From NCBI GenBank assembly GCA_965219385.1, contig CBDCNM010000001.1, positions 484,631 to 548,630 on the forward strand: a stretch of DNA of 64,000 bases. Direction: 5' to 3'. Position numbers and translations under genes: made by a program. The notes beneath the pieces were generated by a model. It saw nothing but the letters and a program-made list of their open reading frames with translations. It was not told the origin of the DNA and did not search any database. Shown here in pieces: positions 1 through 64,000 of this stretch; within the stretch, counting starts at the first letter, position 1; each line of letters starts with the position of its first letter. The stretch is from Candidatus Latescibacterota bacterium. GTDB taxonomy: Bacteria; Latescibacterota; UBA2968; UBA8231.

Positions 1-231
1 TCTTGTCACCTCCCGGATCATGGGATCATAGCTTCCAGCGCACAGATCACCGAAAGGACCGTGCAGGGACCGTGGCTGAAGATGGCCCAGAGCTCTTTGC
101 AATTCGGGCACCTTCTCTGGCTCGAGGAAAGACTGGATCTCGATCCCATACCCATTCTGACGACAGATAGCTGCGAGCGTGAGGTCATCGACCGCGATCA
201 TAATTCGATTTGGTTTGGAGCTCGTTGCCAC
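1..231 (-). CDS. Partial (runs off left edge) sugar-phosphate isomerase/epimerase, AP-endonuclease-2 TIM barrel family; probable gene cassette
   Basis: Not in the ORF track. The minus strand from GTG 231 (or ATG 201) reads MIAVDDLTLAAICRQNGYGIEIQSF...SLHGPFGDLCAGSYDPMIREVTR, matching the 'LHxPFxDLxxGSxDPxIR' motif of this family. Starts just after the GTTACCG core at 254-248. Confidence 0.65.
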   Translation of the reverse strand, partial: MATSSKPNRIMIAVDDLTLAAICRQNGYGIEIQSFLEPEKVPELQRALGHLQPRSLHGPFGDLCAGSYDPMIREVTR

Positions 232-247
232 TTCCTAAACTCATTTC

Positions 248-326
248 CGGTAACGTTCAGGGCCTCCGAACCGCGTAGCGGTTGCGCGAAGGGCGCAAGC
301 CCGAAGCCGGGGGCACGGTGTTAGCA
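248..326 (-). mobile_element. attC-like recombination site (79 bp, canonical AAC/GTT core)
   Basis: Minus strand: TGCTAAC-ACCGT-GCCCCCG...branched GC-rich hairpins...CGGAGGC-CCTGAAC-GTTACCG, just downstream of the higA stop. Confidence 0.75.
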
Positions 327-352
327 GACGTTGTCCTTCAAGGGACAGTTAC

Positions 353-658
353 CTATCCCCTCTCCAGGTGCGGCCGCACCTCTCGCTCCAAGCGGTCCGA
401 TAGCTCGTCTTCTGCTACATCCAGTGCATAGTCCATCTGAATGCCCATCCAGAATTGGGGTGACATGTTGAAATAGCGAGCGAGTCTCAGGGCGGTATCA
501 GCCGTAATGCCTCGTTTCCCCAACACGATCTCGTTGATGCGTCGGGGCGGTACGCCGATGGAAAGCGCGAGGTGGTTTTGACTGAGATTCATCGGCTTGA
601 GGAACTCTTCCAACAACACTTCCCCGGGATGAACAGGAGCCAATTTCTGAGCATACAT
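353..658 (-). CDS. higA: HigA family addiction-module antitoxin (HTH XRE)
   Basis: 'PVHPGEVLLEEFLKP...RRINEIVLGKRGITADTALRLARYF...FWMGIQ' signature; downstream of higB. Confidence 0.95.
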   Translation of the reverse strand: MYAQKLAPVHPGEVLLEEFLKPMNLSQNHLALSIGVPPRRINEIVLGKRGITADTALRLARYFNMSPQFWMGIQMDYALDVAEDELSDRLEREVRPHLERG

Positions 659-670
659 AAGTCTATTTCC

Positions 671-948
671 CTAGTGATAGTCTACGATCTCAACGTTGTA
701 GGCATCGCCATTTCGCCAAGTGAAACAGATACGCCATTGGTCGTTGATTCGAAGTACTGGCCGGCCCGCTCGCCACGGAGTTTCTCGAGGCGATTGGCTG
801 GTGGCACCCGAAGATCAGCTAGTGTAGTTGAACGATTGAGCATGCGAAGCTTGCGAACGGCGGTCTGTTGAATATCGCTGGGCAGCTTTCCAGATCGGGT
901 GCGTTGGAATATCCGTTCGGTTTCTCGATCTCTGAAGGATCGTATCAT
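671..948 (-). pseudogene. higB: HigB (RelE/ParE family) toxin, frameshifted near 752
   Basis: MIRSFRDRETERIF...PPANRLEKLRGERAGQY, then the canonical RINDQWRICFTWRNGDAYNVEIVDYH* continues in another frame to TAG at 673-671. About 4 nt encoding 'SI' are missing. Confidence 0.88.
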
Positions 949-958
949 GAGTACAATA

Positions 959-991
959 TATAACGCTTGTCATTAAACGACAAGCATTATA
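959..991 (-). promoter_or_regulatory. higBA promoter -10 (TATAAT) within a 13-bp inverted repeat; probable HigA operator
   Basis: TATAACGCTTGTC-N7-GACAAGCATTATA (1 mismatch), about 10 nt upstream of the higB ATG. Confidence 0.7.
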
Positions 992-1189
992 CTGGACGAA
1001 AATACAGCCTGTGTCGAACAATGTCTGCTAACTATCTGATATGGGATTTTAGCTACTCCATAAACCGAAACTAATGAGGAATTGAGTAGTGCTGAATCAC
1101 CGACTTTCAGCGCGCCACTGTTTGGCTAACCAAAGCAGACGCGATTGCCAACGTTACTGTTGATATGCCTACTCCAACGATTGTTCAGC

Positions 1190-2239
1190 TTAATGTACCG
1201 GTTGGCTTCGAAATCCTAAAACGAAGCTGCTGGTGCAGTACGGGACGTTACCAGACTGGAACAGGCTGCTTTCAAAGCATTCATATTTGAAGTAGCCTCT
1301 ATTCAATTCCATCATGCGCTGAATAATACCCATCCCTACACCTTTCCCTCCGTATCCAAGCTCCTGCGCGTAATGACCTCTGACGCCGGCTTTTGTCAAT
1401 TCTGCCTTGCGACCATTGTCAAAAGCCAGGCTGGTCATTTCGAATTGCATCTCCACGAAATCGGGTGAAATAACACCAAATGTCACTTGGATTGCGGTAT
1501 CCGGCTTGCAGTATTTGAGGCAATTGTCAAACAGTTGCGATATTGCTGTCCTTGCGGTCGCAAAATTTACGAAACAATATTCGGTGGATGTACCGATATT
1601 AACACGCAATTTGCGAGTTCGGAATTCCTGCTCATAGAGGTAGTAACTCATCAGGCAGACCGTATGCACGCGGTGGCGTTGGAAGTCACTACGATGGAGG
1701 TTGACCGTTGGGGCGACAAAGTCAATCACGCTGTATTCGGACATTATCTGCCCTGTCGATTGCAGGACATTTAAAATCTCACTAGCAAAGTTTCGAGGAT
1801 TTTCAGTGAGTTTGTCTCGTATGTACTCAACCTTGTCTGCAGATGAAGATAGATCATGTTCCGAAATTAGCGAGAGCAGCTTGTTGTTGATTTCGGCGTT
1901 GAGGTTTCGCGTGTTGTGGACCGCCAGTTCGGTAGCATCGTGTTCGAGCGAGCTGCGCGTAGCAGCTATGGCTAGCGAGGCTTCGTAGCCGCGTAGTGCC
2001 AAGTTGGCAAAATAGTTCGCTTGCTTTCTCGTCTTCGCCTCTTTGAGACAGAAGCAGTACCATCTATTGGTGTCTTGATCAAACCTAGAAAGACTGTACC
2101 GACCATTCTTGCACAGGCCGTTGTCTGGTTTTCCGTTAGCTGGTGGTTGAAGACATTTATCGCACGCCGGTCGGTGACCCGTCTCCTCATGTCGGAACAC
2201 GTAGTTACCACTGTGGCCATCATAGCATGCGAATCTCAT
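1190..2239 (-). CDS. Soluble histidine kinase-like HATPase_c protein with Cys-rich N-terminus
   Basis: Likely start ATG 2239 (ATGA overlap with the receiver stop). H-box-like AVHNTRN, N-box SQLFDNCLKY, G2 box GGKGVGMGII; G1 box atypical; no TM segment. Confidence 0.75.
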   Translation of the reverse strand: MRFACYDGHSGNYVFRHEETGHRPACDKCLQPPANGKPDNGLCKNGRYSLSRFDQDTNRWYCFCLKEAKTRKQANYFANLALRGYEASLAIAATRSSLEHDATELAVHNTRNLNAEINNKLLSLISEHDLSSSADKVEYIRDKLTENPRNFASEILNVLQSTGQIMSEYSVIDFVAPTVNLHRSDFQRHRVHTVCLMSYYLYEQEFRTRKLRVNIGTSTEYCFVNFATARTAISQLFDNCLKYCKPDTAIQVTFGVISPDFVEMQFEMTSLAFDNGRKAELTKAGVRGHYAQELGYGGKGVGMGIIQRMMELNRGYFKYECFESSLFQSGNVPYCTSSFVLGFRSQPVH

Positions 2240-2877
2240 AGGGAAGTGACATAGGTGGCTAATTGCGTCATTTTGGACGCAACGTCCAATCCAACCAATG
2301 CGAATTTGGCAACCCGTTGGGTGTCGAGTTCTCCGCTTCGCTGGATGCACTTGCGGAATTGCTTTTCGAATTCCTGAATGCTCATCTCTTTGCCCATGTT
2401 TACCTTATACCGCTGATATATGGCTTCCACGCAGTGTTGCCAGTCAAATGCTTGAAGCGCAAGTTGCTCAACTGTTCTAATGAACTGATATGGTTGTCCG
2501 TCCTTGTAAACACGTGCGTCGACAAGATCGATGGCCTCATCAAAAATGTCGTGCTCGCGGACGGAAGAATAAAGTAAAACCCTTTTGTTCGGATAGTGGT
2601 CTTTTAAGCCTTCCACTAAGCCCATCCCATCAGGATATCTGAGTTTTTTGCCGACACCAACAATGTCGAGACAAAGGATGTGGGAATCCAACAGTTCCGT
2701 GTTATCGAATTTGTCCAGGTCGGAGAGGTAGCGTACGCGCCAGCCTTCGTTAGCCAGGTCCTGCACAAGCTGAGGTTTTCGATCATCAATGACCAAAATC
2801 CGTGCCAACTGCTTTACTGCAGACACCGATCGTGGCGCAGTTACTCTTTTTTGATGCCGATTGAATATTGAAAACAT
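2236..2877 (-). CDS. Response regulator receiver protein with uncharacterised short C-terminal domain
   Basis: RILVIDD, phospho-acceptor LCLDIVG, LLYSS and VYK receiver residues present; no recognisable HTH output domain. Confidence 0.8.
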   Translation of the reverse strand: MFSIFNRHQKRVTAPRSVSAVKQLARILVIDDRKPQLVQDLANEGWRVRYLSDLDKFDNTELLDSHILCLDIVGVGKKLRYPDGMGLVEGLKDHYPNKRVLLYSSVREHDIFDEAIDLVDARVYKDGQPYQFIRTVEQLALQAFDWQHCVEAIYQRYKVNMGKEMSIQEFEKQFRKCIQRSGELDTQRVAKFALVGLDVASKMTQLATYVTSL

Positions 2878-2985
2878 GTGCGTTCTCTCATAGAATCATA
2901 CTATCAATTGAGCTGCGAATTACGGTATATTTTCTTCTATTCTGGAAATATATCTCAAAGATATTGATTCTTCCTTTCCCATTTC

Positions 2986-3076
2986 AGATATCGTTCTCAC
3001 AATTCACGAAGTCGCGAAAGCGACTTGCCGAAGGCCAAGCGCCGAATGGCGCGCAGCGTGAATTGCTGTGATATAT
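2986..3076 (-). mobile_element. attC-like site (91 bp) with non-canonical ATC/GAT core triplets
   Basis: Minus strand ATATATC-ACAGC-AATTCACG...CGTGAATT-GTGAGAAC-GATATCT. Internal branches (CGAA-stem-TTGC..CGAAGG..CAAGC..CCGAA on +) align with the element at 248-326. Confidence 0.7.
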
Positions 3077-3173
3077 GACGTGGGTATGATTGCTCCAAGG
3101 CTGATCAACGCAGAGAGGTAGCGACGCGAGAGTGCGTTAGCGTGCATGGCTTTGCAACAGTGTCGCTTCCACG

Positions 3174-3662
3174 TCACCACGTGGTGGGAATAGGCAGCAA
3201 CAGATCTCCTTGAATTGGCACAAATCGCGTCGACGATTCGATTAGACGACTAGCAGTTAGTCCTGGGACACCGTACACCTCGACGGACTTGGATTCCTTG
3301 ATTAGCTTGTCAATTGCAGGCGCGTAGTCTCCGTCACCTGAAGCCAGGACAGCGACATCCACGCGATCTGCGTACTCCAACATATCGACCGTAATGCCCA
3401 CGTCCCAGTCCCCTTTGGCTGAGCCGTCAGCTCTCTGAATATAAGGCGCGAGCTTTACCTCAAAACCGAGCCGTTTCAGAATTTGCTGAAATTGGGCCTG
3501 CTTTCTGTCGCCTTTGTCAATAGCATAGGCTACTGCCTTCACCAGTTTCCGGCCGGCTGTCGCCTCCCTGAGGAAAGAACCATAGTCGAAATGGCAATTA
3601 TGTTGCTGCTTAATTGTGTAGTAAACATTCTGTACATCTGCGAATACGGCTACGCGATCCAC
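3174..3662 (-). CDS. NYN domain (LabA/DUF88, PIN-like) protein; gene cassette
   Basis: VFADVQN, KGDWDVGITVD and LASGDGDY acidic motifs. Confidence 0.92.
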   Translation of the reverse strand: MDRVAVFADVQNVYYTIKQQHNCHFDYGSFLREATAGRKLVKAVAYAIDKGDRKQAQFQQILKRLGFEVKLAPYIQRADGSAKGDWDVGITVDMLEYADRVDVAVLASGDGDYAPAIDKLIKESKSVEVYGVPGLTASRLIESSTRFVPIQGDLLLPIPTTW

Positions 3663-3751
3663 GTCAGTTTTTCTCCAGCGCCTGCAGGCTCCTGATTTCT
3701 ACCGTGCCAGCTTTGCCTCTGTCGAATTTCACTGGTACTGTGACAACCCAT

Positions 3752-3815
3752 GTCATATATCTACTTATATCCGAACAATTGGTTCGGGTAATGGTAGTTA
3801 TACGCCACTTATACG
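3752..3815 (-). mobile_element. attI-like site at the head of the array
   Basis: Core G|ATATATGAC (3761-3752). Related 10-mers TACTTATATC 3762, TAGTTATACG 3795 and CACTTATACG 3806 are spaced 33 and 11 bp. CCGAAC-N5-GTTCGG palindrome at 3771-3787. Confidence 0.55.
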
Positions 3816-4007
3816 AAACAAAGGTACGTATTTTTGTGGATAGTCGCAATCGCTACGGGGCGGGAGAATTGGGCATAAGTGCGCACAGAATGTTGAGATA
3901 GCAGGATTCGTTCGGATTGGGGTGCCAGGTAGTCCAGTAGAACGCTAAAAAGCAAAAGCTGGCGTGAAATTGGTCTATTGGGACGGAGATTTTAAAAAGG
4001 CTTCTTC

Positions 4008-4721
4008 TCAAGCATTCAGTTTGGTCGCCAGTTCGTGGAAGTCGGCGGCCTCCAGGTCGAAGGAGGGATCGGCTATGAGATCGGGGTCCCCCTCAGGGCC
4101 GAACTCCAGGGGGCGGGGGACGAAGATAGTTTTGAAGCCGACGGCCTGAGCCCCGCGCAGGTCGTGAATATGGGCTGCGACCATGGCGATCTGGTCCGGG
4201 GCCAGACCGAGCAATTCGGCGGCTGTCTGGTAGACTTCGGGGTCGGGCTTGTAGTGGCGCGCCAGTTCGGCGGACAGGATGCAGTCCCACGGCAGGCGGG
4301 CGTGTTTGGCCATGTTGGTCAGCAGGGCCATATTGCCGTTGGACAGGGCCGCGACCACGAATGTGCGGCGCAGGCGCTCCAGCCCCTTTATGGCATCCGG
4401 CCAGGGTTGGAGACGGTGCCACACCCGGTTCAGGTCTTCCTTTGCGGCTGCGCTCAAGCCGTCGATGTGAAATTCGTCCAGGAGCTGGTCGAGGATCAGG
4501 CGGTGGAGCCCGTCGATGGGGGTCCAGGGCAGATCCCCGCGGCGCACCCGGTCCATGGCCGGCTCGTACCCGCGGCGCCAGGCATCGGCGAATTCGGCCC
4601 AGTCCACCCGGATGCCTCTGGCGCGGCCGAGTTGTTCGCCGACGCGCACGATGCTGGAGCGCCAGTCCACGACCGTGCCGAAGACATCGAAGGTGAGGGC
4701 TTTGATGGCGGATAGATCCAT
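4008..4721 (-). CDS. Haloacid dehalogenase type II (HAD superfamily)
   Basis: ALTFDVFGTVVDW, ALSNGN, YKPDPEVY, MVAAH. True start ATG 4721, directly after the GH127 stop; the ORF-track N-extension is spurious. Confidence 0.92.
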   Translation of the reverse strand: MDLSAIKALTFDVFGTVVDWRSSIVRVGEQLGRARGIRVDWAEFADAWRRGYEPAMDRVRRGDLPWTPIDGLHRLILDQLLDEFHIDGLSAAAKEDLNRVWHRLQPWPDAIKGLERLRRTFVVAALSNGNMALLTNMAKHARLPWDCILSAELARHYKPDPEVYQTAAELLGLAPDQIAMVAAHIHDLRGAQAVGFKTIFVPRPLEFGPEGDPDLIADPSFDLEAADFHELATKLNA

Positions 4722-4723
4722 GG

Positions 4724-6568
4724 CTATTGCGACCGGCCGCTGCGCAGGGGATTGTGCGGCGCAAAAGGGGTCTTGTCGATGTTTTCGAGCTTGAGCCAGG
4801 AACGATAGGGTGACCCTGCTTCGCCGGCACTGGCAAAATCGCACAGCCGCAGCTTGCGCCCATCGCCTGCCGTGTATTCCAGCACCACCATGGTGGGCAG
4901 ATCGTCTCCGCCAGGCACGAGCCGGTCCTTCAGGGCGCGGGCGTCGAGGATTGGAAGGTCGGCCAGATCCATGTCGTTGAGGCGGCGGTCGTAGGTCAGC
5001 AGAATGGGGCCGCGGTACAGGGAGGTCTTGCCGCGGCACTCTTTTTCGCCCACCCAGAAATGCGGCGACATATCCAGGTCGAGTTCCACCTTGTCGCCGC
5101 GTTTCCACCTGCGCTCCAACTCCAGGTAGGAACCGGATTCCACCCCGCAGATGCTTTTGCCGTTTACCTTTACTCTGGTTCGGGCGGACCAGTAGGGGAT
5201 GCGCAATTTTAGGGTGAATGGGGCGGCGCGCGTGGGAGAGACCCTGATTTCGATCCGGCCCCGGCGGGGGTACTCGGTGTCCTGCGCCAGCTCGACATCG
5301 AGTCCGGGAGCGAGCCGGGTCTTCGCGCTGCCGGGACCGTACCAGTTGAGCGCCAAGCCTTCCGGGCAGCGCATCAGGGCCCAGTCGCCGATTATCCCCA
5401 GGCCTCGCGGACCATTGACGCTGCAGCAGTTCAGTTCGGGGGTGCCTTCGCGCGCCTGGAAGACAATGTCGTGGGCACTGGCCTTGCGCACCCCGTCCAT
5501 GGGGGTGTTGTAGGTCACCCAGCGACCGGTGTGGGAGTGCAGGCCGAGCGCCGAGTTGAGGGTGGACAGCTCGATTTCGTCGGCGACTACGGAATTTCCC
5601 GTGAGCCGCAGCATTTCCACGCTGAGGGCGATCCAGGCCACGGTACAACAGGTCTCGATGGCGCCCGGGTGGTAGGGATTGCCCTGGGCCCGTTCCCCGG
5701 AGGTGAAGCCGCCGTTGTTGTGGCGGTCGAGTTTGACAATGCTCCACCAGATGTGCTCGAAGGCCCTGCGGTAGTCTTCCTCGCCGGTGATCCAGTAGAG
5801 TTCCACCAGCCCCATGATGGGGTGCAGGCTTTCCCAGCGGGGCTTGGGGGTCTGGTAAAATTCCTCTCCGGCCAGTGCGGTTCTCAGGTAGTCGCCGGCC
5901 AGGGGGCCCTCCGGACTCTGGCCGGCGAATTCATCAACGATTTGCAGGGCCATGTCGAGGTAGGGCCGGGTCCGGGTTTTGCGGTAGAGGAGGCAGAGGG
6001 AGTGGATCACGGCCAGGTTCATTTCGGTACTGCCGGTGTCCACCAGGCGCCGCCGTTTTTTACCCAGGTATTTGGCGCAGATGAGATCCGCTATGCCGAT
6101 GGCGGATTCGAGCGCCTTTTTGTCGGAGGTCTCCTCGTGCCACAGCATCAGGCCCAGCATGATGTGGTAGTGTCCCCAGGAATCCCAGGTAGGGCCGCCT
6201 TTCCCCGAAGTATTGGCGGCCTTGTTGGCGAGCCGGTACTTGCGGGGCCAGGGGCCCAAGTACCCGTCGTCGGCCTGGAGCTGGACCAGGCGGTCGACGA
6301 AATTGCGGAGGTATTGCTTCAGGTGAGGATCTCGGATGAGGCGCAGGATCTGCACGGCGCTGGTGAGGTACTTGCCGGCGAACTCCCCGGCCCAGGGCAC
6401 CATATTGCGCCGGGGCAGCCGATCCCGGTCGTGGAACATTTCCAGCATGGCCGGGTTGGCACTGGGAGCCACCTTGAGCCACTGTTCGGTCACCCCGGCC
6501 AGATAGTCGGCTACGGGGCCTTTGAGCCGGTAGGTGGTCCGGGGGATGCGATTGAGCACAGGTTTCAT
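4724..6568 (-). CDS. Glycoside hydrolase family 127 (beta-L-arabinofuranosidase-like, DUF1680)
   Basis: GEFAGKYL, QADDGYLG, IETCC, NCCSVNGPRG, TEYP, LRIPYW, LYRGPILL; ATG 6568 with AGGGAG RBS. Confidence 0.88.
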   Translation of the reverse strand: MKPVLNRIPRTTYRLKGPVADYLAGVTEQWLKVAPSANPAMLEMFHDRDRLPRRNMVPWAGEFAGKYLTSAVQILRLIRDPHLKQYLRNFVDRLVQLQADDGYLGPWPRKYRLANKAANTSGKGGPTWDSWGHYHIMLGLMLWHEETSDKKALESAIGIADLICAKYLGKKRRRLVDTGSTEMNLAVIHSLCLLYRKTRTRPYLDMALQIVDEFAGQSPEGPLAGDYLRTALAGEEFYQTPKPRWESLHPIMGLVELYWITGEEDYRRAFEHIWWSIVKLDRHNNGGFTSGERAQGNPYHPGAIETCCTVAWIALSVEMLRLTGNSVVADEIELSTLNSALGLHSHTGRWVTYNTPMDGVRKASAHDIVFQAREGTPELNCCSVNGPRGLGIIGDWALMRCPEGLALNWYGPGSAKTRLAPGLDVELAQDTEYPRRGRIEIRVSPTRAAPFTLKLRIPYWSARTRVKVNGKSICGVESGSYLELERRWKRGDKVELDLDMSPHFWVGEKECRGKTSLYRGPILLTYDRRLNDMDLADLPILDARALKDRLVPGGDDLPTMVVLEYTAGDGRKLRLCDFASAGEAGSPYRSWLKLENIDKTPFAPHNPLRSGRSQ

Positions 6569-6599
6569 TGTCGTCTCCCTTGCATCATTATGTGATTGT

Positions 6600-7271
6600 T
6601 TAAAGTGTATGGATTTCCCAGTCCCGGCGCAACCGGATGAAAGAGATGGTAGCCTTTTCCCCGGCGCCCCTGCCGTAGTAATGCCATTTGGGAAAATTGA
6701 AATCAGAGGTGATGGACCTGGGCGAAAGCAATACGGCCTGTAAAAACGACTCCAGATCGGGGACATTGTAGAGGTTGATTTCAAACCCCCACTGATCGAT
6801 CTGGTCGAAAACAGGGCGCCCGTTCAGGGTCTGCCAGTCGATGGAAAACCGGTTGATACCCCAGGACGCGAAAAGGTCGAGTATTTCTTTGGCTTTCTGG
6901 GGCACGCCGCAAATCAGCGGCGCCAGAAAGTCTATGGACGTCTGGATAATGGCGCGCGGGCGAGCAGGGGCCAGATCCCTGAAGTCCCGCTCCTGGAGCC
7001 GTTCCACGTTGCCGTTGAACCACATCCAGGTGGAAGGAGGAACCTTCAGGGCTTCCAGGAGGATGTCCACTTCGTTTTCGTGCACTCCGATCCCCGAGAC
7101 TTCGAGTCTGTGGAAGTAGTAGGTGTTGTGGGTTTTGTCGAAATCCTGCAAGACCGCGAGCATCATGCAACGCATGTCCAGAATCGTGCTGTCGATATCG
7201 AAGAGGATCAGCAGGCGGTCCTCGGGATACAACTGGCGGGTATTCTCGTAGTGATCGGCAAGTGCGGCCAT
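6600..7271 (-). pseudogene. HAD-family hydrolase remnant, probably internally deleted
   Basis: LLILFDIDSTILD (HAD motif I-like) N-terminus joined near 7030 to a WMWFNG...SITSDFNFPKWHYYGRG C-terminus; other HAD motifs absent. Confidence 0.5.
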
Positions 7272-7275
7272 CCAG

Positions 7276-7551
7276 CTAGGTCCCGGCGCGGCGCACCCCG
7301 CTGACCAGGGTGGCCACCTCGCGGCCGAGGATGTCGTAGAGCTTGAGCTCCACCCGGGAGCGGAATTGAGCGAGGCTCTGCCGAGGATGATGACCCCGTC
7401 CCACAAGCCGCGGGCATCGAGGGGCAGATCGCTCCGGTCCTCGACATTGTCGGCTTCGGCCGTGAAGATGATGGGATCCTGAGCCGTGCCCCGGGCGAAG
7501 ATCTTGCCGCCGCGCGCCACGATCAGGGCCGAGGCATTCTCGCCCTGACCC
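7276..7551 (-). pseudogene. Remnant of a secreted beta-helix-type protein with T9SS/FlgD-like C-terminal domain (two fused fragments)
   Basis: GQGENASALIVARGGKIFARGTAQDPIIFT...RGLWDGVIILG fragment, then in a shifted frame RVELKLYDILGREVATLVSGVRRAGT*, typical of sorting-domain C-termini. Confidence 0.65.
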
Positions 7552-8702
7552 TTCCGGTGAGCTGCCAGCGGCCGGAACGGCCCTGGTTATAGACGGAAAA
7601 TTTGCGGCTGTAGGTGAAGGTACCCAGAAAACCGAGGGGCCGGTCGAGCAGGTCTATCTGGTTGCCCACGGCAAAGGAATAGCTGTGATTCAGAGGCGCC
7701 TTTTCGGTAAAGGGGTTCATGACGGGGCTGAACGACTTGGATAGCTGATCGAGTTGTTGAGCCTTCTCGGCATCGCTCCAGGCTTCACCGATATCGGGTA
7801 TTTCGGCCTGGTTCAGCAGTTCGGGTAGTTCGCGGGTGCCATCGTCGAAACCCAGCCAGTCCCACTTGCCGCCGTTGTAGGTGAGGAAGTTGTCCTCGAA
7901 CGTGGTCTGGGGATTGTAGGAAGTCGAGTTCGAAAGCGAAAAAGTGAAAGACTCGGGAAAAGACTTGGTGCCGATATTGACGTTGCCTCCGGTGGAGTTG
8001 CCGGGTTTGTCCGGGGTGAAGCTCTTGACCGTGACGATATTGTCCAGGAGGCTGGAGGGGAACAGGCCTATGGCAGCGGTCTTTTTGTTGGGGTCCGAAC
8101 TGGGCAGGGCCGCGCCGTTGAGCTGCACGGTGCTGTAGCGGTCACCCAGACCGCGGATGACCACGTATTTGCCTTCTTCGACCGAAGCACCAGTCACGTG
8201 CTTCATGGCATCGGCGGCGTCGCCGCTGCCGGCCCGGGAAATATCCTCGGCGCTGATGGCATCGCTCACGGCCGGAGCCTTCTGGCGCTCTTTGAGGAGG
8301 GCGGCCTCGGTGTTGCGCAGGGCCTTGGCCTCGATTATAACCTCCTTTTCCAGCTGGATGACTTCCAATTCCATGGTCAGTTCCAGCCGGGTGGTGGCCC
8401 CGGACTGGACCTGGATCCCGGTGATGGTGGTCTGGTTGTAGCCGATCATGGAAGCGACCAACTCGTAGGTGGCCGGGGGGATGTCGCGCAGGTGAAAATT
8501 CCCATCCATATCGGTCGTCGTGCCGTACTGGGTATCCTTGAGAAGGACCACGACGCCGATGAGGGGATCGCCGGTCTGGGCATCCACGATCAGACCGGAA
8601 AACCTGGCCGGGCTCGGGGTCCTGGGCGCTGATGGGGCTGGTGAGGGCGAGGACGAGCAGAAAGTTAGGTAGGGCGCCGAAAATACTTGATCTCCGCCTC
8701 AT
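7552..8702 (-). pseudogene. TonB-dependent receptor, truncated (CarboxypepD-like domain, plug and start of barrel) with a 5' frameshift
   Basis: Signal peptide from ATG 8702 is out of frame with FSGLIVDAQTGDPLIG (shift near 8610). Plug motifs DAISAEDIS, IRGLGDRY, KSFTPD. Most of the beta-barrel is missing. Confidence 0.8.
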
Positions 8703-8885
8703 GCAGTTTTTTTGTACCTCCAAATTTTTTTGTTTAGTCGGTTGTTGGATTGCGCACTAAAGCAAAAAAAATAATCGCCAAATGTTGAGATGGGGTTACG
8801 AATAGATTACGATTATGTGTCGGAAAAGTCGCCAAGTGCGAAATGAGGGGGAGGAAGAGCCCCCAAAAACAAGATAAGGCGCGAT

Positions 8886-8927
8886 TTGCAACCAATTTGT
8901 AACAATTCCGTGATGACATTGTGACAG
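8886..8927. promoter_or_regulatory. Pho-box-like array (4 half-sites at 11-bp period) in the divergent TBDR/pstS intergenic region
   Basis: GCAAC 8888, GTAAC 8899, GTGAT 8910, GTGAC 8921. A second 11-bp tandem GTAATACAATC/GCAACACAATC lies at 8993-9014. Upstream of pstS. Confidence 0.6.
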
Positions 8928-9094
8928 ATCCCCAATAAATTTTGCTCTGTGCGCAAATATTCGTGGGTGCGGGGCGGTTTTAACACGAATCTGTAATACA
9001 ATCGCAACACAATCTCTGCAATCTATTCTAAGCAGAATTAAGCAGAATAAGGTTTTTCTTAAATCCCCATTTAAGAGGAGCAAGGAGACAGGTT

Positions 9095-10078
9095 TTGAGT
9101 ATGAAAAAATGGATCTATACAGCCCTGGTCGCTGCAATTCCGTGCATCGCGGCAAGCTCTGGAGCCAGGACCGAGGTGGACCCCCTCATCAAGCCTTACC
9201 AGAAGGTGAGCGGCATCTCCGGCAGTGCCAGTAGCATCGGCTCGGATACCATGAACAATCTGATGGCTCTCTGGCTCGAGGCGTTCCGCAAGTACTACCC
9301 GAGCGTCAAGATCCAGATCGAAGGCAAGGGGTCGAGCACGGCGCCGCCGGCCCTGATCGAGGCCACGGCCCAGTTCGGGCCCATGTCCCGGGCCATGAAG
9401 TCCACCGAGGAAGACAAGTTCGAAAAGCAGTTCGGTTACAAGCCCACCCAATTGCGGACTGCCCTGGACGCCCTGGCCGTTTTCGTCCACAAGGACAACC
9501 CCATTGCAGGATTGAACCTGCAGCAGGTCGATGCGATTTTTTCCAAGACCCGCAAAAGAGGAGCGGCGGAAAGCATCACCCGCTGGGGACAGCTCGGGTT
9601 GACGGGCGAGTGGGCCAAGGCGCCCATCAGCCTCTACGGCCGCAACTCGGCTTCGGGTACCTATGGTTTCTTCAAGAAAAAGGCTCTCTTTAAAGGCGAC
9701 TACAAGGACGAGGTCAAGGAACAACCCGGATCGGCTTCGGTGGTTCAGGGGATTACCGAAGAAGTCTACGCCATAGGCTACAGTGGCATCGGCTACCTGA
9801 CCTCGGGGGTGCGGGTGGTGCCACTGGCCAAAAAAGGCATGGATTTCAAAGAAGGCAGCCTGGAAAATGTCCTGGAAGGATCCTATCCGCTGGGTCGTTT
9901 TCTCTACCTCTATATCAACAAGGCCCCGGGCGAAGATCTGGACCCGATGGTGCGGGAATTTTGTAAGTTCATTTTTTCCGAGGAGGGCCAGAAAATCGTC
10001 ATCAAGGACGGGTACATGCCCGTACCCTACGCCGTGGTCAAAGAAGAACTGGACAAACTCGAAGGCCCGGGATCTTAA
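9095..10078 (+). CDS. pstS: Phosphate ABC transporter substrate-binding protein
   Basis: SIGSDTM, GKGSSTAPPAL, GRNSASGTYGFF, YPLGRFLYLY; signal peptide; AAGGAG RBS. Confidence 0.95.
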   Translation: MSMKKWIYTALVAAIPCIAASSGARTEVDPLIKPYQKVSGISGSASSIGSDTMNNLMALWLEAFRKYYPSVKIQIEGKGSSTAPPALIEATAQFGPMSRAMKSTEEDKFEKQFGYKPTQLRTALDALAVFVHKDNPIAGLNLQQVDAIFSKTRKRGAAESITRWGQLGLTGEWAKAPISLYGRNSASGTYGFFKKKALFKGDYKDEVKEQPGSASVVQGITEEVYAIGYSGIGYLTSGVRVVPLAKKGMDFKEGSLENVLEGSYPLGRFLYLYINKAPGEDLDPMVREFCKFIFSEEGQKIVIKDGYMPVPYAVVKEELDKLEGPGS

Positions 10079-10081
10079 AAC

Positions 10082-12307
10082 TTGCTGCGACGACCAACCA
10101 AAGGAGTGAGCGCCCGCGCCCGGTTGATGGACCGGGCCGGGCGCTACTTGATCTCCATCGGCGGTATCGGCATCATCGCCGCGGTGCTGGGAATCTTCAT
10201 CTTTATTTTGAAGGAGACTTATCCTTTGTTTCAGAGCCCCGAGGTGGGGGAGGAAGGTAGCCTGCAACTCGAGGATGGAGAAAGCATTCTGAAGGTGGGG
10301 ACGGATCCCTACCGGGAAATCGCCTACGTGGTACGGGCGGAGGGGGTGGATTTCCTGCGGCTGGATAGCGGCGCGGTGTTGCGCCGGGAACGGCCGGCCG
10401 AACTGGAGGGCAGGCGCGTGGTTTCGGCCTGTGTGGATCCGCGCAATGGCTACCTGGGGCTGGGGCTGGACAATGGCCAGGTCCTGGTTGCAAGGGTGGA
10501 TTTCGAACTGGATTACGCAGAGGGGAAACGCCAGGTTCGGCCGGTTTTCAGTACAGAGGAATTCTTTGTCCTGGATCCGGAGGGGGAAGGTATTGCCCAG
10601 GTGGTGCTGCGCCACGACGGCGAGGGGCGCTCGGCGGCCCTGGGCATCACCGTCTCCGGGCGGCTTCTGGCTCTCCTGCGGAAGCAGCAGCAAGGCTTGC
10701 TGGACCCGGGGAAAATAGAAGGGGCTGCCTACGAGTTGAGTGCCGAATTGAGCGGGAATCCCACCGCGCTTCTGGTCGATGGCCTGGTGCGGCAGGGGCT
10801 GGTAGGCACGGATAGAGGGGAGGTCTACGAGTGGCTGATAGGGGACGTGGAAGAGAAACCCTCGCTGGTCGGCTCTTTTGCCGCTGCTGATCCCGGGGTT
10901 GGGATCACCGCGCTGGAATTCATCCTCGGGGATGTTTCCGTGGCGGTGGGAGATGCCACCGGCCAGGTGAGTACCTGGTTCAAAGTGACGGCCCTGGAAG
11001 GACAGGACAAATTCCACCGGGTCCACGTTTTACAAGCCCACGAGGGGGCTGTGAAAGGGCTGGCAACCTCTCAGCGCGACAAGCAATTCCTCAGCATTGA
11101 TGAGCAGGGGGTGCTGGCCCTGCACCACGCTACATCCGAACAAACCTTCTTTCAAATCGAAACCCGTGGGATGGGGATCAAAACCCTCAGCTTCGCACCC
11201 AAGGCCGATGGATTTCTGCTCCTGGATGCAAAAGGGCATCTGCTCCACTACGAATTGCACAACCCCCACCCGGAGATCACCCTGGGCGTGCTCTTCGACG
11301 AGGTGTGGTACGAAGGATACGGGAAACCGGGCCATACCTGGCAGTCCACGGGCGGCACGGACGAATTTGAGCCCAAAATTAGCCTGGTGCCCCTGATCTT
11401 CGGCACGGCCAAGGGCACCCTCTACGCCATGCTTTTCGCCCTGCCCCTGGCCATTCTGGCGGCCCTGTACACGGCGGAGTTCGCCAGTCCCCGGATCCGC
11501 AATGTGGTCAAGCCCGTCCTGGAGATCATGGCCTCGCTGCCCAGTGTGATCCTGGGATTCCTGGCTGCCCTGTGGCTGGCTCCCCTGCTGGAAGCACACC
11601 TGGCGGGCACCTTGATGCTCTTTCCAGTGGTGCCCCTGATGGTCGTCCTTGCCGCCTGGGCCTGGCAATGGTTCCCCGGAGGGTTCCGGATTCTCGTTTC
11701 CGCCCAGGCTGAGATTCATCTCCTGATCCTCGTCACCCTGCTGGCTTCCGGGGTGGCCTTTTACCTGGGGCCGCTTTTCGAGAGCCGAATCTTCGAGGGG
11801 GGGATCCAGCAGTGGCTGGCGCAGGATTCGGGCACCCACTACGACCAGCGCAATGCCCTGATCGTCGGTTTTGCCATGGGTTTTGCCGTAATTCCGCTGA
11901 TCTTCACCATTTGCGAGGACGCTCTATCCACCGTTTCCAGCGGTTTGCGGGCCGGATCCCTGGCGCTGGGGGCTACCCGCTGGCAGACCGCGGTACGAGT
12001 CGTCTTGCCCATGGCGGTGCCGGGGATGTTCTCGGCCGCCATGATCGGTTTCGGCCGGGCAGTGGGCGAGACCATGATTGTGCTCATGGCCACGGGCAAC
12101 ACCCCGATCATGGACTGGAGTGTCTTCAACGGGATGCGAGCCATATCGGCCAATATCGCCGTGGAATTGCCCGAAGCACCGCAGCACGGTAGCCTCTACC
12201 GGGTGCTCTTCCTTAGCGGGCTGTTGCTCTTTGTGGTGACCTTTGTGATAAATACCGTGGCCGAGATGGTGCGCCAGCACCTGCGGGAAAGGTACAATAG
12301 GCTATGA
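10082..12307 (+). CDS. pstC: Phosphate ABC transporter permease PstC (long form with beta-propeller-like domain)
   Basis: WQSTGGTDEFEPK, MASLPSVILGF, GSLALGATRWQT, GRAVGETMIVLM. Confidence 0.93.
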   Translation: MLRRPTKGVSARARLMDRAGRYLISIGGIGIIAAVLGIFIFILKETYPLFQSPEVGEEGSLQLEDGESILKVGTDPYREIAYVVRAEGVDFLRLDSGAVLRRERPAELEGRRVVSACVDPRNGYLGLGLDNGQVLVARVDFELDYAEGKRQVRPVFSTEEFFVLDPEGEGIAQVVLRHDGEGRSAALGITVSGRLLALLRKQQQGLLDPGKIEGAAYELSAELSGNPTALLVDGLVRQGLVGTDRGEVYEWLIGDVEEKPSLVGSFAAADPGVGITALEFILGDVSVAVGDATGQVSTWFKVTALEGQDKFHRVHVLQAHEGAVKGLATSQRDKQFLSIDEQGVLALHHATSEQTFFQIETRGMGIKTLSFAPKADGFLLLDAKGHLLHYELHNPHPEITLGVLFDEVWYEGYGKPGHTWQSTGGTDEFEPKISLVPLIFGTAKGTLYAMLFALPLAILAALYTAEFASPRIRNVVKPVLEIMASLPSVILGFLAALWLAPLLEAHLAGTLMLFPVVPLMVVLAAWAWQWFPGGFRILVSAQAEIHLLILVTLLASGVAFYLGPLFESRIFEGGIQQWLAQDSGTHYDQRNALIVGFAMGFAVIPLIFTICEDALSTVSSGLRAGSLALGATRWQTAVRVVLPMAVPGMFSAAMIGFGRAVGETMIVLMATGNTPIMDWSVFNGMRAISANIAVELPEAPQHGSLYRVLFLSGLLLFVVTFVINTVAEMVRQHLRERYNRL

Positions 12308-13911
12308 AAAGGTTGTGGAAAAGCGGCGATCCATTCATCTGGTTGACCGGCAGTGCCCTGGGCTTTTGTCTGCTCATGGTCATTGGTCTGGTGGGCATAA
12401 TCCTCTACAATGGCCTGGGGGTGTTCTGGCCCCGGGATCTGGCCGAGTTCCAGCTGCGCGATGGGACCCGGATTATGGGGCAGGTGGTCGGACGCCAGGA
12501 GATAAAGATCGGAGAGGTCGCTGGTCGCTATCGCCAGCAACTCAAGGTGGGGAGCCGGGATGTATATGGGCTGGATTTTTGCTGGATCCCGGAGGCGGAA
12601 ATCAAAGCTGTTGAAACGCCTCTGGAAGCCGTGGTTTTCGAACGCCTGGAATGGGGTGACTTTTATGGTTTTATCACCGGCTTGTACGAAGGGGACGAAA
12701 AGAAGGCGGCGGGCGATGATACGGGGTGGGAGGTATTGAACCAGTACCTGGAGCGGGCCCGGGAACTGCGGCAGCGCCTCCACCGCCTGGAAAAGGAGGA
12801 AATCGGGCAAATCAACTTCGAGATAGAACAGCTGCGCCTGAAGCAGCGCCGGCTGGAGATGGAGGGGGTTCCTGCCGGGGCGCGAACCCAGCACAAAGCG
12901 AAAAGCAAGCGCTTGTGGCTGCAGTACGAGGCGCTGGCCGAAGAACTGGCGGTATTGCGGCGGGAAGGGGAGAAGTTCTCCGTAGGGGTGGTTTTGGCCA
13001 GTGGAGAAGAGAACCGCATCCTGGTGGCCGATATTGTGCGAGCCTACCGGCCCAACCGCCTGGGGTTGGGGGAGAAGACGGGAATATATCTTTCCAAAAC
13101 CTGGGAATTCATCGCCGGCGAACCGCGGGAATCCAACACCGAGGGCGGCATTTTTCCGGCGCTCTTCGGCACTGTGATGATGGTGATGCTGATGAGCCTG
13201 GCGGTGGTGCCCTTTGGGGTGCTGGCGGCGCTTTATCTGCGGGAGTACGCGAGCCAGGGCATGCTGGTGCGGGCCATTCGCATCGCGGTGAACAATCTGG
13301 CCGGGGTGCCGTCCATCGTCTTCGGGATGTTCGGTCTGGGGTTTTTTGTCTACGGGGTGGGGGGCGCGATCGACCGCCTGTTTTTTCAGGAGGCCCTGCC
13401 GGCGCCGACCTTCGGGACCGGGGGGATACTCTGGGCTTCGCTGACCCTGGCGCTGCTGACCGTGCCGGTGGTGGTGGTGGCCACCGAGGAAGCCCTGTCC
13501 GCCGTGCCCAGGGAGATGCGGGAGGGATCGCTGGCCCTGGGATCCACCAAGTTCCAGATGATCTGGAATGTGGTACTGCCCGGAGCCCTGCCGGGTGTGC
13601 TCACCGGCGTCATCCTGGCCACGGCCCGCGGTGCCGGCGAGGTAGCCCCCCTGATGATTACCGGTGTAGTCAAGCTGGCGCCGGATTTGCCCCTGGATGG
13701 GTACTGGCCGTTCTTCCATCTGGAGCGCAAGTTCATGCACCTGGGGTTTCACATCTACGACATGGGGTTCCAATCGCCCAACGTCGAAGCAGCCCGCCCC
13801 ATGGTTTATACCACCGCCCTGCTACTCCTGGTGATTGTCCTGGTCCTGAACCTGGCGGCCATTGTGGTGCGCAACCGTTTGCGCAAGCGCTATTCCTCAA
13901 GCGGGGTGTAG
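12304..13911 (+). CDS. pstA: Phosphate ABC transporter permease PstA
   Basis: PRESNTEGGIFPA, NLAGVPSIVFG, REGSLALG, ARGAGEVAPL; ATGA overlap with pstC. Confidence 0.95.
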   Translation: MKRLWKSGDPFIWLTGSALGFCLLMVIGLVGIILYNGLGVFWPRDLAEFQLRDGTRIMGQVVGRQEIKIGEVAGRYRQQLKVGSRDVYGLDFCWIPEAEIKAVETPLEAVVFERLEWGDFYGFITGLYEGDEKKAAGDDTGWEVLNQYLERARELRQRLHRLEKEEIGQINFEIEQLRLKQRRLEMEGVPAGARTQHKAKSKRLWLQYEALAEELAVLRREGEKFSVGVVLASGEENRILVADIVRAYRPNRLGLGEKTGIYLSKTWEFIAGEPRESNTEGGIFPALFGTVMMVMLMSLAVVPFGVLAALYLREYASQGMLVRAIRIAVNNLAGVPSIVFGMFGLGFFVYGVGGAIDRLFFQEALPAPTFGTGGILWASLTLALLTVPVVVVATEEALSAVPREMREGSLALGSTKFQMIWNVVLPGALPGVLTGVILATARGAGEVAPLMITGVVKLAPDLPLDGYWPFFHLERKFMHLGFHIYDMGFQSPNVEAARPMVYTTALLLLVIVLVLNLAAIVVRNRLRKRYSSSGV

Positions 13912-13920
13912 AATTAAATC

Positions 13921-14754
13921 ATGGAAGAGATCTCAGATATATCAGATATAGTAGAAACGGGGGATGAGGTAGTGCCCGAGCGAGTCACGACACCGGTCGA
14001 AGACCCGTTCGTGGAAGTGGACGGATTGAGCCTGTTCTACGACCAGGCCCAGGCCCTCTACGACATCGATTTGCAGGTGCCTCACAATCAGGTGACGGCC
14101 TTCATTGGCCCGTCCGGCTGCGGCAAATCCACCTTGCTGCGATGCATGAACCGGCTCAACGATCTGATCGAATCGGTGCGGATCCAGGGGTCTGTCCGGG
14201 TGGCGGGAGAGGATATCTACGCGGCGGAATACGATGTCATCGACTTGCGGCGCCGGGTCGGGATGGTGTTCCAGAAGTCCAACCCCTTTCCCAAGAGCAT
14301 CTACGAAAACGTGGCCTACGGTCTGCGGATTGCCGGTGAGAACAACCGCTCGGTTCTGGATGATGCCGTGGAGCACAGCCTCAGGTCCGCGGCCCTGTGG
14401 GAGGAGGTGAAGGATCGGCTGGCGGACAATGCGCTGGGACTTTCGGGCGGGCAGCAACAGCGACTGTGCATTGCCCGGGCCCTGGCCGTGGAGCCGCAGG
14501 TCGTCCTCATGGACGAGCCGTGTTCGGCCCTCGATCCGATCGCCACGGGCCACGTGGAGGAGACCATCTTTGCCTTGAAAGAGAGCTACACTATCATGAT
14601 AGTAACCCATAATATGCAACAGGCATCGCGGGTCTCGGATTACACGGCCTTTTTTTATCTGGGCAGACTGGTGGAGCTGGATCACACCGAGCGGGTGTTC
14701 ACCAACCCGCGCTTGCGGCAGACCGAGGCCTACGTGACCGGCCGCTTCGGTTGA
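13921..14754 (+). CDS. pstB: Phosphate ABC transporter ATP-binding protein
   Basis: [39 protein letters not shown]. Confidence 0.97.
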
Positions 14755-14772
14755 TGTGACAGGAGGTCTATT

Positions 14773-15501
14773 GTGGAACGGCTATTTGATCAGCGCGTGG
14801 ACGACCTCAAGGGCGAATTGTTGAAGATGGGAGGGGCGGTGGAAGAATCCATCGCGCAAGCGGTCCGGGCTTTGGTAGAGCGCGACGAAGCATTGATTGA
14901 GACGGTGTTCGAGGGGGGAAAGCGGATCGATGAGTGGGAGGTGGGGATCGAGGATGAATGCCTCAAACTGCTGGCCACCCAGCAGCCCGTGGCCAGCGAT
15001 TTGCGCCTGATGGCGGCCATTTTGAAGATCAACTACGATCTGGAGCGGATCAACGACCAGGCCGTCAATATCGTAGAGCGGGCCCAGAGCCTCAACCAGA
15101 TGCCCCTGCTCAAGCCCCTGATCGATATCCCGCGCATGGCCGAACTCGCCCAGAGCATGGTCAAGGATGCCCTGGGTGCCTTTGTAAATCGCAATATCGA
15201 ACTGGCGCGCCAGGTCTGCAAACGGGACGAGCAGGTGGATTTGCTGCGCGATCAGATATTCCGGGAATTGCTCACCTACCTGCACGCCGGCCAGGCCGAT
15301 ACCGTGGACCGGGCGATCTATTTGATTCTGGTTTCCCGCCATCTGGAGCGGATCGGGGATCACGCCTCGAATATCGCGGAAAACGCAGCATTTCTGGTGG
15401 AGGGCCGGATCGTGCGCCACCAGAAGGAACAGTGGTGGGAAGAGGAGCGTGGAGATCAAGGTGAAACAGACTTACCAGGAGAGGGAGAAGATGAGTCCTA
15501 G
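14773..15501 (+). CDS. phoU: Phosphate signalling complex protein PhoU
   Basis: [32 protein letters not shown]. Confidence 0.95.
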
Positions 15502-16225
15502 AATTCTGGTCGTGGAAGACGCCCCCGATATCCTGGAACTGGTGTGTTACAACCTCAAACAGGCGGGTTTGGAACCCATTCCCCTGGAGGATGGGGAAAA
15601 TCTCCTGAAGCGGGTGGAAGAAGAGCCGGCAGATCTGATCGTGCTTGATTTGATGTTGCCGGGCATGGACGGTCTGGAGGTCTGCCGCTGGCTCAAACAA
15701 AAACCCGATATCCGGGATATACCGGTGCTGATGCTAACTGCCCGGGCCGAGGAAGTGGACCGGATCGTCGGTCTTGAACTGGGCGCCGACGACTACCTGG
15801 TCAAACCCTTTTCTCCGCGGGAACTGGTACTGCGGATCAAGGCCATTCTGCGCCGTGCCGAAGAGGTGTGCTGCGATCCCAAATTGATCGAACAGGCCCT
15901 GATCAACCTGGTGGACAATGCTCTCAAGTACACCCCGGAAGGGGGAGCGGTACACATCCTTGCCCGGCCCTTTGTGGAGGAGCGGGCGCAGGGTGGGATT
16001 GCCGTAGAGATAAAGGATACGGGCCTCGGCATTCCTTCGGAGGATCTGGGACGGATCTTCGAGCGCTTCTACCGGGTGGATAAGGGACGTTCCCGCGCTC
16101 AGGGCGGAACGGGCCTGGGGCTGTCCATTGTACGGCACATCGTCGAAGCCCACGGGGAGCGGGTGTACGTGGAGAGTGAGTTGGGGAAGGGATCGACTTT
16201 CGGGTTTACCCTGCCGGTTGCTTGA
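15491..16225 (+). pseudogene. phoB/phoR: In-frame phoB'-'phoR deletion fusion (receiver + HATPase_c only)
   Basis: OmpR-type receiver ends ..[10 protein letters not shown] and joins directly to [33 protein letters not shown]. No winged helix and no HisKA H-box. Confidence 0.8.
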
Positions 16226-16232
16226 TTTCCGT

Positions 16233-16988
16233 ATGGACTCTAAGTGGATCGCAGTTTTGCTGCTGGCCGCAGGATGTGGGCAAATAGAGGAAGAAGCAGT
16301 GGTGGAGACGGACCCAGCGGTCCAAGAGGGGGAGATCGCCCGGGGCCGGGAACTGTTCACCCGCAATGGCTGCGCCCTGTGCCACGGCGTCGAGGGCCGG
16401 GGCGACGGTAGCATTGCCGCCACCCTGAATCCCCGTCCCCGGGACTTCCGCGATTTATCGGCTTACAAACAAGGCCATAACTTTGAGGATATCCTCCAGA
16501 CCATGGAGAAAGGCATGGTCAGTGGTAGGAGCGTCATGCCGGCCTATCCCCATATACCCCTGGACCAGCGGCAACTCATTGCCCGTTACATCACAGCTTT
16601 GCAAGCCGAATCCGCCGCCGAAGGCCTTTCCATTGAAGATCCATGGATCCGGGAAACCCTGCCGCCCCACAAGACGGGCGCCGGCTACATGGCCATAAAC
16701 AACCCCGCCTTTTCCGAGGACCTACTCACCGGGGTTGAGGCCGATGGGGTAGGCAAGGTCGAAATCCATCTGATGATACGGGAAGGAGAGGCGATGAAGA
16801 TGAGAAAGGTAGATCAACTCACCATCCCCGGGCAGGGCCATGTGGAATTACAACCGGGTGGGATGCACCTGATGCTGGTCGATCTGGCAAAGAAGCTCAA
16901 GGTCGGAGATAAGGTGAAACTTACATTGCATTTTAAAAACGCCGGGTCCAGGGCCATTGAAGCCTTGGTGCGCCCGCTGGAGCAGTGA
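16233..16988 (+). CDS. Lipoprotein: cytochrome c domain fused to copper chaperone PCu(A)C
   Basis: Lipobox LAAGC, heme motif CALCH with distal MPAY, C-terminal EIHLM..MKM..PGGMHLML. Confidence 0.85.
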   Translation: MDSKWIAVLLLAAGCGQIEEEAVVETDPAVQEGEIARGRELFTRNGCALCHGVEGRGDGSIAATLNPRPRDFRDLSAYKQGHNFEDILQTMEKGMVSGRSVMPAYPHIPLDQRQLIARYITALQAESAAEGLSIEDPWIRETLPPHKTGAGYMAINNPAFSEDLLTGVEADGVGKVEIHLMIREGEAMKMRKVDQLTIPGQGHVELQPGGMHLMLVDLAKKLKVGDKVKLTLHFKNAGSRAIEALVRPLEQ

Positions 16989-16992
16989 GAAA

Positions 16993-17568
16993 ATGGGGCT
17001 TTCTAGCAGGTCATTTTGCTTTTTGGCGATATGTTTGTACCTGGGGGGGTGCGGGCGGGAGTCCAAGAGCAATACCCCCGAACTGCAGACCTATGAAATC
17101 GGCGGTGATTTCACCCTGACAGACCACCAGGGCCGCGAATTCGCGCTGCAGGATCACAGGGGCGAGGTGATGCTGTTGTTTTTCGGCTATACCTTCTGCC
17201 CGGATTTCTGTCCGGTCACGGTGTCCAAACTGGCGAAGGTAGAGGATTTACTCCAGGCCCAGGGCCGCATTCACAGCCTCTTTATCACCGTGGATCCCGG
17301 CAGGGATACAAGCCAGCAACTGGATGATTACCTGAGCCATTTCGACCTCGAGATTACCGGATTGACGGGCAGCGAGGAGGAGATCCGGAAGGTGGTGTCC
17401 ATGTACGGGGCCAGTTTCCGGAAAGGCGAGGCGGATGGCGCGAGTGGGTACCTGGTAGACCACCCGACCTGGACCTACCTGATCGACCCCAAGGGCAGGG
17501 TCCGCTATCTCTTTGGCCATGAGGATACCCCGGAACAAATGGCTGCGGTGGTCGGCAAGCTGCTGTAG
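16993..17568 (+). CDS. SCO1/SenC family copper chaperone
   Basis: FFGYTFCPDFCP, ITVDP.RD, YLVDH; lipobox LGGC. Confidence 0.93.
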   Translation: MGLSSRSFCFLAICLYLGGCGRESKSNTPELQTYEIGGDFTLTDHQGREFALQDHRGEVMLLFFGYTFCPDFCPVTVSKLAKVEDLLQAQGRIHSLFITVDPGRDTSQQLDDYLSHFDLEITGLTGSEEEIRKVVSMYGASFRKGEADGASGYLVDHPTWTYLIDPKGRVRYLFGHEDTPEQMAAVVGKLL

Positions 17569-17827
17569 TGAAACCACTTCTTTAGTGCTTTTATACAATT
17601 TGCATTGTGATGGTGGTTTTCCTGGCTATACTGTACCTGGGCTGGCAGATCCGGCAACTGGGCCACAAGCAGTTCCAGCGACCATGGCTGGGCCGGCTGA
17701 GCCAGTGGCTGAACAGCAGCCGGTTTCAGAAACGGAATGGTAGGTGCGGTATCCGGCCTGATCTTTCTGTTCGGTGCAGGCTGGTTCGTGGAGCGGGTTT
17801 TCGAGCTTTCTTACATGCCGATCTGAT

Positions 17828-19573
17828 GTGACATCCAAAATTGTCAGCGCCCTGTTTTGCGGCTTCTTCCTGGCCCTGCCGGCCAGGGCCGGAACCCTCA
17901 TCCAGCAGGCCCTGGAGGCCGGTGTCCTGGACCTGGAGACGGCCTTGCTCTACCAGGTCTATGCGGTGCGCGATCCGCAGGCCCTGCCCGAGGAATACCG
18001 CCCAACCCTGGGGCATGCTTTCTGTGGGACCCCTCTGGTGAGTGCGGTGTACAATGCTCGTATGCAGCTGAGTGGTCCCCAACAAAAGCGCCTGGCCAAA
18101 GCCCTGGCCCGACCGGTGTTGCCCCAGCGGCACATGAGCCCGTCCGGGCGCTTCCAGATTCACTATACCCTGGAAGGTCGGGGGCAGGTGGACACCACGG
18201 ACCAGGACGACAACGGGATTCCGGACTACATTGACGCGGTGACCGGGGTTCTGGACAGCACCTGGACGTTGCAGGTGGATAGTCTGGGCTATAGGCCCCC
18301 GCCCAGCGATCGGGGGTTGGGCGGGGGCAATCAGTACGATGTCTACATCGTGGATTTGGGCCCCCAGAGGGTCTACGGGCTGGCCTGGCCGGAGAACATG
18401 TCGGGTTTTTCTTCCCACAGCTACCTCGAGCTGGACAACAATTACACCGATACAGCCTACGAGCGGACCCGCGGTCTGGACGCCTTGCGGGTGTCGATTG
18501 CCCACGAGTTTTTCCACGCCATCCACTTTGCCTATTACACGGGCAACGACTCGAACTGGTGGCGCGAGGCAACCAGTACCTGGATGGAAGAAGTGGCCTA
18601 TCCCGAGGTAGACGACTACCTGCAGTACGTGTCCTACTTTCTGAGTGCGCCCGGCTTGCCGCTGGACGCCGACAGCGGCGAAAGAATCTACGGAGCTTCG
18701 CTCTTCGCCCACTTTCTGGATCAGCGCTACCAGCGCGATCTGATCCGGGCGATATGGGAGGAGGTGAGCCAGCGGCGCAGCGGTGATATGGGGCACTTTG
18801 ACCATGCCATACTCCAGGCCACTCAGGACCGTCTGGGGGAGGCGGTGAGCGAGTTTGCGGTGTGGAACTACTTCACCGGAGAGCGCCACAGGAAAGGTTG
18901 GTTTTACCGGGAGGGCGAGAAGTACCACCAGGTGCATGTTACCCCCCTTGATACGCCTCCCAGGTCCACGGTCCTGGACAGCGGCCGGGTGGGACACCTG
19001 GCCAGCGCCTATATCCGGCTGGATCCGCAGCTGCACTCCGGGGGGGTGGTGCTGGAGACGGATCTTCCACGCGGGCGCTGGAGCCGGCAACTCTTGCTGG
19101 TCTCTCCCGACAGCCTGGAAGTACGGCCTATGAGGCGCAATCCGGAGCGGATTTACCGCTGGGACGAATACGACGAGATCGTTCTGGTCCTGGTGAACGA
19201 AGACCTTGGAGGGGTTGGCTACCAGTACCTGGTTGCGGTGGAATACGATCCCGACCTGACGGACAGGGAGCTTCCCCTGACGTTTCGCTTGCGGCAGAGC
19301 TTCCCCAATCCTTTCAGGCCATCCGTGCACCAGACCACGGCCTTGCCTTTTGATTTGAGTGTACCCAGCCTGAGCACCCGGCTCTCCATTTTTGCGGTGG
19401 ATGGCCGGCTGGTGCGGAGTTACGATCTGGGCCGTCTGAGGGCTGCCTCCCACACCCGGTTCTCCTGGGACGGACGCAACGCAAAGGGAGAACTGGTGGG
19501 GTCGGGCCTGTACTATTACGTGCTTGAGGCGGATCAGCACAGGGCGCAGGGCACCCTGGCCGTCGTTCGATAG
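17828..19573 (+). CDS. Secreted zinc metalloprotease (MXAN_6640-like) with C-terminal FlgD-Ig/sorting domain
   Basis: Signal peptide, AHEFFHAIH + WWREATSTWMEE, DQDDNGIPD, C-terminal FPNPF..GRLVR..WDGRN..SGLYYY. Confidence 0.8.
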   Translation: MTSKIVSALFCGFFLALPARAGTLIQQALEAGVLDLETALLYQVYAVRDPQALPEEYRPTLGHAFCGTPLVSAVYNARMQLSGPQQKRLAKALARPVLPQRHMSPSGRFQIHYTLEGRGQVDTTDQDDNGIPDYIDAVTGVLDSTWTLQVDSLGYRPPPSDRGLGGGNQYDVYIVDLGPQRVYGLAWPENMSGFSSHSYLELDNNYTDTAYERTRGLDALRVSIAHEFFHAIHFAYYTGNDSNWWREATSTWMEEVAYPEVDDYLQYVSYFLSAPGLPLDADSGERIYGASLFAHFLDQRYQRDLIRAIWEEVSQRRSGDMGHFDHAILQATQDRLGEAVSEFAVWNYFTGERHRKGWFYREGEKYHQVHVTPLDTPPRSTVLDSGRVGHLASAYIRLDPQLHSGGVVLETDLPRGRWSRQLLLVSPDSLEVRPMRRNPERIYRWDEYDEIVLVLVNEDLGGVGYQYLVAVEYDPDLTDRELPLTFRLRQSFPNPFRPSVHQTTALPFDLSVPSLSTRLSIFAVDGRLVRSYDLGRLRAASHTRFSWDGRNAKGELVGSGLYYYVLEADQHRAQGTLAVVR

Positions 19574-19610
19574 GAGTAGATAAATGTCCCGCAGGTTTTC
19601 TTGCCCCGGC

Positions 19611-20741
19611 TCAGATATCCGCGACCGAATGGTCCTCGGGATCCCGCCGCATATTGCGCAGGGGCCACTCCGTCGCCCGGTGGGCCTCCAGGCCGCCCTC
19701 GTCGATCTCGATCCCCAGGCCCGGGCCCTGGGGCAGTTCGATATAGCCCTCTCTGGCCTGCAGGGGCTCTTTGAACAGGCCTTCGCCGCCGCCGCGGCCA
19801 AACTCCTGGATGAGGAAATTCGGGGTGCCGGCCATGGCCTGGATGGAAGCGGCCAGTCCGATTGGATCCGCGGCGTTGTGGGGGGCGACGGCGATCTCGT
19901 GAATTTCGGCTAAATTGGCTATCTTCTTCATTTCGAGGATGCCGCCGCAGTGGCGGACATCGGGCTGAATCACGGCCGCGGCCTTGCGTTCGCAGATCTC
20001 CCGGAAACCCCAGCGGGTGGTGCACCGCTCGCCAGTGGCAATGGGAATGTGGGTGGTGCGGGCGACTTCGAGGAGGGGACCGACATTGTCGGGTATGGCC
20101 TTGGTGGGCTCTTCGACGAACATGGGTTTGTAGGGCGCCAGTTCTCGCAGCAGGACCCGGGCCATGGCCGGACTCACTGCGCGATGGAAGTCAATGGCGA
20201 TATCTATTTGCGGTCCAACGGTTTCTCGTATGGCTGCTATCCGGGCTACGATCTTCTCGATCACGGCCGGGGTATCGATGTGGCGCACTGTTTCGGAGAA
20301 GGGGGTCACCTTGAGGGCGGTGAAGCCCTTGGCGACCACCTCGCGGGCATTTTCAGCGCAATCCTGCGCGGTGAGGCCCCCGGCCGAGCCGTAGACCCGG
20401 ATGCGGTCGCGGCAGGAGCCGCCCAGGAGCCGCCACAGCGGCGCGTCCAGGGACTTGCCCAGGATGTCCAGGCAGGCGTGCTCAATGCCGCTGAGGGCGG
20501 AGAGCAGGATGGGCATCTGGCGGCTGTAGCTGGAGCGGAACAGGGCTTGCCAGTGGTCCTCGATCTGACGGGGGTCGCGGCCGATGAGATAGTCGCCCAT
20601 GTCGTGGATGGCGCGTTCCACTGTGCGGCCGTGTTCGTAGTTCATGGGAGAACCGTAGCCCACCAGGCCGGCATCGGTGTGGACCTTGAGCAGGAGGCCG
20701 CGCTGTACGAGGTGGATAACTTCGAAGCGGGTGATTTTCAT
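19611..20741 (-). CDS. dgoD: Mandelate racemase/enolase family dehydratase, galactonate dehydratase-like
   Basis: MKITRFE, AIDFH, FVEEP, IATGER, IQPDVRHCGGI, APHN. Substrate unproven. Confidence 0.75.
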   Translation of the reverse strand: MKITRFEVIHLVQRGLLLKVHTDAGLVGYGSPMNYEHGRTVERAIHDMGDYLIGRDPRQIEDHWQALFRSSYSRQMPILLSALSGIEHACLDILGKSLDAPLWRLLGGSCRDRIRVYGSAGGLTAQDCAENAREVVAKGFTALKVTPFSETVRHIDTPAVIEKIVARIAAIRETVGPQIDIAIDFHRAVSPAMARVLLRELAPYKPMFVEEPTKAIPDNVGPLLEVARTTHIPIATGERCTTRWGFREICERKAAAVIQPDVRHCGGILEMKKIANLAEIHEIAVAPHNAADPIGLAASIQAMAGTPNFLIQEFGRGGGEGLFKEPLQAREGYIELPQGPGLGIEIDEGGLEAHRATEWPLRNMRRDPEDHSVADI

Positions 20742-20782
20742 GGCTTAGGGGCTCTAAATATCCGGGGTTAGTTACGGCTTTC

Positions 20783-21433
20783 TCAGAGAGAGGCAGAACC
20801 GCGGGATTCGACTTCGAGGCGGCGTCGCGGACGATCCGGCCGCAGGCTTTTGCGCACCATGTCGCCATAGGCGAAAATCGGTGGAGTTTCTCTGTTGGCG
20901 ACCTTGGCCTGATCGTCGAAGCGCCGCAGGTCCAGTGCCTGTTGCAGGTAGAGATTTTCCTCCAGCAAGGTGCGCTCTTCGTCCGCCATCCTGCCCCCCT
21001 GGACCTCGAAGCTGCGTTTCGATCCCTCTGACAAACCATTGTAATAGGTGGGGTCTACGGTGCAGAGATACCGCTTTGCGGGTACGTGTAGCCGAATCGG
21101 TTCGGTCACTTCCGGCGGAAAGTACGGGGCCAGAAAAGTAGCGCCGATTTCTTCGTGGTTGAGGTCTTCTTCGAGAAAATCGTTTCTCTGATTGTGCTCA
21201 TCGACCAGTAGATGGCCGATGTCGTGGAATAGTGCGGCCGTGACGGCCCGAGCCCCACTGTCCCGCGCATTGGCCAGCGCCGCGCTCTGAAGTCCATGCT
21301 CGAGTTGCGTTACGCTGGGGTCGTAGCGCGACTGGCCGTGATCCCGCATAAAGTCAAAAAGCCGATCCACAAACTGATCGTCCGTCGTCCCGGCCAACTG
21401 CTTCTGTAGGGTCTCGATAACCATATTTGGCAT
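20783..21433 (-). CDS. phnZ: HD-domain oxygenase, PhnZ-like (phosphonate C-P cleavage)
   Basis: TQLEHGLQSA, FHDIGHL, HEEIGA, LHVPAKRYL, LRRFDDQAK; coupled to an upstream PhyH gene. Confidence 0.8.
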   Translation of the reverse strand: MPNMVIETLQKQLAGTTDDQFVDRLFDFMRDHGQSRYDPSVTQLEHGLQSAALANARDSGARAVTAALFHDIGHLLVDEHNQRNDFLEEDLNHEEIGATFLAPYFPPEVTEPIRLHVPAKRYLCTVDPTYYNGLSEGSKRSFEVQGGRMADEERTLLEENLYLQQALDLRRFDDQAKVANRETPPIFAYGDMVRKSLRPDRPRRRLEVESRGSASL

Positions 21434-22233
21434 CAGTCAATACCCTTTCCCTGGAAATGGCCAATCGTGCTGATGCGCGGACTCTCGATGCCCGCAGCCG
21501 CATATTCAGCCAGCACACGGCGTTTGTCGGAATAATATGCCTCGCGCAGGTCGCCCTCGCTCGTCCTGTTATACGTGACATAGAGGACGCGGCGCGGATG
21601 GTCGGAGGTGTTGGGGCTGCTGCGGTGGGGAATGAACGAACTGAAGAAGAGGACCCCCCCCAGTTGTACGGGGGCCGGCTTCCACTCGAAGCGGGCGGCT
21701 ATGTCCTCGGCAATGCAGCCGTTTTCATCCCGGCCGATGAAGCCTTCGCGATGGCGACCCGGAACGAAGCTGAGGCACCCGTTATTGATATCGGCATCAT
21801 CAATGGCGACGAGGCAGGTAATATGCTTGCCGCCATATTTGTAGGCTGGAGCGTCCTGGTGTGGGGCGTATCCCCCCCCGCCCGGGTACTTGTAGTTGAT
21901 CTTCTCCTTGAAGACCGCAGCCGGCTCACCGAATAGCTGGGATATGGCCTCGACAATCGGGCCCTGGGTCAGCAACTGGCGCATCCCGTCGTGATAGGGG
22001 ATGAAATTCTCGCTGCGCGACAGGGCGGGGCCACGATCCGTCATCTCATGGTGGTGCATCCAGCGGTTCTCCGTCTTCGGCCACAGAGCGATCTCATCCA
22101 CCCACCCGGACAACGGGGCCTTCTGACCGGCCGTCAAAAACGCATCGACGGAGAGGTATCCTTCGCGCCGATAGGTTTCAAGTTGCAAATCGGTCAACGG
22201 GCCGTGCATCGGGATCGATCCTTTCTGGTTCAT
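21433..22233 (-). CDS. Fe(II)/2OG dioxygenase, phytanoyl-CoA dioxygenase family, PhnY*-like
   Basis: KEKINYKYPGGGGYAPHQD, NGCL, PHRSSPN, RRVLYVTYN; stop overlaps the phnZ start. Confidence 0.8.
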   Translation of the reverse strand: MNQKGSIPMHGPLTDLQLETYRREGYLSVDAFLTAGQKAPLSGWVDEIALWPKTENRWMHHHEMTDRGPALSRSENFIPYHDGMRQLLTQGPIVEAISQLFGEPAAVFKEKINYKYPGGGGYAPHQDAPAYKYGGKHITCLVAIDDADINNGCLSFVPGRHREGFIGRDENGCIAEDIAARFEWKPAPVQLGGVLFFSSFIPHRSSPNTSDHPRRVLYVTYNRTSEGDLREAYYSDKRRVLAEYAAAGIESPRISTIGHFQGKGID

Positions 22234-22293
22234 CCCATAGAGGTATAATAATGGCCCTCTCTTAGAGACGGGGCTGCAATGCAGAGTAATAAT

Positions 22294-22348
22294 AATATAT
22301 ATGAAAAAATTGTCACGGAAATATATATGAAAAAATTGTCACGGAAAT
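22294..22348. repeat. Perfect 26-bp tandem duplication
   Basis: AATATATATGAAAAAATTGTCACGGA x2 (+AAT) upstream of the phnY*-like gene. Confidence 0.95.
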
Positions 22349-22402
22349 CTCACCATGAGATCGCTGGGAAACTCCGGCTGAGTTGGGCTTGTCTGAACAG
22401 GG

Positions 22403-23131
22403 CTAGCCGATCATATCCTTCATCTGGGCCGCCACCCAGTTGATGGCATAGTCGGCCATGACGCGTCCTTTGTGCGCGGTGGCCAGGTCGCGGGCATCCT
22501 GGAAGTAGACCGGGTCCTTGTCGCGGTAGCCCTCGCTCTGGATGTCCAGATTGGCCTTCTCGTAATCCACCCCCTCCCAGTGGACGTTTTCCGGAAAGGC
22601 GGCGTGGGCGAAGGAGGTCTCGAATTCGGCGGCGTGGGCCGGGGCTTGGCCCGATTCCATGTGCTCTTTGATATACTCCTCGGAGTAAGCTTCCCAGTAG
22701 GAGTGGAAACGCACCTCGATCCCCAGGCGCTGGCGGAAATCGTCCATGTGCTGTTTCAGAGGGCCGTTGCCGGCGTGGCCGTTGATGATCAGGATGTGCT
22801 CGATACCGTGGCGGCGCAGACTGTCGCAGATATCGTAGGCCACCCTGGCAAAGGTGTCCGGTTGCAAGCTCAGGGTGCCGGGGAATTCCATCCAGTGCTC
22901 GGATATGCCCACGGCGATGGGGGTGGCGACCACGACCTGGGGGTAGAGTTCCAGGGCGGCCTGATGAGATACGTAGAGGGCGCTGGCCGCGTCGTGCTCC
23001 ATGGCCAGGTGTTCATTGTGTTGTTCGGTGCTGCCGGTGGGCAGGATAGCCCCCTTGATTTGATGGTTTGCCAGGCCCTCGCGCACCTGCCGACGGGTCA
23101 GCTTCCACAACCGCACTTCACCAATTTGCAT
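22403..23131 (-). CDS. Creatininase family amidohydrolase
   Basis: LPTGSTEQHNEHL, GISEHW, INGHAGN, HAAEFETS. Confidence 0.92.
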   Translation of the reverse strand: MQIGEVRLWKLTRRQVREGLANHQIKGAILPTGSTEQHNEHLAMEHDAASALYVSHQAALELYPQVVVATPIAVGISEHWMEFPGTLSLQPDTFARVAYDICDSLRRHGIEHILIINGHAGNGPLKQHMDDFRQRLGIEVRFHSYWEAYSEEYIKEHMESGQAPAHAAEFETSFAHAAFPENVHWEGVDYEKANLDIQSEGYRDKDPVYFQDARDLATAHKGRVMADYAINWVAAQMKDMIG

Positions 23132-23153
23132 GGCGATCTCCTTTTTTTACGGG

Positions 23154-23182
23154 TTGACAGACAAAAAGCTAGAACGTATCAT
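23154..23182 (+). promoter_or_regulatory. Sigma70-type promoter for the CocE/NonD gene
   Basis: TTGACA-N17-TATCAT. Confidence 0.65.
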
Positions 23183-23226
23183 GCAAAAATCCTTCCTTTG
23201 CGGCAAGCCCGTTTTGTACAAGGAGA

Positions 23227-25137
23227 TTGACTAAAGTGGAAAATACCTCCCAGGCCGGCCACGACGTGGTCGTCCTCCGCAATGTTATGGTCCCGGCCAG
23301 CGATGGGGTGCAGCTGGCCACCGACCTGTACTTCCCGGCCGTCCAGGGTTCCGCCGTGTCGGGGGCATTTCCCGTGCTCCTGCATCGAACCCCGTACGAC
23401 AAGAGCCAGGTAGAGGAGAGGTTGGGGTATTGCCGGTTTTTCGCCCGGCACGGCTATATCGCCGTGATCCAGGACTGTCGCGGGACCTTCAATTCCGGGG
23501 GCGATGTGGATTTTCTGGTGCCCGAGGCCGAGGATGGCTTTGCTACCATGGAGTGGATCGGGCGCCAGGCCTGGTGCAATGGCAAGGTGGGGACCTGGGG
23601 GACCTCGTGGGCCGGCTGGACCCAGACGGCCCTGGCCGCCCTGGGCCCCGAAAACCTGGCGTCCATGATCCCGAATATGAGCGGCGCCCTGGGCTACGAA
23701 AGCTCCATCCGCCACGGCGGTGCCCTGGAATTGCGCTTTCTGGCCTGGGCCTTCTGGCACTCGGCAACCAACACCCAGGCAAAGCTCAAGGCCGCCCCCG
23801 GCGTGGATGCGGCCCTGAACTTCGGCGCCCCATCCTTTAAAGACTGGCTGCAGCGCATGCCCATCCGCAAAGGCCAGACGCAACTCAAGCTGGTGCCGCC
23901 GTACGAGAATTGGGCCTTTAAAATCCTGACCGAGTCCGACTTCACCCAGTACTGGAAACACCCGAGCCTGGCGCCGGCCCTGTACTGGGACGATTTTCCG
24001 GATGTGCCCATCCTGTTGATCGGGGGCTGGTACGACTCCTATACCCGCGCTACCTTCCAGAACTTTGTGGGCCTTTCGCAGGACAGGAAGGGGCCGGTTC
24101 GGGTCCTGGTGGGACCCTGGATCCATGGCTACGAGACCGTGGAGCAGAACTGGGCGGGGGATGTGGAGTTTGGTGGGGAAGCGGCCCTGGACAGTTTTCG
24201 CGATCTGCACCTTGAGTGGTTTGGCTGGACCTTGAAGGGGCTGGACAAAGGTCTGGAGGAGCGCCCCCCAGTGCGGATTTTCGCGATGGGCGGCGGCGGG
24301 GGGCAGCGGACCAGCAGGGGCCATCTTTTTCACGGTGGATACTGGCGCGACGAATGGGAATGGCCGCTTGCCCGCACCCGCTATACCACGTATTACATGC
24401 ACGGGGATGGAAGGCTTTCGACCGAGATGCCCGCGGACGACAGGGCGAGTACCACCTACTGCTTCAATCCCGCCCACCCGGTGCCTTCAATCGGCGGCAA
24501 TGTCTCGGCGATGTCGGAACTCAAGCCAATGCCCCCCGGAGTGACGGATCCGGCCTATGCGCCGCGCAACATCCGGGTCCAGGATATCATGGCCGCCGGC
24601 GGTTTCGATCAGGTGGAAGCCCCCCAGTTCTGGGGCTGCGAAGCGCCCTATCTGCCCCTGGGGTCGCGCCGGGATGTCCTGGTATTTCAGACCCCGCCGC
24701 TGGCGACGGCGGTGGAAATCACCGGGCCGATCGAGGTGCTGTTGTGGGTTTCATCAACGGCGGTGGATACGGATTTTACCGCCAAGCTTATCGATGTGTA
24801 CCCGCCCAGCGAGTGGTACCCCAGCGGCTACGCCCTCAATCTTTCGGACAGCATCGTGCGGCTGCGCTACCGGAATGGAGCGGAACGGGCCGAATTTCTT
24901 CCTGTCGGGGAAGCGGTCGAGATAAAGATCGCCCTGTATCCCACCAGCAATCTTTTTGTTGCGGACCATCGAATTCGCCTGGATATCTCGAGCTCAAATT
25001 TCCCGCGCTTCGACGTAAATCCCAACACCGGCGAGCCCATCGGGTTGGAGCGCCGGATGGTGACGGCGGACAATACGGTGTACCACAATGCCTTGAGGCC
25101 GTCCCGCGTTGTGCTTCCGGTAATTCCCATGGAATGA
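23227..25137 (+). CDS. CocE/NonD family hydrolase (peptidase S15)
   Basis: RTPYDK, QDCRG, GTSW nucleophile elbow, GGWYD, GPWIHG, SSSNFPRFDVNPNTG. Confidence 0.93.
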   Translation: MTKVENTSQAGHDVVVLRNVMVPASDGVQLATDLYFPAVQGSAVSGAFPVLLHRTPYDKSQVEERLGYCRFFARHGYIAVIQDCRGTFNSGGDVDFLVPEAEDGFATMEWIGRQAWCNGKVGTWGTSWAGWTQTALAALGPENLASMIPNMSGALGYESSIRHGGALELRFLAWAFWHSATNTQAKLKAAPGVDAALNFGAPSFKDWLQRMPIRKGQTQLKLVPPYENWAFKILTESDFTQYWKHPSLAPALYWDDFPDVPILLIGGWYDSYTRATFQNFVGLSQDRKGPVRVLVGPWIHGYETVEQNWAGDVEFGGEAALDSFRDLHLEWFGWTLKGLDKGLEERPPVRIFAMGGGGGQRTSRGHLFHGGYWRDEWEWPLARTRYTTYYMHGDGRLSTEMPADDRASTTYCFNPAHPVPSIGGNVSAMSELKPMPPGVTDPAYAPRNIRVQDIMAAGGFDQVEAPQFWGCEAPYLPLGSRRDVLVFQTPPLATAVEITGPIEVLLWVSSTAVDTDFTAKLIDVYPPSEWYPSGYALNLSDSIVRLRYRNGAERAEFLPVGEAVEIKIALYPTSNLFVADHRIRLDISSSNFPRFDVNPNTGEPIGLERRMVTADNTVYHNALRPSRVVLPVIPME

Positions 25138-25168
25138 TCGAGTCGCAGGAGGGGCCGCAACAAAATTC

Positions 25169-25197
25169 TTGATGTTTCTTATTTCACGCCGTATCGT
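25169..25197 (+). promoter_or_regulatory. Possible sigma70 promoter for the NCS1 permease operon
   Basis: TTGATG-N17-TATCGT, about 120 nt before the start codon. Confidence 0.4.
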
Positions 25198-25318
25198 ACT
25201 GCACAGAAGCGGTCTCATAACTGGCTTTGCGGCCCGAAAGCGAGCGAGAAAGCCGTGGGCAAGGCCGTAAAGTTGCACGCGGGTTGACGCGAACCGGTTT
25301 CTGGAAGGAGGTCCTGTC

Positions 25319-26668
25319 TTGGCTGAATCAGATGGAAGCTCAAAGGAAATTGCTCTGGTAGGGGATGCGGCAAGATCCAAGCTACCGCTTTCCCACCGGC
25401 TTGGGTTCTGGAACAACTCCTTCATATTGTGGGGGTGGGTCCTGGTCCTGTCCAGTTTTATGGTGGGGGGCATCGTGGGCGACGTATTTCCGCTGCAGAT
25501 GTCCATGCCGATCATTTTTTTCGGCACCCTGTGCAACGGCATCGTGGGCGTGCTGATAGGGTCGGCAGCGGCTCGAACCGGCTATTCCAGCGCTCTCCTT
25601 TTCCGCTACACCTACGGCCGCAAGGGGGTCGTCCTGCCCAATGTGCTCATGGGGCTGACCAATATGGGCTGGTTCGCCCTGATTCTCAACATCACCCGGG
25701 ATGGTTTTGTCGCCGAATACGGGGCCCAGACCGGAGGACTGGTGTGGTGGATCGCCACTATTGTGATCGGCGCCCTCTTCATCCTGCCCGCGGCCATACG
25801 CATCCGCTGGATCGCCTATATCGACTGGTTTGCCGTGCCCGGTTTTCTGGCCATATTCTTTCTGGTGCTGATGACCCTCCTCAAAACCGCGGGAGGATTC
25901 CCGGCGCTGTGGGATAAATGGTCCGATCCGCTCAAGCCGGTCTTTATTGGCTTTGACATGGCGGCCGGGGGCTGGATCGTCGGCGTCACCATCATCGCCG
26001 ACCTGGCCCGGTTCTGGAAGAATGCCAAGCATGCCCTGGTGGGGATCCTGACGGCCTATGTCGGGCTGGTGACCATGCAGTACTGGGGCGGGGCCATTGC
26101 CGCGGCGCATACCGGGGAGTGGAACCCGTTTTTGATAGCCGGTTCCCTGGGGTTGGGTTTTCTGGCCTGGCTGGCCCTGTGGTTCGGGGCCCAGTCCACG
26201 GTACAGGGCGGCACCTATGCGGCGGGCCTGGCCTTTTCAGCGCCGCCCATCCCCATGATCAAGGGGCAGGAATTCACCCGCAGGATCGCCACCATCGGGG
26301 TGGGGATCGTCGGTTTTGTCGGCAGTTTCGTGGGACTGGACAAATTCGCCATGTGGTGGGTCCAGTTCCTCTCCTGGGTGGTGGGGCCGGTCGCCATAAC
26401 CGTCATCCTGGATTACTGGGCCTTTCCGGCAAAAAGGGCGCAGTACGAACGCGCCGACGGGGCGGACATGAACCTCAATCCCGCTGGATTTCTGGCCTGG
26501 GGGGTGGGGTTTGTGGTGGGGTTCTACATCGGCGGTAACGAGTTGTTCAGCGGGCTGTTGAGCTCCATGCTGGCCGCGGGTTTGATTTATTATATCTGGA
26601 TGCGCCTGGCCCTTGCTAGGGGCACCACGCCGGAAGCACAGTTGTTCGGGAAGGAGGGCATGAAATGA
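25319..26668 (+). CDS. NCS1 / cytosine-purine permease family transporter
   Basis: About 12 hydrophobic segments; AARTGYSS..TYGRKG, GWF, ADLARF, ILDYW; AAGGAGG RBS with TTG start. Confidence 0.82.
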   Translation: MAESDGSSKEIALVGDAARSKLPLSHRLGFWNNSFILWGWVLVLSSFMVGGIVGDVFPLQMSMPIIFFGTLCNGIVGVLIGSAAARTGYSSALLFRYTYGRKGVVLPNVLMGLTNMGWFALILNITRDGFVAEYGAQTGGLVWWIATIVIGALFILPAAIRIRWIAYIDWFAVPGFLAIFFLVLMTLLKTAGGFPALWDKWSDPLKPVFIGFDMAAGGWIVGVTIIADLARFWKNAKHALVGILTAYVGLVTMQYWGGAIAAAHTGEWNPFLIAGSLGLGFLAWLALWFGAQSTVQGGTYAAGLAFSAPPIPMIKGQEFTRRIATIGVGIVGFVGSFVGLDKFAMWWVQFLSWVVGPVAITVILDYWAFPAKRAQYERADGADMNLNPAGFLAWGVGFVVGFYIGGNELFSGLLSSMLAAGLIYYIWMRLALARGTTPEAQLFGKEGMK

Positions 26669-26808
26669 CTACCCTGGCCTGGCTCACCATACTTGTGGAG
26701 GTGGTGGTGGCGATCTGGGTGATCCGCCTGGTGTGGAGAACCGAATCGGAGAGGCCCACGGAACAGATCGTGCCCGCCACGGATGAAGAAGTCGAATTGG
26801 TTGGTTAA
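26665..26808 (+). CDS. Small (47 aa) single-pass membrane protein
   Basis: Not in the ORF track. MTTLAWLTILVEVVVAIWVIRLVWRTESERPTEQIVPATDEEVELVG*; ATGA overlap with the permease stop, GGAGG upstream, fills the operon gap. Confidence 0.65.
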   Translation: MTTLAWLTILVEVVVAIWVIRLVWRTESERPTEQIVPATDEEVELVG

Positions 26809-26830
26809 CGCTTTAAAAAGGAGATACTGG

Positions 26831-28810
26831 ATGTCCCTGCCCCATCTTTTTTCCCCGATAAAAGTCGGCTCTATAGAACTGAAGAATCGCGTGGTTTTAG
26901 CCCCTACGGACGTGGGCTTGCACGGCGCCCAAGGCGAGGTGAGCGAGCGCTACATCGACTTTCTGGTGGAGCGAGCCCGGGGCGAGGCCGGCCTGCTCAT
27001 CACCGAATTCACCTCGGTGTGGCCCGAGAAACGGGTGATCACCACTGCGGTGTGGGACGACAGGTTCATCCCGGGACTGGCACAGATGGCGGAAGCGGTG
27101 AAAACGGCCGGATCCAGGATATTCATGCAGATTGCGGTGCTGGGTGGCAAATCCTACGTAGAGCCCTTCGCGCCCTCGGCCATCGACAGCGAGCTCTACG
27201 AACAGGTGCCGCGGGAAATGAGCAGCGATGATATCAAAAGGGTGATCGAGGCTTTTGTAAAGGGCGCCGCACGGGCCCAAAAGGCCGGCTTCGACGGGGT
27301 GGAGTACCACTGTGCCCACTCCTATCTGGGAGGGCAGTTCATTTCGCCGCACACCAACCGGCGGGACGACGAGTACGGGGGCGATTTCGAGCGCCGCATG
27401 CGCTTCGGCACGGAAATCGTCCAGGGGATCCAGCAGGTCTGTGGAAAGGATTTTCCCATCGGCTTCAAGTTCAGCGCCCACGAGCACTTGCACCAAGGGG
27501 TCAACGACCAGTACGACGAGGGCGAAAGCGATGGCCTCCACCTCAAGGTGGCCGAATACATGGAGGGCATCGGCGTGGTCTACCTGCACGTGGCGACCAC
27601 CTCTTCGACCATCATGAAGGTGAAGGGGTTCGTGGAGTGCACCCACCCTTCCGTGCCGCCCATGTACATCAAGCCCAATACCCTGGTGGACCTGGCCGAA
27701 GAGGTCAAAAACAACGGGGCGCGGGTGCCGGTCATGGCCACGGGCGGGATCACCGATCCGCAACACGCCGAGGAGATCATTGCCGGGGGACGGGCGGATA
27801 TGGTAGCGCTGGCCCGCACCCTTGTCGCCGATGCCCACTGGGCGCGCAAAGCGCAGGCAGGAGAGAACATCGCCCCCTGTATCCGCTGTAATTTTTGCCA
27901 TTCCTTCGTGGTGATGGACCGGGGGGGCATACAGTGTACCACCAACCCCGTGGTGGGTCGAGAAAAACTGATTTCCTTCGACCCAAGCCCCAGACCCAGG
28001 AAGGTGGTGGTGGTGGGGGCGGGACCGGCCGGTCTCGAAGCCGGCTTGCGCGCCCAAGAGATGGGGCACGAGGTGGTGGTGTACGAAAAAAACGAGGTGA
28101 TCGGCGGCGAGATGATCTCGGCTTCGAGACCGGATTTCAAGTGGGATATCAAACGGCTTCTCCACTATTACGAGGTCGAGGTCGAGAACGCGGGTCTGGA
28201 GGTGCGGACCGGGACCCTGGTCACCCTGGATATCTTGCAGGAGGCCCGGCCGGATGCAGTGGTGCTGGCCACCGGTGGCGAAGCCGTTATCCCGGATGTA
28301 GCGGGCATCGACAACGACTCCGTCCTGACCGCGATCGAGGCGCTGGTGCACTGGGACGAACGGGGTATCGGGGAACGGGTCATGGTGCTGGGGGCCGGGC
28401 TGGTGGGTTATGAAATGGCCTGGTTCGCGGCGCAGCAGGGCCGCTCGGTGAGTATGGTTTCCCGACGGGTCGATGAGGAGGTCGCCAATCTGGAGGAGCA
28501 CGGCACCAATCTGGCGCTGCTGATCAAGGGGACCCGGGATGCCGGGGTCAGGGTGGTGGGAGGTAGGGAACTGCAGCGGGTCGAAGAAGGGGGGGTGGTG
28601 CTGGTGGATGGCGAGGGCCGGGAGGAACTACGCGAAGTGGATCATCTGATCATCAGCCGGGGGTATACCCCGCGCCAGACCCTGGTGGGGGAGATCGAGG
28701 CGGCGCAACTGGGGTGTGAGGTCTACCAGGTGGGGGATTGTGTCGAGGTGCGGAATTTCTTTGATGCGATCAATGAAGGAGCGCACGTGGTGCGGGAGCA
28801 TCTGGCGTAG
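26831..28810 (+). CDS. NADH:flavin oxidoreductase (OYE barrel + 4Fe-4S + FAD domain; 2,4-dienoyl-CoA reductase/TMADH-like)
   Basis: LKNRVVLAP, AGFDGVEYHCAHSYL, NRRDDEYGG, CIRCNFC..C, VVGAGPAG; ATG 26831 with AAGGAG. Confidence 0.9.
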   Translation: MSLPHLFSPIKVGSIELKNRVVLAPTDVGLHGAQGEVSERYIDFLVERARGEAGLLITEFTSVWPEKRVITTAVWDDRFIPGLAQMAEAVKTAGSRIFMQIAVLGGKSYVEPFAPSAIDSELYEQVPREMSSDDIKRVIEAFVKGAARAQKAGFDGVEYHCAHSYLGGQFISPHTNRRDDEYGGDFERRMRFGTEIVQGIQQVCGKDFPIGFKFSAHEHLHQGVNDQYDEGESDGLHLKVAEYMEGIGVVYLHVATTSSTIMKVKGFVECTHPSVPPMYIKPNTLVDLAEEVKNNGARVPVMATGGITDPQHAEEIIAGGRADMVALARTLVADAHWARKAQAGENIAPCIRCNFCHSFVVMDRGGIQCTTNPVVGREKLISFDPSPRPRKVVVVGAGPAGLEAGLRAQEMGHEVVVYEKNEVIGGEMISASRPDFKWDIKRLLHYYEVEVENAGLEVRTGTLVTLDILQEARPDAVVLATGGEAVIPDVAGIDNDSVLTAIEALVHWDERGIGERVMVLGAGLVGYEMAWFAAQQGRSVSMVSRRVDEEVANLEEHGTNLALLIKGTRDAGVRVVGGRELQRVEEGGVVLVDGEGREELREVDHLIISRGYTPRQTLVGEIEAAQLGCEVYQVGDCVEVRNFFDAINEGAHVVREHLA

Positions 28811-28895
28811 CCGGGCTGATCGCGGAATCGGGGGCCTCGCCGTAGACTGGGCTCCTCGGTCTGCTCCAAAGACCGGGAAACCACAAGGATTCAGG

Positions 28896-30668
28896 GTGAA
28901 ACTGGCAAACCCAATCGCGGTGATTTTTTTTGCCATTGTGCTGACGAGCCCGGATCTTTCTTCCCAGCCCATTACCCGACCCAGGGCTCCGGCGGAATGG
29001 GAAGAGGTGAAGGGAGTCATTTTCGGATGGTTTGAAGCCGATTTTTTATGGGATCATGGCTATGCCAGGGATTACGGGGGATGGACTCGACCCATGCTCC
29101 GGGCGTATAACGAGTTTAAAACAGAACATGCCGAACTGGTAAAAGCCTTGCTGAAAACCGGTGTAGAGGTGTACATAATTGATGATACAACCAATACCTA
29201 CAGCGTGCCGGATACCTTGATTGAACTGGGACTCATCTCGCCCAAAATTCACGTCGTGGCCTTTGCTCAATCATACCAGAAAACCAGAATGTACAAATCC
29301 TGGTTGAGAGATAATGGTCCGTTTTCCATCTATCAAAATGGGGTCGGATCACTGCGGTTGCACGGCTGGAAAAACGATATGGGCGGAGAGATCATAGCTT
29401 CCTTTTTATCCAAATCATACCACAAGTTTGATATGGATACGGGGTATTATACAGATGGAGGCAACTTTATAGTAGATGGATATGGGAAGTTGTTTTACGA
29501 CTCCCGTTTCCAGCCGGATGATCCGCGGGAACGAGAAAAAGTAAAACGGCATTGGCGGGATTCTTTCGGCCTGGAAGAATTCATTGAATTGCCGCCCTAC
29601 CAGATACACCTGGATTATTATTTGAAGCTCGTCAATGAAGAAACCTTTTTCGTGAGCGAAATTCTCGCATCCAATTACCTTGGAGATGAAAAGATAACCA
29701 ATGACAATGAACGGATAGATGCGGCCGTGAAAAAAATAAAGGCCCAGACGGTTTCTCGTTCTGGACGGCCCTACAAATTTGTCAAAATTCCCAACAGCCC
29801 ATCCTACGTCGATTATGGTGAGAACAGTAAATATGAAACCATAGACGCGACGTATATTAACTCACTGATTATAAACGAAACCGTGATTGTGCCGACCTTT
29901 GACAATCCGGACGCGGATGCCACGGCATTGCAGTTATATGAAAAATACATGCCGGGCTACCAAGTCATCGGGGTTCCGGCCACGAGGTTTGCCGAGCGCG
30001 GAGGAGGGATCCACTGTGCAACCAGGGAAATCCATGCTGAAAATCCGCTGTTCATTGCGCACGAGCGGCTCCCCGATTCGCTCCATCAAACCACGGACTA
30101 CGAGATAAATGCCCGGATACAATCGGCATCCGGTATTTCCACCGCACTTTTGTACTGGAAAACAGACGAGGATACAGCATTTAAATCCGTGCCTATGGCG
30201 AAGGATAATGAAGGCCATTTTAAGGCCTCTATTCCCGCCCAGCCGCGCAATACACGGGTCCATTATTACCTAGAAGCAACCAGCAATGATGGAAAAACAA
30301 TCCCCAAGCCAATGGTTGCTCCAGAATGGGCCTATAATTTTCTCGTCCATGGAGGGGGTATTACAACCGAGGTGAATCAACCGGTTGCCGAGAACTCGAT
30401 CCCTGAAGCAATATCCCTGGAGCAGAATTATCCGAATCCTTTCAATCACACGACCAGTATCGGTTACTACCTGCCAGAATCGTCCAAAGTAGAGATCGCC
30501 GTCTACAACATGAGCGGGCAAAAAATAGAAACCCTGATCAGGGGGTTCAAATCTCAGGGAGCACACATTTTCAGGTGGGATGCTTCCAAGCTGGCAACCG
30601 GGGTTTACTTATACCGAATCCGGGCGGGCAACTTTGCGGATGTAAAGCTGGCTGTGTTGATGAAGTGA
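28896..30668 (+). CDS. Secreted agmatine/peptidylarginine deiminase family protein with Ig-like and T9SS type-A-like C-terminal domains
   Basis: APAEWEE, WLRDNGP, DGGNF, HLD, YINS, GGGIHCAT; C-terminal QNYPNPFN..GVYLYRI; AT-richer than flanks. Confidence 0.85.
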   Translation: MKLANPIAVIFFAIVLTSPDLSSQPITRPRAPAEWEEVKGVIFGWFEADFLWDHGYARDYGGWTRPMLRAYNEFKTEHAELVKALLKTGVEVYIIDDTTNTYSVPDTLIELGLISPKIHVVAFAQSYQKTRMYKSWLRDNGPFSIYQNGVGSLRLHGWKNDMGGEIIASFLSKSYHKFDMDTGYYTDGGNFIVDGYGKLFYDSRFQPDDPREREKVKRHWRDSFGLEEFIELPPYQIHLDYYLKLVNEETFFVSEILASNYLGDEKITNDNERIDAAVKKIKAQTVSRSGRPYKFVKIPNSPSYVDYGENSKYETIDATYINSLIINETVIVPTFDNPDADATALQLYEKYMPGYQVIGVPATRFAERGGGIHCATREIHAENPLFIAHERLPDSLHQTTDYEINARIQSASGISTALLYWKTDEDTAFKSVPMAKDNEGHFKASIPAQPRNTRVHYYLEATSNDGKTIPKPMVAPEWAYNFLVHGGGITTEVNQPVAENSIPEAISLEQNYPNPFNHTTSIGYYLPESSKVEIAVYNMSGQKIETLIRGFKSQGAHIFRWDASKLATGVYLYRIRAGNFADVKLAVLMK

Positions 30669-30723
30669 ACAAAGGAGAGCCGTGGACTTGAGGGGGCGCT
30701 TCCAGTCGGGAGCGACCCGTTTT

Positions 30724-31860
30724 TTATTGGGAGGCGATGAGCTGGTCGACTTCCTGCACCAGGCTGTCCAGGACCTCGTCGTAGGCAAAGCGGCCGATGA
30801 GTTCGGGGCCGCGCTTGAGGTTGACGAAGGTGGGGGCGCACCACAGCCCCAGGTCGGCGTCGTCGGTCTCGCCCGGACCGTTGACCCGGCAGCCCATGAC
30901 CGCGATGGTGATGGAGTGCGCTTGGGCGTACTCGGTGACCTGGCGCACCTGCAGGGCCAGGTCCACGAAGGCTTCGTTTTCGACCCGGGAACAGGAAGGG
31001 CAGGAAATGATGTTCAGGCCCTGGTCGAGGAATGCGGGCACCGAGCGGAAGCGGCCTGCTTCGATATCGCTCAGGATTTCCCGACCGGCGCGGATCTCCT
31101 CGCCCTTGTCCTCGAAGGGCAGGGTGAGGGAGACGCGGATGGTATCGCCGATGCCCTGCGAAATCAGTTGTTCAAAGGCGATCCGGGTCTTGACGATGCC
31201 GTCCGGCAGCATGCCGGCCTCGGTGACGCCCAGGTGCAGGGGCACGTCGGGGCGCTGGTCGGCAAAGCGTTTGTTGGCCTCGATGACCTTGTTGGGGTCC
31301 GAGTCTTTGAGGGATACGCAGTAGCGGGTGAATCCCAGCCGGTCCAGCATATCGCAGTGTTCGAGGGCCGAGGCCAGCATCGGCGAGATTGAATCCTGGC
31401 TGTCGAACTGTTCGAGTTTTTCCGGGTCCACGGAACCGCAGTTGACGCCAATGCGGATGGCGCAGTCGTTGTGGCCGGCCTGATCGGCGATATAGGCCAC
31501 CTTGTCCTGGACCGGGCGCTGTTTTTCGTGGTGGTAGAGGTGGCCCGGGTTGTAGCGGATCTTGTGGACGTGGGTCGCCACCTGGGTCGCCAGGCGATAG
31601 TTCTCCTGCAAATCCACCGAGAGCGGGGTGGTGGCGTGCTGGCTGATCTGGGCCAGGGCTTCCACGTCCTTTTTGCTGTCCACGGCGATGCGGATGATGT
31701 CGGCTCCGGCTTGCTGGAGGAGCTGGATCTGGCGGATGGTGGCCGGGATGTCCTGGGTGCGGGTGGCGGTCATGCTCTGCACCGCAATGGGATGGCCGGC
31801 GCCAATGGTGGTGGAGCCGATTGGTACGGGCCGGGTGGGATTGCGTTCGGGTTTGTTCAT
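30724..31860 (-). CDS. ispG: (E)-4-hydroxy-3-methylbut-2-enyl-diphosphate synthase
   Basis: [55 protein letters not shown]; start ATG 31860. Confidence 0.95.
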
Positions 31861-31897
31861 GGACCGTGTTTTTAGAGGCGAGTTGAATATGGAAAAG

Positions 31898-31926
31898 ATA
31901 ATACGAAGTGTAGAGGCTCTTGTCAA
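31898..31926 (-). promoter_or_regulatory. Sigma70 promoter for ispG
   Basis: Minus strand TTGACA-N17-TATTAT. Confidence 0.65.
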
Positions 31927-32011
31927 AGACCTACCAGTTCTGTGCAATGGTGGTGGAAGAGGTGATGCTGCTTTCCATTGGCGTCTTGTAATGCCCCGGT
32001 CCCGAAGTACG

Positions 32012-32040
32012 TTGACACGGGGTACCGGCGTGGGTACCTT
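32012..32040 (+). promoter_or_regulatory. Sigma70 promoter for the DUF6785 gene
   Basis: TTGACA-N17-TACCTT. Confidence 0.55.
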
Positions 32041-32095
32041 GAGTGCGGAAAAAGTAAATTTTTACCCTCACAGCCGGTACTTCAGATAGATCCCG

Positions 32096-34030
32096 ATGTC
32101 CGCTCCGCAGCCTCCCTCTTCTCTGGTGCCCACCTTGCGCGCCCTGGTCATCGGCACCCTGGGCTCAGTAGCCATTGGCACGGGGGTGCCCTACGTCGGC
32201 ATGATGTTGTACGGAGAGCGCATTGCCGCGCTGTTTACCACGGCCGCGGCGCTCATTCTGTTCTTTTTTCTAGTTTTTCTGCTCAACACCCTGCTGGGGC
32301 TGGTACGCCGTCAATGGATGTTGCGCCGTGCCGAACTGGCCCTGATCTACGTCATGTGGATCGTGGCCACCCCCATCCCCGAGCGGGGCCTGACCTCCTT
32401 TCTGCTGCCGCACATCACCAGTGTGATCTATTATGCCACGCCCGAGAACAACTGGGGCGAATTGTTCCCTTTCATTCCAGACTGGATGATTCCACACAGC
32501 GATTTCGAACTGGTCAAGTACTTCTACGAGGGGGCGCCCAAAGGTCAGGGCATTCCCTGGGAGTTATGGTTGCCGCCGCTGACCTACTGGCTGCCCTTTG
32601 TCCTGGCGCTCTACCTGGCCATGGTCACCATCATGGTGATCTTGCGCAAACAGTGGATCGTGCACGAACGACTTATATACCCCCTGGTCCAGGTGCCCCT
32701 GGCCATGATCCAGGACGACGATGCCAGGCCCTCGTTGATCAAACCCCTGGGCAAAAATCCACTGATGTGGGCCGGGTTTGCCCTGACTGGCCTTATCTAC
32801 AGCATCAACCGGCTGCACTACTACTACCCGTACATTTCCCGGATTTCCCTGTGGGGCGGGTACATACCGCTTTTCCGGGATACCGTCAACGTCGAGATCA
32901 GTGTCAGCTTCCAGCTGGTCGGCTTTGCCTATTTCATCAACCGGGATGTGGCTTTCAGCCTGTGGTTTTTTTATTTGCTCGGGATTGTTCAGCAAGGGCT
33001 CTTCAATATCTTCGGAGTCCAGCGGGTAGATCCCCTGTTCGGGGTGTACAGCCGGCACGCGGATTCCATTTTGACCCTCCAGGGTTTTGGCGCTTATATG
33101 GTCCTGGTGCTGTTGGGGCTGTGGACCGCCCGGGGGCATTTGCGCCGGGTTTTTCGCAAAGCCTGCCGGGGGGATGCAACCGTGGATGATTCCGGCGAGA
33201 TCCTTTCCTACCGGGCCGCGGTGTTTATCTTGTTCGGCTCCCTGATCTTCATGGGGATCTGGCTGGCGCAAACCGGATTGCCGGGCTGGATCGTGCCGAT
33301 CTATCTGTTCTTTGCTTTCGCCCTCTTCATCGCCATCACCCGGGTGGTCGCCGAGGGGGGACTGGCCTGGAACTACGCGCCCATGATCGCCTCGGATTTC
33401 GTCGCCGCCGGATTGGGCACCCGGGCCCTGGGGCGCTCGGGCATCATCGCCTTTTCCTTCACCTATGTCTGGGCCAGCGATATCCTGACCTTTGTGATGG
33501 CCTCCTGCGCCAATGGCCTTAAAGTGGCCGAGGAGACCATCACAAAGAATCGCTGGATGATTTTCTGGGCCATCCTCATCGCCATCCTGGTGAGCATTGC
33601 CAGCTCGATCTGGATGGTCCTCGACCTGGCCTATACCTACGGCGGCATCAATACGGATGGGTTCTTTTTCGGCTGGGGCGCCCGCTATCCTTTTGACAAT
33701 GCCGCCTCCAGGATCCAGTCCCTGGAGGGGCCGCACTGGGAGAACTGGGGCTTTGCCGCCATCGGGGCAGGGGTCATGGGTTTGTTGATGATCGCCCGCC
33801 AGCGCTTTTTGTGGTGGCCGTTCCATCCCCTGGGGCTGCCCCTTAGCGCGGTGTTCAGTTCGGCGTTCTTCAGCATTTTTCTGGGGTGGTTGTTCAAGTC
33901 GCTCATCATGAAGTACGGAGGGGTCGGGCTCTATGTGAAGACCCGGCCTTTTTTCATCGGCCTGATCCTGGGGCAGTTCGCCACCTCGGGGGTGTGGTTC
34001 GTGATTCACTATTTTGTCGCGGTTCGCTAA
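32096..34030 (+). CDS. DUF6785/DUF6784-type polytopic membrane protein (putative transporter), copy 1
   Basis: YYATPENNW, IPW..WL.P, LRKQW..ERL.YPL, TRVVAEGG, WWPFHPLG, KYGG..RPFFIGLILG. Family name from recall. Confidence 0.7.
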   Translation: MSAPQPPSSLVPTLRALVIGTLGSVAIGTGVPYVGMMLYGERIAALFTTAAALILFFFLVFLLNTLLGLVRRQWMLRRAELALIYVMWIVATPIPERGLTSFLLPHITSVIYYATPENNWGELFPFIPDWMIPHSDFELVKYFYEGAPKGQGIPWELWLPPLTYWLPFVLALYLAMVTIMVILRKQWIVHERLIYPLVQVPLAMIQDDDARPSLIKPLGKNPLMWAGFALTGLIYSINRLHYYYPYISRISLWGGYIPLFRDTVNVEISVSFQLVGFAYFINRDVAFSLWFFYLLGIVQQGLFNIFGVQRVDPLFGVYSRHADSILTLQGFGAYMVLVLLGLWTARGHLRRVFRKACRGDATVDDSGEILSYRAAVFILFGSLIFMGIWLAQTGLPGWIVPIYLFFAFALFIAITRVVAEGGLAWNYAPMIASDFVAAGLGTRALGRSGIIAFSFTYVWASDILTFVMASCANGLKVAEETITKNRWMIFWAILIAILVSIASSIWMVLDLAYTYGGINTDGFFFGWGARYPFDNAASRIQSLEGPHWENWGFAAIGAGVMGLLMIARQRFLWWPFHPLGLPLSAVFSSAFFSIFLGWLFKSLIMKYGGVGLYVKTRPFFIGLILGQFATSGVWFVIHYFVAVR

Positions 34031-34068
34031 AGGGCAGATCCACAAAACACAGCAGGAAAGGAGAAATC

Positions 34069-35634
34069 ATGTCCAGACCACGCATACTGTTCTACCACGA
34101 CGGACGCCATCCGCTCATCTACATGTACGAGCCTCCCATGCAAAAGGAGGAGTACGAGCAGGCCGTCGACGAGTTGATCGGCACGCCGGTAGAGGCCATC
34201 ATGTTCTGTCTGGGAGACGGGCGCACCGTGCTCCACGACACCAAGGTTGGCGAACTGTGGGGCACGCCCAACGAGAAATGGTCGCACCTGATCTTTCGGC
34301 GCGCCCATCAAAACGCCCAACACCTTATCGCAGAGGGCAACGACCCCCTGCGCATCGTCTGCGCGCGCGCCCATGCCAAGGGGTTTCTGCTCTACCCGGC
34401 CCTGCTGGTGCAGCAGGGCAGCGGCGAACGGGGTTCGGATATGCGCAGCTCGAACTTCCGCTTTGACAACAAGCACCTGGAGATCGGGGCCCGGAAGGAT
34501 CTGGATCCGGGATTCCCCGGCTCCGCATGCCTGGATTTCAAGCACGAGGAAGTCCGCCAGGAGCGCCTTGCCCTGATCGAGGAAACCCTTAATAACTACC
34601 CGGTCGACGGCTTCGAGTTGCAGATGAACTACGTGCCCTATTACTTCCACCCGGACGAGGTCGAAGCAGGGCGCGAAATCATGACCGGCTGGATTGGCCG
34701 GGTGTCCGAGGCGGTCAAAAAAAGCGGCGGCCAGCGCGAACTAGTGGTCCGCATCCCCAACAGCATCGAGGTCTGCCTGGAAAAGGGCATGGATGTGCGG
34801 GAGTGGATCGGCCAGGGCCTGGTCGACGCCCTGGTGGCCGAGGATCACCAGGAGGGGAGCGTGGTTACCCAGGACACGGATTTCCGGCCCCTGGTGGAGG
34901 CCGCAGAGGGGTCCGGTTGCCGCATTTATGCTTCGATTAAGAGCCACGTGGACTCGGATCGACTCTCCGAAGCCCCGATCGAGATGGTGCGGGCCGCGGC
35001 CACCAACTACTGGGCCCAGGGCATAGACGGGCTCTACCTGGCGCAGTGGTTCGGCAACTGGCCCTACGAGGGCTCGTTCTACGAGAAACTGCGCGAGGTA
35101 TCCGACCCCGAGGTCATGGCGCCGAAGGACAAGTACTATTTTGTGCCGACGGAGACCGGCAGGGAGGGGGCCCCGTCCGTACAGCTTCCGGTTGCGCTTG
35201 AGGTGGGTACTCCTGCAACGGTGCGGTTCACCATCAGCGACGATTTGGAGCGCTGGGAGGCGGTCGGCCGGGTGCACGAGGTGGTGTTGCGGGCCCGCAT
35301 CATGCAGACCACCGAGCTCGACCGGCTGGGCTTCAAACTCAACGGGGTGGAGTTGCCCGAAACCTTATTGCGCAGGGTCAACCGCATGTACTTGATGAGT
35401 GCGCCGCGCTATCGGGTATTCGGCTACTGGTTCGTCTTCAAGCTGGATCGGGATCACTGGCCGCAAAGGGGGGAAAACCGGTTCGAGGTGACGCTGCACC
35501 AGCGGGACGGAGTAGCGCTGCCCGACATGGTCCTGCGCGATGTGGAGCTGGAGATCAAGTACCTGAAGGGCAAGAACTACCACCGCTCGTTCGTCGATCC
35601 GGACCTGGGTGCGTTCGAGCACGCCGTGTTATAG
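34069..35634 (+). CDS. Uncharacterised glycoside-hydrolase-like TIM-barrel protein (GHL10-like), cytoplasmic
   Basis: ATG 34069 with AAGGAG; GNDPLRIVC, LDFKHEEVR..YPVDGFEL, GIDGLYL; no signal peptide. Confidence 0.55.
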   Translation: MSRPRILFYHDGRHPLIYMYEPPMQKEEYEQAVDELIGTPVEAIMFCLGDGRTVLHDTKVGELWGTPNEKWSHLIFRRAHQNAQHLIAEGNDPLRIVCARAHAKGFLLYPALLVQQGSGERGSDMRSSNFRFDNKHLEIGARKDLDPGFPGSACLDFKHEEVRQERLALIEETLNNYPVDGFELQMNYVPYYFHPDEVEAGREIMTGWIGRVSEAVKKSGGQRELVVRIPNSIEVCLEKGMDVREWIGQGLVDALVAEDHQEGSVVTQDTDFRPLVEAAEGSGCRIYASIKSHVDSDRLSEAPIEMVRAAATNYWAQGIDGLYLAQWFGNWPYEGSFYEKLREVSDPEVMAPKDKYYFVPTETGREGAPSVQLPVALEVGTPATVRFTISDDLERWEAVGRVHEVVLRARIMQTTELDRLGFKLNGVELPETLLRRVNRMYLMSAPRYRVFGYWFVFKLDRDHWPQRGENRFEVTLHQRDGVALPDMVLRDVELEIKYLKGKNYHRSFVDPDLGAFEHAVL

Positions 35635-35642
35635 ACCGGGCA

Positions 35643-37739
35643 TCAGTACGCCACCGCGAAGACCCCGGTTTGCTTCTCTTCCTGCTCGGCATCCAGTACC
35701 AGCCGGTAGAGGTAGGTGCCTGGGGGCACCAGCGCGCCCGCGCTGGTGCGCCCGTCCCAGCGATGCTGGCCTTCGCCGCTGGTGGAGGGCACGCCGGCCA
35801 ATTTTTGCACCAGGCGTCCCCCCAGATCGTAGATTTCCAGGGCTACCTGGCGGGCTGCGGTGACCTCGCGCAGTTTGTAGGACAGGATTAGAGCATCGTT
35901 GAACCCATCGCCGTTGGGCGTGAAGATCCTGGAGGTGGCCGCCACATCGATCAGGAGATCGCCGCCGATGGGGCTGGTCACGCTCAAAACGTCGCCCGAG
36001 AACCGGAAGGTGGCATTGCCGGGCTGGATGCGCTGTTTGATCTGATCCGGATCATCGCTGTTGTAGACCCACCCGGTGAACTGGGTGCCGAAGCGCAGGA
36101 CGGGAGCATCGAAGATGACTTCCACCTGCTTGAGGCTGTTATCCTCACCTGCCAGAAGGGGCAAGGCCACCATAAGGCGGTCGTTCTGCCTGTCGGGCCG
36201 AAAGCGGGTGGTATCTACTTCCACGCCGTCCACCTTGATGGACTGGATATTGTCCACCCGGGTGTGGGTGAGGATTTCCAGGTGGTCGAAGCCGGTATTG
36301 TCTACCTCAAAGGTAGGTTTCACCACATAAGTGAAGGCGGTGGGTTCGAAGGATTCCACCTGGATGGGCCAGATCTCGGCCACCACTTCCCGGGCCACGG
36401 GGTTTTCGCCGAACTGGATGGCAATCTGGTCCAGCCGGGGGGCCTCCTCGAAGGTGCCGAAGAGCCGGATGGCGAGCTGGAGGTATTGGCCGACGCCCTC
36501 GGAGATAATGGGGGTACCGTCCTTCCACTCCTCGGCCGGGAGGGAGGGATCGCGGAGGCCGGCCTCGAAGTCGTAGGGCGGCGACCAGAAGGTCCAATTT
36601 GCCGCATCATAGACCAAAGGCAGCTGTACGAGAAAGTTGATCTCTTCCCATTCTTCCTTGGTGGTGGGGACGGTATTGCCGTTGGCGTCTATGTCAAAAT
36701 AGAGGTTGGGGTCGGTTGTGTTGCCGGTGCGGGTGTGAACCTCTATGCGGGTGCCGGCGGGGAAATCGCCGCTCCAGCGGATCTTGCCCCAGTTGACGGG
36801 TTTGCCGAAATCCAGGATCTGGGTGAGCAGGACGCTCTCCCGGACAAAGCCCCCGCCGTACACCTCGAACTCGGCCACTTCCCAGCTGGCCTTGGGAAAC
36901 GGCTGGAAGGTGAGCCAGCGCACGGACCTTTTCGGGAAGTTCAGCTCCACCACCACATCCAGGTTTTCCTGTTCATTCTTCAGTATCGACAGTCTTTCAT
37001 CCTCGGCACTTACCCAGTTTGTATTGACCGAATGGGTTCCTTTTGGGGCGCGATCGCACGGGCCCTTGATAAAAATGTTGGCGGAATTATCGCCGACGCG
37101 GATCTCGTAGCCTCCCAGGGCGTTCTCGGCGAAGCTGTCCGGGGAAAAGGCCGCGATCGGGGGCACGGGCTCGGTGAATGACTGGATTAGCCGGAGATCG
37201 TCATCCTGCCCCAGGCGGGGATAGAAGCGGATGCGGTTGATGGGGATGGCAGCGCCGAAATCTACCACCGAGGTACCGCGCCAGCCGGCTCCTGTGGGGC
37301 TGACAAAGTTGAAGGCAGTGGAACTGGGATCCCCGTCGAACATGGGTTTCATGTTCCTAATGTCGCCGCTCTGATGCACGCAGGAAGTGGCCGGGTTGAC
37401 CCTGCCCCGGGTGTAGGGCAGGGGAACGCCTCCCTCCGGTGCGTTGGGATCGGTCAGGACCAGGTTCCTCCCCTCCTCGATGAAACGGGGCTGGATGGAG
37501 GTGGCGGTAAAATGGATCATGGTATCTATCCCGGCCCCGAACGGGGTGGTGCCCACCTGGACCCTGCGCTCCTCCTGGCCCTGGTCATCAAAGACCAGGT
37601 ACACGCCGGCATTTCCATCCGACAAGGCCGCTTCCCAGGAGTTGCCGTCCTGGCCCCCGAGGCGGTATTCTGTGCGGGCGGATATAGCAGAACCGCCAAG
37701 TACCAGGATGCATAAAGAAAAAAATAAAAACCGTGCCAT
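35643..37739 (-). CDS. Secreted protein with C-terminal FTPNGDG (CHU_C/FlgD-Ig-like) domain, paralogue 1
   Basis: Signal peptide from ATG 37739 (GGAGG RBS); RIRFYPR, HTRTG, WTFWS, EIWP, IFTPNGDGFND..WDGR..PPGTYLY. Confidence 0.75.
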   Translation of the reverse strand: MARFLFFSLCILVLGGSAISARTEYRLGGQDGNSWEAALSDGNAGVYLVFDDQGQEERRVQVGTTPFGAGIDTMIHFTATSIQPRFIEEGRNLVLTDPNAPEGGVPLPYTRGRVNPATSCVHQSGDIRNMKPMFDGDPSSTAFNFVSPTGAGWRGTSVVDFGAAIPINRIRFYPRLGQDDDLRLIQSFTEPVPPIAAFSPDSFAENALGGYEIRVGDNSANIFIKGPCDRAPKGTHSVNTNWVSAEDERLSILKNEQENLDVVVELNFPKRSVRWLTFQPFPKASWEVAEFEVYGGGFVRESVLLTQILDFGKPVNWGKIRWSGDFPAGTRIEVHTRTGNTTDPNLYFDIDANGNTVPTTKEEWEEINFLVQLPLVYDAANWTFWSPPYDFEAGLRDPSLPAEEWKDGTPIISEGVGQYLQLAIRLFGTFEEAPRLDQIAIQFGENPVAREVVAEIWPIQVESFEPTAFTYVVKPTFEVDNTGFDHLEILTHTRVDNIQSIKVDGVEVDTTRFRPDRQNDRLMVALPLLAGEDNSLKQVEVIFDAPVLRFGTQFTGWVYNSDDPDQIKQRIQPGNATFRFSGDVLSVTSPIGGDLLIDVAATSRIFTPNGDGFNDALILSYKLREVTAARQVALEIYDLGGRLVQKLAGVPSTSGEGQHRWDGRTSAGALVPPGTYLYRLVLDAEQEEKQTGVFAVAY

Positions 37740-38098
37740 GATGGGTCCCTCCAGTTGCGTGATGAAAGAAACCTTTGCTAACGGCGGTAGCAGGGCGCTT
37801 CCATGACGGCCCTTTGCCCCTTGGGCCATGTCCTCGATGTGGTCGGGGTAGTCAATGGCGTGGGCTCTGCCCCAGGGATAATTTTCAGTTTAACTCTTTA
37901 TTAATTAATGACATTCACAGGGGGAAAGTCCAGAAGGAAAATGGGTCAATCCTAGCTGTATTTTTTGTTAGGTCAATTTTTACAAATACTTATGTCGTTT
38001 TTATCAAATCCCAAATGGTAGACGAAAGAGAAAAGAATCACTATGTTACCCACCGTCAAAAACCCTTGAGATGCCGGATATCCTTGGGGAAATTAGAC

Positions 38099-40057
38099 TT
38101 GAATCCAAACCCGTCCTCCTCTCTAGTGCCCAGTTTTCGCGCCCTGCTCATCGGCACCCTGGGCTCCATGGCCATTGGCGCCGGGGTGGCGTACGGCAAC
38201 ATGGTAATACACGGGTCCCGGGTCGCGGTTTTTTTCAACACCATTGCGGCCGTCATCCTGTTATTTTTCCTGCTGCTGTTCATCAACCCCCTGCTGGGGC
38301 TTTTGCGCCGCTCCTGGATGCTGGGGCGGGCCGAACTGGCCCTGATCTACATCATGTGGATTGTGGCTACCTCCATTTCCGAGCGGGGTGGCACCGCCTT
38401 TCTGCTGCCGGATATCACCAGCGCCATCTACTATGCCACCCCCGAAAACAACTGGCGCGAGCTGGTGCTGCCCCTCATCCCGGAGTGGCTCATCTTCCAC
38501 CGCGATTTCGACCAGGTCAAGTATTTTTATGAAGGCGCCCCTGCAGGGCATGAGATCCCCTGGGGGCTGTGGCTGCGGCCCCTGGCCTACTGGATTCCGT
38601 TCCTCATGGCGGTCTTCGTGTCCATGGTCGCCACCATGGCGATCCTGCGCAAACAGTGGGTCGAGCGGGAACGCTTGGTCTTTCCCCTGGCCCAGGTCGC
38701 CATTGCCATGGCCGAGGACCATCCTGACAAGCCTGAGCTGCTCAAACCTTTTTTTAAAAACTGGGTGATGTGGATGGGGTTTGCCATACCATTCATCTTC
38801 CAGGTCCTCAACGGACTGAATCACTATTTCCCCTTCATCCCCCGAATCGAGTTGAGGACCGGCATTCCCCTTTTTCAAAGCGGGCTCGGCATCCCGGTCG
38901 GCGTGAGTTTTCAGACCCTGGGCCTGTGTTATTTCCTCAATCAGGACATCGCCTTTGGTCTGTGGGTTTTCTTCCTCCTCAACGTGGTACAGCGAGGGAT
39001 TTTCGGCATGATCGGGATCGACCGCTACGATCCCATGCTCGGGGCCTACAGCCACCACGGGGGCGGGGCTATAGTAGTGCACCAGGGATTCGGGGCGCTG
39101 ATCGTCCTGGTAATCTTTGGTCTGTGGAACGCCCGGAGTCATTTGCGCCAGGTGTTGCGCAAGGCCTTCCGGGGGGACGGAACCATCGACGATTCCGCTG
39201 AGATCCTCTCGTACCGGGCCGCGGTCTTTACCCTGGTGGGCTGTTATGTCTTCATGGGGATATGGATATGGCAGTCGGGCATGCCGGGGTGGATCACGCC
39301 GATCTATTTGTTCCTGGTACTGATCAATTTCATCGGCATCACCCGGGTGGTTTCAGAGGCGGGCATGCCCGTGGTCTTCGCGCCCATCGTGGTCTCGGAC
39401 TTTGTGGCCGCCGGCTTTGGCACCCGCGCTCTGGGATCCAGCGGCATCATGGCCATTGCCTTCACCTATGTCTGGTGCAGCGATATCCACACCTTTGTGA
39501 TGGCGGCCTGCGCCAACGGGCTCAAAGTAGCCGAGGAGGCGATTAAAAAGGCCCGGCGCCTGATCTTCTGGGGGATCCTGATTGCCCTCATCGCAACCCT
39601 TTTCAGTTCTTTGTGGACCATCCTGGAACTGGCCTACCAGTACGGGGGGATCAATACGGACAAGACCTTCTTTGTGGGCGCGGCGCGCTATCCCTTTGAC
39701 AACGCCGCCGTCCGCCTGCAGACACTCGAGGGGCCGCACTGGATCAACTGGGGCGCCACCGCCATTGGGGCAGGCATCATGGGCCTTTTGATGCTGGCCC
39801 GGCAGCGCTTTTTGTGGTGGCCCCTCCACCCGCTCGGCTTCCCGGTCAGTTCGGCGTTTGACACCATAGTCTTCAGTGTGTTTTTGTCCTGGCTGATCAA
39901 GGCCATATTGCTGAAGTACGGAGGCCTCAAACTCTACTTGAAGCTGCGGCCTTTCTTCCTGGGCCTGATCCTGGGCCACTACATCCCGGCCGGGGCATGG
40001 TACGCAATTGATTATTTTACCGGGACGAGTGGAAATGTGGCCATGTTCATGTTCTGA
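38099..40057 (+). CDS. DUF6785/DUF6784-type polytopic membrane protein, copy 2
   Basis: Colinear paralogue of 32096-34030; probable TTG start at 38099. Confidence 0.7.
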   Translation: MNPNPSSSLVPSFRALLIGTLGSMAIGAGVAYGNMVIHGSRVAVFFNTIAAVILLFFLLLFINPLLGLLRRSWMLGRAELALIYIMWIVATSISERGGTAFLLPDITSAIYYATPENNWRELVLPLIPEWLIFHRDFDQVKYFYEGAPAGHEIPWGLWLRPLAYWIPFLMAVFVSMVATMAILRKQWVERERLVFPLAQVAIAMAEDHPDKPELLKPFFKNWVMWMGFAIPFIFQVLNGLNHYFPFIPRIELRTGIPLFQSGLGIPVGVSFQTLGLCYFLNQDIAFGLWVFFLLNVVQRGIFGMIGIDRYDPMLGAYSHHGGGAIVVHQGFGALIVLVIFGLWNARSHLRQVLRKAFRGDGTIDDSAEILSYRAAVFTLVGCYVFMGIWIWQSGMPGWITPIYLFLVLINFIGITRVVSEAGMPVVFAPIVVSDFVAAGFGTRALGSSGIMAIAFTYVWCSDIHTFVMAACANGLKVAEEAIKKARRLIFWGILIALIATLFSSLWTILELAYQYGGINTDKTFFVGAARYPFDNAAVRLQTLEGPHWINWGATAIGAGIMGLLMLARQRFLWWPLHPLGFPVSSAFDTIVFSVFLSWLIKAILLKYGGLKLYLKLRPFFLGLILGHYIPAGAWYAIDYFTGTSGNVAMFMF

Positions 40058-40076
40058 TTGTGAGGTCGATTTTATT

Positions 40077-40126
40077 TATGTTTTTTTATATTTAGTTTTA
40101 TGTTTTATTTATATTTAGTTTGTATG
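40077..40126. repeat. AT-rich imperfect tandem repeat (about 22-24 bp x2)
   Basis: TATGTTTTTTTATATTTAGTTT / TATGTTTTATTTATATTTAGTTTG / TATG upstream of the foldase gene. Confidence 0.7.
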
Positions 40127-40141
40127 TTAAGGAGAATGAGG

Positions 40142-41797
40142 ATGAAATACTGCGGGTCTGGCTTCCTGGCTCTGGTCTACCTCGTACTGACGGGATGCGG
40201 GGAGCCTCAGGAGGTCCTGGTAGCAGAGGTGGGTCCGTACCAGATTAGCGCTGCCTCCCTGCGCGCCTTCGTGGACAAATTGCTCCCGGGGCAGCGCACC
40301 GAGAAAACGGGCGAGGTGGGTCGGAGTCACTACTTGCAGATCCTGGTGGACGGCCGGCTGTTGCTCCTGGAAGCCCGGAGTCGCGGTCTGGACACTACCC
40401 AGGTCGTGCAAAAAGCCGTTCAGAAGGCGGTCAACGAAGGTGTCCGCGCGCTGTATCGGAAGCAGGAAATACCGTCTATAGCCGAAATTTCGGAAGCAGA
40501 GCTGCGTCGACATTTCGAGGAGGAGGGATTCGATCGGGAGCGTCTGTTCTGCGGCATCCTGGTGGAGACGCGCGCACAGATCGAGGAAGTCGTTAGGGAG
40601 CTTGAGGCTGGCCGATCCTTTGCAGAGGTAGCACGCGCCTATTCCCTGGACCAGCGCACGGCTGCGCAGGGCGGGGAGCTGGGGTTCGTTGGGCGGTATA
40701 TGCTCTCGCAGATCCACGTCCCGCCGGATCTGTTTCGCTCACTGCCGCTCGGAGAGGTCTCAACCCCTCTTCCTGTAGGACGCGGGGCCTGGCACGTCTT
40801 CCGCTTTACGGAAGAGCGGCCTGCGACCTTTGCAAAATACCGCCTGCTTATCCAGCGACAGCTCAACCAGGAGCGGGAGCTCCAGGCAGAGAGAGAGCAC
40901 CTGGAGATGCTCAGGGAGTCTTTTCAGGTGCGCCTGAACCCGGCGGGGCTGCAGGAGGTGATACAGGCCTACCAGCAGAGGAATCCTGCGGCTCTGAAGG
41001 CGAATTCGACCGCTCTTTACAGGCACGATAAAGGCGAGATCAGTGTGGCCGGGGCTCAGGCAGCCCTGCAGGCACTCAACCTCGGAAAGGCGTTCGCCGA
41101 TAGTGCCGAGGCTGTTTACGTGCTGGACAGCGGTGTGCTGCGGCCGTTTCTGTTGGAAAGAGCGGCGCGCGAACTCGGCCTGTACGAAAGACCCGAGATC
41201 CGCCAGCTGCAAAAAAGAAAACAGGAAGACATCCTGGTCGAGCACTTGAAAGAGAGGGCTGTAACCCGGCACATCGACCTGTCCGACGAAGAGATACGGC
41301 ACTACTACGACAGCCATCCTGAATACTTCCGCATCGACAGCTCCACGCGGATCGAGGAGATACTCCTGGCCACCGAGGCAGAGGCCCGGCAGGTGCGCAA
41401 GCAGCTTCTAGAAGAAGTGCCTTTTGCCGAGTTCGCAGACCGCAGCCTGCGAGGGGATGCGCAGCGCAACAAGGCCCAGTATCACTTCCATCTCCGGGAC
41501 AAGGTCCTCCACCCCAGGCTGGTGCCGGCGGTTGTGGAAGCCCCTGTGGGAGAGCTCGTCGGTCCGATAGAGGTAGAGGGCGGGTACTCTGTATTCCGCA
41601 TCCTGAGCCGGGAACCAGAAAACAGGGAGCCCTATGAACAGGCGCGACAGCGAGCCCGGACTCTGTTGCTCCGGGAACGAGAGGCCCAGGCGCTGGAAAA
41701 GCTGGTGAAGGATCTGCGCGAGAAGTACATCTCCCAGGTCAAAATCTACCATGCCCATCTCACCCAGGCATTGCCGGATAGCCTGGTACAGGGCTGA
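40142..41797 (+). CDS. Lipoprotein peptidyl-prolyl isomerase/foldase (PrsA/SurA-like, two parvulin-like domains)
   Basis: Lipobox LTGC; FAEVARAYSLD..GGELGF..LPLGEVSTP; second repeat IEEILLATEAEA..GELVGPIE; AAGGAG RBS. Confidence 0.8.
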   Translation: MKYCGSGFLALVYLVLTGCGEPQEVLVAEVGPYQISAASLRAFVDKLLPGQRTEKTGEVGRSHYLQILVDGRLLLLEARSRGLDTTQVVQKAVQKAVNEGVRALYRKQEIPSIAEISEAELRRHFEEEGFDRERLFCGILVETRAQIEEVVRELEAGRSFAEVARAYSLDQRTAAQGGELGFVGRYMLSQIHVPPDLFRSLPLGEVSTPLPVGRGAWHVFRFTEERPATFAKYRLLIQRQLNQERELQAEREHLEMLRESFQVRLNPAGLQEVIQAYQQRNPAALKANSTALYRHDKGEISVAGAQAALQALNLGKAFADSAEAVYVLDSGVLRPFLLERAARELGLYERPEIRQLQKRKQEDILVEHLKERAVTRHIDLSDEEIRHYYDSHPEYFRIDSSTRIEEILLATEAEARQVRKQLLEEVPFAEFADRSLRGDAQRNKAQYHFHLRDKVLHPRLVPAVVEAPVGELVGPIEVEGGYSVFRILSREPENREPYEQARQRARTLLLREREAQALEKLVKDLREKYISQVKIYHAHLTQALPDSLVQG

Positions 41798-41841
41798 ACT
41801 TGGAAGGCGCAGCTCACAGCGCCGATTCTCAGGAGGTTACC

Positions 41842-44800
41842 ATGAGACACTCCAGCAAATTTGAGCGGTGGTCGAGGAGGTGTATCCTGTTCCTGTGCCT
41901 GAGTCTGTTGGCCGGCACCTACCAACTGGCCGGGGCCCAGGGCAAAGGATACCGGATCACCAACAGCAGGATAACCGTGAACGCGCCCGAGCACTGGCAG
42001 AACTGGAATATGCCCACCCACGCAGTGGATCTAATCCAGGAGGGGGGGGTCCGGCCCCATTTCTTCCGCCAGAGCTACAATACCCTCGACGACCTGGAGA
42101 CGTTCAAACGACCTGTCGAGGCGTTGACTATCAAGAAACAGCAAGTTGGGATTGGGAACATGGGCCGCACCTTTGTCCTGGGACTGGACGGGAGCCCGAG
42201 GCTCGAGGAGCAGAAAATAGGGAAATACCTGGATGTGGATTTCCAGAGATACCCGGGGAATCCCACCTACATTGTGCTCAACGACCAGTTCTACACGATC
42301 ACCGACACGACGATGATTGCTAAGAAAGAGGTGGAACTCACCCTGAAAAACGTCGCTACAGGAGCGACTTCCACCCGGCAATTCGGAACCGGTGACAAGG
42401 AGATGGTTCCGATCTACGAGTACTTTGTCAAGCCGGGCATCAGCCGCGTGGGCTCCAATCCGGAGGATGCGGCCCATATCCTGGACGGCGACCCTGCTAC
42501 CTACTGGGAACCGGATCCGAACGATCCGATCGAAAACTGGTGGATCGAAGTGGACCTGGGGCGGAGCGTGCTGGTGGAGGAACTGGTCCTGAAGTTCGTG
42601 GATGCGGAGCTGGGAGATCCGTTCCGGCAGTTTAAGGTGCTCACCGCACCCAGCCAGGAACTCATTTTGCAGGATGCGGTCGATTTAGATTTTGTGCCAG
42701 TTGCCGGCACCAAGGGGCCCAACCTGGAGCAGCGGTTGTTCTCGTTCCCCGTGGAGGATGATCTGAATGCGGCCCCGGGCTGGACCGGACGCATGATCGA
42801 GACCATCCGCATTGTGGTGTTCGATACCAAAGGCCGCAGACACACCCGGATGGAAGAGGCCGATTGGCTCGGCCTGGATGCGTCGGACCAGGGGGATATT
42901 GTCTATTTTGTCAAAGACCTGGAGGGCTTTGAGGAACCTGTAAGCCAGGAGGAGTACGACAGCCTGCCGCCCGAGCGGCAGGGGCGCAAGGACCACTACC
43001 GGAGCGAACAGCCCCGCCTGGCCGATATCGAAGTTCTGGGCTTGGGGGACAATATCAGCCCGGGGATAGCCCCGGGCGGGGGTAGCTTCGAGCTCCAGGG
43101 CGCGGCTTACTCCCCTCCTCTCTGGGCCTTTGACGGGGATTACAGCACCTGGTTCCTGCAGCCCCTGCGGACCCCGACCCTTGCCGACCGCGGGGTTCTG
43201 ACCGTGGATCTGGGCGCCACCTTCTGGCTGGATCAGCTACGTGTGTCGGCCCAAAATATCCCCGGCCAAGCAGAATTCTTCGACGGCTATATCCACCGCG
43301 GCTCGGACGGCACCCAGGATGCCCGGGGCCGCCTGAAATGGGTCCGTCTCAGCTCGCCCGAGCGCGAAGATAACTTAGTGACCGGGTATTTGCAGGTCCT
43401 CGACGAGTACAGCCCCGCGCCCAAGATCCGCTTTCTGGAGACCCGCATCACCACCACCGAGAATTTATTGCGGCGCAATCGCGGCGGCGCCGGGATTGTC
43501 GAATACCAGCTCTACACAAGGGCTTATCCGGCCGAGGTGGTGCTGCAATCGGACCTGATTGAACTGCCCTCGGCGCGCAACTTCGGCCGCATCTTCTGGG
43601 AGGCCGAGACCCCACCCGACACGCGCCTGGAAGTGCGCACCCGCAGCGGAGATTTGCTGGGCAAAATCGTCCGCTTTTTCGACAAGTCGGGCAAAGAAAT
43701 CTCAGGGGAGGCTTGGAACAAGTTGATAGAAAGGTTCAGGGGGCCTGTAGACACTACCTTTGTGCCGGCCACCGGCTGGAGTCCGTGGAGCCGGATTTAC
43801 CAGGAATCGGGGGAGCGGGTGACCTCGCCCGGCTTGAGGAAATTCGCCCAGATCCAGGTCAAAATGTTCACCGAGGACCGCGATGCCGCGGCTTCGATTA
43901 ACTCCATCGACATAGAACTGGTCAATCCGGTGGGCGCGCGCATCCTGGCCGAACTGTGGCCGGCGGAAGTCGTGACACCCGGCCTGGTCGATACCTTTGA
44001 TGTCTTCCTCCAGCCCAATTTCATTGAGAACCCCGTGGCTTCGCGCAGCATAGGCTTTGACGAAATCCTGCTCAGCATGTCCACGGGTAAGAGCATGGAA
44101 CTGCTCGAACTGGGTCTGGGCGTTGATCCTGAGAGCGGTCAGGCCGAGCAGGCCTTCCAACCTGCCGAGGATGTGTTCGTGGACCAGGAAGGGGTGAAAC
44201 TCCAGATCCTCAGGAACCGGGCGGACTCCATCTGGGTGCGCCTGCCCGCCGAGCTCAATATCCTGACGGAGGCTCCCCGACTCTACAACCGGATCACGGC
44301 CGAAGGCGATAAGGTACCCGTGGACCAGGAGGGTTTGTTGCTCACGGCAGCCGCCTATAGGCTGCTCGAAGAAGAGGAAAGGGGGGGTGTACAGTATTTT
44401 CGCCAGCGCACCAATACCAGCGGCGAGGTGGTGTTGACCGAGGTCGACCAGTCCACCTACCTGGATACTACTCTACTGGCAGAAGAGGCGAGAGGGCCCA
44501 TCCGCTACTTCAGGATTCTGCAGGGTGATGGCGCCCAGTTTCCCTTTGACAGCAACGGGGATTCCCTCAGCGCCAGCGCCTACAACCGCCTGCCATCTAC
44601 CCAGAAAGGCGCGGTAATTGGTCCGGGCTCGCTCATAAGCCTGCGCTTCAAGGCCCCGGTCTTCCGCAACGGCACCACCCTCCGGATCGTCGCGCGCAAC
44701 ACCAAGGGCGGCACGGATTCGGCGGCTCCCTGGCAGAGCATCGAGCCGGGGGACGCCACCCCGCTGGCCCCGGGCAATACCCTCTCCATCGGCGTGCCTT

Positions 44801-45135
44801 TCGACTCCGGGGTCCTGGACGATTTTGCCATTGCCCCCAACCCCTTCACGCCCAATGGGGACGGCATCAACGATGCGGCTGAGATCGGTTTTACGGTCTT
44901 CAAAATCAGCACCGACCGCGAGGTCAGGGTGAAGATCTATACCCTGGACGGCCGCCGTCTGTGGGAGGCCTCCAGCATGGTCTTCAGCGGCAAGGATTCC
45001 ATCCCCTGGGATGGCCGGGATGACCAGGGGAAGCTTGTGCCGCCGGGTCTGTACCTGTGTCAGATAGAACTCGATGTGGACTCACAAGAGCAGGGAGGGA
45101 CTACTCGCGCAGGGTTGATCTCTGTAGCCTATTGA
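41842..45135 (+). CDS. Large secreted protein with discoidin (F5/8)-like domains and C-terminal FTPNGDG domain, paralogue 2
   Basis: AGGAGG RBS, signal peptide; LDGDPATYWEP..WWIEVDLG, AFDGDYSTW..VDLG, RTRSG, WSPWS, PNPFTPNGDGIND..PPGLYL. Confidence 0.75.
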   Translation: MRHSSKFERWSRRCILFLCLSLLAGTYQLAGAQGKGYRITNSRITVNAPEHWQNWNMPTHAVDLIQEGGVRPHFFRQSYNTLDDLETFKRPVEALTIKKQQVGIGNMGRTFVLGLDGSPRLEEQKIGKYLDVDFQRYPGNPTYIVLNDQFYTITDTTMIAKKEVELTLKNVATGATSTRQFGTGDKEMVPIYEYFVKPGISRVGSNPEDAAHILDGDPATYWEPDPNDPIENWWIEVDLGRSVLVEELVLKFVDAELGDPFRQFKVLTAPSQELILQDAVDLDFVPVAGTKGPNLEQRLFSFPVEDDLNAAPGWTGRMIETIRIVVFDTKGRRHTRMEEADWLGLDASDQGDIVYFVKDLEGFEEPVSQEEYDSLPPERQGRKDHYRSEQPRLADIEVLGLGDNISPGIAPGGGSFELQGAAYSPPLWAFDGDYSTWFLQPLRTPTLADRGVLTVDLGATFWLDQLRVSAQNIPGQAEFFDGYIHRGSDGTQDARGRLKWVRLSSPEREDNLVTGYLQVLDEYSPAPKIRFLETRITTTENLLRRNRGGAGIVEYQLYTRAYPAEVVLQSDLIELPSARNFGRIFWEAETPPDTRLEVRTRSGDLLGKIVRFFDKSGKEISGEAWNKLIERFRGPVDTTFVPATGWSPWSRIYQESGERVTSPGLRKFAQIQVKMFTEDRDAAASINSIDIELVNPVGARILAELWPAEVVTPGLVDTFDVFLQPNFIENPVASRSIGFDEILLSMSTGKSMELLELGLGVDPESGQAEQAFQPAEDVFVDQEGVKLQILRNRADSIWVRLPAELNILTEAPRLYNRITAEGDKVPVDQEGLLLTAAAYRLLEEEERGGVQYFRQRTNTSGEVVLTEVDQSTYLDTTLLAEEARGPIRYFRILQGDGAQFPFDSNGDSLSASAYNRLPSTQKGAVIGPGSLISLRFKAPVFRNGTTLRIVARNTKGGTDSAAPWQSIEPGDATPLAPGNTLSIGVPFDSGVLDDFAIAPNPFTPNGDGINDAAEIGFTVFKISTDREVRVKIYTLDGRRLWEASSMVFSGKDSIPWDGRDDQGKLVPPGLYLCQIELDVDSQEQGGTTRAGLISVAY

Positions 45136-45230
45136 GGTCGCCTGGTGGTTTTTGCATGGCTGATCCAGTGTTTACAAGGATTTATGGGCGGTGCAATGGC
45201 TTCCTTGCTGAGCGCGGGCTAGGGTTCAAT

Positions 45231-45266
45231 AAATTACTTGACAAACACCAAGTTCTGCCCTATATG
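45231..45266 (+). promoter_or_regulatory. Sigma70 promoter with 14-bp AAATTACTTGACAA element
   Basis: TTGACA(45238)-N17-TATATG; the same 14-mer occurs at 49100. Confidence 0.55.
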
Positions 45267-45387
45267 TTGGTGCATTCAGGGTGTCTCGATTTGAGGATTC
45301 GCGGGATTCCCGGCAGAGTGAACACCTGATTTTTGTCAACTTGTGCGCTGTTCAAAGACCGGTGGCTGCAGCCCCAGGGAGGCCCTT

Positions 45388-48057
45388 GTGTATAGATCTC
45401 GCTATTTTCTGAGTTATGTAAGTTTCCTCATCCTGGCATCCATTCCCGTACAGGCTCAGGACTATGGCTCCCGTCTGGGTGATGTGAGACGGGGCGGAGA
45501 GATTTCCTACGAACCCCGGGGCCCCGGGGTTCTGTTCGGAGCCCTGGACCCGGCGGTGCGAAAGTGGTACGTCCCTCAGGAACTCTACTCCGAGTATAGA
45601 TGGAAGCAGTGGGAGTACTCCAATTATGCCCGGCAGCACTATCAAAGATATGTGAATATTGCGCGCGAGGGGGATTACTACTACGACCTCTACGGCAATT
45701 TTATCACCCGTGGGTGGTTGATCTTCAATAACTCCCAGAGCCAGCCCAAACAGTTCGGTAGCTCTGTGCTCAAGAACGACAGCTTCAACGGCTGGTTCAG
45801 CGGTCTGGTCATTTCCGCCGATGCCAAGGGCCAGCATCAATACGCCCTGACCATGGGCCATCGGCTCCGCACCACTCTCACCCCCCTGACCTTTTCCAAG
45901 CCCTTCTGGGACGGGGTGCAGTTCGACTGGGCCTCGGACAAGTACGAGGGGACCCTGATCTACTCGCGGCTCAGCTCGCCCGGGGGTTCCAGCACAGACA
46001 ACCGGGAACGCCTGGCTACCAACGCCACTTCCTTGTTCGGGGGGCGCTTCGCCGTGCAGGTGGGCGATTTTGCCACCCTGGGCTTCACCGCGGTCAATGC
46101 GCATCAATCCAATACCCTGCTGGATGGGTTCACCGGCAATCCGGTCAGCGGCGAACTGACTATTGGCCAGAACGCCGCCCTCGACTTCATCGAAATTGTG
46201 TTGCGGGACGACTCTCCCAAAGACGGCAAGGGCGGGGCCGCCTTCTTTGAGGCCGGCTCGGATATCACCATAACCTATGTGGATGGCACCGTGGACGAGG
46301 GCAAGAAGATCCGCTTCGAGCCGGTGATCGAGGGCGGTTTCATCCGGGAGGGCTTTCTCTCGGCCGACGGCCCCGAAGAGATTCGCCTGCGCTACGATTT
46401 CAACAGTCCCGCCTTTGTCAACCGCGCCAGCGCCCCCAAGGAAGACATCAAGGAAGTGGTGTTCCGCCTGGTTCTGGGCAATGACTACCAGGTCTGGGTG
46501 AGTTCCAGCCAGCAGTTGAGCAATACCGGGGAGGGGGTTCTCCTGCTGGTGACTCAGGCCGAGGGCAATGTCCAGGATAATACCAATCTGCGCGTGATCA
46601 GCTTTGAATACGGCCTGCCCACCTCCACGCAGATCTGGGGCACGACCCTGGAGTTGGAGGAGGTGATGGGTTTCAAATTCTATGGCGAATACGACCTGAG
46701 CTATGCCTACACCAAGTACCCCAATATAGGCACGGAAGACCACTCCTCTTCATCAGGTATAGCCGGTTCGCGCTCGGCCCCGGCCTGGATGGTCAATCTC
46801 TCGAAAGTCGAATACCCCTGGTTCTTCTTCGGAGAAGCCTATAGCCTGGACCCGCGCTACACCACCCGGACCTTTGTTACCGCGTCGGATGGCTTCATCG
46901 GCTACGACAACGAGCGCTCGCACGTGGTGGAACTGGTGGAAGACAACGACGATCAGGACCGCTTCCCGGACACCATCCGCAGGGACTGGCTGTCCGGGGA
47001 CACCACGGTCTTTCCGGGCTGGGACGAGAACAATGACTTCATCTCGGACTTCAACCAGAACGACAATGAGGTCCTCACCAATTCGACCCCTGATTACGAC
47101 GAAGCCTTTCTGCGCCATAATGTGGACCGGCCCGAATTCCTCTTCGGCATTGACCTGAACAACAATTTCTGGATAGACCGCTTCGAAAACGACGAAGAGC
47201 CGGATTACCCCTACCGCAAGGACCACGAGGGCTACAATATCTACCTGGGGACGCATCTGACCCCGGATATCCGCCTGATGGCCGGGGTGCTGCGCGAGGA
47301 TCTGATCTCCTCGAACCAGAGAAATCACACCAACTACCTGCTCTTCACCCTGGACCGGGATGTGCCTGGCTGGGGCCGTTTCCGGGTCTTCGATATGTTT
47401 AAATCCGTGCAAGATGATATCCGCGACGACCTCCTGCAGTGGCTGCCCAGCGCCAATATCCGCACCGGCGAATCCACCACGATCATCGATCCGCTGGTGG
47501 CGCCCGATACCTGGGTCAATTCAACCTGGGCCGGCCACGACTACAAGTACAAAGGGTTCAGGGCGAGCAATTTTTTCAAGTGGGAACTCTATCATCAGCG
47601 CCTGGACAAGGACCAGCGGGAAGTGCTGAATCTGCGCCAGCGGGAATACTTCTTCGGCCTGATCAACAAGGCCAGCTACCGGTTTGATCTGGGCCTGGTG
47701 TGGATTGAGCCGCGCTGGAAGAGCGAGTACCGCAAACAGACCCTCGATCTGGTCACCACCAACACAGAAAAGAGGGAAGAACTCGCTGAGATCGGCGGGG
47801 TGCTCCTGGGCTTTCCCCTGCTTACTCATACCACTCTTCAAGGCGGCGTGGAGTTGACCTTCCTCAACGATATCGAGAGCGATGCCAATGATTTCAATGG
47901 CATTGCCTCGGCTGTCCAGTTTACCAATGTCTCCGATTATCAGGGCTACAAGATCACTACCCAGGCAGGCTTAAAAATCGATCGCCGGGATCCTAAAGCC
48001 AGGGATGCAGTGACCGTCACCCAGAGTTTCATTGCGGTGTATGCAGGTCTGGAGTAG
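45388..48057 (+). CDS. Large exported hypothetical protein; predicted outer-membrane beta-barrel with Ca-binding-like Asp/Asn loops
   Basis: GTG start with GGGAGG; signal peptide; DNDDQDRFPD, DENNDFISD, DLNNNFWID; amphipathic strands ending SFIAVYAGLE. Confidence 0.55.
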   Translation: MYRSRYFLSYVSFLILASIPVQAQDYGSRLGDVRRGGEISYEPRGPGVLFGALDPAVRKWYVPQELYSEYRWKQWEYSNYARQHYQRYVNIAREGDYYYDLYGNFITRGWLIFNNSQSQPKQFGSSVLKNDSFNGWFSGLVISADAKGQHQYALTMGHRLRTTLTPLTFSKPFWDGVQFDWASDKYEGTLIYSRLSSPGGSSTDNRERLATNATSLFGGRFAVQVGDFATLGFTAVNAHQSNTLLDGFTGNPVSGELTIGQNAALDFIEIVLRDDSPKDGKGGAAFFEAGSDITITYVDGTVDEGKKIRFEPVIEGGFIREGFLSADGPEEIRLRYDFNSPAFVNRASAPKEDIKEVVFRLVLGNDYQVWVSSSQQLSNTGEGVLLLVTQAEGNVQDNTNLRVISFEYGLPTSTQIWGTTLELEEVMGFKFYGEYDLSYAYTKYPNIGTEDHSSSSGIAGSRSAPAWMVNLSKVEYPWFFFGEAYSLDPRYTTRTFVTASDGFIGYDNERSHVVELVEDNDDQDRFPDTIRRDWLSGDTTVFPGWDENNDFISDFNQNDNEVLTNSTPDYDEAFLRHNVDRPEFLFGIDLNNNFWIDRFENDEEPDYPYRKDHEGYNIYLGTHLTPDIRLMAGVLREDLISSNQRNHTNYLLFTLDRDVPGWGRFRVFDMFKSVQDDIRDDLLQWLPSANIRTGESTTIIDPLVAPDTWVNSTWAGHDYKYKGFRASNFFKWELYHQRLDKDQREVLNLRQREYFFGLINKASYRFDLGLVWIEPRWKSEYRKQTLDLVTTNTEKREELAEIGGVLLGFPLLTHTTLQGGVELTFLNDIESDANDFNGIASAVQFTNVSDYQGYKITTQAGLKIDRRDPKARDAVTVTQSFIAVYAGLE

Positions 48058-49081
48058 CCTGGTTTTATCGCGCCGACTTTACCTGGGGCTCGCCGCGCTG
48101 GTCCTGCTGGTGCTGATCGGTCTGAAGATCGCTCCCACGGACGAGATACAGCAGCATTTCGAGCGGGGCTACGCCTACAAGCAAAAGGGCATGAAGGCCC
48201 ATGCCATGCGCGAGTACCGCGCTGTCCTCGAGCGGCTTCCCGACCACCAGGATGCGCTGCTGGAACTGGCGGCCCTGTACAGCGAGGAAAAGCAGTACGA
48301 CCGCGCTCTGAAAATCTATCGCACTTTTCTCGAGTTCTATCCGGAGGCGGCGCTGGTCCGCTTTCTGCAGGGGAATGCCTATGTGGAGAGCCAGCGCTAC
48401 GAGGATGCCATCTCAGCGTACGAAGAAATCGCTCCGTCGAGGCCGCAATGGGCTGCTCTGTGGGGGCGTCTGGGGTACGCCTATTCCATGGTCGGCCAGT
48501 TCGAGCAGGCTGCTGGGGCTTATCGCCGAACCCTGAAAACCAATCCGGACTCCAGCCTGGTACGCTATCAATTAGCCCGTCTCTACCAGGACCAGGAAAA
48601 TATAGAAGCAGCCATTAAAGAATTCCTTATCCTGCTGGAGGGAGCCCCGGACAACCACGATTTTCACACCCGCCTGGCGGATCTCTTGATTAAACAGGAA
48701 GAAGCCGGAAAGGAGACCTTTGGGCTGGAGTCAACCCCGGTGACCCGGACAGCGGAAAAGCATCTCCAGCTGGCCATTCAGCTAAGTCCGGGTTATGTGT
48801 ACTCCCGCTGGAGTATGGGGTTTCTGCTGGCCCGTCAGAGTCGCTATATCGAAGCTATTGGGCACTTTGAAAAGATCCTGGAACTGACTCCCCTGGATCA
48901 TCGGGTGCACGGTTGCCTGGGAAACCTCTACGAGCGCAGCGGAAATGAAGAGAAGTCCAGGCAGCATTTCACTGCCTATGCCCGGGCCGAACGGGGGCAG
49001 CAGCTTCAGAGCAGGGCGAAAGCCGAGTTCGAAAGGACCCTGGAGAGGCTGAGGGCTTCACTGGGTTCTCGAGCCCGGTAA
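48032..49081 (+). CDS. Membrane-anchored TPR repeat protein (start uncertain)
   Basis: N-terminal hydrophobic helix followed by repeated LG.AY...G.FE.A...Y...L...P units. Confidence 0.8.
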   Translation: MRCMQVWSSLVLSRRLYLGLAALVLLVLIGLKIAPTDEIQQHFERGYAYKQKGMKAHAMREYRAVLERLPDHQDALLELAALYSEEKQYDRALKIYRTFLEFYPEAALVRFLQGNAYVESQRYEDAISAYEEIAPSRPQWAALWGRLGYAYSMVGQFEQAAGAYRRTLKTNPDSSLVRYQLARLYQDQENIEAAIKEFLILLEGAPDNHDFHTRLADLLIKQEEAGKETFGLESTPVTRTAEKHLQLAIQLSPGYVYSRWSMGFLLARQSRYIEAIGHFEKILELTPLDHRVHGCLGNLYERSGNEEKSRQHFTAYARAERGQQLQSRAKAEFERTLERLRASLGSRAR

Positions 49082-49099
49082 TTTTTTCTGCGGTGTATA

Positions 49100-49136
49100 A
49101 AATTACTTGACAACCGCTGTTTTTTTGAATTATTTT
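49100..49136 (+). promoter_or_regulatory. Sigma70 promoter with 14-bp AAATTACTTGACAA element
   Basis: TTGACA(49107)-N18-TATTTT in an AT-rich intergenic region. Confidence 0.55.
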
Positions 49137-49324
49137 TATAGTTGCAATTAATGGAAGATTTGTTCCGTTTTTTAATATAAACAATTGTTTATATTGCGGT
49201 TTATCTTTTCAATCCGAGATCGGGTCTGCAACCTCAAGAAAGAAAGGAGGGGCCTAGAGCGGTTTACAATTATCCGTATTAGTTCGTTCATCGTTCATTT
49301 TCACCATCTAAGGAGGTTTTTTAA

Positions 49325-50197
49325 GTGAAAAAATTAATCGTATTAGCTCTTGTAGTGGGTCTTGCTGCCATGGCAGGGGCTCACAAGCCTGAAGGTGAGT
49401 TGTACTTCGCGTTTCAATTTCTTGATGAGTCCATACCCGTCCAGGATGGACATTTTGACGACTGGGCCTTCGTTCCGGGGACATATAGTATAACGAGTGA
49501 GGACCTCTTCTCTCCGTCCAAGAGTATCCGGGATGTGGGACGGGGCGAATTTGACCCCAGCGATGTCAATATCCATCACCGGTGGGGCTGGAACCCCAAC
49601 ACTGACTGGGTGTATCTCGCCACCTCAATATTCGATAACCACCACAATATCGATCGCGATGGTGGGCCTGGAATTATGTGGCAGGATGATTCAATAGAAA
49701 TACGGTTAAATCCTCAAGCAGTCCCGGCGGAAGAGCAAAACGTGGAAGGCGAGCCCCTGAACTTCATTAATTACCACTACGCTATACCACCGTTGGATGG
49801 GGTGCACGAGAATATTCCGCCGGCTCCCGAGTGGTTGTATGCTGGGTCTGATTACGTCAGCTTCGGCTGGAGCTTTGATGGCGAAATGCTCGGTGATGGT
49901 GACTCCACTTATCGCTATGAATTCGGGGCAGCGCCCATCGCGGCCTTGGCGGACACGCCCGAGGACACCGAGTTTGCCGATCTGGAAGAAGACGATGTCA
50001 TCCATATCAATATAACTATGCCCGACCTTGATGCGCCTCAACCAGCCACCTACAATGGTTTCTGGGCTGTATCGCCCGGGCCCGGGAACAATCCCGAGGT
50101 CGACCTTGTTATGAATATACTGGAAGATGTCGAACAAACGGCGACGGCGGTCGAAGACGTCAGCTGGGGCATGATCAAGGCCGGTCTTTCCGAGTAA
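49325..50197 (+). CDS. Secreted acidic protein, DOMON/CBM9-like, with C-terminal TAVEDVSWGMIKA motif
   Basis: TAAGGAGG RBS, GTG start, signal peptide; DGHFDDW..WGWN..WQDDSIEI..YEF pattern. Confidence 0.65.
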   Translation: MKKLIVLALVVGLAAMAGAHKPEGELYFAFQFLDESIPVQDGHFDDWAFVPGTYSITSEDLFSPSKSIRDVGRGEFDPSDVNIHHRWGWNPNTDWVYLATSIFDNHHNIDRDGGPGIMWQDDSIEIRLNPQAVPAEEQNVEGEPLNFINYHYAIPPLDGVHENIPPAPEWLYAGSDYVSFGWSFDGEMLGDGDSTYRYEFGAAPIAALADTPEDTEFADLEEDDVIHINITMPDLDAPQPATYNGFWAVSPGPGNNPEVDLVMNILEDVEQTATAVEDVSWGMIKAGLSE

Positions 50198-50225
50198 GAT
50201 TTCAGCCTTCAGATCATTACAGTCA

Positions 50226-50257
50226 GTCCCTGTATCTTTGATACAGGGGCTTTTTTT
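50226..50257 (+). terminator. Rho-independent terminator
   Basis: GTCCCTGTATC-TTT-GATACAGGGGC followed by T7, between convergent genes. Confidence 0.88.
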
Positions 50258-50301
50258 GTGCTGTCTGGGGTCGGCTAGACAGAGTGGATTGTGCTACATT
50301 T

Positions 50302-52410
50302 TTAATAAGCCAGGGCGATGACCTGTGATTGCTCGGCGTCGGCCGCATCTCCGTTGACCTCGATGCGCACAATGTACAGGCCCGGGGCCAGCAAGCGCCC
50401 CTGGGCGTCGCGGCCGTCCCAGGATTTGTCCCGGTAGCGGCCCGTGCCTTCCGGGGCGTCGTACACCACCCGCATCAGACGACCACTCAGATCGTACACG
50501 CCGATCTTGACCGGCCGAGGCGCGGACAGCGACAGCAGGTTGTAGCGCACAAAAAGCTGGTCATTGCGGCCATCGCCGTTGGGGGTGAAAGGGTTGGGCG
50601 CCAGTTCCACCTTGTCGAGCAGGTGGCCGCCTTCGAGCACCGAGGGGCTCAGCACCGTGGTGCCGGAAAAGTCGGGATCATCGTCGGCGCCCAGCGAGGC
50701 GACATTGCCCGGGGTTACCGTCTGAAAGGCGGCTTGTTCGCCGGCGAGCCGGATCGAGGCGGCGAAATCGGTGCTGTAGCTGAGGACCTCGGTGGCAAAG
50801 CGGACCTGTACCCGGGTGTTGTTTTCCCGGACCAGGGGAAAGCGCAGGGTGAATCGGTTCTCCTCTACCGAGACAATCTTGAACCCATTGATTGCGGTCG
50901 TGTCTTCCAGGCTGGTAAATTCACGTTCGGCAAGAAGCTGGCCATCTCCATCCCACAGCTGTATGGCCTCGATGCGTTCCACCCGGGCCGGGGTGGGAAT
51001 CTCTATGGTGTCAAACCCGGTCAGCCCGGGCGTCTGCATGATGGCCTGCACAGCAAAGGTGAAAGGCAAGGTCTGGGACACCTCGACCTGGCGCGGAAAA
51101 ATCTCCCCTTTGAGCGCGTCGGCCAGGGGCGGGGTCGCAAAGTCAAAGCTGAGGGCTTTCAACACCCGAGCCGCGTCCAGATCGGTGCTTGTGAAAATCA
51201 CCTGGAACTGGAAATAGCGGCGCGGACTGGGAGAGATGATGGGGATGCCCGGGCCATTGACCGCCTCCTCTGGATAGGGCGAACTGAAGGGACTCCAGTT
51301 GACCAGGTCGTCTCTGATCAGGCCGGGTACCCAGTCGCGGCCGGCCTCGTCGGCTCGGGGCAGGCTCTGGTATTCGACCAGGTCCATCTCCTCGGTGAGG
51401 CTGTTGAGGGCATAGGGGATCTCCTCGGGATTGCGCTGGCCCCGCAGCATGCGAGTGAACACAAAGGGGGAGACATCGGTGCCGGTGCGGGTGCGTATGT
51501 CCAGGTTGGAGAATTTGGGATCGCCGACTATTTCTTCGGCCCAGCGCAGGTTGGTCCAGGCCGCCGGCTGGCCGGCATCGAATATATCCGAGATGTAGCG
51601 GGCCGTGGTCAGGAAGCCGCGGCCGAAGATCTCGATTTCGTCGATTTCCCAGCTGATGGTAGTGATGGAGCGCATGCGGATGTGCTGGACAATGCGCGGC
51701 GGGTCCAGTTGTACCTCGACGACCGGATTTTCGTTGTCCTTTTCGACGATGAGGGGCTGCCAGATGGGATTGCCCAGTTTGGTTAGATTGACGCCATCGT
51801 TGGTGAAAAGTTCAAAGGCCCTCATATAGTCGTCTTCGAAGGGGGTGGTGGGGGAGCGTTGGATCGGGGAATTGCGGGGGTAGAAGCGGATGCGATCTAC
51901 GCCGAAGCGGCCCCCGAGGTCGAGGAGCAGGATGATCCCGAAGCCATTGAAGTTCTTGCGCTCGAATGCGGCTGTTTCACCGCCCTCCTCATCGGAGAGG
52001 AGTTCCCGCAGAGTGCTGTTGATACTGGCTATCGAACCGCTCAAGCCGTACGGATTGTCGTGCTCGACGGTCACATTGGGCGAGCTTATACTGCCGCCCC
52101 GGTCGATCGTGCCAGCGGCTATGTTTTTGCCTTCCTCGATATTCAGGAGATGGATGCTGTTGGGGAAGTCCTTACTCTGGAATTCGAGCTGGTTACCGGG
52201 GGCATTGCCCTGCACAAGGTCGTTGAGATCGAAGAAGGAGCGATGCAGGGCCTCAATAGTCTCGACCGGGGCTACGCCTTCGCCGTGCCAGTCCAGCTGG
52301 CCGCCCTGGCCTATGGTGACGGTCTCCAGGGCCGGAGTCCAGTTAGAGGTGAGGATGATAAACCCTGAAACAATCGGGAGAAAGCCGGGAGAACCACTTG
52401 ATCTGGTCAT
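50302..52410 (-). CDS. Secreted protein with C-terminal FTPNGDG domain, paralogue 3
   Basis: RIRFYPR, RTRTG, WSPFS, ISPSPRRYFQ, EIFP, GFD, PNPFTPNGDGRND..WDGRD..PGLYI. Confidence 0.75.
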   Translation of the reverse strand: MTRSSGSPGFLPIVSGFIILTSNWTPALETVTIGQGGQLDWHGEGVAPVETIEALHRSFFDLNDLVQGNAPGNQLEFQSKDFPNSIHLLNIEEGKNIAAGTIDRGGSISSPNVTVEHDNPYGLSGSIASINSTLRELLSDEEGGETAAFERKNFNGFGIILLLDLGGRFGVDRIRFYPRNSPIQRSPTTPFEDDYMRAFELFTNDGVNLTKLGNPIWQPLIVEKDNENPVVEVQLDPPRIVQHIRMRSITTISWEIDEIEIFGRGFLTTARYISDIFDAGQPAAWTNLRWAEEIVGDPKFSNLDIRTRTGTDVSPFVFTRMLRGQRNPEEIPYALNSLTEEMDLVEYQSLPRADEAGRDWVPGLIRDDLVNWSPFSSPYPEEAVNGPGIPIISPSPRRYFQFQVIFTSTDLDAARVLKALSFDFATPPLADALKGEIFPRQVEVSQTLPFTFAVQAIMQTPGLTGFDTIEIPTPARVERIEAIQLWDGDGQLLAEREFTSLEDTTAINGFKIVSVEENRFTLRFPLVRENNTRVQVRFATEVLSYSTDFAASIRLAGEQAAFQTVTPGNVASLGADDDPDFSGTTVLSPSVLEGGHLLDKVELAPNPFTPNGDGRNDQLFVRYNLLSLSAPRPVKIGVYDLSGRLMRVVYDAPEGTGRYRDKSWDGRDAQGRLLAPGLYIVRIEVNGDAADAEQSQVIALAY

Positions 52411-52447
52411 GATGCCACTCCGTTTTTAAAGGAAAAGTGTACAGTGC

Positions 52448-52477
52448 AAAATACAAATTTTTTACAGGGTTTGTCAA
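52448..52477 (-). promoter_or_regulatory. Sigma70 promoter for paralogue 3
   Basis: Minus strand TTGACA-N18-TATTTT. Confidence 0.5.
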
Positions 52478-52645
52478 GAACGGGAGGCCTGGACAAACCA
52501 CTGCCATCCAGCAGTGAAACCGGTGGTTGTCCGAATGATCCGAATGAATGGAACGCAGTATTTTGTCTAAATGTCAGCCATGCAAGGCAATTGGTTGGTG
52601 GGATGAACCTGGCGCGATCTCCTCTTAATGACCAGTTTCTGACTC

Positions 52646-54301
52646 ATGTCAAAATTGAAATTAGCCTGTCTCTCTCTCCAAAAAAGACTGAAGTCAATTC
52701 CTTCGCACAGCTGGGCTTTCAGTGGGTTGGTCCTCACCATGCTGGGAGCTGTCTGTTTTTTATTCCAGGACTTTGGCATTACCTGGGACGAGCCCAATCA
52801 GCATCAATACGGCAAATACGTTTTACAATATTACGAAACCTTCTTCGCGGATAAATCCTCTCTGACGTTTCTGGATGCCTATCTTTACGGGGCGCTCTTT
52901 GATTCGATTGCGGCTCTCGTGGTGCGTTTATTGCCTTTCGGGGAGTTCGAGACCCGTCACTTGCTGAATGCCCTGGTGGGAATAATCGGCATCGTCGGCG
53001 CCGGGAAACTGGCCCATTTGCTGGCCGGGTACAGGGCCGCCTTCCTCGCGGCCTTGCTGTTGTTCCTGGAGCCATCCTATTTTGGTCACATGTTCAACAA
53101 TCCCAAGGACATCCCCTTTGCCGTCGGTTATATCTGGTCGCTGTATTTCCTGCTCAAAAGTCTGGCATACCTGCCCAATGTCCCAGCAAGTTTGATCGCC
53201 AAGCTGGGAGGGGCGATCGGCCTGACCCTCGGGGTGCGGATCGGGGGGCTGGTGGTGCTGGCCTACCTGGGGCTGGCCGTGGGGCTGTACTGTGCTTTCC
53301 CCGCCTGGTTTGCGCCCGGAGCATCTGCGGGATTGCGCCCGGCCCGCTGGTACAAGGCGCTGGCCCAATCCGTCCTGGGGGTATTTTTGGTGGCCTATAT
53401 CGCGATGCTGGTCTTCTGGCCCTGGGCCCAGCAAAATCCCTTGCTGCGGCCCTTTGAGGCCCTGGAATACATGTCCCAATTTCGCATCCAGGATTCGGGT
53501 TTGCTGGCCAAGGTGCTGATCGGCGGCGAGTACCTCAACGCCAAAGAGTTGCCGGCCACCTACCAGCCGCATTACTTTGCGGTCAAAATGCCGGAGTTGA
53601 TCCTGGTGGGCCTGGGTCTGGGCGCGGCCATGGCGGCCTTTTTTCTGGTGGCCGGAAAAGCAAAAGCGCAGAAACTGCAAACCACCCGGTACGCTTTGCT
53701 GGTCTTTGCCATTGTTTTTCCCCTGGTTTATGTGGTGGTGAAAAAGTCGGTGTTCTACGATACCCTGCGGCACTTTCTATTCGTCGTGCCCTGCCTCTGT
53801 GTCATCAGCGGGATTGCGCTGGCCAGGGTGCTGGACAGGCTGGCAAGGGGAGGGGCATGGCGCCGAGGTGTTGCGGGCATTTGTCTGGTTGTGGTCCTGC
53901 TGCCCCAGGCCCATGCCCTTTTCCGCTTGCACCCGCACCAGTACGTGTATTACAATCAGTTTGCCGGGGGGCTCGAAGGCGCCAGCGGGCGCTACGAAAT
54001 GGACTACTGGGGCAATTCCTACAAGGAGGCAGTGGAACTATTGAACGCCTATTTGCAGCGAACGGAGAGGGCTGGGTTCCACCAGAGGGTATACCGGATA
54101 TGGGTGGTGGGTCCGGAGGAATCGGCTTCCTATTACTTCCCCGACCACTTCAAGTTGACCCGGACCCCTCGCGGCGCTGATTTCGCCATCAGTTTCACGC
54201 GCTGGGAGCTGGATGAAAGGGTCCGGGGAACGACTATTGCCGCGGTGGAGCGGATGGAGGTTAAATTGTCCGTGGTCAAGGATCTCAGAAGGCCGAATTA
54301 A
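52646..54301 (+). CDS. ArnT/PMT-like (GT-C fold) membrane glycosyltransferase
   Basis: GITWDE, FGHMFNNPKDIPFA, RHFLF, HPHQYVYYN, YEMDYWG; many TM helices. Confidence 0.8.
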   Translation: MSKLKLACLSLQKRLKSIPSHSWAFSGLVLTMLGAVCFLFQDFGITWDEPNQHQYGKYVLQYYETFFADKSSLTFLDAYLYGALFDSIAALVVRLLPFGEFETRHLLNALVGIIGIVGAGKLAHLLAGYRAAFLAALLLFLEPSYFGHMFNNPKDIPFAVGYIWSLYFLLKSLAYLPNVPASLIAKLGGAIGLTLGVRIGGLVVLAYLGLAVGLYCAFPAWFAPGASAGLRPARWYKALAQSVLGVFLVAYIAMLVFWPWAQQNPLLRPFEALEYMSQFRIQDSGLLAKVLIGGEYLNAKELPATYQPHYFAVKMPELILVGLGLGAAMAAFFLVAGKAKAQKLQTTRYALLVFAIVFPLVYVVVKKSVFYDTLRHFLFVVPCLCVISGIALARVLDRLARGGAWRRGVAGICLVVVLLPQAHALFRLHPHQYVYYNQFAGGLEGASGRYEMDYWGNSYKEAVELLNAYLQRTERAGFHQRVYRIWVVGPEESASYYFPDHFKLTRTPRGADFAISFTRWELDERVRGTTIAAVERMEVKLSVVKDLRRPN

Positions 54302-54307
54302 GATTCA

Positions 54308-57184
54308 ATGAGAACACGGCCGGCACACAGGCACTGGTTAAAGGTGTTTGCCCTGATTGGGGCCGTGGGGTGTTCTCCCGGCCAGGATCAGGTGCCCGCA
54401 CCTGTTGAGGAGGATGGAAGAGTGACGGTGGGCCCAGGGATCCGGTTCGTGGATGTGAGCGCGGAATCCGGTCTGGACTTCACCCATGTTTCCGGCAGCC
54501 CGGAACAGCGCTACATCCTGGAGACCATGGCGGGGGGGGGAGGCTTTCTGGACTACGACGGAGACGGGTACCTGGATGTATTCATCGTCAACAGCACCCG
54601 GGAGGGGGAGCAGCCGCAAGGGGCCTTCAATCGGCTCTACCGCAATACCCAGGCCACAGCGGAGGACGGCCAGGAAGCGCGGGTGTTTCGGGAAGTGACC
54701 CAAGAGGCCGGATTGCAGCGCACGGGCTGGGGCATGGGCTGCGCTGCCGGGGACTACGACAACGACGGGGATGTGGATCTCTACATCACCTACTGGGGGC
54801 CCAATGTCCTCTATCGCAACGACGGGAACGGTGGTTTTACCGAAGTGACCAGGGAGGCCGGCGTGGGGGACGAGGGCTGGGGCTCCAGTGCGGCGTTCGG
54901 GGATGTGGATGGAGATGGCCTCCTGGACCTTTACGTGGGCAACTACCTGGTCTTTGACCTGGCGGATCCGCCCAACGGCGGCAAGCCCTGCACGGGTTTC
55001 AAGGGACTGGAGGGCTTCTGCGGACCCATGGGACTGGAGTCGCAGGTCGACGTGCTGTATCGCAATGAAGGGGGGGGACTTTTTGCGGATGTGAGCGGCT
55101 CGACGGGCGTGGATCAACACCGCTACCCGGCCTTGGGGGTGGTCTTCGGCGACTACGACGGGGACGGGGACCAGGATATCTACGTGGCCAATGATTCGGA
55201 GCCCAATCTGCTCTGGCGCAACGATGGGGACTGGCGTCTCAGCGAGGTGGCCGCCTTTGCCGGGGTGGCCTACAGCGAGGAGGGTCGGGCCCAGGCCGGC
55301 ATGGGGGTGGACTTTGGGGACTACGACAACGACGGGGATCTGGACCTCTACGTGACCAATTTTTCGGACGATGTCAACACCCTGTACCAGAACCAGGGCG
55401 ATGGCAGCTTTGTGGATGCCACGGCCGCGGTCGGCCTGGGGGGCGTGGTGCGGCCCTACCTGGGGTGGAGCACCGCCCTCTTTGACGCGGACAACGACGG
55501 CTGGCTGGACCTGTTCGTGGCCAATGGGCACCTCTACCCGCAGCTGGAAAAGCATCCCTCGGGGTTGCGCTACCCGCAGCGCAACCTGTTTTACTGGAAC
55601 GAAGGAGGGGTCTTTGGCCTGGCCGGGGCCGGCTCGGGACTGGAGGTGGAGAAGGTCAGCCGGGGGACCGCGTTCGGCGACTACGACAACGACGGAGACG
55701 TGGACTTGCTGGTGATGAACCTGAACGATACCCCGAGCTTGTTGCAAAACCAGGGGGGCAACCGCAACAACTGGTTGGGCCTGGACCTGGTGGGGGATGA
55801 AAGCAATCGCGATGCTCTGGGGGCCCGGGTGTCGGTTTTTGCCGGAGGGCGCAAGCAGATAAGGGAAGTGAAGCGCGGGTATGGCTACCAGTCCCAGCAC
55901 GATGGACGGGTGCTGTTCGGTCTGGGCCGGGAGGAAGAGGTAGAGCGGGTGGAGATCCACTGGCCCTCGGGAAAGGCCCAGGTCCTGGAGCGGCCCCCCC
56001 TGCGGGTCTACCTGAAGGTGGGGGAGGGCCTCCGGGAACCGGTGGCGAGCTACGGGACGGGGGAAGAGAAGGATTCAGGGGCTTTCCCCCTCGGCGAAGC
56101 CAGGGCGCCGGAACCAGAACCTGAAAACTACCTTGCCACGGCCGGAAAAGCCGACTGGAGTGCGGAAGACTATTACGAGAAGGGGGTGGAACTCCACGAG
56201 CAGGGCCGCTACGAGGAGGCCCTGCCCCTGTTGCGGGCGGCCATCCAGCAAGGTCCGGACTACACCGCGGCTTACTATTCCCTTGCAGTGACCCTGTATT
56301 CGGGTCTGGGGCGCAGCCAGGAGGCGGCCGGGTTGCTGGAACAGGTGGTGGCGCGGGATTCCTCCTGGGCGGATATTTTCGCCCTTCTGGGGGGGATCTA
56401 CATGAGCCTCAACCAGCTGGAACGAGCCATTCCAATGCTGGATCGGGCCGTGGTCCTGGATCCCGGAGCCTGGAAAAGCCGCAACCGGCTGGGGGTGGCC
56501 CATTTGCGCCGCGGGGATACGAAGCGGGCCGTGGCCGCGTTTCAGGGAGCTGTACAGGCAGCTCCATACGCCCCTGTCCCGCATTTGCACCTGTCCCGGA
56601 TATACGGAAGGTTGGGACGAGATGAGGCTGCCCGGCGCGAGCAGGCCTGGTTCGAGCGCCTGCGGCCGGTGCAGGGACAGATAGACAGCTACAAGGCCCA
56701 GCTCAAAGAGACCCCGGCCGACGCCGAACTGCACTACCTCCTCGGGCGCCAGTACCTCAAGCAGGGACGCCAGGCCGAAGCCCTATCGTGGTTTGCACGG
56801 GCGGTCGAGCTGGAGCCCGGGTACGGACTGGCGCACTACGGTGTGGGCGGCATGTACCATCGCCAGGGGAACCTGGAACAGGCTATCACAGCCTATGAGC
56901 GGGCCTATGAGGCCGACTCGAGCCTGGTTATGGCCCTCAACGACCTGGGGGTGGCCTATCGCCAGGCAGGCCGTTTGCAGGAAGCCATCGAGGTCTACCA
57001 GAAAGCCACCCGCCGGCGACCGGGTTGGGCCCGGATCCAGAGCAATTTGGGCCGGGCCTATGCCGAACAGGGCAAAAACCAGGAGGCGATCAGGGCCTAC
57101 CGCAAAGCCCTGGAACTCGACTCCACCTTGGTGCAGACCCGCAGGGACCTGGAACAACTCTACAAAGGACTGATGGGGAAATGA
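54308..57184 (+). CDS. CRTAC1-like FG-GAP/ASPIC-UnbV lipoprotein with C-terminal TPR repeats
   Basis: Repeated GDYDNDGDxD, SNRDALGARV..GYQSQ..LFGLG..WPSG, then TPR units. Confidence 0.9.
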   Translation: MRTRPAHRHWLKVFALIGAVGCSPGQDQVPAPVEEDGRVTVGPGIRFVDVSAESGLDFTHVSGSPEQRYILETMAGGGGFLDYDGDGYLDVFIVNSTREGEQPQGAFNRLYRNTQATAEDGQEARVFREVTQEAGLQRTGWGMGCAAGDYDNDGDVDLYITYWGPNVLYRNDGNGGFTEVTREAGVGDEGWGSSAAFGDVDGDGLLDLYVGNYLVFDLADPPNGGKPCTGFKGLEGFCGPMGLESQVDVLYRNEGGGLFADVSGSTGVDQHRYPALGVVFGDYDGDGDQDIYVANDSEPNLLWRNDGDWRLSEVAAFAGVAYSEEGRAQAGMGVDFGDYDNDGDLDLYVTNFSDDVNTLYQNQGDGSFVDATAAVGLGGVVRPYLGWSTALFDADNDGWLDLFVANGHLYPQLEKHPSGLRYPQRNLFYWNEGGVFGLAGAGSGLEVEKVSRGTAFGDYDNDGDVDLLVMNLNDTPSLLQNQGGNRNNWLGLDLVGDESNRDALGARVSVFAGGRKQIREVKRGYGYQSQHDGRVLFGLGREEEVERVEIHWPSGKAQVLERPPLRVYLKVGEGLREPVASYGTGEEKDSGAFPLGEARAPEPEPENYLATAGKADWSAEDYYEKGVELHEQGRYEEALPLLRAAIQQGPDYTAAYYSLAVTLYSGLGRSQEAAGLLEQVVARDSSWADIFALLGGIYMSLNQLERAIPMLDRAVVLDPGAWKSRNRLGVAHLRRGDTKRAVAAFQGAVQAAPYAPVPHLHLSRIYGRLGRDEAARREQAWFERLRPVQGQIDSYKAQLKETPADAELHYLLGRQYLKQGRQAEALSWFARAVELEPGYGLAHYGVGGMYHRQGNLEQAITAYERAYEADSSLVMALNDLGVAYRQAGRLQEAIEVYQKATRRRPGWARIQSNLGRAYAEQGKNQEAIRAYRKALELDSTLVQTRRDLEQLYKGLMGK

Positions 57185-57260
57185 TAGGGAAGGGCGACCG
57201 CCCGCGCATCCGGCGGATGATCTCCCGGCTGATCGAATTGGGTTTCGAGCCCGCGAAGAT

Positions 57261-58466
57261 GTGAAACGGTCCACCACCCACCCTCAGGTGCATCCCTTGG
57301 CTACCATTGATCGGATCGAGAAGTTCTTCGCTCGCGTAGGCGACTTTTGCCAAATCGTCGGCGCCACGGTCGTCCTGATAGTTCTTGGCCATTGCGCCTT
57401 GGCTATTGTCTATCTCTTCGTTGATGTCTACCTGAAAACGGATGTGCGCAACACTTCACCGGTTTACGACAACTTTCCCGAGGCGAGCGAATACTGGAAC
57501 GAGTTCGAGGAGAGCTATAGTCCGCATTTCGAGCCCTTTTTTCACCACAGGCGCGACGCGTACGCGGGCAAGTTCATCAATATCAGCCAAGATGGCGTGC
57601 GGCGGACGGTCAAGCCGAGCAGTGTAACCGGTGAAATCAAGGTATTTGTGATCGGCGGATCGACGATGTGGGGGACTGGAGTTCCCGACGACAAGACGAT
57701 CCCGTCCATCTTACAATCACTCCTCGGCGATCACTACGACGTATACAATTTCGGCGAAAGCGGGTTCATGTCGGCGCACGAACTAAACTATCTGCTCTTC
57801 CAGCTCGCCCACGGCAATATTCCAGACATCGTCATCTTCTACGACGGCGTTAACGACGGATACGCTGGAGCCTATTCACCCGCTGTTCCCAGGGAACCAA
57901 GGTTGCGGTTCCAGAGGATGCGGTTCGGCACCCACAACCCGCTGATTGATCTTTACCGTGGGTCGAGCTACAGTCGTCTCATAGGATATCTTACCCGCGC
58001 CGCAAGTACCCGGCGTTGGGAAGAACGGGTTGCGCAGAACATTCTGAAAAACAGCAATGCCGTCGTCGACATCTACGAAGCGCACATCAAACAGGTCAAA
58101 GCAATCGCCAAGGACTACGGATTCGAGGCCTATTTCTTCTGGCAGCCCCACCTTTTCAGCCTGACTCGGAGCCCGTTCGACGACTATGAACGCAGGGTGA
58201 TTGAAGCGGCCTCACCAGTCTTGGTAGAAAGCCAGCGCCAAGTCTTCCTGGCCGCAAAGGAGCGTTTCTCAGGACGGGAAGAGGATAACATCCACTTCCT
58301 GGGCCACGTTTTCGACGACGTTGCGGAGTTGATCTACATCGATTGGAACCATATCGGACCGAACGGCAGCGAAATCATCGCGCAGGAGATGTTTCGCCGT
58401 CTCGGGGTCGAATCCTCTGACGGCAATCGCACCACAAGAGGACCATCATGGCGCGAGAGAAGGTGA
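57261..58466 (+). CDS. SGNH/GDSL hydrolase family protein, membrane-anchored
   Basis: IGGSTMWG, YNFG, FYDGVND, DWNH. Confidence 0.85.
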   Translation: MKRSTTHPQVHPLATIDRIEKFFARVGDFCQIVGATVVLIVLGHCALAIVYLFVDVYLKTDVRNTSPVYDNFPEASEYWNEFEESYSPHFEPFFHHRRDAYAGKFINISQDGVRRTVKPSSVTGEIKVFVIGGSTMWGTGVPDDKTIPSILQSLLGDHYDVYNFGESGFMSAHELNYLLFQLAHGNIPDIVIFYDGVNDGYAGAYSPAVPREPRLRFQRMRFGTHNPLIDLYRGSSYSRLIGYLTRAASTRRWEERVAQNILKNSNAVVDIYEAHIKQVKAIAKDYGFEAYFFWQPHLFSLTRSPFDDYERRVIEAASPVLVESQRQVFLAAKERFSGREEDNIHFLGHVFDDVAELIYIDWNHIGPNGSEIIAQEMFRRLGVESSDGNRTTRGPSWRERR

Positions 58467-59506
58467 AGATCGGCTTTGTCGGCGTGGGCACCATGGGGCA
58501 ATGCGCCCATTTGAAGAACTACACCGTGCTCGAAGAGTGCGCGGTGGTAGGCCATCGCCGAACTCCTCGAAGAGCAGGGGCGCAAGGTAGCGGCCCGCTA
58601 CGGGGTGCCGCGGACCTATCGCGATCACCGGGAAATGCTGGAAAGAGAAACTCTGGACGGCATTGTCGCGGCACAGCCTTTCAATCGGCATGGCATCCTG
58701 GTGCCCGAACTGCTAAAGGCCGGGGTGCCCGTCTTCACCGAGAAGCCCCTCGCAGCCTCGGTCGAGGTGGGCGCAAAGATCGTCCAGGCCGTCGAAGAAA
58801 GCGGCACCTGGCACATGCTCGGCTACCACAAGCGCAGCGCCCCGGCCGTGGTGTACGCCAGGGAGGAGATCCAGGGGTTGCAGGCGTCGGGCGCGCTGGG
58901 CAAAATGACCTACGTGCGCATCCTCATGCCGGCCGGAGACTTTATCGCCGGCGGCTTTGACGACCTGATCCGCACCTCCGAATCCGGGCCCGATCTCCAG
59001 TTCGATCCCCCGGCCGCGGATATGTCGGGGGAGGTCTTCCGGGAGTACGGGCGCTTCGTCAACTACTACATCCACCAGGTCAATCTGATGCGCCATTTGC
59101 TCGGCGAGCCATACCAGGTGAAGTACGCGGATCCTTCGGGGGTGCTGCTGGTCGGGCAGAGTGCCGGCGGGGTGGCCTGCTCGATTGAAATGTCGCCCTA
59201 CCAGACCAGCATCGCCTGGCAGGAGTCGGCCCTGGTCTGCTTCGAGCGCGGCTATATCCGCATCGACTTGCCCGCCCCTCTGGCCAGCAATCGGCCCGGA
59301 CGGGTGGAGATCTTCCGCGATCCGGGCGGGGGCTCCCGGCCGGAAACGGTGGTGCCCCAGCTCCCTGGGTGCACGCCATGCGCCAGCAGGCCGCCCATTT
59401 CGTCGCCGCCATCAAGGGCGAGAAGGAGCCGCTCACCCAGGCGCGGGAAGCCCTGGAGGATCTCAGGCTCGCCCGGGAATACATCCGTTTGCTGAGAGGG
59501 GTGTAA
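58448..59506 (+). pseudogene. Gfo/Idh/MocA oxidoreductase with two compensating single-base frameshifts (near 58550 and 59364)
   Basis: KIGFVGVGTMG start; +1 shift to AIAELLE..VFTEKPLA..GYHKR; -1 shift to WVHAMRQQA..LLRGV* (TAA 59504-59506). May be sequencing error. Confidence 0.8.
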
Positions 59507-59631
59507 CCCCCCACAAAACGCGGCCGGCAACATCCCCTTCCAGTCTCGGTCCGGGCATGTTCACGCGGTTTCATGGTGTGCTGAGGATAGTGCCGATTAC
59601 CAGGACGCGATCGACGCGGCCCTGGGAGTGG

Positions 59632-60441
59632 CTAGTGCCCGCGTGTCCCGGCCATCCACCGGTGCGTCAAAAAGGCCGCGAGCAGGGAGCCGGCGGTCAG
59701 CCACAACAGCCACTCCGGCGAGGAGTGCGGGTAATCGACATAAATCCGGACCAGGCCGGAGTCGTCTTTGAGGGGGGTAGCGCGCGGGGAGAGCAAGTTG
59801 TGGAGACCGCTTTCCCGGCGCTCGTTCACCACACTGCCCCTGAACCCACCCACGTACAGCGGAAACTCCACTACCTGTCCGGCCCTCTTGAGGTGGAGGG
59901 TGTGCAAGCCGGACTTTTCGGGCTGCAGCCGCCAGACCACCCGGCGGAGCGCCGGTTCGCGTACCGAGGCGCTTATTCTATCTGTGCCTCGGGTCCATTC
60001 CAGCGCCAGGTCCATATTGTTGGACTGGCGCAATTCCGCCGTCAACAGCACCCTGGATCCGGGGGCGATGGGGTTCAGGCCAAAGCGGTAGTGGGCTTGT
60101 ACGAGCAGGGGGAAGATTGCGAGCAGGGCCAGGACCAGGGGCGGGAAAAGGGCCCTGACATAGCGCCAGTTGGCTACCAGCAATGCCTTATGGGCGCGCA
60201 GACTCAGCAGGGGATCGCGACGGTAGAGCCAGATCTCCAGGAGGGCCGCCCACAGGTCATTGCGGGCCTGGTGCCGGCGCTCCCGGTTCACCAGCAGGGT
60301 GAACAGCGCGGAGAAGATAACTCCCAGAATAAGCGCAAGCCCCAGGATTTCGGCCGTCCTTCCCAGGGGTTCTACAAGGCCCATAACGCCATCGAAGCCC
60401 GCGTTGAAAAAACGGTTGCAGTGAATGATCAGGGTTTGCAT
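59632..60441 (-). CDS. Hypothetical membrane protein
   Basis: About three hydrophobic segments; last gene of the phosphodiesterase operon, abutting the upstream stop. Confidence 0.7.
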   Translation of the reverse strand: MQTLIIHCNRFFNAGFDGVMGLVEPLGRTAEILGLALILGVIFSALFTLLVNRERRHQARNDLWAALLEIWLYRRDPLLSLRAHKALLVANWRYVRALFPPLVLALLAIFPLLVQAHYRFGLNPIAPGSRVLLTAELRQSNNMDLALEWTRGTDRISASVREPALRRVVWRLQPEKSGLHTLHLKRAGQVVEFPLYVGGFRGSVVNERRESGLHNLLSPRATPLKDDSGLVRIYVDYPHSSPEWLLWLTAGSLLAAFLTHRWMAGTRGH

Positions 60442-60636
60442 CTACTCGATGTACCCGAGGCCTTTGAGGCGCTGGTCGATTTTTTTCTGGTCCGGGATTT
60501 GCCCGCGGTTGAGTTCTTTCTCGATACAGTGGTGCACGAATTCTTCCACACTGGCGTAACCCATCTGCTCGACATGGGCCTTGAGGCGCCGCACCAGTTC
60601 GTCGTCCAGGGTGATCCTGTGTTTGAAAAGCGCCAT
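60442..60636 (-). CDS. Small ribbon-helix-helix-like protein ending in RLKGLGYIE
   Basis: GGAGG RBS; RITLDDELVRRL..GYASVEEFV..CIEKEL pattern. Confidence 0.75.
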   Translation of the reverse strand: MALFKHRITLDDELVRRLKAHVEQMGYASVEEFVHHCIEKELNRGQIPDQKKIDQRLKGLGYIE

Positions 60637-60647
60637 TTTGCTACCTC

Positions 60648-62609
60648 CTACTCCTCCCAGATGGAATGCCCCGACATGGTTGCCGGGGGCGCAATGCCGT
60701 AGTACTCGAGGATACTCACCGGAATATCCCGCAAATGGTGCGGGATCGGCTTGAGGGGTTTATTGCTCAGCAGCACGCCCGGCACCGCTTCGGCCGCCAT
60801 GCAGTGATCGCCGCTCCAGGCGGACAGATTGTCCTGCAAGACTGCGCTGGAAAGCTGGCCGATGGCGGCTTCGCCCGAGGCGCGGTAGCCCCTGGAATAG
60901 CCGATGATCAGGTCGGGAGCCAGGCCGGGATAAGCAGCGGTGGCTTTTTCCGTGCGGTAGACTTTTTGGATGACCTGGCGCCCGTTTTCGGGATCCTGCA
61001 CGGCCACTAGCCGGCGGCTCAACTCGTCCAGGAGTTTTTCCTTTGCGCCGGGTGATACCACCCCGTTCTGCTCCCGACCGCGGATATTCAGGTAGAGCGC
61101 GTTGAGACCCAGGCCATAAGCCCGGGTTGCGGCCCAGTTCACCTGCCCTTCTCTGAGCAGGTGGGCCTCTTCGAGCCGGGTGTGCGGATCGAGGGCGAGG
61201 TAGCCTTGCCGGGCCAGCCAGGTATTGAGGTTGAAGGAACGCTCGTACCCGGCAAAACCGTGATCCGACAGGACGATGATATCCGCGCCCTCGTCCAGGA
61301 GTTCCATGCCTTCTCCGAGCAAGTCATCCATGGCGATGTAGTGGTCCACAATGGCGTGCTGGTACTTGGCATACTCCGGCCGGTGGCCCGGGTGGTCGCT
61401 CGCGCTAGCGCGCCAGAGCATGTGGCAGGTCTGGTCGAGGCTGTGGACATAGAAAAACAGCATGCCGGCTTCAAAACGACCCAGTTCGTGGCGCAGCTGG
61501 TGCCGGCGTTCTTTGAGGGTCAGGGCGTCCTGGGCCAGAAAATCATCGTAGTCAAAGACGCCGGCTTCGAGGGCCTTGGTATCGTCCGGCATGCCCTGGG
61601 TGTAGTACGGGCCAATGGCCTGTTGCAACTCGGCGGCGGCTTCCTCAGGGGCGGAAATGGGCATGGCCGGATGGGCGGGATCCATATTCACGGGCGTCAG
61701 GTAAAGCTGTAAAAAGGGGGTGGTCGCTTTCAGGTAAAAGCGGGCGATCCCCCGCAGGTGCGCCAAGCTGTAGGGTTTGCGACCGTAGCCAATGTGGACC
61801 CAGGGGCTCCACTCTCCGGCCAGCAACACCAGGCGCTGCTTGCCGAGGACGATTTCCGCGGCCTGGTGGGGCCGGTCGAGGTGGATCTCGAAATAACTTT
61901 GATAGGATTTCCCCTCCAGCACAGGGCCTTGGATCAGCAGTCTGGACCACCCGTTTTCCGCTTGCGCGCTGATTATCTTGCCGCCGGGCACTTCCAGTTC
62001 CCCTCCGGGCGCCAGCCCGGTGCCGCCCTTTTCCATATGCTCAGGTACAGTATAAGGACCATCGGTGTAGTAGGTAAAGGTGCCGTAGGTCCCCAGCATG
62101 TCCGGGGTGCCCATGCCGGAGAAGGCGCGGACACAGCCGCAGGAGATCGGAGAAGAGGGGGGGAAATTGGCCGGAACCTTGAAAATGGTCGAGGGAATAT
62201 CGCCGGCGGCCAGGATTTCCCAGAAGGGCCGGCCCCGGCGCAGCAACTCCATCCGGCCAGAGGCGTCCTTGCGCGCGGTGGATAGAAACGGGGCCATGGT
62301 CCGCGGATCCCGGTGGACAAAGTCGAAAATTCCGTGGCCCTGGGGATCCAGGCCGGTGATAAAGCTGGACCAGGCCACCGGGCTCTGGGGCGGCATGCTG
62401 GTTTGCAGAGGGACAAAACCGCCGCGCCGGGCCAAATCCTGGAAATGAGGCATCCGGCCCGCGGCCATCAAGCCCTCCAGGATCTGCGGGTCCATGCCGT
62501 CGATACCCAGCACCAGCAGCCGGTCCGGGGGCGGCTCGGGCTGGCAGCTCCAGGTCCACAGGAGGAAGCCGATCAGGGCAATGGAAAGGGGCGGTCTAGT
62601 TGGTTTCAT
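60648..62609 (-). CDS. Alkaline phosphatase superfamily, type I phosphodiesterase/nucleotide pyrophosphatase
   Basis: VLGIDGMD, PPQSPVAWS..TG..HGIFDF, LSDHGF, WSGDH; start ATG 62609 with signal peptide. Confidence 0.88.
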   Translation of the reverse strand: MKPTRPPLSIALIGFLLWTWSCQPEPPPDRLLVLGIDGMDPQILEGLMAAGRMPHFQDLARRGGFVPLQTSMPPQSPVAWSSFITGLDPQGHGIFDFVHRDPRTMAPFLSTARKDASGRMELLRRGRPFWEILAAGDIPSTIFKVPANFPPSSPISCGCVRAFSGMGTPDMLGTYGTFTYYTDGPYTVPEHMEKGGTGLAPGGELEVPGGKIISAQAENGWSRLLIQGPVLEGKSYQSYFEIHLDRPHQAAEIVLGKQRLVLLAGEWSPWVHIGYGRKPYSLAHLRGIARFYLKATTPFLQLYLTPVNMDPAHPAMPISAPEEAAAELQQAIGPYYTQGMPDDTKALEAGVFDYDDFLAQDALTLKERRHQLRHELGRFEAGMLFFYVHSLDQTCHMLWRASASDHPGHRPEYAKYQHAIVDHYIAMDDLLGEGMELLDEGADIIVLSDHGFAGYERSFNLNTWLARQGYLALDPHTRLEEAHLLREGQVNWAATRAYGLGLNALYLNIRGREQNGVVSPGAKEKLLDELSRRLVAVQDPENGRQVIQKVYRTEKATAAYPGLAPDLIIGYSRGYRASGEAAIGQLSSAVLQDNLSAWSGDHCMAAEAVPGVLLSNKPLKPIPHHLRDIPVSILEYYGIAPPATMSGHSIWEE

Positions 62610-64000
62610 CCTGCTCGGTGGGGGCCGCGAACAAATCCCTGCCCTGCATATAGGAGGGAGGATCCACCCCGAAGAGGCGCAGGATGGAAGGGGGCAGGTC
62701 CAGTAGGGCGGGGTCGGAAACCTCGATCTTGCGGTTGCAGAAAAACACCCCTGGTACCAGGCGCGGGTCCACGCAGTGATCGCCGCTCCAGTGCCGGGTA
62801 TTGTCTTCAAAAACCTTCTCTGTGGCCTTGCCGCTGGCCCCGCTCCAGGCGGCGCGGTACCCGGCATTGTAGCCGATCAATAAATCCGGACCCTCATCAA
62901 TATAGGGACCGCTGAAACAAGCCTGGGTGTCCCAGGCTTTATTGATGGCGACCTGTCCTTTTTCCCGGTCCATCAGGCCGCTGAGTTTCTCGCACAATTC
63001 GGCCTTGAGTTGGCGAAGTTCAGGGCCCGGCTCGACAATCCCGGCGGCTTCCCGTCCCCGGAGGTTGACAAACAGTCCGGTGAGGCCCAGGGCAAAGGCC
63101 CGGGTGCGGCTCCAGTCGACCCCCTCCAGCCACTCGCCGCTCTGCGCGCGGTCGTCGCGCAAGAAAAGGTAGCCGTTCTGGTGCAGCCAGGTATTGAGGT
63201 TGACGCCTCTTTTGAAGGAGCAAAAGCCGTGGTCGGAGATCACCATGAGGATGGTGCGGGGATCCTCGATCTGGGCCAGGGTGCGGCTCACCAGATCGTC
63301 CATGCGGGCGTACATATCGGGGATGACCCCGGCCCAACCTTCGACTTCTTTGCCCTGGTTGGCCGGGTGGGTGGGGTCGAGGGTGCGGAAGAACATGTGC
63401 TGGATGCGGTCAGGGCCGTCGAAGACGCATGCGGTCAGGCCTTTTCGGGTTTTTTCGAGGGCGTGGAAGAACATGGCTTCGCGCTCGGCGTGGAGCAGGT
63501 AGGCCTGGTCGAGAAAGGCCTGCTCGTCGATGATGCCGGCATTCAGGGCGTCGGTGTCCTCGGCCAGACCCAGGGTGGCGAACGGTCCCAGCCGCCGGCA
63601 CAGGTAGGGCGCATAGGAGCCGGGGCGGGAAAGCGGCAGGCTAGGGTGGGCAGGATCGATCTGGATGGGGGTAATGTAGAGCTTGAAAGGCTCGGCTTCG
63701 AGCAGGTAGAAGCGGCACAGGCCGCGCAGGCGGATGCCCGGAGCGGGCCTGAAATAAAGCTCCACCCAGGGGGTATACACCTTCTTCCGCAGGGCTATTT
63801 TTCGGTCTCCAAAAACCAGGGTGGCCGTGTCGGTGGCGGGATCTGCTTCTATGGCCAGGTCCAGCTCCAGGATCCGTCCATCCTGGCGCAGGGGGTTGGG
63901 GGGACCGGGTATCCTGGCCCGGGCTCTGCCCTCGACCAGCTCGAGGTGTATGGTCCGGCCCTGGGGCTGGTCTTGTGGGGCCGGCTCGCCGGTGAGATAA
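62596..64000 (-). CDS. Second type I phosphodiesterase family protein (5' partial)
   Basis: Frame open to the window end; DRIQHMF, ISDHGF, WSGDH; paralogue of the neighbour. Confidence 0.88.
   Translation of the reverse strand, partial: YLTGEPAPQDQPQGRTIHLELVEGRARARIPGPPNPLRQDGRILELDLAIEADPATDTATLVFGDRKIALRKKVYTPWVELYFRPAPGIRLRGLCRFYLLEAEPFKLYITPIQIDPAHPSLPLSRPGSYAPYLCRRLGPFATLGLAEDTDALNAGIIDEQAFLDQAYLLHAEREAMFFHALEKTRKGLTACVFDGPDRIQHMFFRTLDPTHPANQGKEVEGWAGVIPDMYARMDDLVSRTLAQIEDPRTILMVISDHGFCSFKRGVNLNTWLHQNGYLFLRDDRAQSGEWLEGVDWSRTRAFALGLTGLFVNLRGREAAGIVEPGPELRQLKAELCEKLSGLMDREKGQVAINKAWDTQACFSGPYIDEGPDLLIGYNAGYRAAWSGASGKATEKVFEDNTRHWSGDHCVDPRLVPGVFFCNRKIEVSDPALLDLPPSILRLFGVDPPSYMQGRDLFAAPTEQDETN

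Follow-up and report, generated by a model that had tools for sequence, protein, structure and literature searches.

The complementary triplets AAC and GTT are treated as the sole universal sequence feature of integron recombination sites, and both cassette boundaries and attC models lean on them. Sedentary chromosomal integrons carry homogeneous families of attC sites, such as the VCRs of Vibrio. The IntI-specific domain (I2 helix) is held to be necessary for the activity of an integron integrase; Messier and Roy reportedly devoted a 2001 study to this additional domain.

The AAC/GTT triplet is called the best-conserved part of attC in PMC4889954, and the core is written GTTRRRY in PMC8876359 and PMC12901181. 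Frumerie et al. (Nucleic Acids Res 2010; PMC2811028) report the second triplet position to be tolerant: changing GTT to GAT along with complementary changes raised the frequency of attC x attI1 recombination by IntI1, and the same text, citing Francia et al., reports GAT as a preferred secondary site. The preprint of Loot et al. (10.1101/2022.09.11.507474) describes genomic insertions by IntI1, IntI2 and IntI3 with a GWT consensus. The additional domain is presented as a defining characteristic of integron integrases in another source (10.1101/2022.02.06.479319), and clusters of attC sites lacking an integron integrase are termed CALIN by Cury et al. 2016 (PMC4889954). No report of a natural attC with a GAT core was found in the literature searched, subscription journals and supplements lying outside that search.

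The window analysed here is a 64-kb stretch (64,000 nt) of a Candidatus Latescibacterota genome (G000:C1:484631-548630, where G000 denotes the genome under study, other G numbers its relatives and L numbers individual loci). Sixty relatives were searched; together with the genome itself this makes 61 genomes. The ORFs of window 1-3700 are all on the minus strand, so that the attC sites fold on the plus strand, which is their bottom strand, and the crossover triplets of the left box (R') and the right box (R'') of each attC are quoted on this strand. GC content is 0.43-0.54 across 600-4000 versus 0.62-0.67 across 4000-6400, with the step, from about 0.46-0.54 up to 0.64-0.67, at ~4000; the low-GC stretch, which is patchy, extends left beyond the window start.

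The low-GC stretch is organized as an array of cassettes. A canonical attC at 247-329 (plus, bottom strand), with AAC at 252-254 and GTT at 320-322, scored 60.6 bits (E 2.7e-14) with the covariance model R1 described below. It belongs to a higBA cassette (254-1031, minus strand) encoding HigA (353-658, minus; TIGR02607, 106 bits) and HigB (682-948, minus; PF05015, 40.3 bits). The cassette starts with G|TTAGCAGAC (1032->1023, minus strand), complementary to its own R''. The sequence-only reading had described the unit as bracketed by an inverted pair, and GTTAGCAGAC is indeed present at 320-329 (plus) and 1023-1032 (minus), its only two matches in the 64-kb window (chance expectation 0.06). A further higBA copy, 84.6% identical to window 251-983, lies in another array of the same genome (C2:1620246-1620988).

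The adjoining unit (1032-2991, minus) starts with G|ATATCTGAAATGGG and carries two genes, an ORF at 2236-2877 (minus) with a weak receiver-like match and another at 1190-2350 (minus) with a weak HATPase_c match. Its own attC is absent: R1, run with filters off, found no attC between 329 and 2985. What is left is a 14-nt remnant of an R'' box at 1033-1046 (plus), an inverted repeat of the unit's start at 2975-2991, which abuts the C of AAC at 1032. The interior of this attC was probably deleted and the unit thereby fused to the higBA cassette, in what looks like a hairpin deletion. When the two-gene unit (1000-3000) was sought in the 60 relatives, the sole match was the cassette-start motif of ~30 nt.

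Next comes the cassette of main interest here, an NYN-domain cassette of 769 nt (2992-3760, minus) that has a G|AT crossover point at either end; the ORF occupies 3174-3662 (minus; PF01936, 129.3 bits). It is followed by an attI-like site at 3761-3850 (plus), the head of the array, where the junction reads ...TCATAT|ATC and then TACTTATATCCGAACAATTGGTTCGGG. Judging from the GC step and the ORF list, the chromosomal backbone resumes with a GC-rich gene at 4008-4730 (minus), which we take to be HAD-hydrolase-like.

Four attC sites, starting at window positions -1518, -625, 247 and 2985, thus stand with no integrase nearby. No integrase was found to the right of 3850, nor any match to TIGR02249 in or near the window; there is no adjacent intI with an IntI-specific domain such as a complete integron has, and the nearest IntI-like gene on the same contig is ~400 kb off (C1:888121). 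Window 1-3850, taken together with ~1.5 kb further left, is best explained as an integron array head, a CALIN that retains its attI-like site. Its four attC from -1518 to 3079, with no integrase nearby and at least two sites, agree with the CALIN definition of Cury et al.; different here are the attI-like head, which was kept, and a first cassette 98-99% identical to copies in other genera. These two features make the cluster look recently active rather than decayed.

The attC of the NYN cassette (2985-3079, plus, bottom strand) was characterized by its letters, its fold and a family model. Every base quoted in the sequence-only reading was found at its stated position. Two nested imperfect inverted repeats (R''/R' and L''/L') fold into a hairpin, the site stands downstream of a cassette ORF, and 10 bases at the start of this cassette complement its R''; instead of AAC and GTT the site has the triplets ATC (2990-2992) and GAT (3070-3072). 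A third variant triplet, ATC at 3759-3761, is the attI junction. The perfect inverted pair said to bracket the NYN unit is present as GATATATGAC at 3070-3079 (plus) and 3752-3761 (minus); these are its only two matches in the 64-kb window, compared with a chance expectation of 0.08, and none of 100 shuffles gave two or more. The plus strand of 2980-3085 has a predicted fold of -26.3 kcal/mol (z -4.03), equalled by 0 of 200 shuffles, in which ATC is paired with GAT, C3066 is bulged on the R''-L'' arm, and the four bases 2994-2997 are left unpaired as a one-sided spacer. R1 matched 2985-3078 over its full length with 77.7 bits (E 1e-18), the 10th rank among 48 sites. Rfam gave no match for window 1-4200 at E up to 1. 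Element 2985-3079 is therefore, on the letters, the fold and the covariance model alike, a true attC with a GAT/ATC core, as had been proposed, and a member of its family in everything but the conserved triplet.

The sequence-only reading had further called the two triplets compensated. This holds as far as pairing goes, ATC being opposite GAT; the left AT (2990-2991), though, comes from the next unit and not from the NYN cassette. ATC pairs with GAT within the array because two adjacent units both start with AT.

Three unusual triplets could be an error of sequencing or assembly. Against this, the contigs of four public runs from four studies have no other letter at any of the three triplets, where the earlier reading had advised a check of reads, and independent genomes carry the same letters; the explanation has next to no probability and was rejected. 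Contigs cannot reveal circles or empty sites. A joint 3057->3752 (run X10) and a go-back joint (X7) were seen in one contig each, inside repeated attC sequence.

To see how common the variant is, we built models of the family. A profile HMM (nhmmer) made from the four sites at window -1518, -625, 247 and 2985 found 40 related sites in the genome at E <= 1e-3 in the first round and 48 in the second at the same threshold. Covariance model R1 was built from 37 of the genome's own attC sites, 35 of which have GTT; MAFFT with RNAalifold on the 37 sites gave two inner hairpins only, and for this reason the R and outer L pairs of R1 were written by hand. R1 found 48 sites in the genome at E <= 0.01, distributed over a large array (C2:1317338-1339250) and eight or more smaller clusters. 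Two hand-written scans for inverted repeats were too noisy and yielded one new site. At E <= 0.001 R1 has matches in 31 of the 60 relatives, as well as in G000, and 45 of the relatives' loci (best matches or arrays) contain 242 sites. In the best 150 of these 242 the model's pairs are formed in 94.4% of cells, and 12 of 16 pairs covary, in an alignment fitted to R1. The covariance-model scan of this genome and relatives, as proposed in the sequence-only reading, brought up ATC/GAT sites in both.

Some traits of the family deserve mention in their own right. The R box is longer than the textbook seven bases: its 3' copy reads approximately GTTAnnnGAYGT, its 5' copy mirrors this, and in all 37 own sites of the alignment the triplet is followed by A. 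At least 10 of 50 aligned own attC are preceded by the same flank, ...GGCGGC.TTTATGGCGGCCCAAC; examples are C2:2194612, C2:762508, C1:891507 and C1:1326289, the last in three identical copies (C1:1326289, C2:3384394 and C2:4479231). The TTTATGGCGGCCCAAC flank could be either a cassette start present in several copies or the terminus of a mobile element sitting at the crossover point. In hybrid attC sites (L010:339-425 and L053:6999-7103) the L' and L'' halves belong to different subtypes and are unpaired, which suggests exchange within the conserved central motif.

Like the attC of sedentary integrons, these sites are imperfect palindromes (82-106 nt), each marking the 3' end of a single promoterless ORF. 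R and L boxes, an extrahelical base (here a predicted one), a variable centre and a family-wide consensus are further common traits; likewise there are many cassettes in one orientation, each with a start complementary to its own R''. Different here are the ATC/GAT triplet, the longer R box and an array without canonical IntI.

The triplet was tallied in both sets of sites. Among the genome's own 48 (in which an exact triplicate of three sites and duplicates of two are each counted separately) R' is AAC in 40, ATC in 2, AAA in 2, AAT in 2 and AGG in 1, one being unaligned; R'' is GTT in 43, GAT in 2, GCT in 1 and ATT in 1, to which C2:4428209-4428293 adds a GAT found by eye. The loci of the relatives had been picked regardless of triplet, and in the best 150 of the 242 sites R' is AAC in 137, ATC in 7, GAC in 3, AAT in 2 and TAC in 1, while R'' is GTT in 141, GAT in 6 and GTC, GGT and TTT in one each. 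A wider nhmmer tally of 235 related sites, which leaves out the overlapping loci L018, L019, L024 and L029, counted 12 ATC and 7 GAT; one of the 12 ATC (L070) comes from a locus fetched for its likeness to the ATC junction. GAT/ATC thus accounts for ~4-5% of all boxes in the family. One or more boxes of this type were found in ten relatives (G001, G002, G012, G013, G015, G018, G026, G030, G047 and G052) and, by eye, in G045 and G059, so that 12 relatives from families f1, f2 and f4 carry the variant.

GAT-type cassettes differ in content. At least six are distinct: NYN, UxuA-like, 3-keto-disaccharide hydrolase, adenylyltransferase-family and two with ORFs of unknown type, and they stand on at least three attC backbones. 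The attC at the end of the UxuA-like cassette (C2:4426882-4428289) has an ATC-type R'', and the start of this cassette reads G|ATATATGAA. In G012, the GAT-type cassette at L028:611-1495 encodes a member of the streptomycin adenylyltransferase family (PF04439, 223.6 bits). A second GAT site of the genome itself belongs to a paralogue of the NYN cassette (C2:2190407-2191124, 74% nt identity), whose R'' GTGATATATGACGTGGGTA is unchanged, while its R' is AAC and comes from a different neighbour. GAT/ATC is, then, a recurrent natural minority core variant, and the class of GAT-core cassettes that the sequence-only reading had suggested does exist, as a small recurrent one. Another complementary pair was seen among the 235 related sites, GAC in R' (5) and GTC in R'' (4), e.g. 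at L053:6999-7103, L065:5711-5806 and L066:3592-3687; both boxes carry it in one of the seven adjacent pairs having either.

The variant box goes together with the cassette start. In 196 pairs of adjacent sites an AT start was found in four of five cassettes with R'' GAT versus 4 of 191 others (Fisher p = 6e-6, a value overstated since kin and repeated cassettes are not independent). The exceptions are one R'' GAT cassette that starts after an AAC box and four AT-starting units that follow a GTT R''; some of them are probably missed or lost attC sites. At the middle pair of the triplets, 138 of the 150 related sites have A-U, one has U-A and one U-G, and ten are unpaired; a central mismatch is therefore usual for GAT or ATC boxes while they are in the array.

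Copies of the NYN cassette were found in other genomes. Two are in G026 (L063 and L084, both covering cassette positions 1-769, with 98.8% and 98.5% nt identity), one in G018 (L053, 28-769, 98.0%) and one in G015 (L021, 92-769, 99.0%, the locus being cut at its end); less similar are a copy in G018 (L051, 80-665, 83.9%) and the paralogue of the genome itself (L013, 7-713, 74.4%). The homology of the copies starts at G|ATATATGAC, and the neighbours differ. In the alignment it begins as G|ATATATGACATGGG, preceded by four different sequences: in the window this is the attI-like site, and in G026, G015 and G018 there are three attC that differ from one another. The left cassette end is fixed to within one base only, because the G is common to all contexts. 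At the other end homology stops at ...GAGAACG|, followed by ATATCTG in the window versus TTACATG in G026. The copies may descend from one another rather than represent separate insertions; attI-like flanks of the NYN copies are, however, 75-89% identical where alignable versus 98-99% for the cassette, which argues for separate recent insertions and not for one inherited block. The same cassette with the same ends and different neighbours indicates, from comparison of genomes, that the NYN cassette is probably mobile and moves by integron-type recombination at G|AT, its variant site thus being functional in nature.

These copies also bear on another explanation, that the site is a decayed relic in a dead array whose GAT and ATC arose by point mutations and match by coincidence. 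The array does have no integrase, the attC of the next unit is lost, some sites look degenerate, and the genome has other variant triplets (AAA 2, AAT 2 and AGG, ATT and GCT one each). Decay would, on the other hand, hardly leave the same letters at both cassette ends in four genomes with different neighbours, an R'' identical in the 74%-identical NYN paralogue, a cassette start and R'' complementary over 10 bases, or a co-occurrence of R'' GAT with the AT start. We regard decay as very improbable; the earlier argument against drift is borne out by the cassette ends in other genomes and by the R'' of the paralogue.

The attI-like element is conserved as well. Window 3744-3849 has 78-81% identity to two other places in the genome. 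One, C2:1340035-1340126, separates the final attC of the large array from an IntI-like gene; the other, C2:4422711-4422816, stands where a different array ends. Array ends in G015, G018, G026 and G056 hold seven further copies (L080-L085 and L089), giving ten loci, in two of which an IntI-like gene is beside the element. The core ...CCGAACAATTGGTTCGG... occurs in several copies per genome at array ends, most of them without an adjacent integrase gene. The ten aligned junctions read AAC in six, CTC in one and ATC in three, and in all three ATC junctions NYN is the first cassette. From its conservation and position, the element is the putative attI of the lineage. On contig C1 of G026 the NYN cassette occupies the first place next to the attI-like site, and a short IntI-like gene lies 161 nt from that site.

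We consider it very probable that the NYN cassette is a mobile cassette with a minority GAT core, handled by the same recombinase as the neighbouring GTT cassettes. On the top strand, crossover would fall directly 3' of the G in G|NT; on the bottom strand this is the point that separates the second base of A-N-C from the third. The two letters 3' of the G would then travel with the downstream cassette. A cassette starting with AT would carry the matching ...ATC in its own R'' box; as the AT start matches this box, the R stem would pair once the excised circle folds. Recent insertions of the NYN cassette, always at G|AT, would have gone into attI-like sites as well as behind different attC in several genomes, through a recombinase that also serves the adjacent GTT cassettes. 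The sequences, the membership of the family, the predicted fold, the recurrence and, to within one base, the boundaries come directly from the data; in this scheme we infer the exact cleavage point, the resolution by replication and the acting enzyme.

The sequence-only reading had allowed for an integrase with altered core specificity. Such an enzyme is not needed, because cassettes of the two types, GTT and GAT, are mixed within single arrays, being direct neighbours at C2:4426135-4428558, L063 and L053, and because IntI1 tolerates or favours GAT according to Frumerie et al. A stronger version, in which GAT cassettes form a separate class with its own exchange pool and its own integrase preferring G|AT, seems to us very improbable. 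It would fit the atypical recombinase at array heads, in which ~41 residues of the IntI domain are absent and which scores below the IntI cut-off, and the extended motif GATA[T/G][A/G/C]TGA common to GAT boxes. Yet the genome's own boxes are mostly AAC (40 of 48 R') and GTT (43 of 48 R''), GAT and GTT cassettes adjoin and use the same attI-like sites, no second integrase type tracks GAT sites, and IntI1 already takes GAT (PMC2811028). The shared-recombinase explanation is therefore the one we retain.

Compared with the engineered attCaadA7/attI1 GAT mutants (PMC2811028), the change is the same, T to A in the second position with a complementary change in the partner; those mutants were obtained by mutagenesis and used with IntI1 in E. 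coli, whereas here the change is natural, present in at least 13 genomes and located on cassettes that have evidently moved. With the GWT sites called attG (10.1101/2022.09.11.507474) the site has in common a G|AT core accepted by integron integrases. An attG, as described there, is a double-stranded chromosomal target without an attC hairpin; the GAT sites found here are, unlike attG, within complete attC hairpins and at attI junctions and are carried along by the cassette, and the NYN site is accordingly no secondary target.

The earlier reading had proposed to locate the IntI of this genome. Array-linked IntI-like genes were found, though no canonical IntI: the best match of the genome to TIGR02249 has 199 bits, and none reaches the 265-bit cut-off. 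One gene, beside the large array (C2:1340259-1341139; L001 1429-2336, or 1429-2265), is frameshifted before the region of the catalytic tyrosine; an intact paralogue of 318 aa (C1:888121-889077; L002 1390-2346) is beside two attC sites. The two score 181 and 199 bits with TIGR02249, and 164 and 199 bits with NF040815. Among solved structures the best match is VchIntIA (2a3v), aligned in two segments, with query positions 202-227 opposite chain residues 174-240. Alignment with the canonical IntIs of relatives (L074 and L079) showed that the entire IntI-specific insertion is absent, ~41 residues being missing relative to VchIntIA as well as to these IntIs.

Homologues of 41-52% identity are located near arrays in five of five genomes examined. 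The distance from the short-integrase gene to the nearest listed attC is 0.7 kb in G002, 1.1 kb in G015, 1.4 kb in G018 and 6.6 kb in G056; in G026, 161 nt separate the gene from the array's attI-like site. Put otherwise, it lies 130-160 nt from an array-head attI-like site in the genome under study and in G026, and within ~1.5 kb of array ends in G002, G018 and G015. Canonical IntI genes are present in 11 of the 61 genomes and absent from G000, G002, G015, G018, G026 and G056; the canonical loci L074-L079 have no site of the attC family within their short flanks of 1.5-2 kb. The short family comprises 3843 proteins at E <= 1e-40 among 8000 candidates scored, and its closest named members among these candidates come from Latescibacteria, Krumholzibacteria and Dehalococcoidia MAGs.

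A bolder reading, which we hold to be less likely than not, is that the attC arrays of the lineage, including the one in the window, are run by this short IntI-like recombinase without the IntI-specific domain (I2 helix). Since the array in the window has no integrase, one IntI-like gene is frameshifted and a canonical IntI is absent, present-day activity in this strain is uncertain.

The natural GAT/ATC core, on cassettes moved between genera, bears out the prediction from class 1 mutagenesis, and rules demanding GTT would mis-set a few percent of cassette ends in such lineages. The short recombinase may be the more novel point than the GAT core. The lineage is a test case for attC arrays run by a recombinase that lacks the IntI-specific domain; if this assignment is true, the arrays would form an integron class of their own, with G|WT as its natural core, and the enzyme would represent a surviving intermediate stage linking Xer recombinases to integron integrases.
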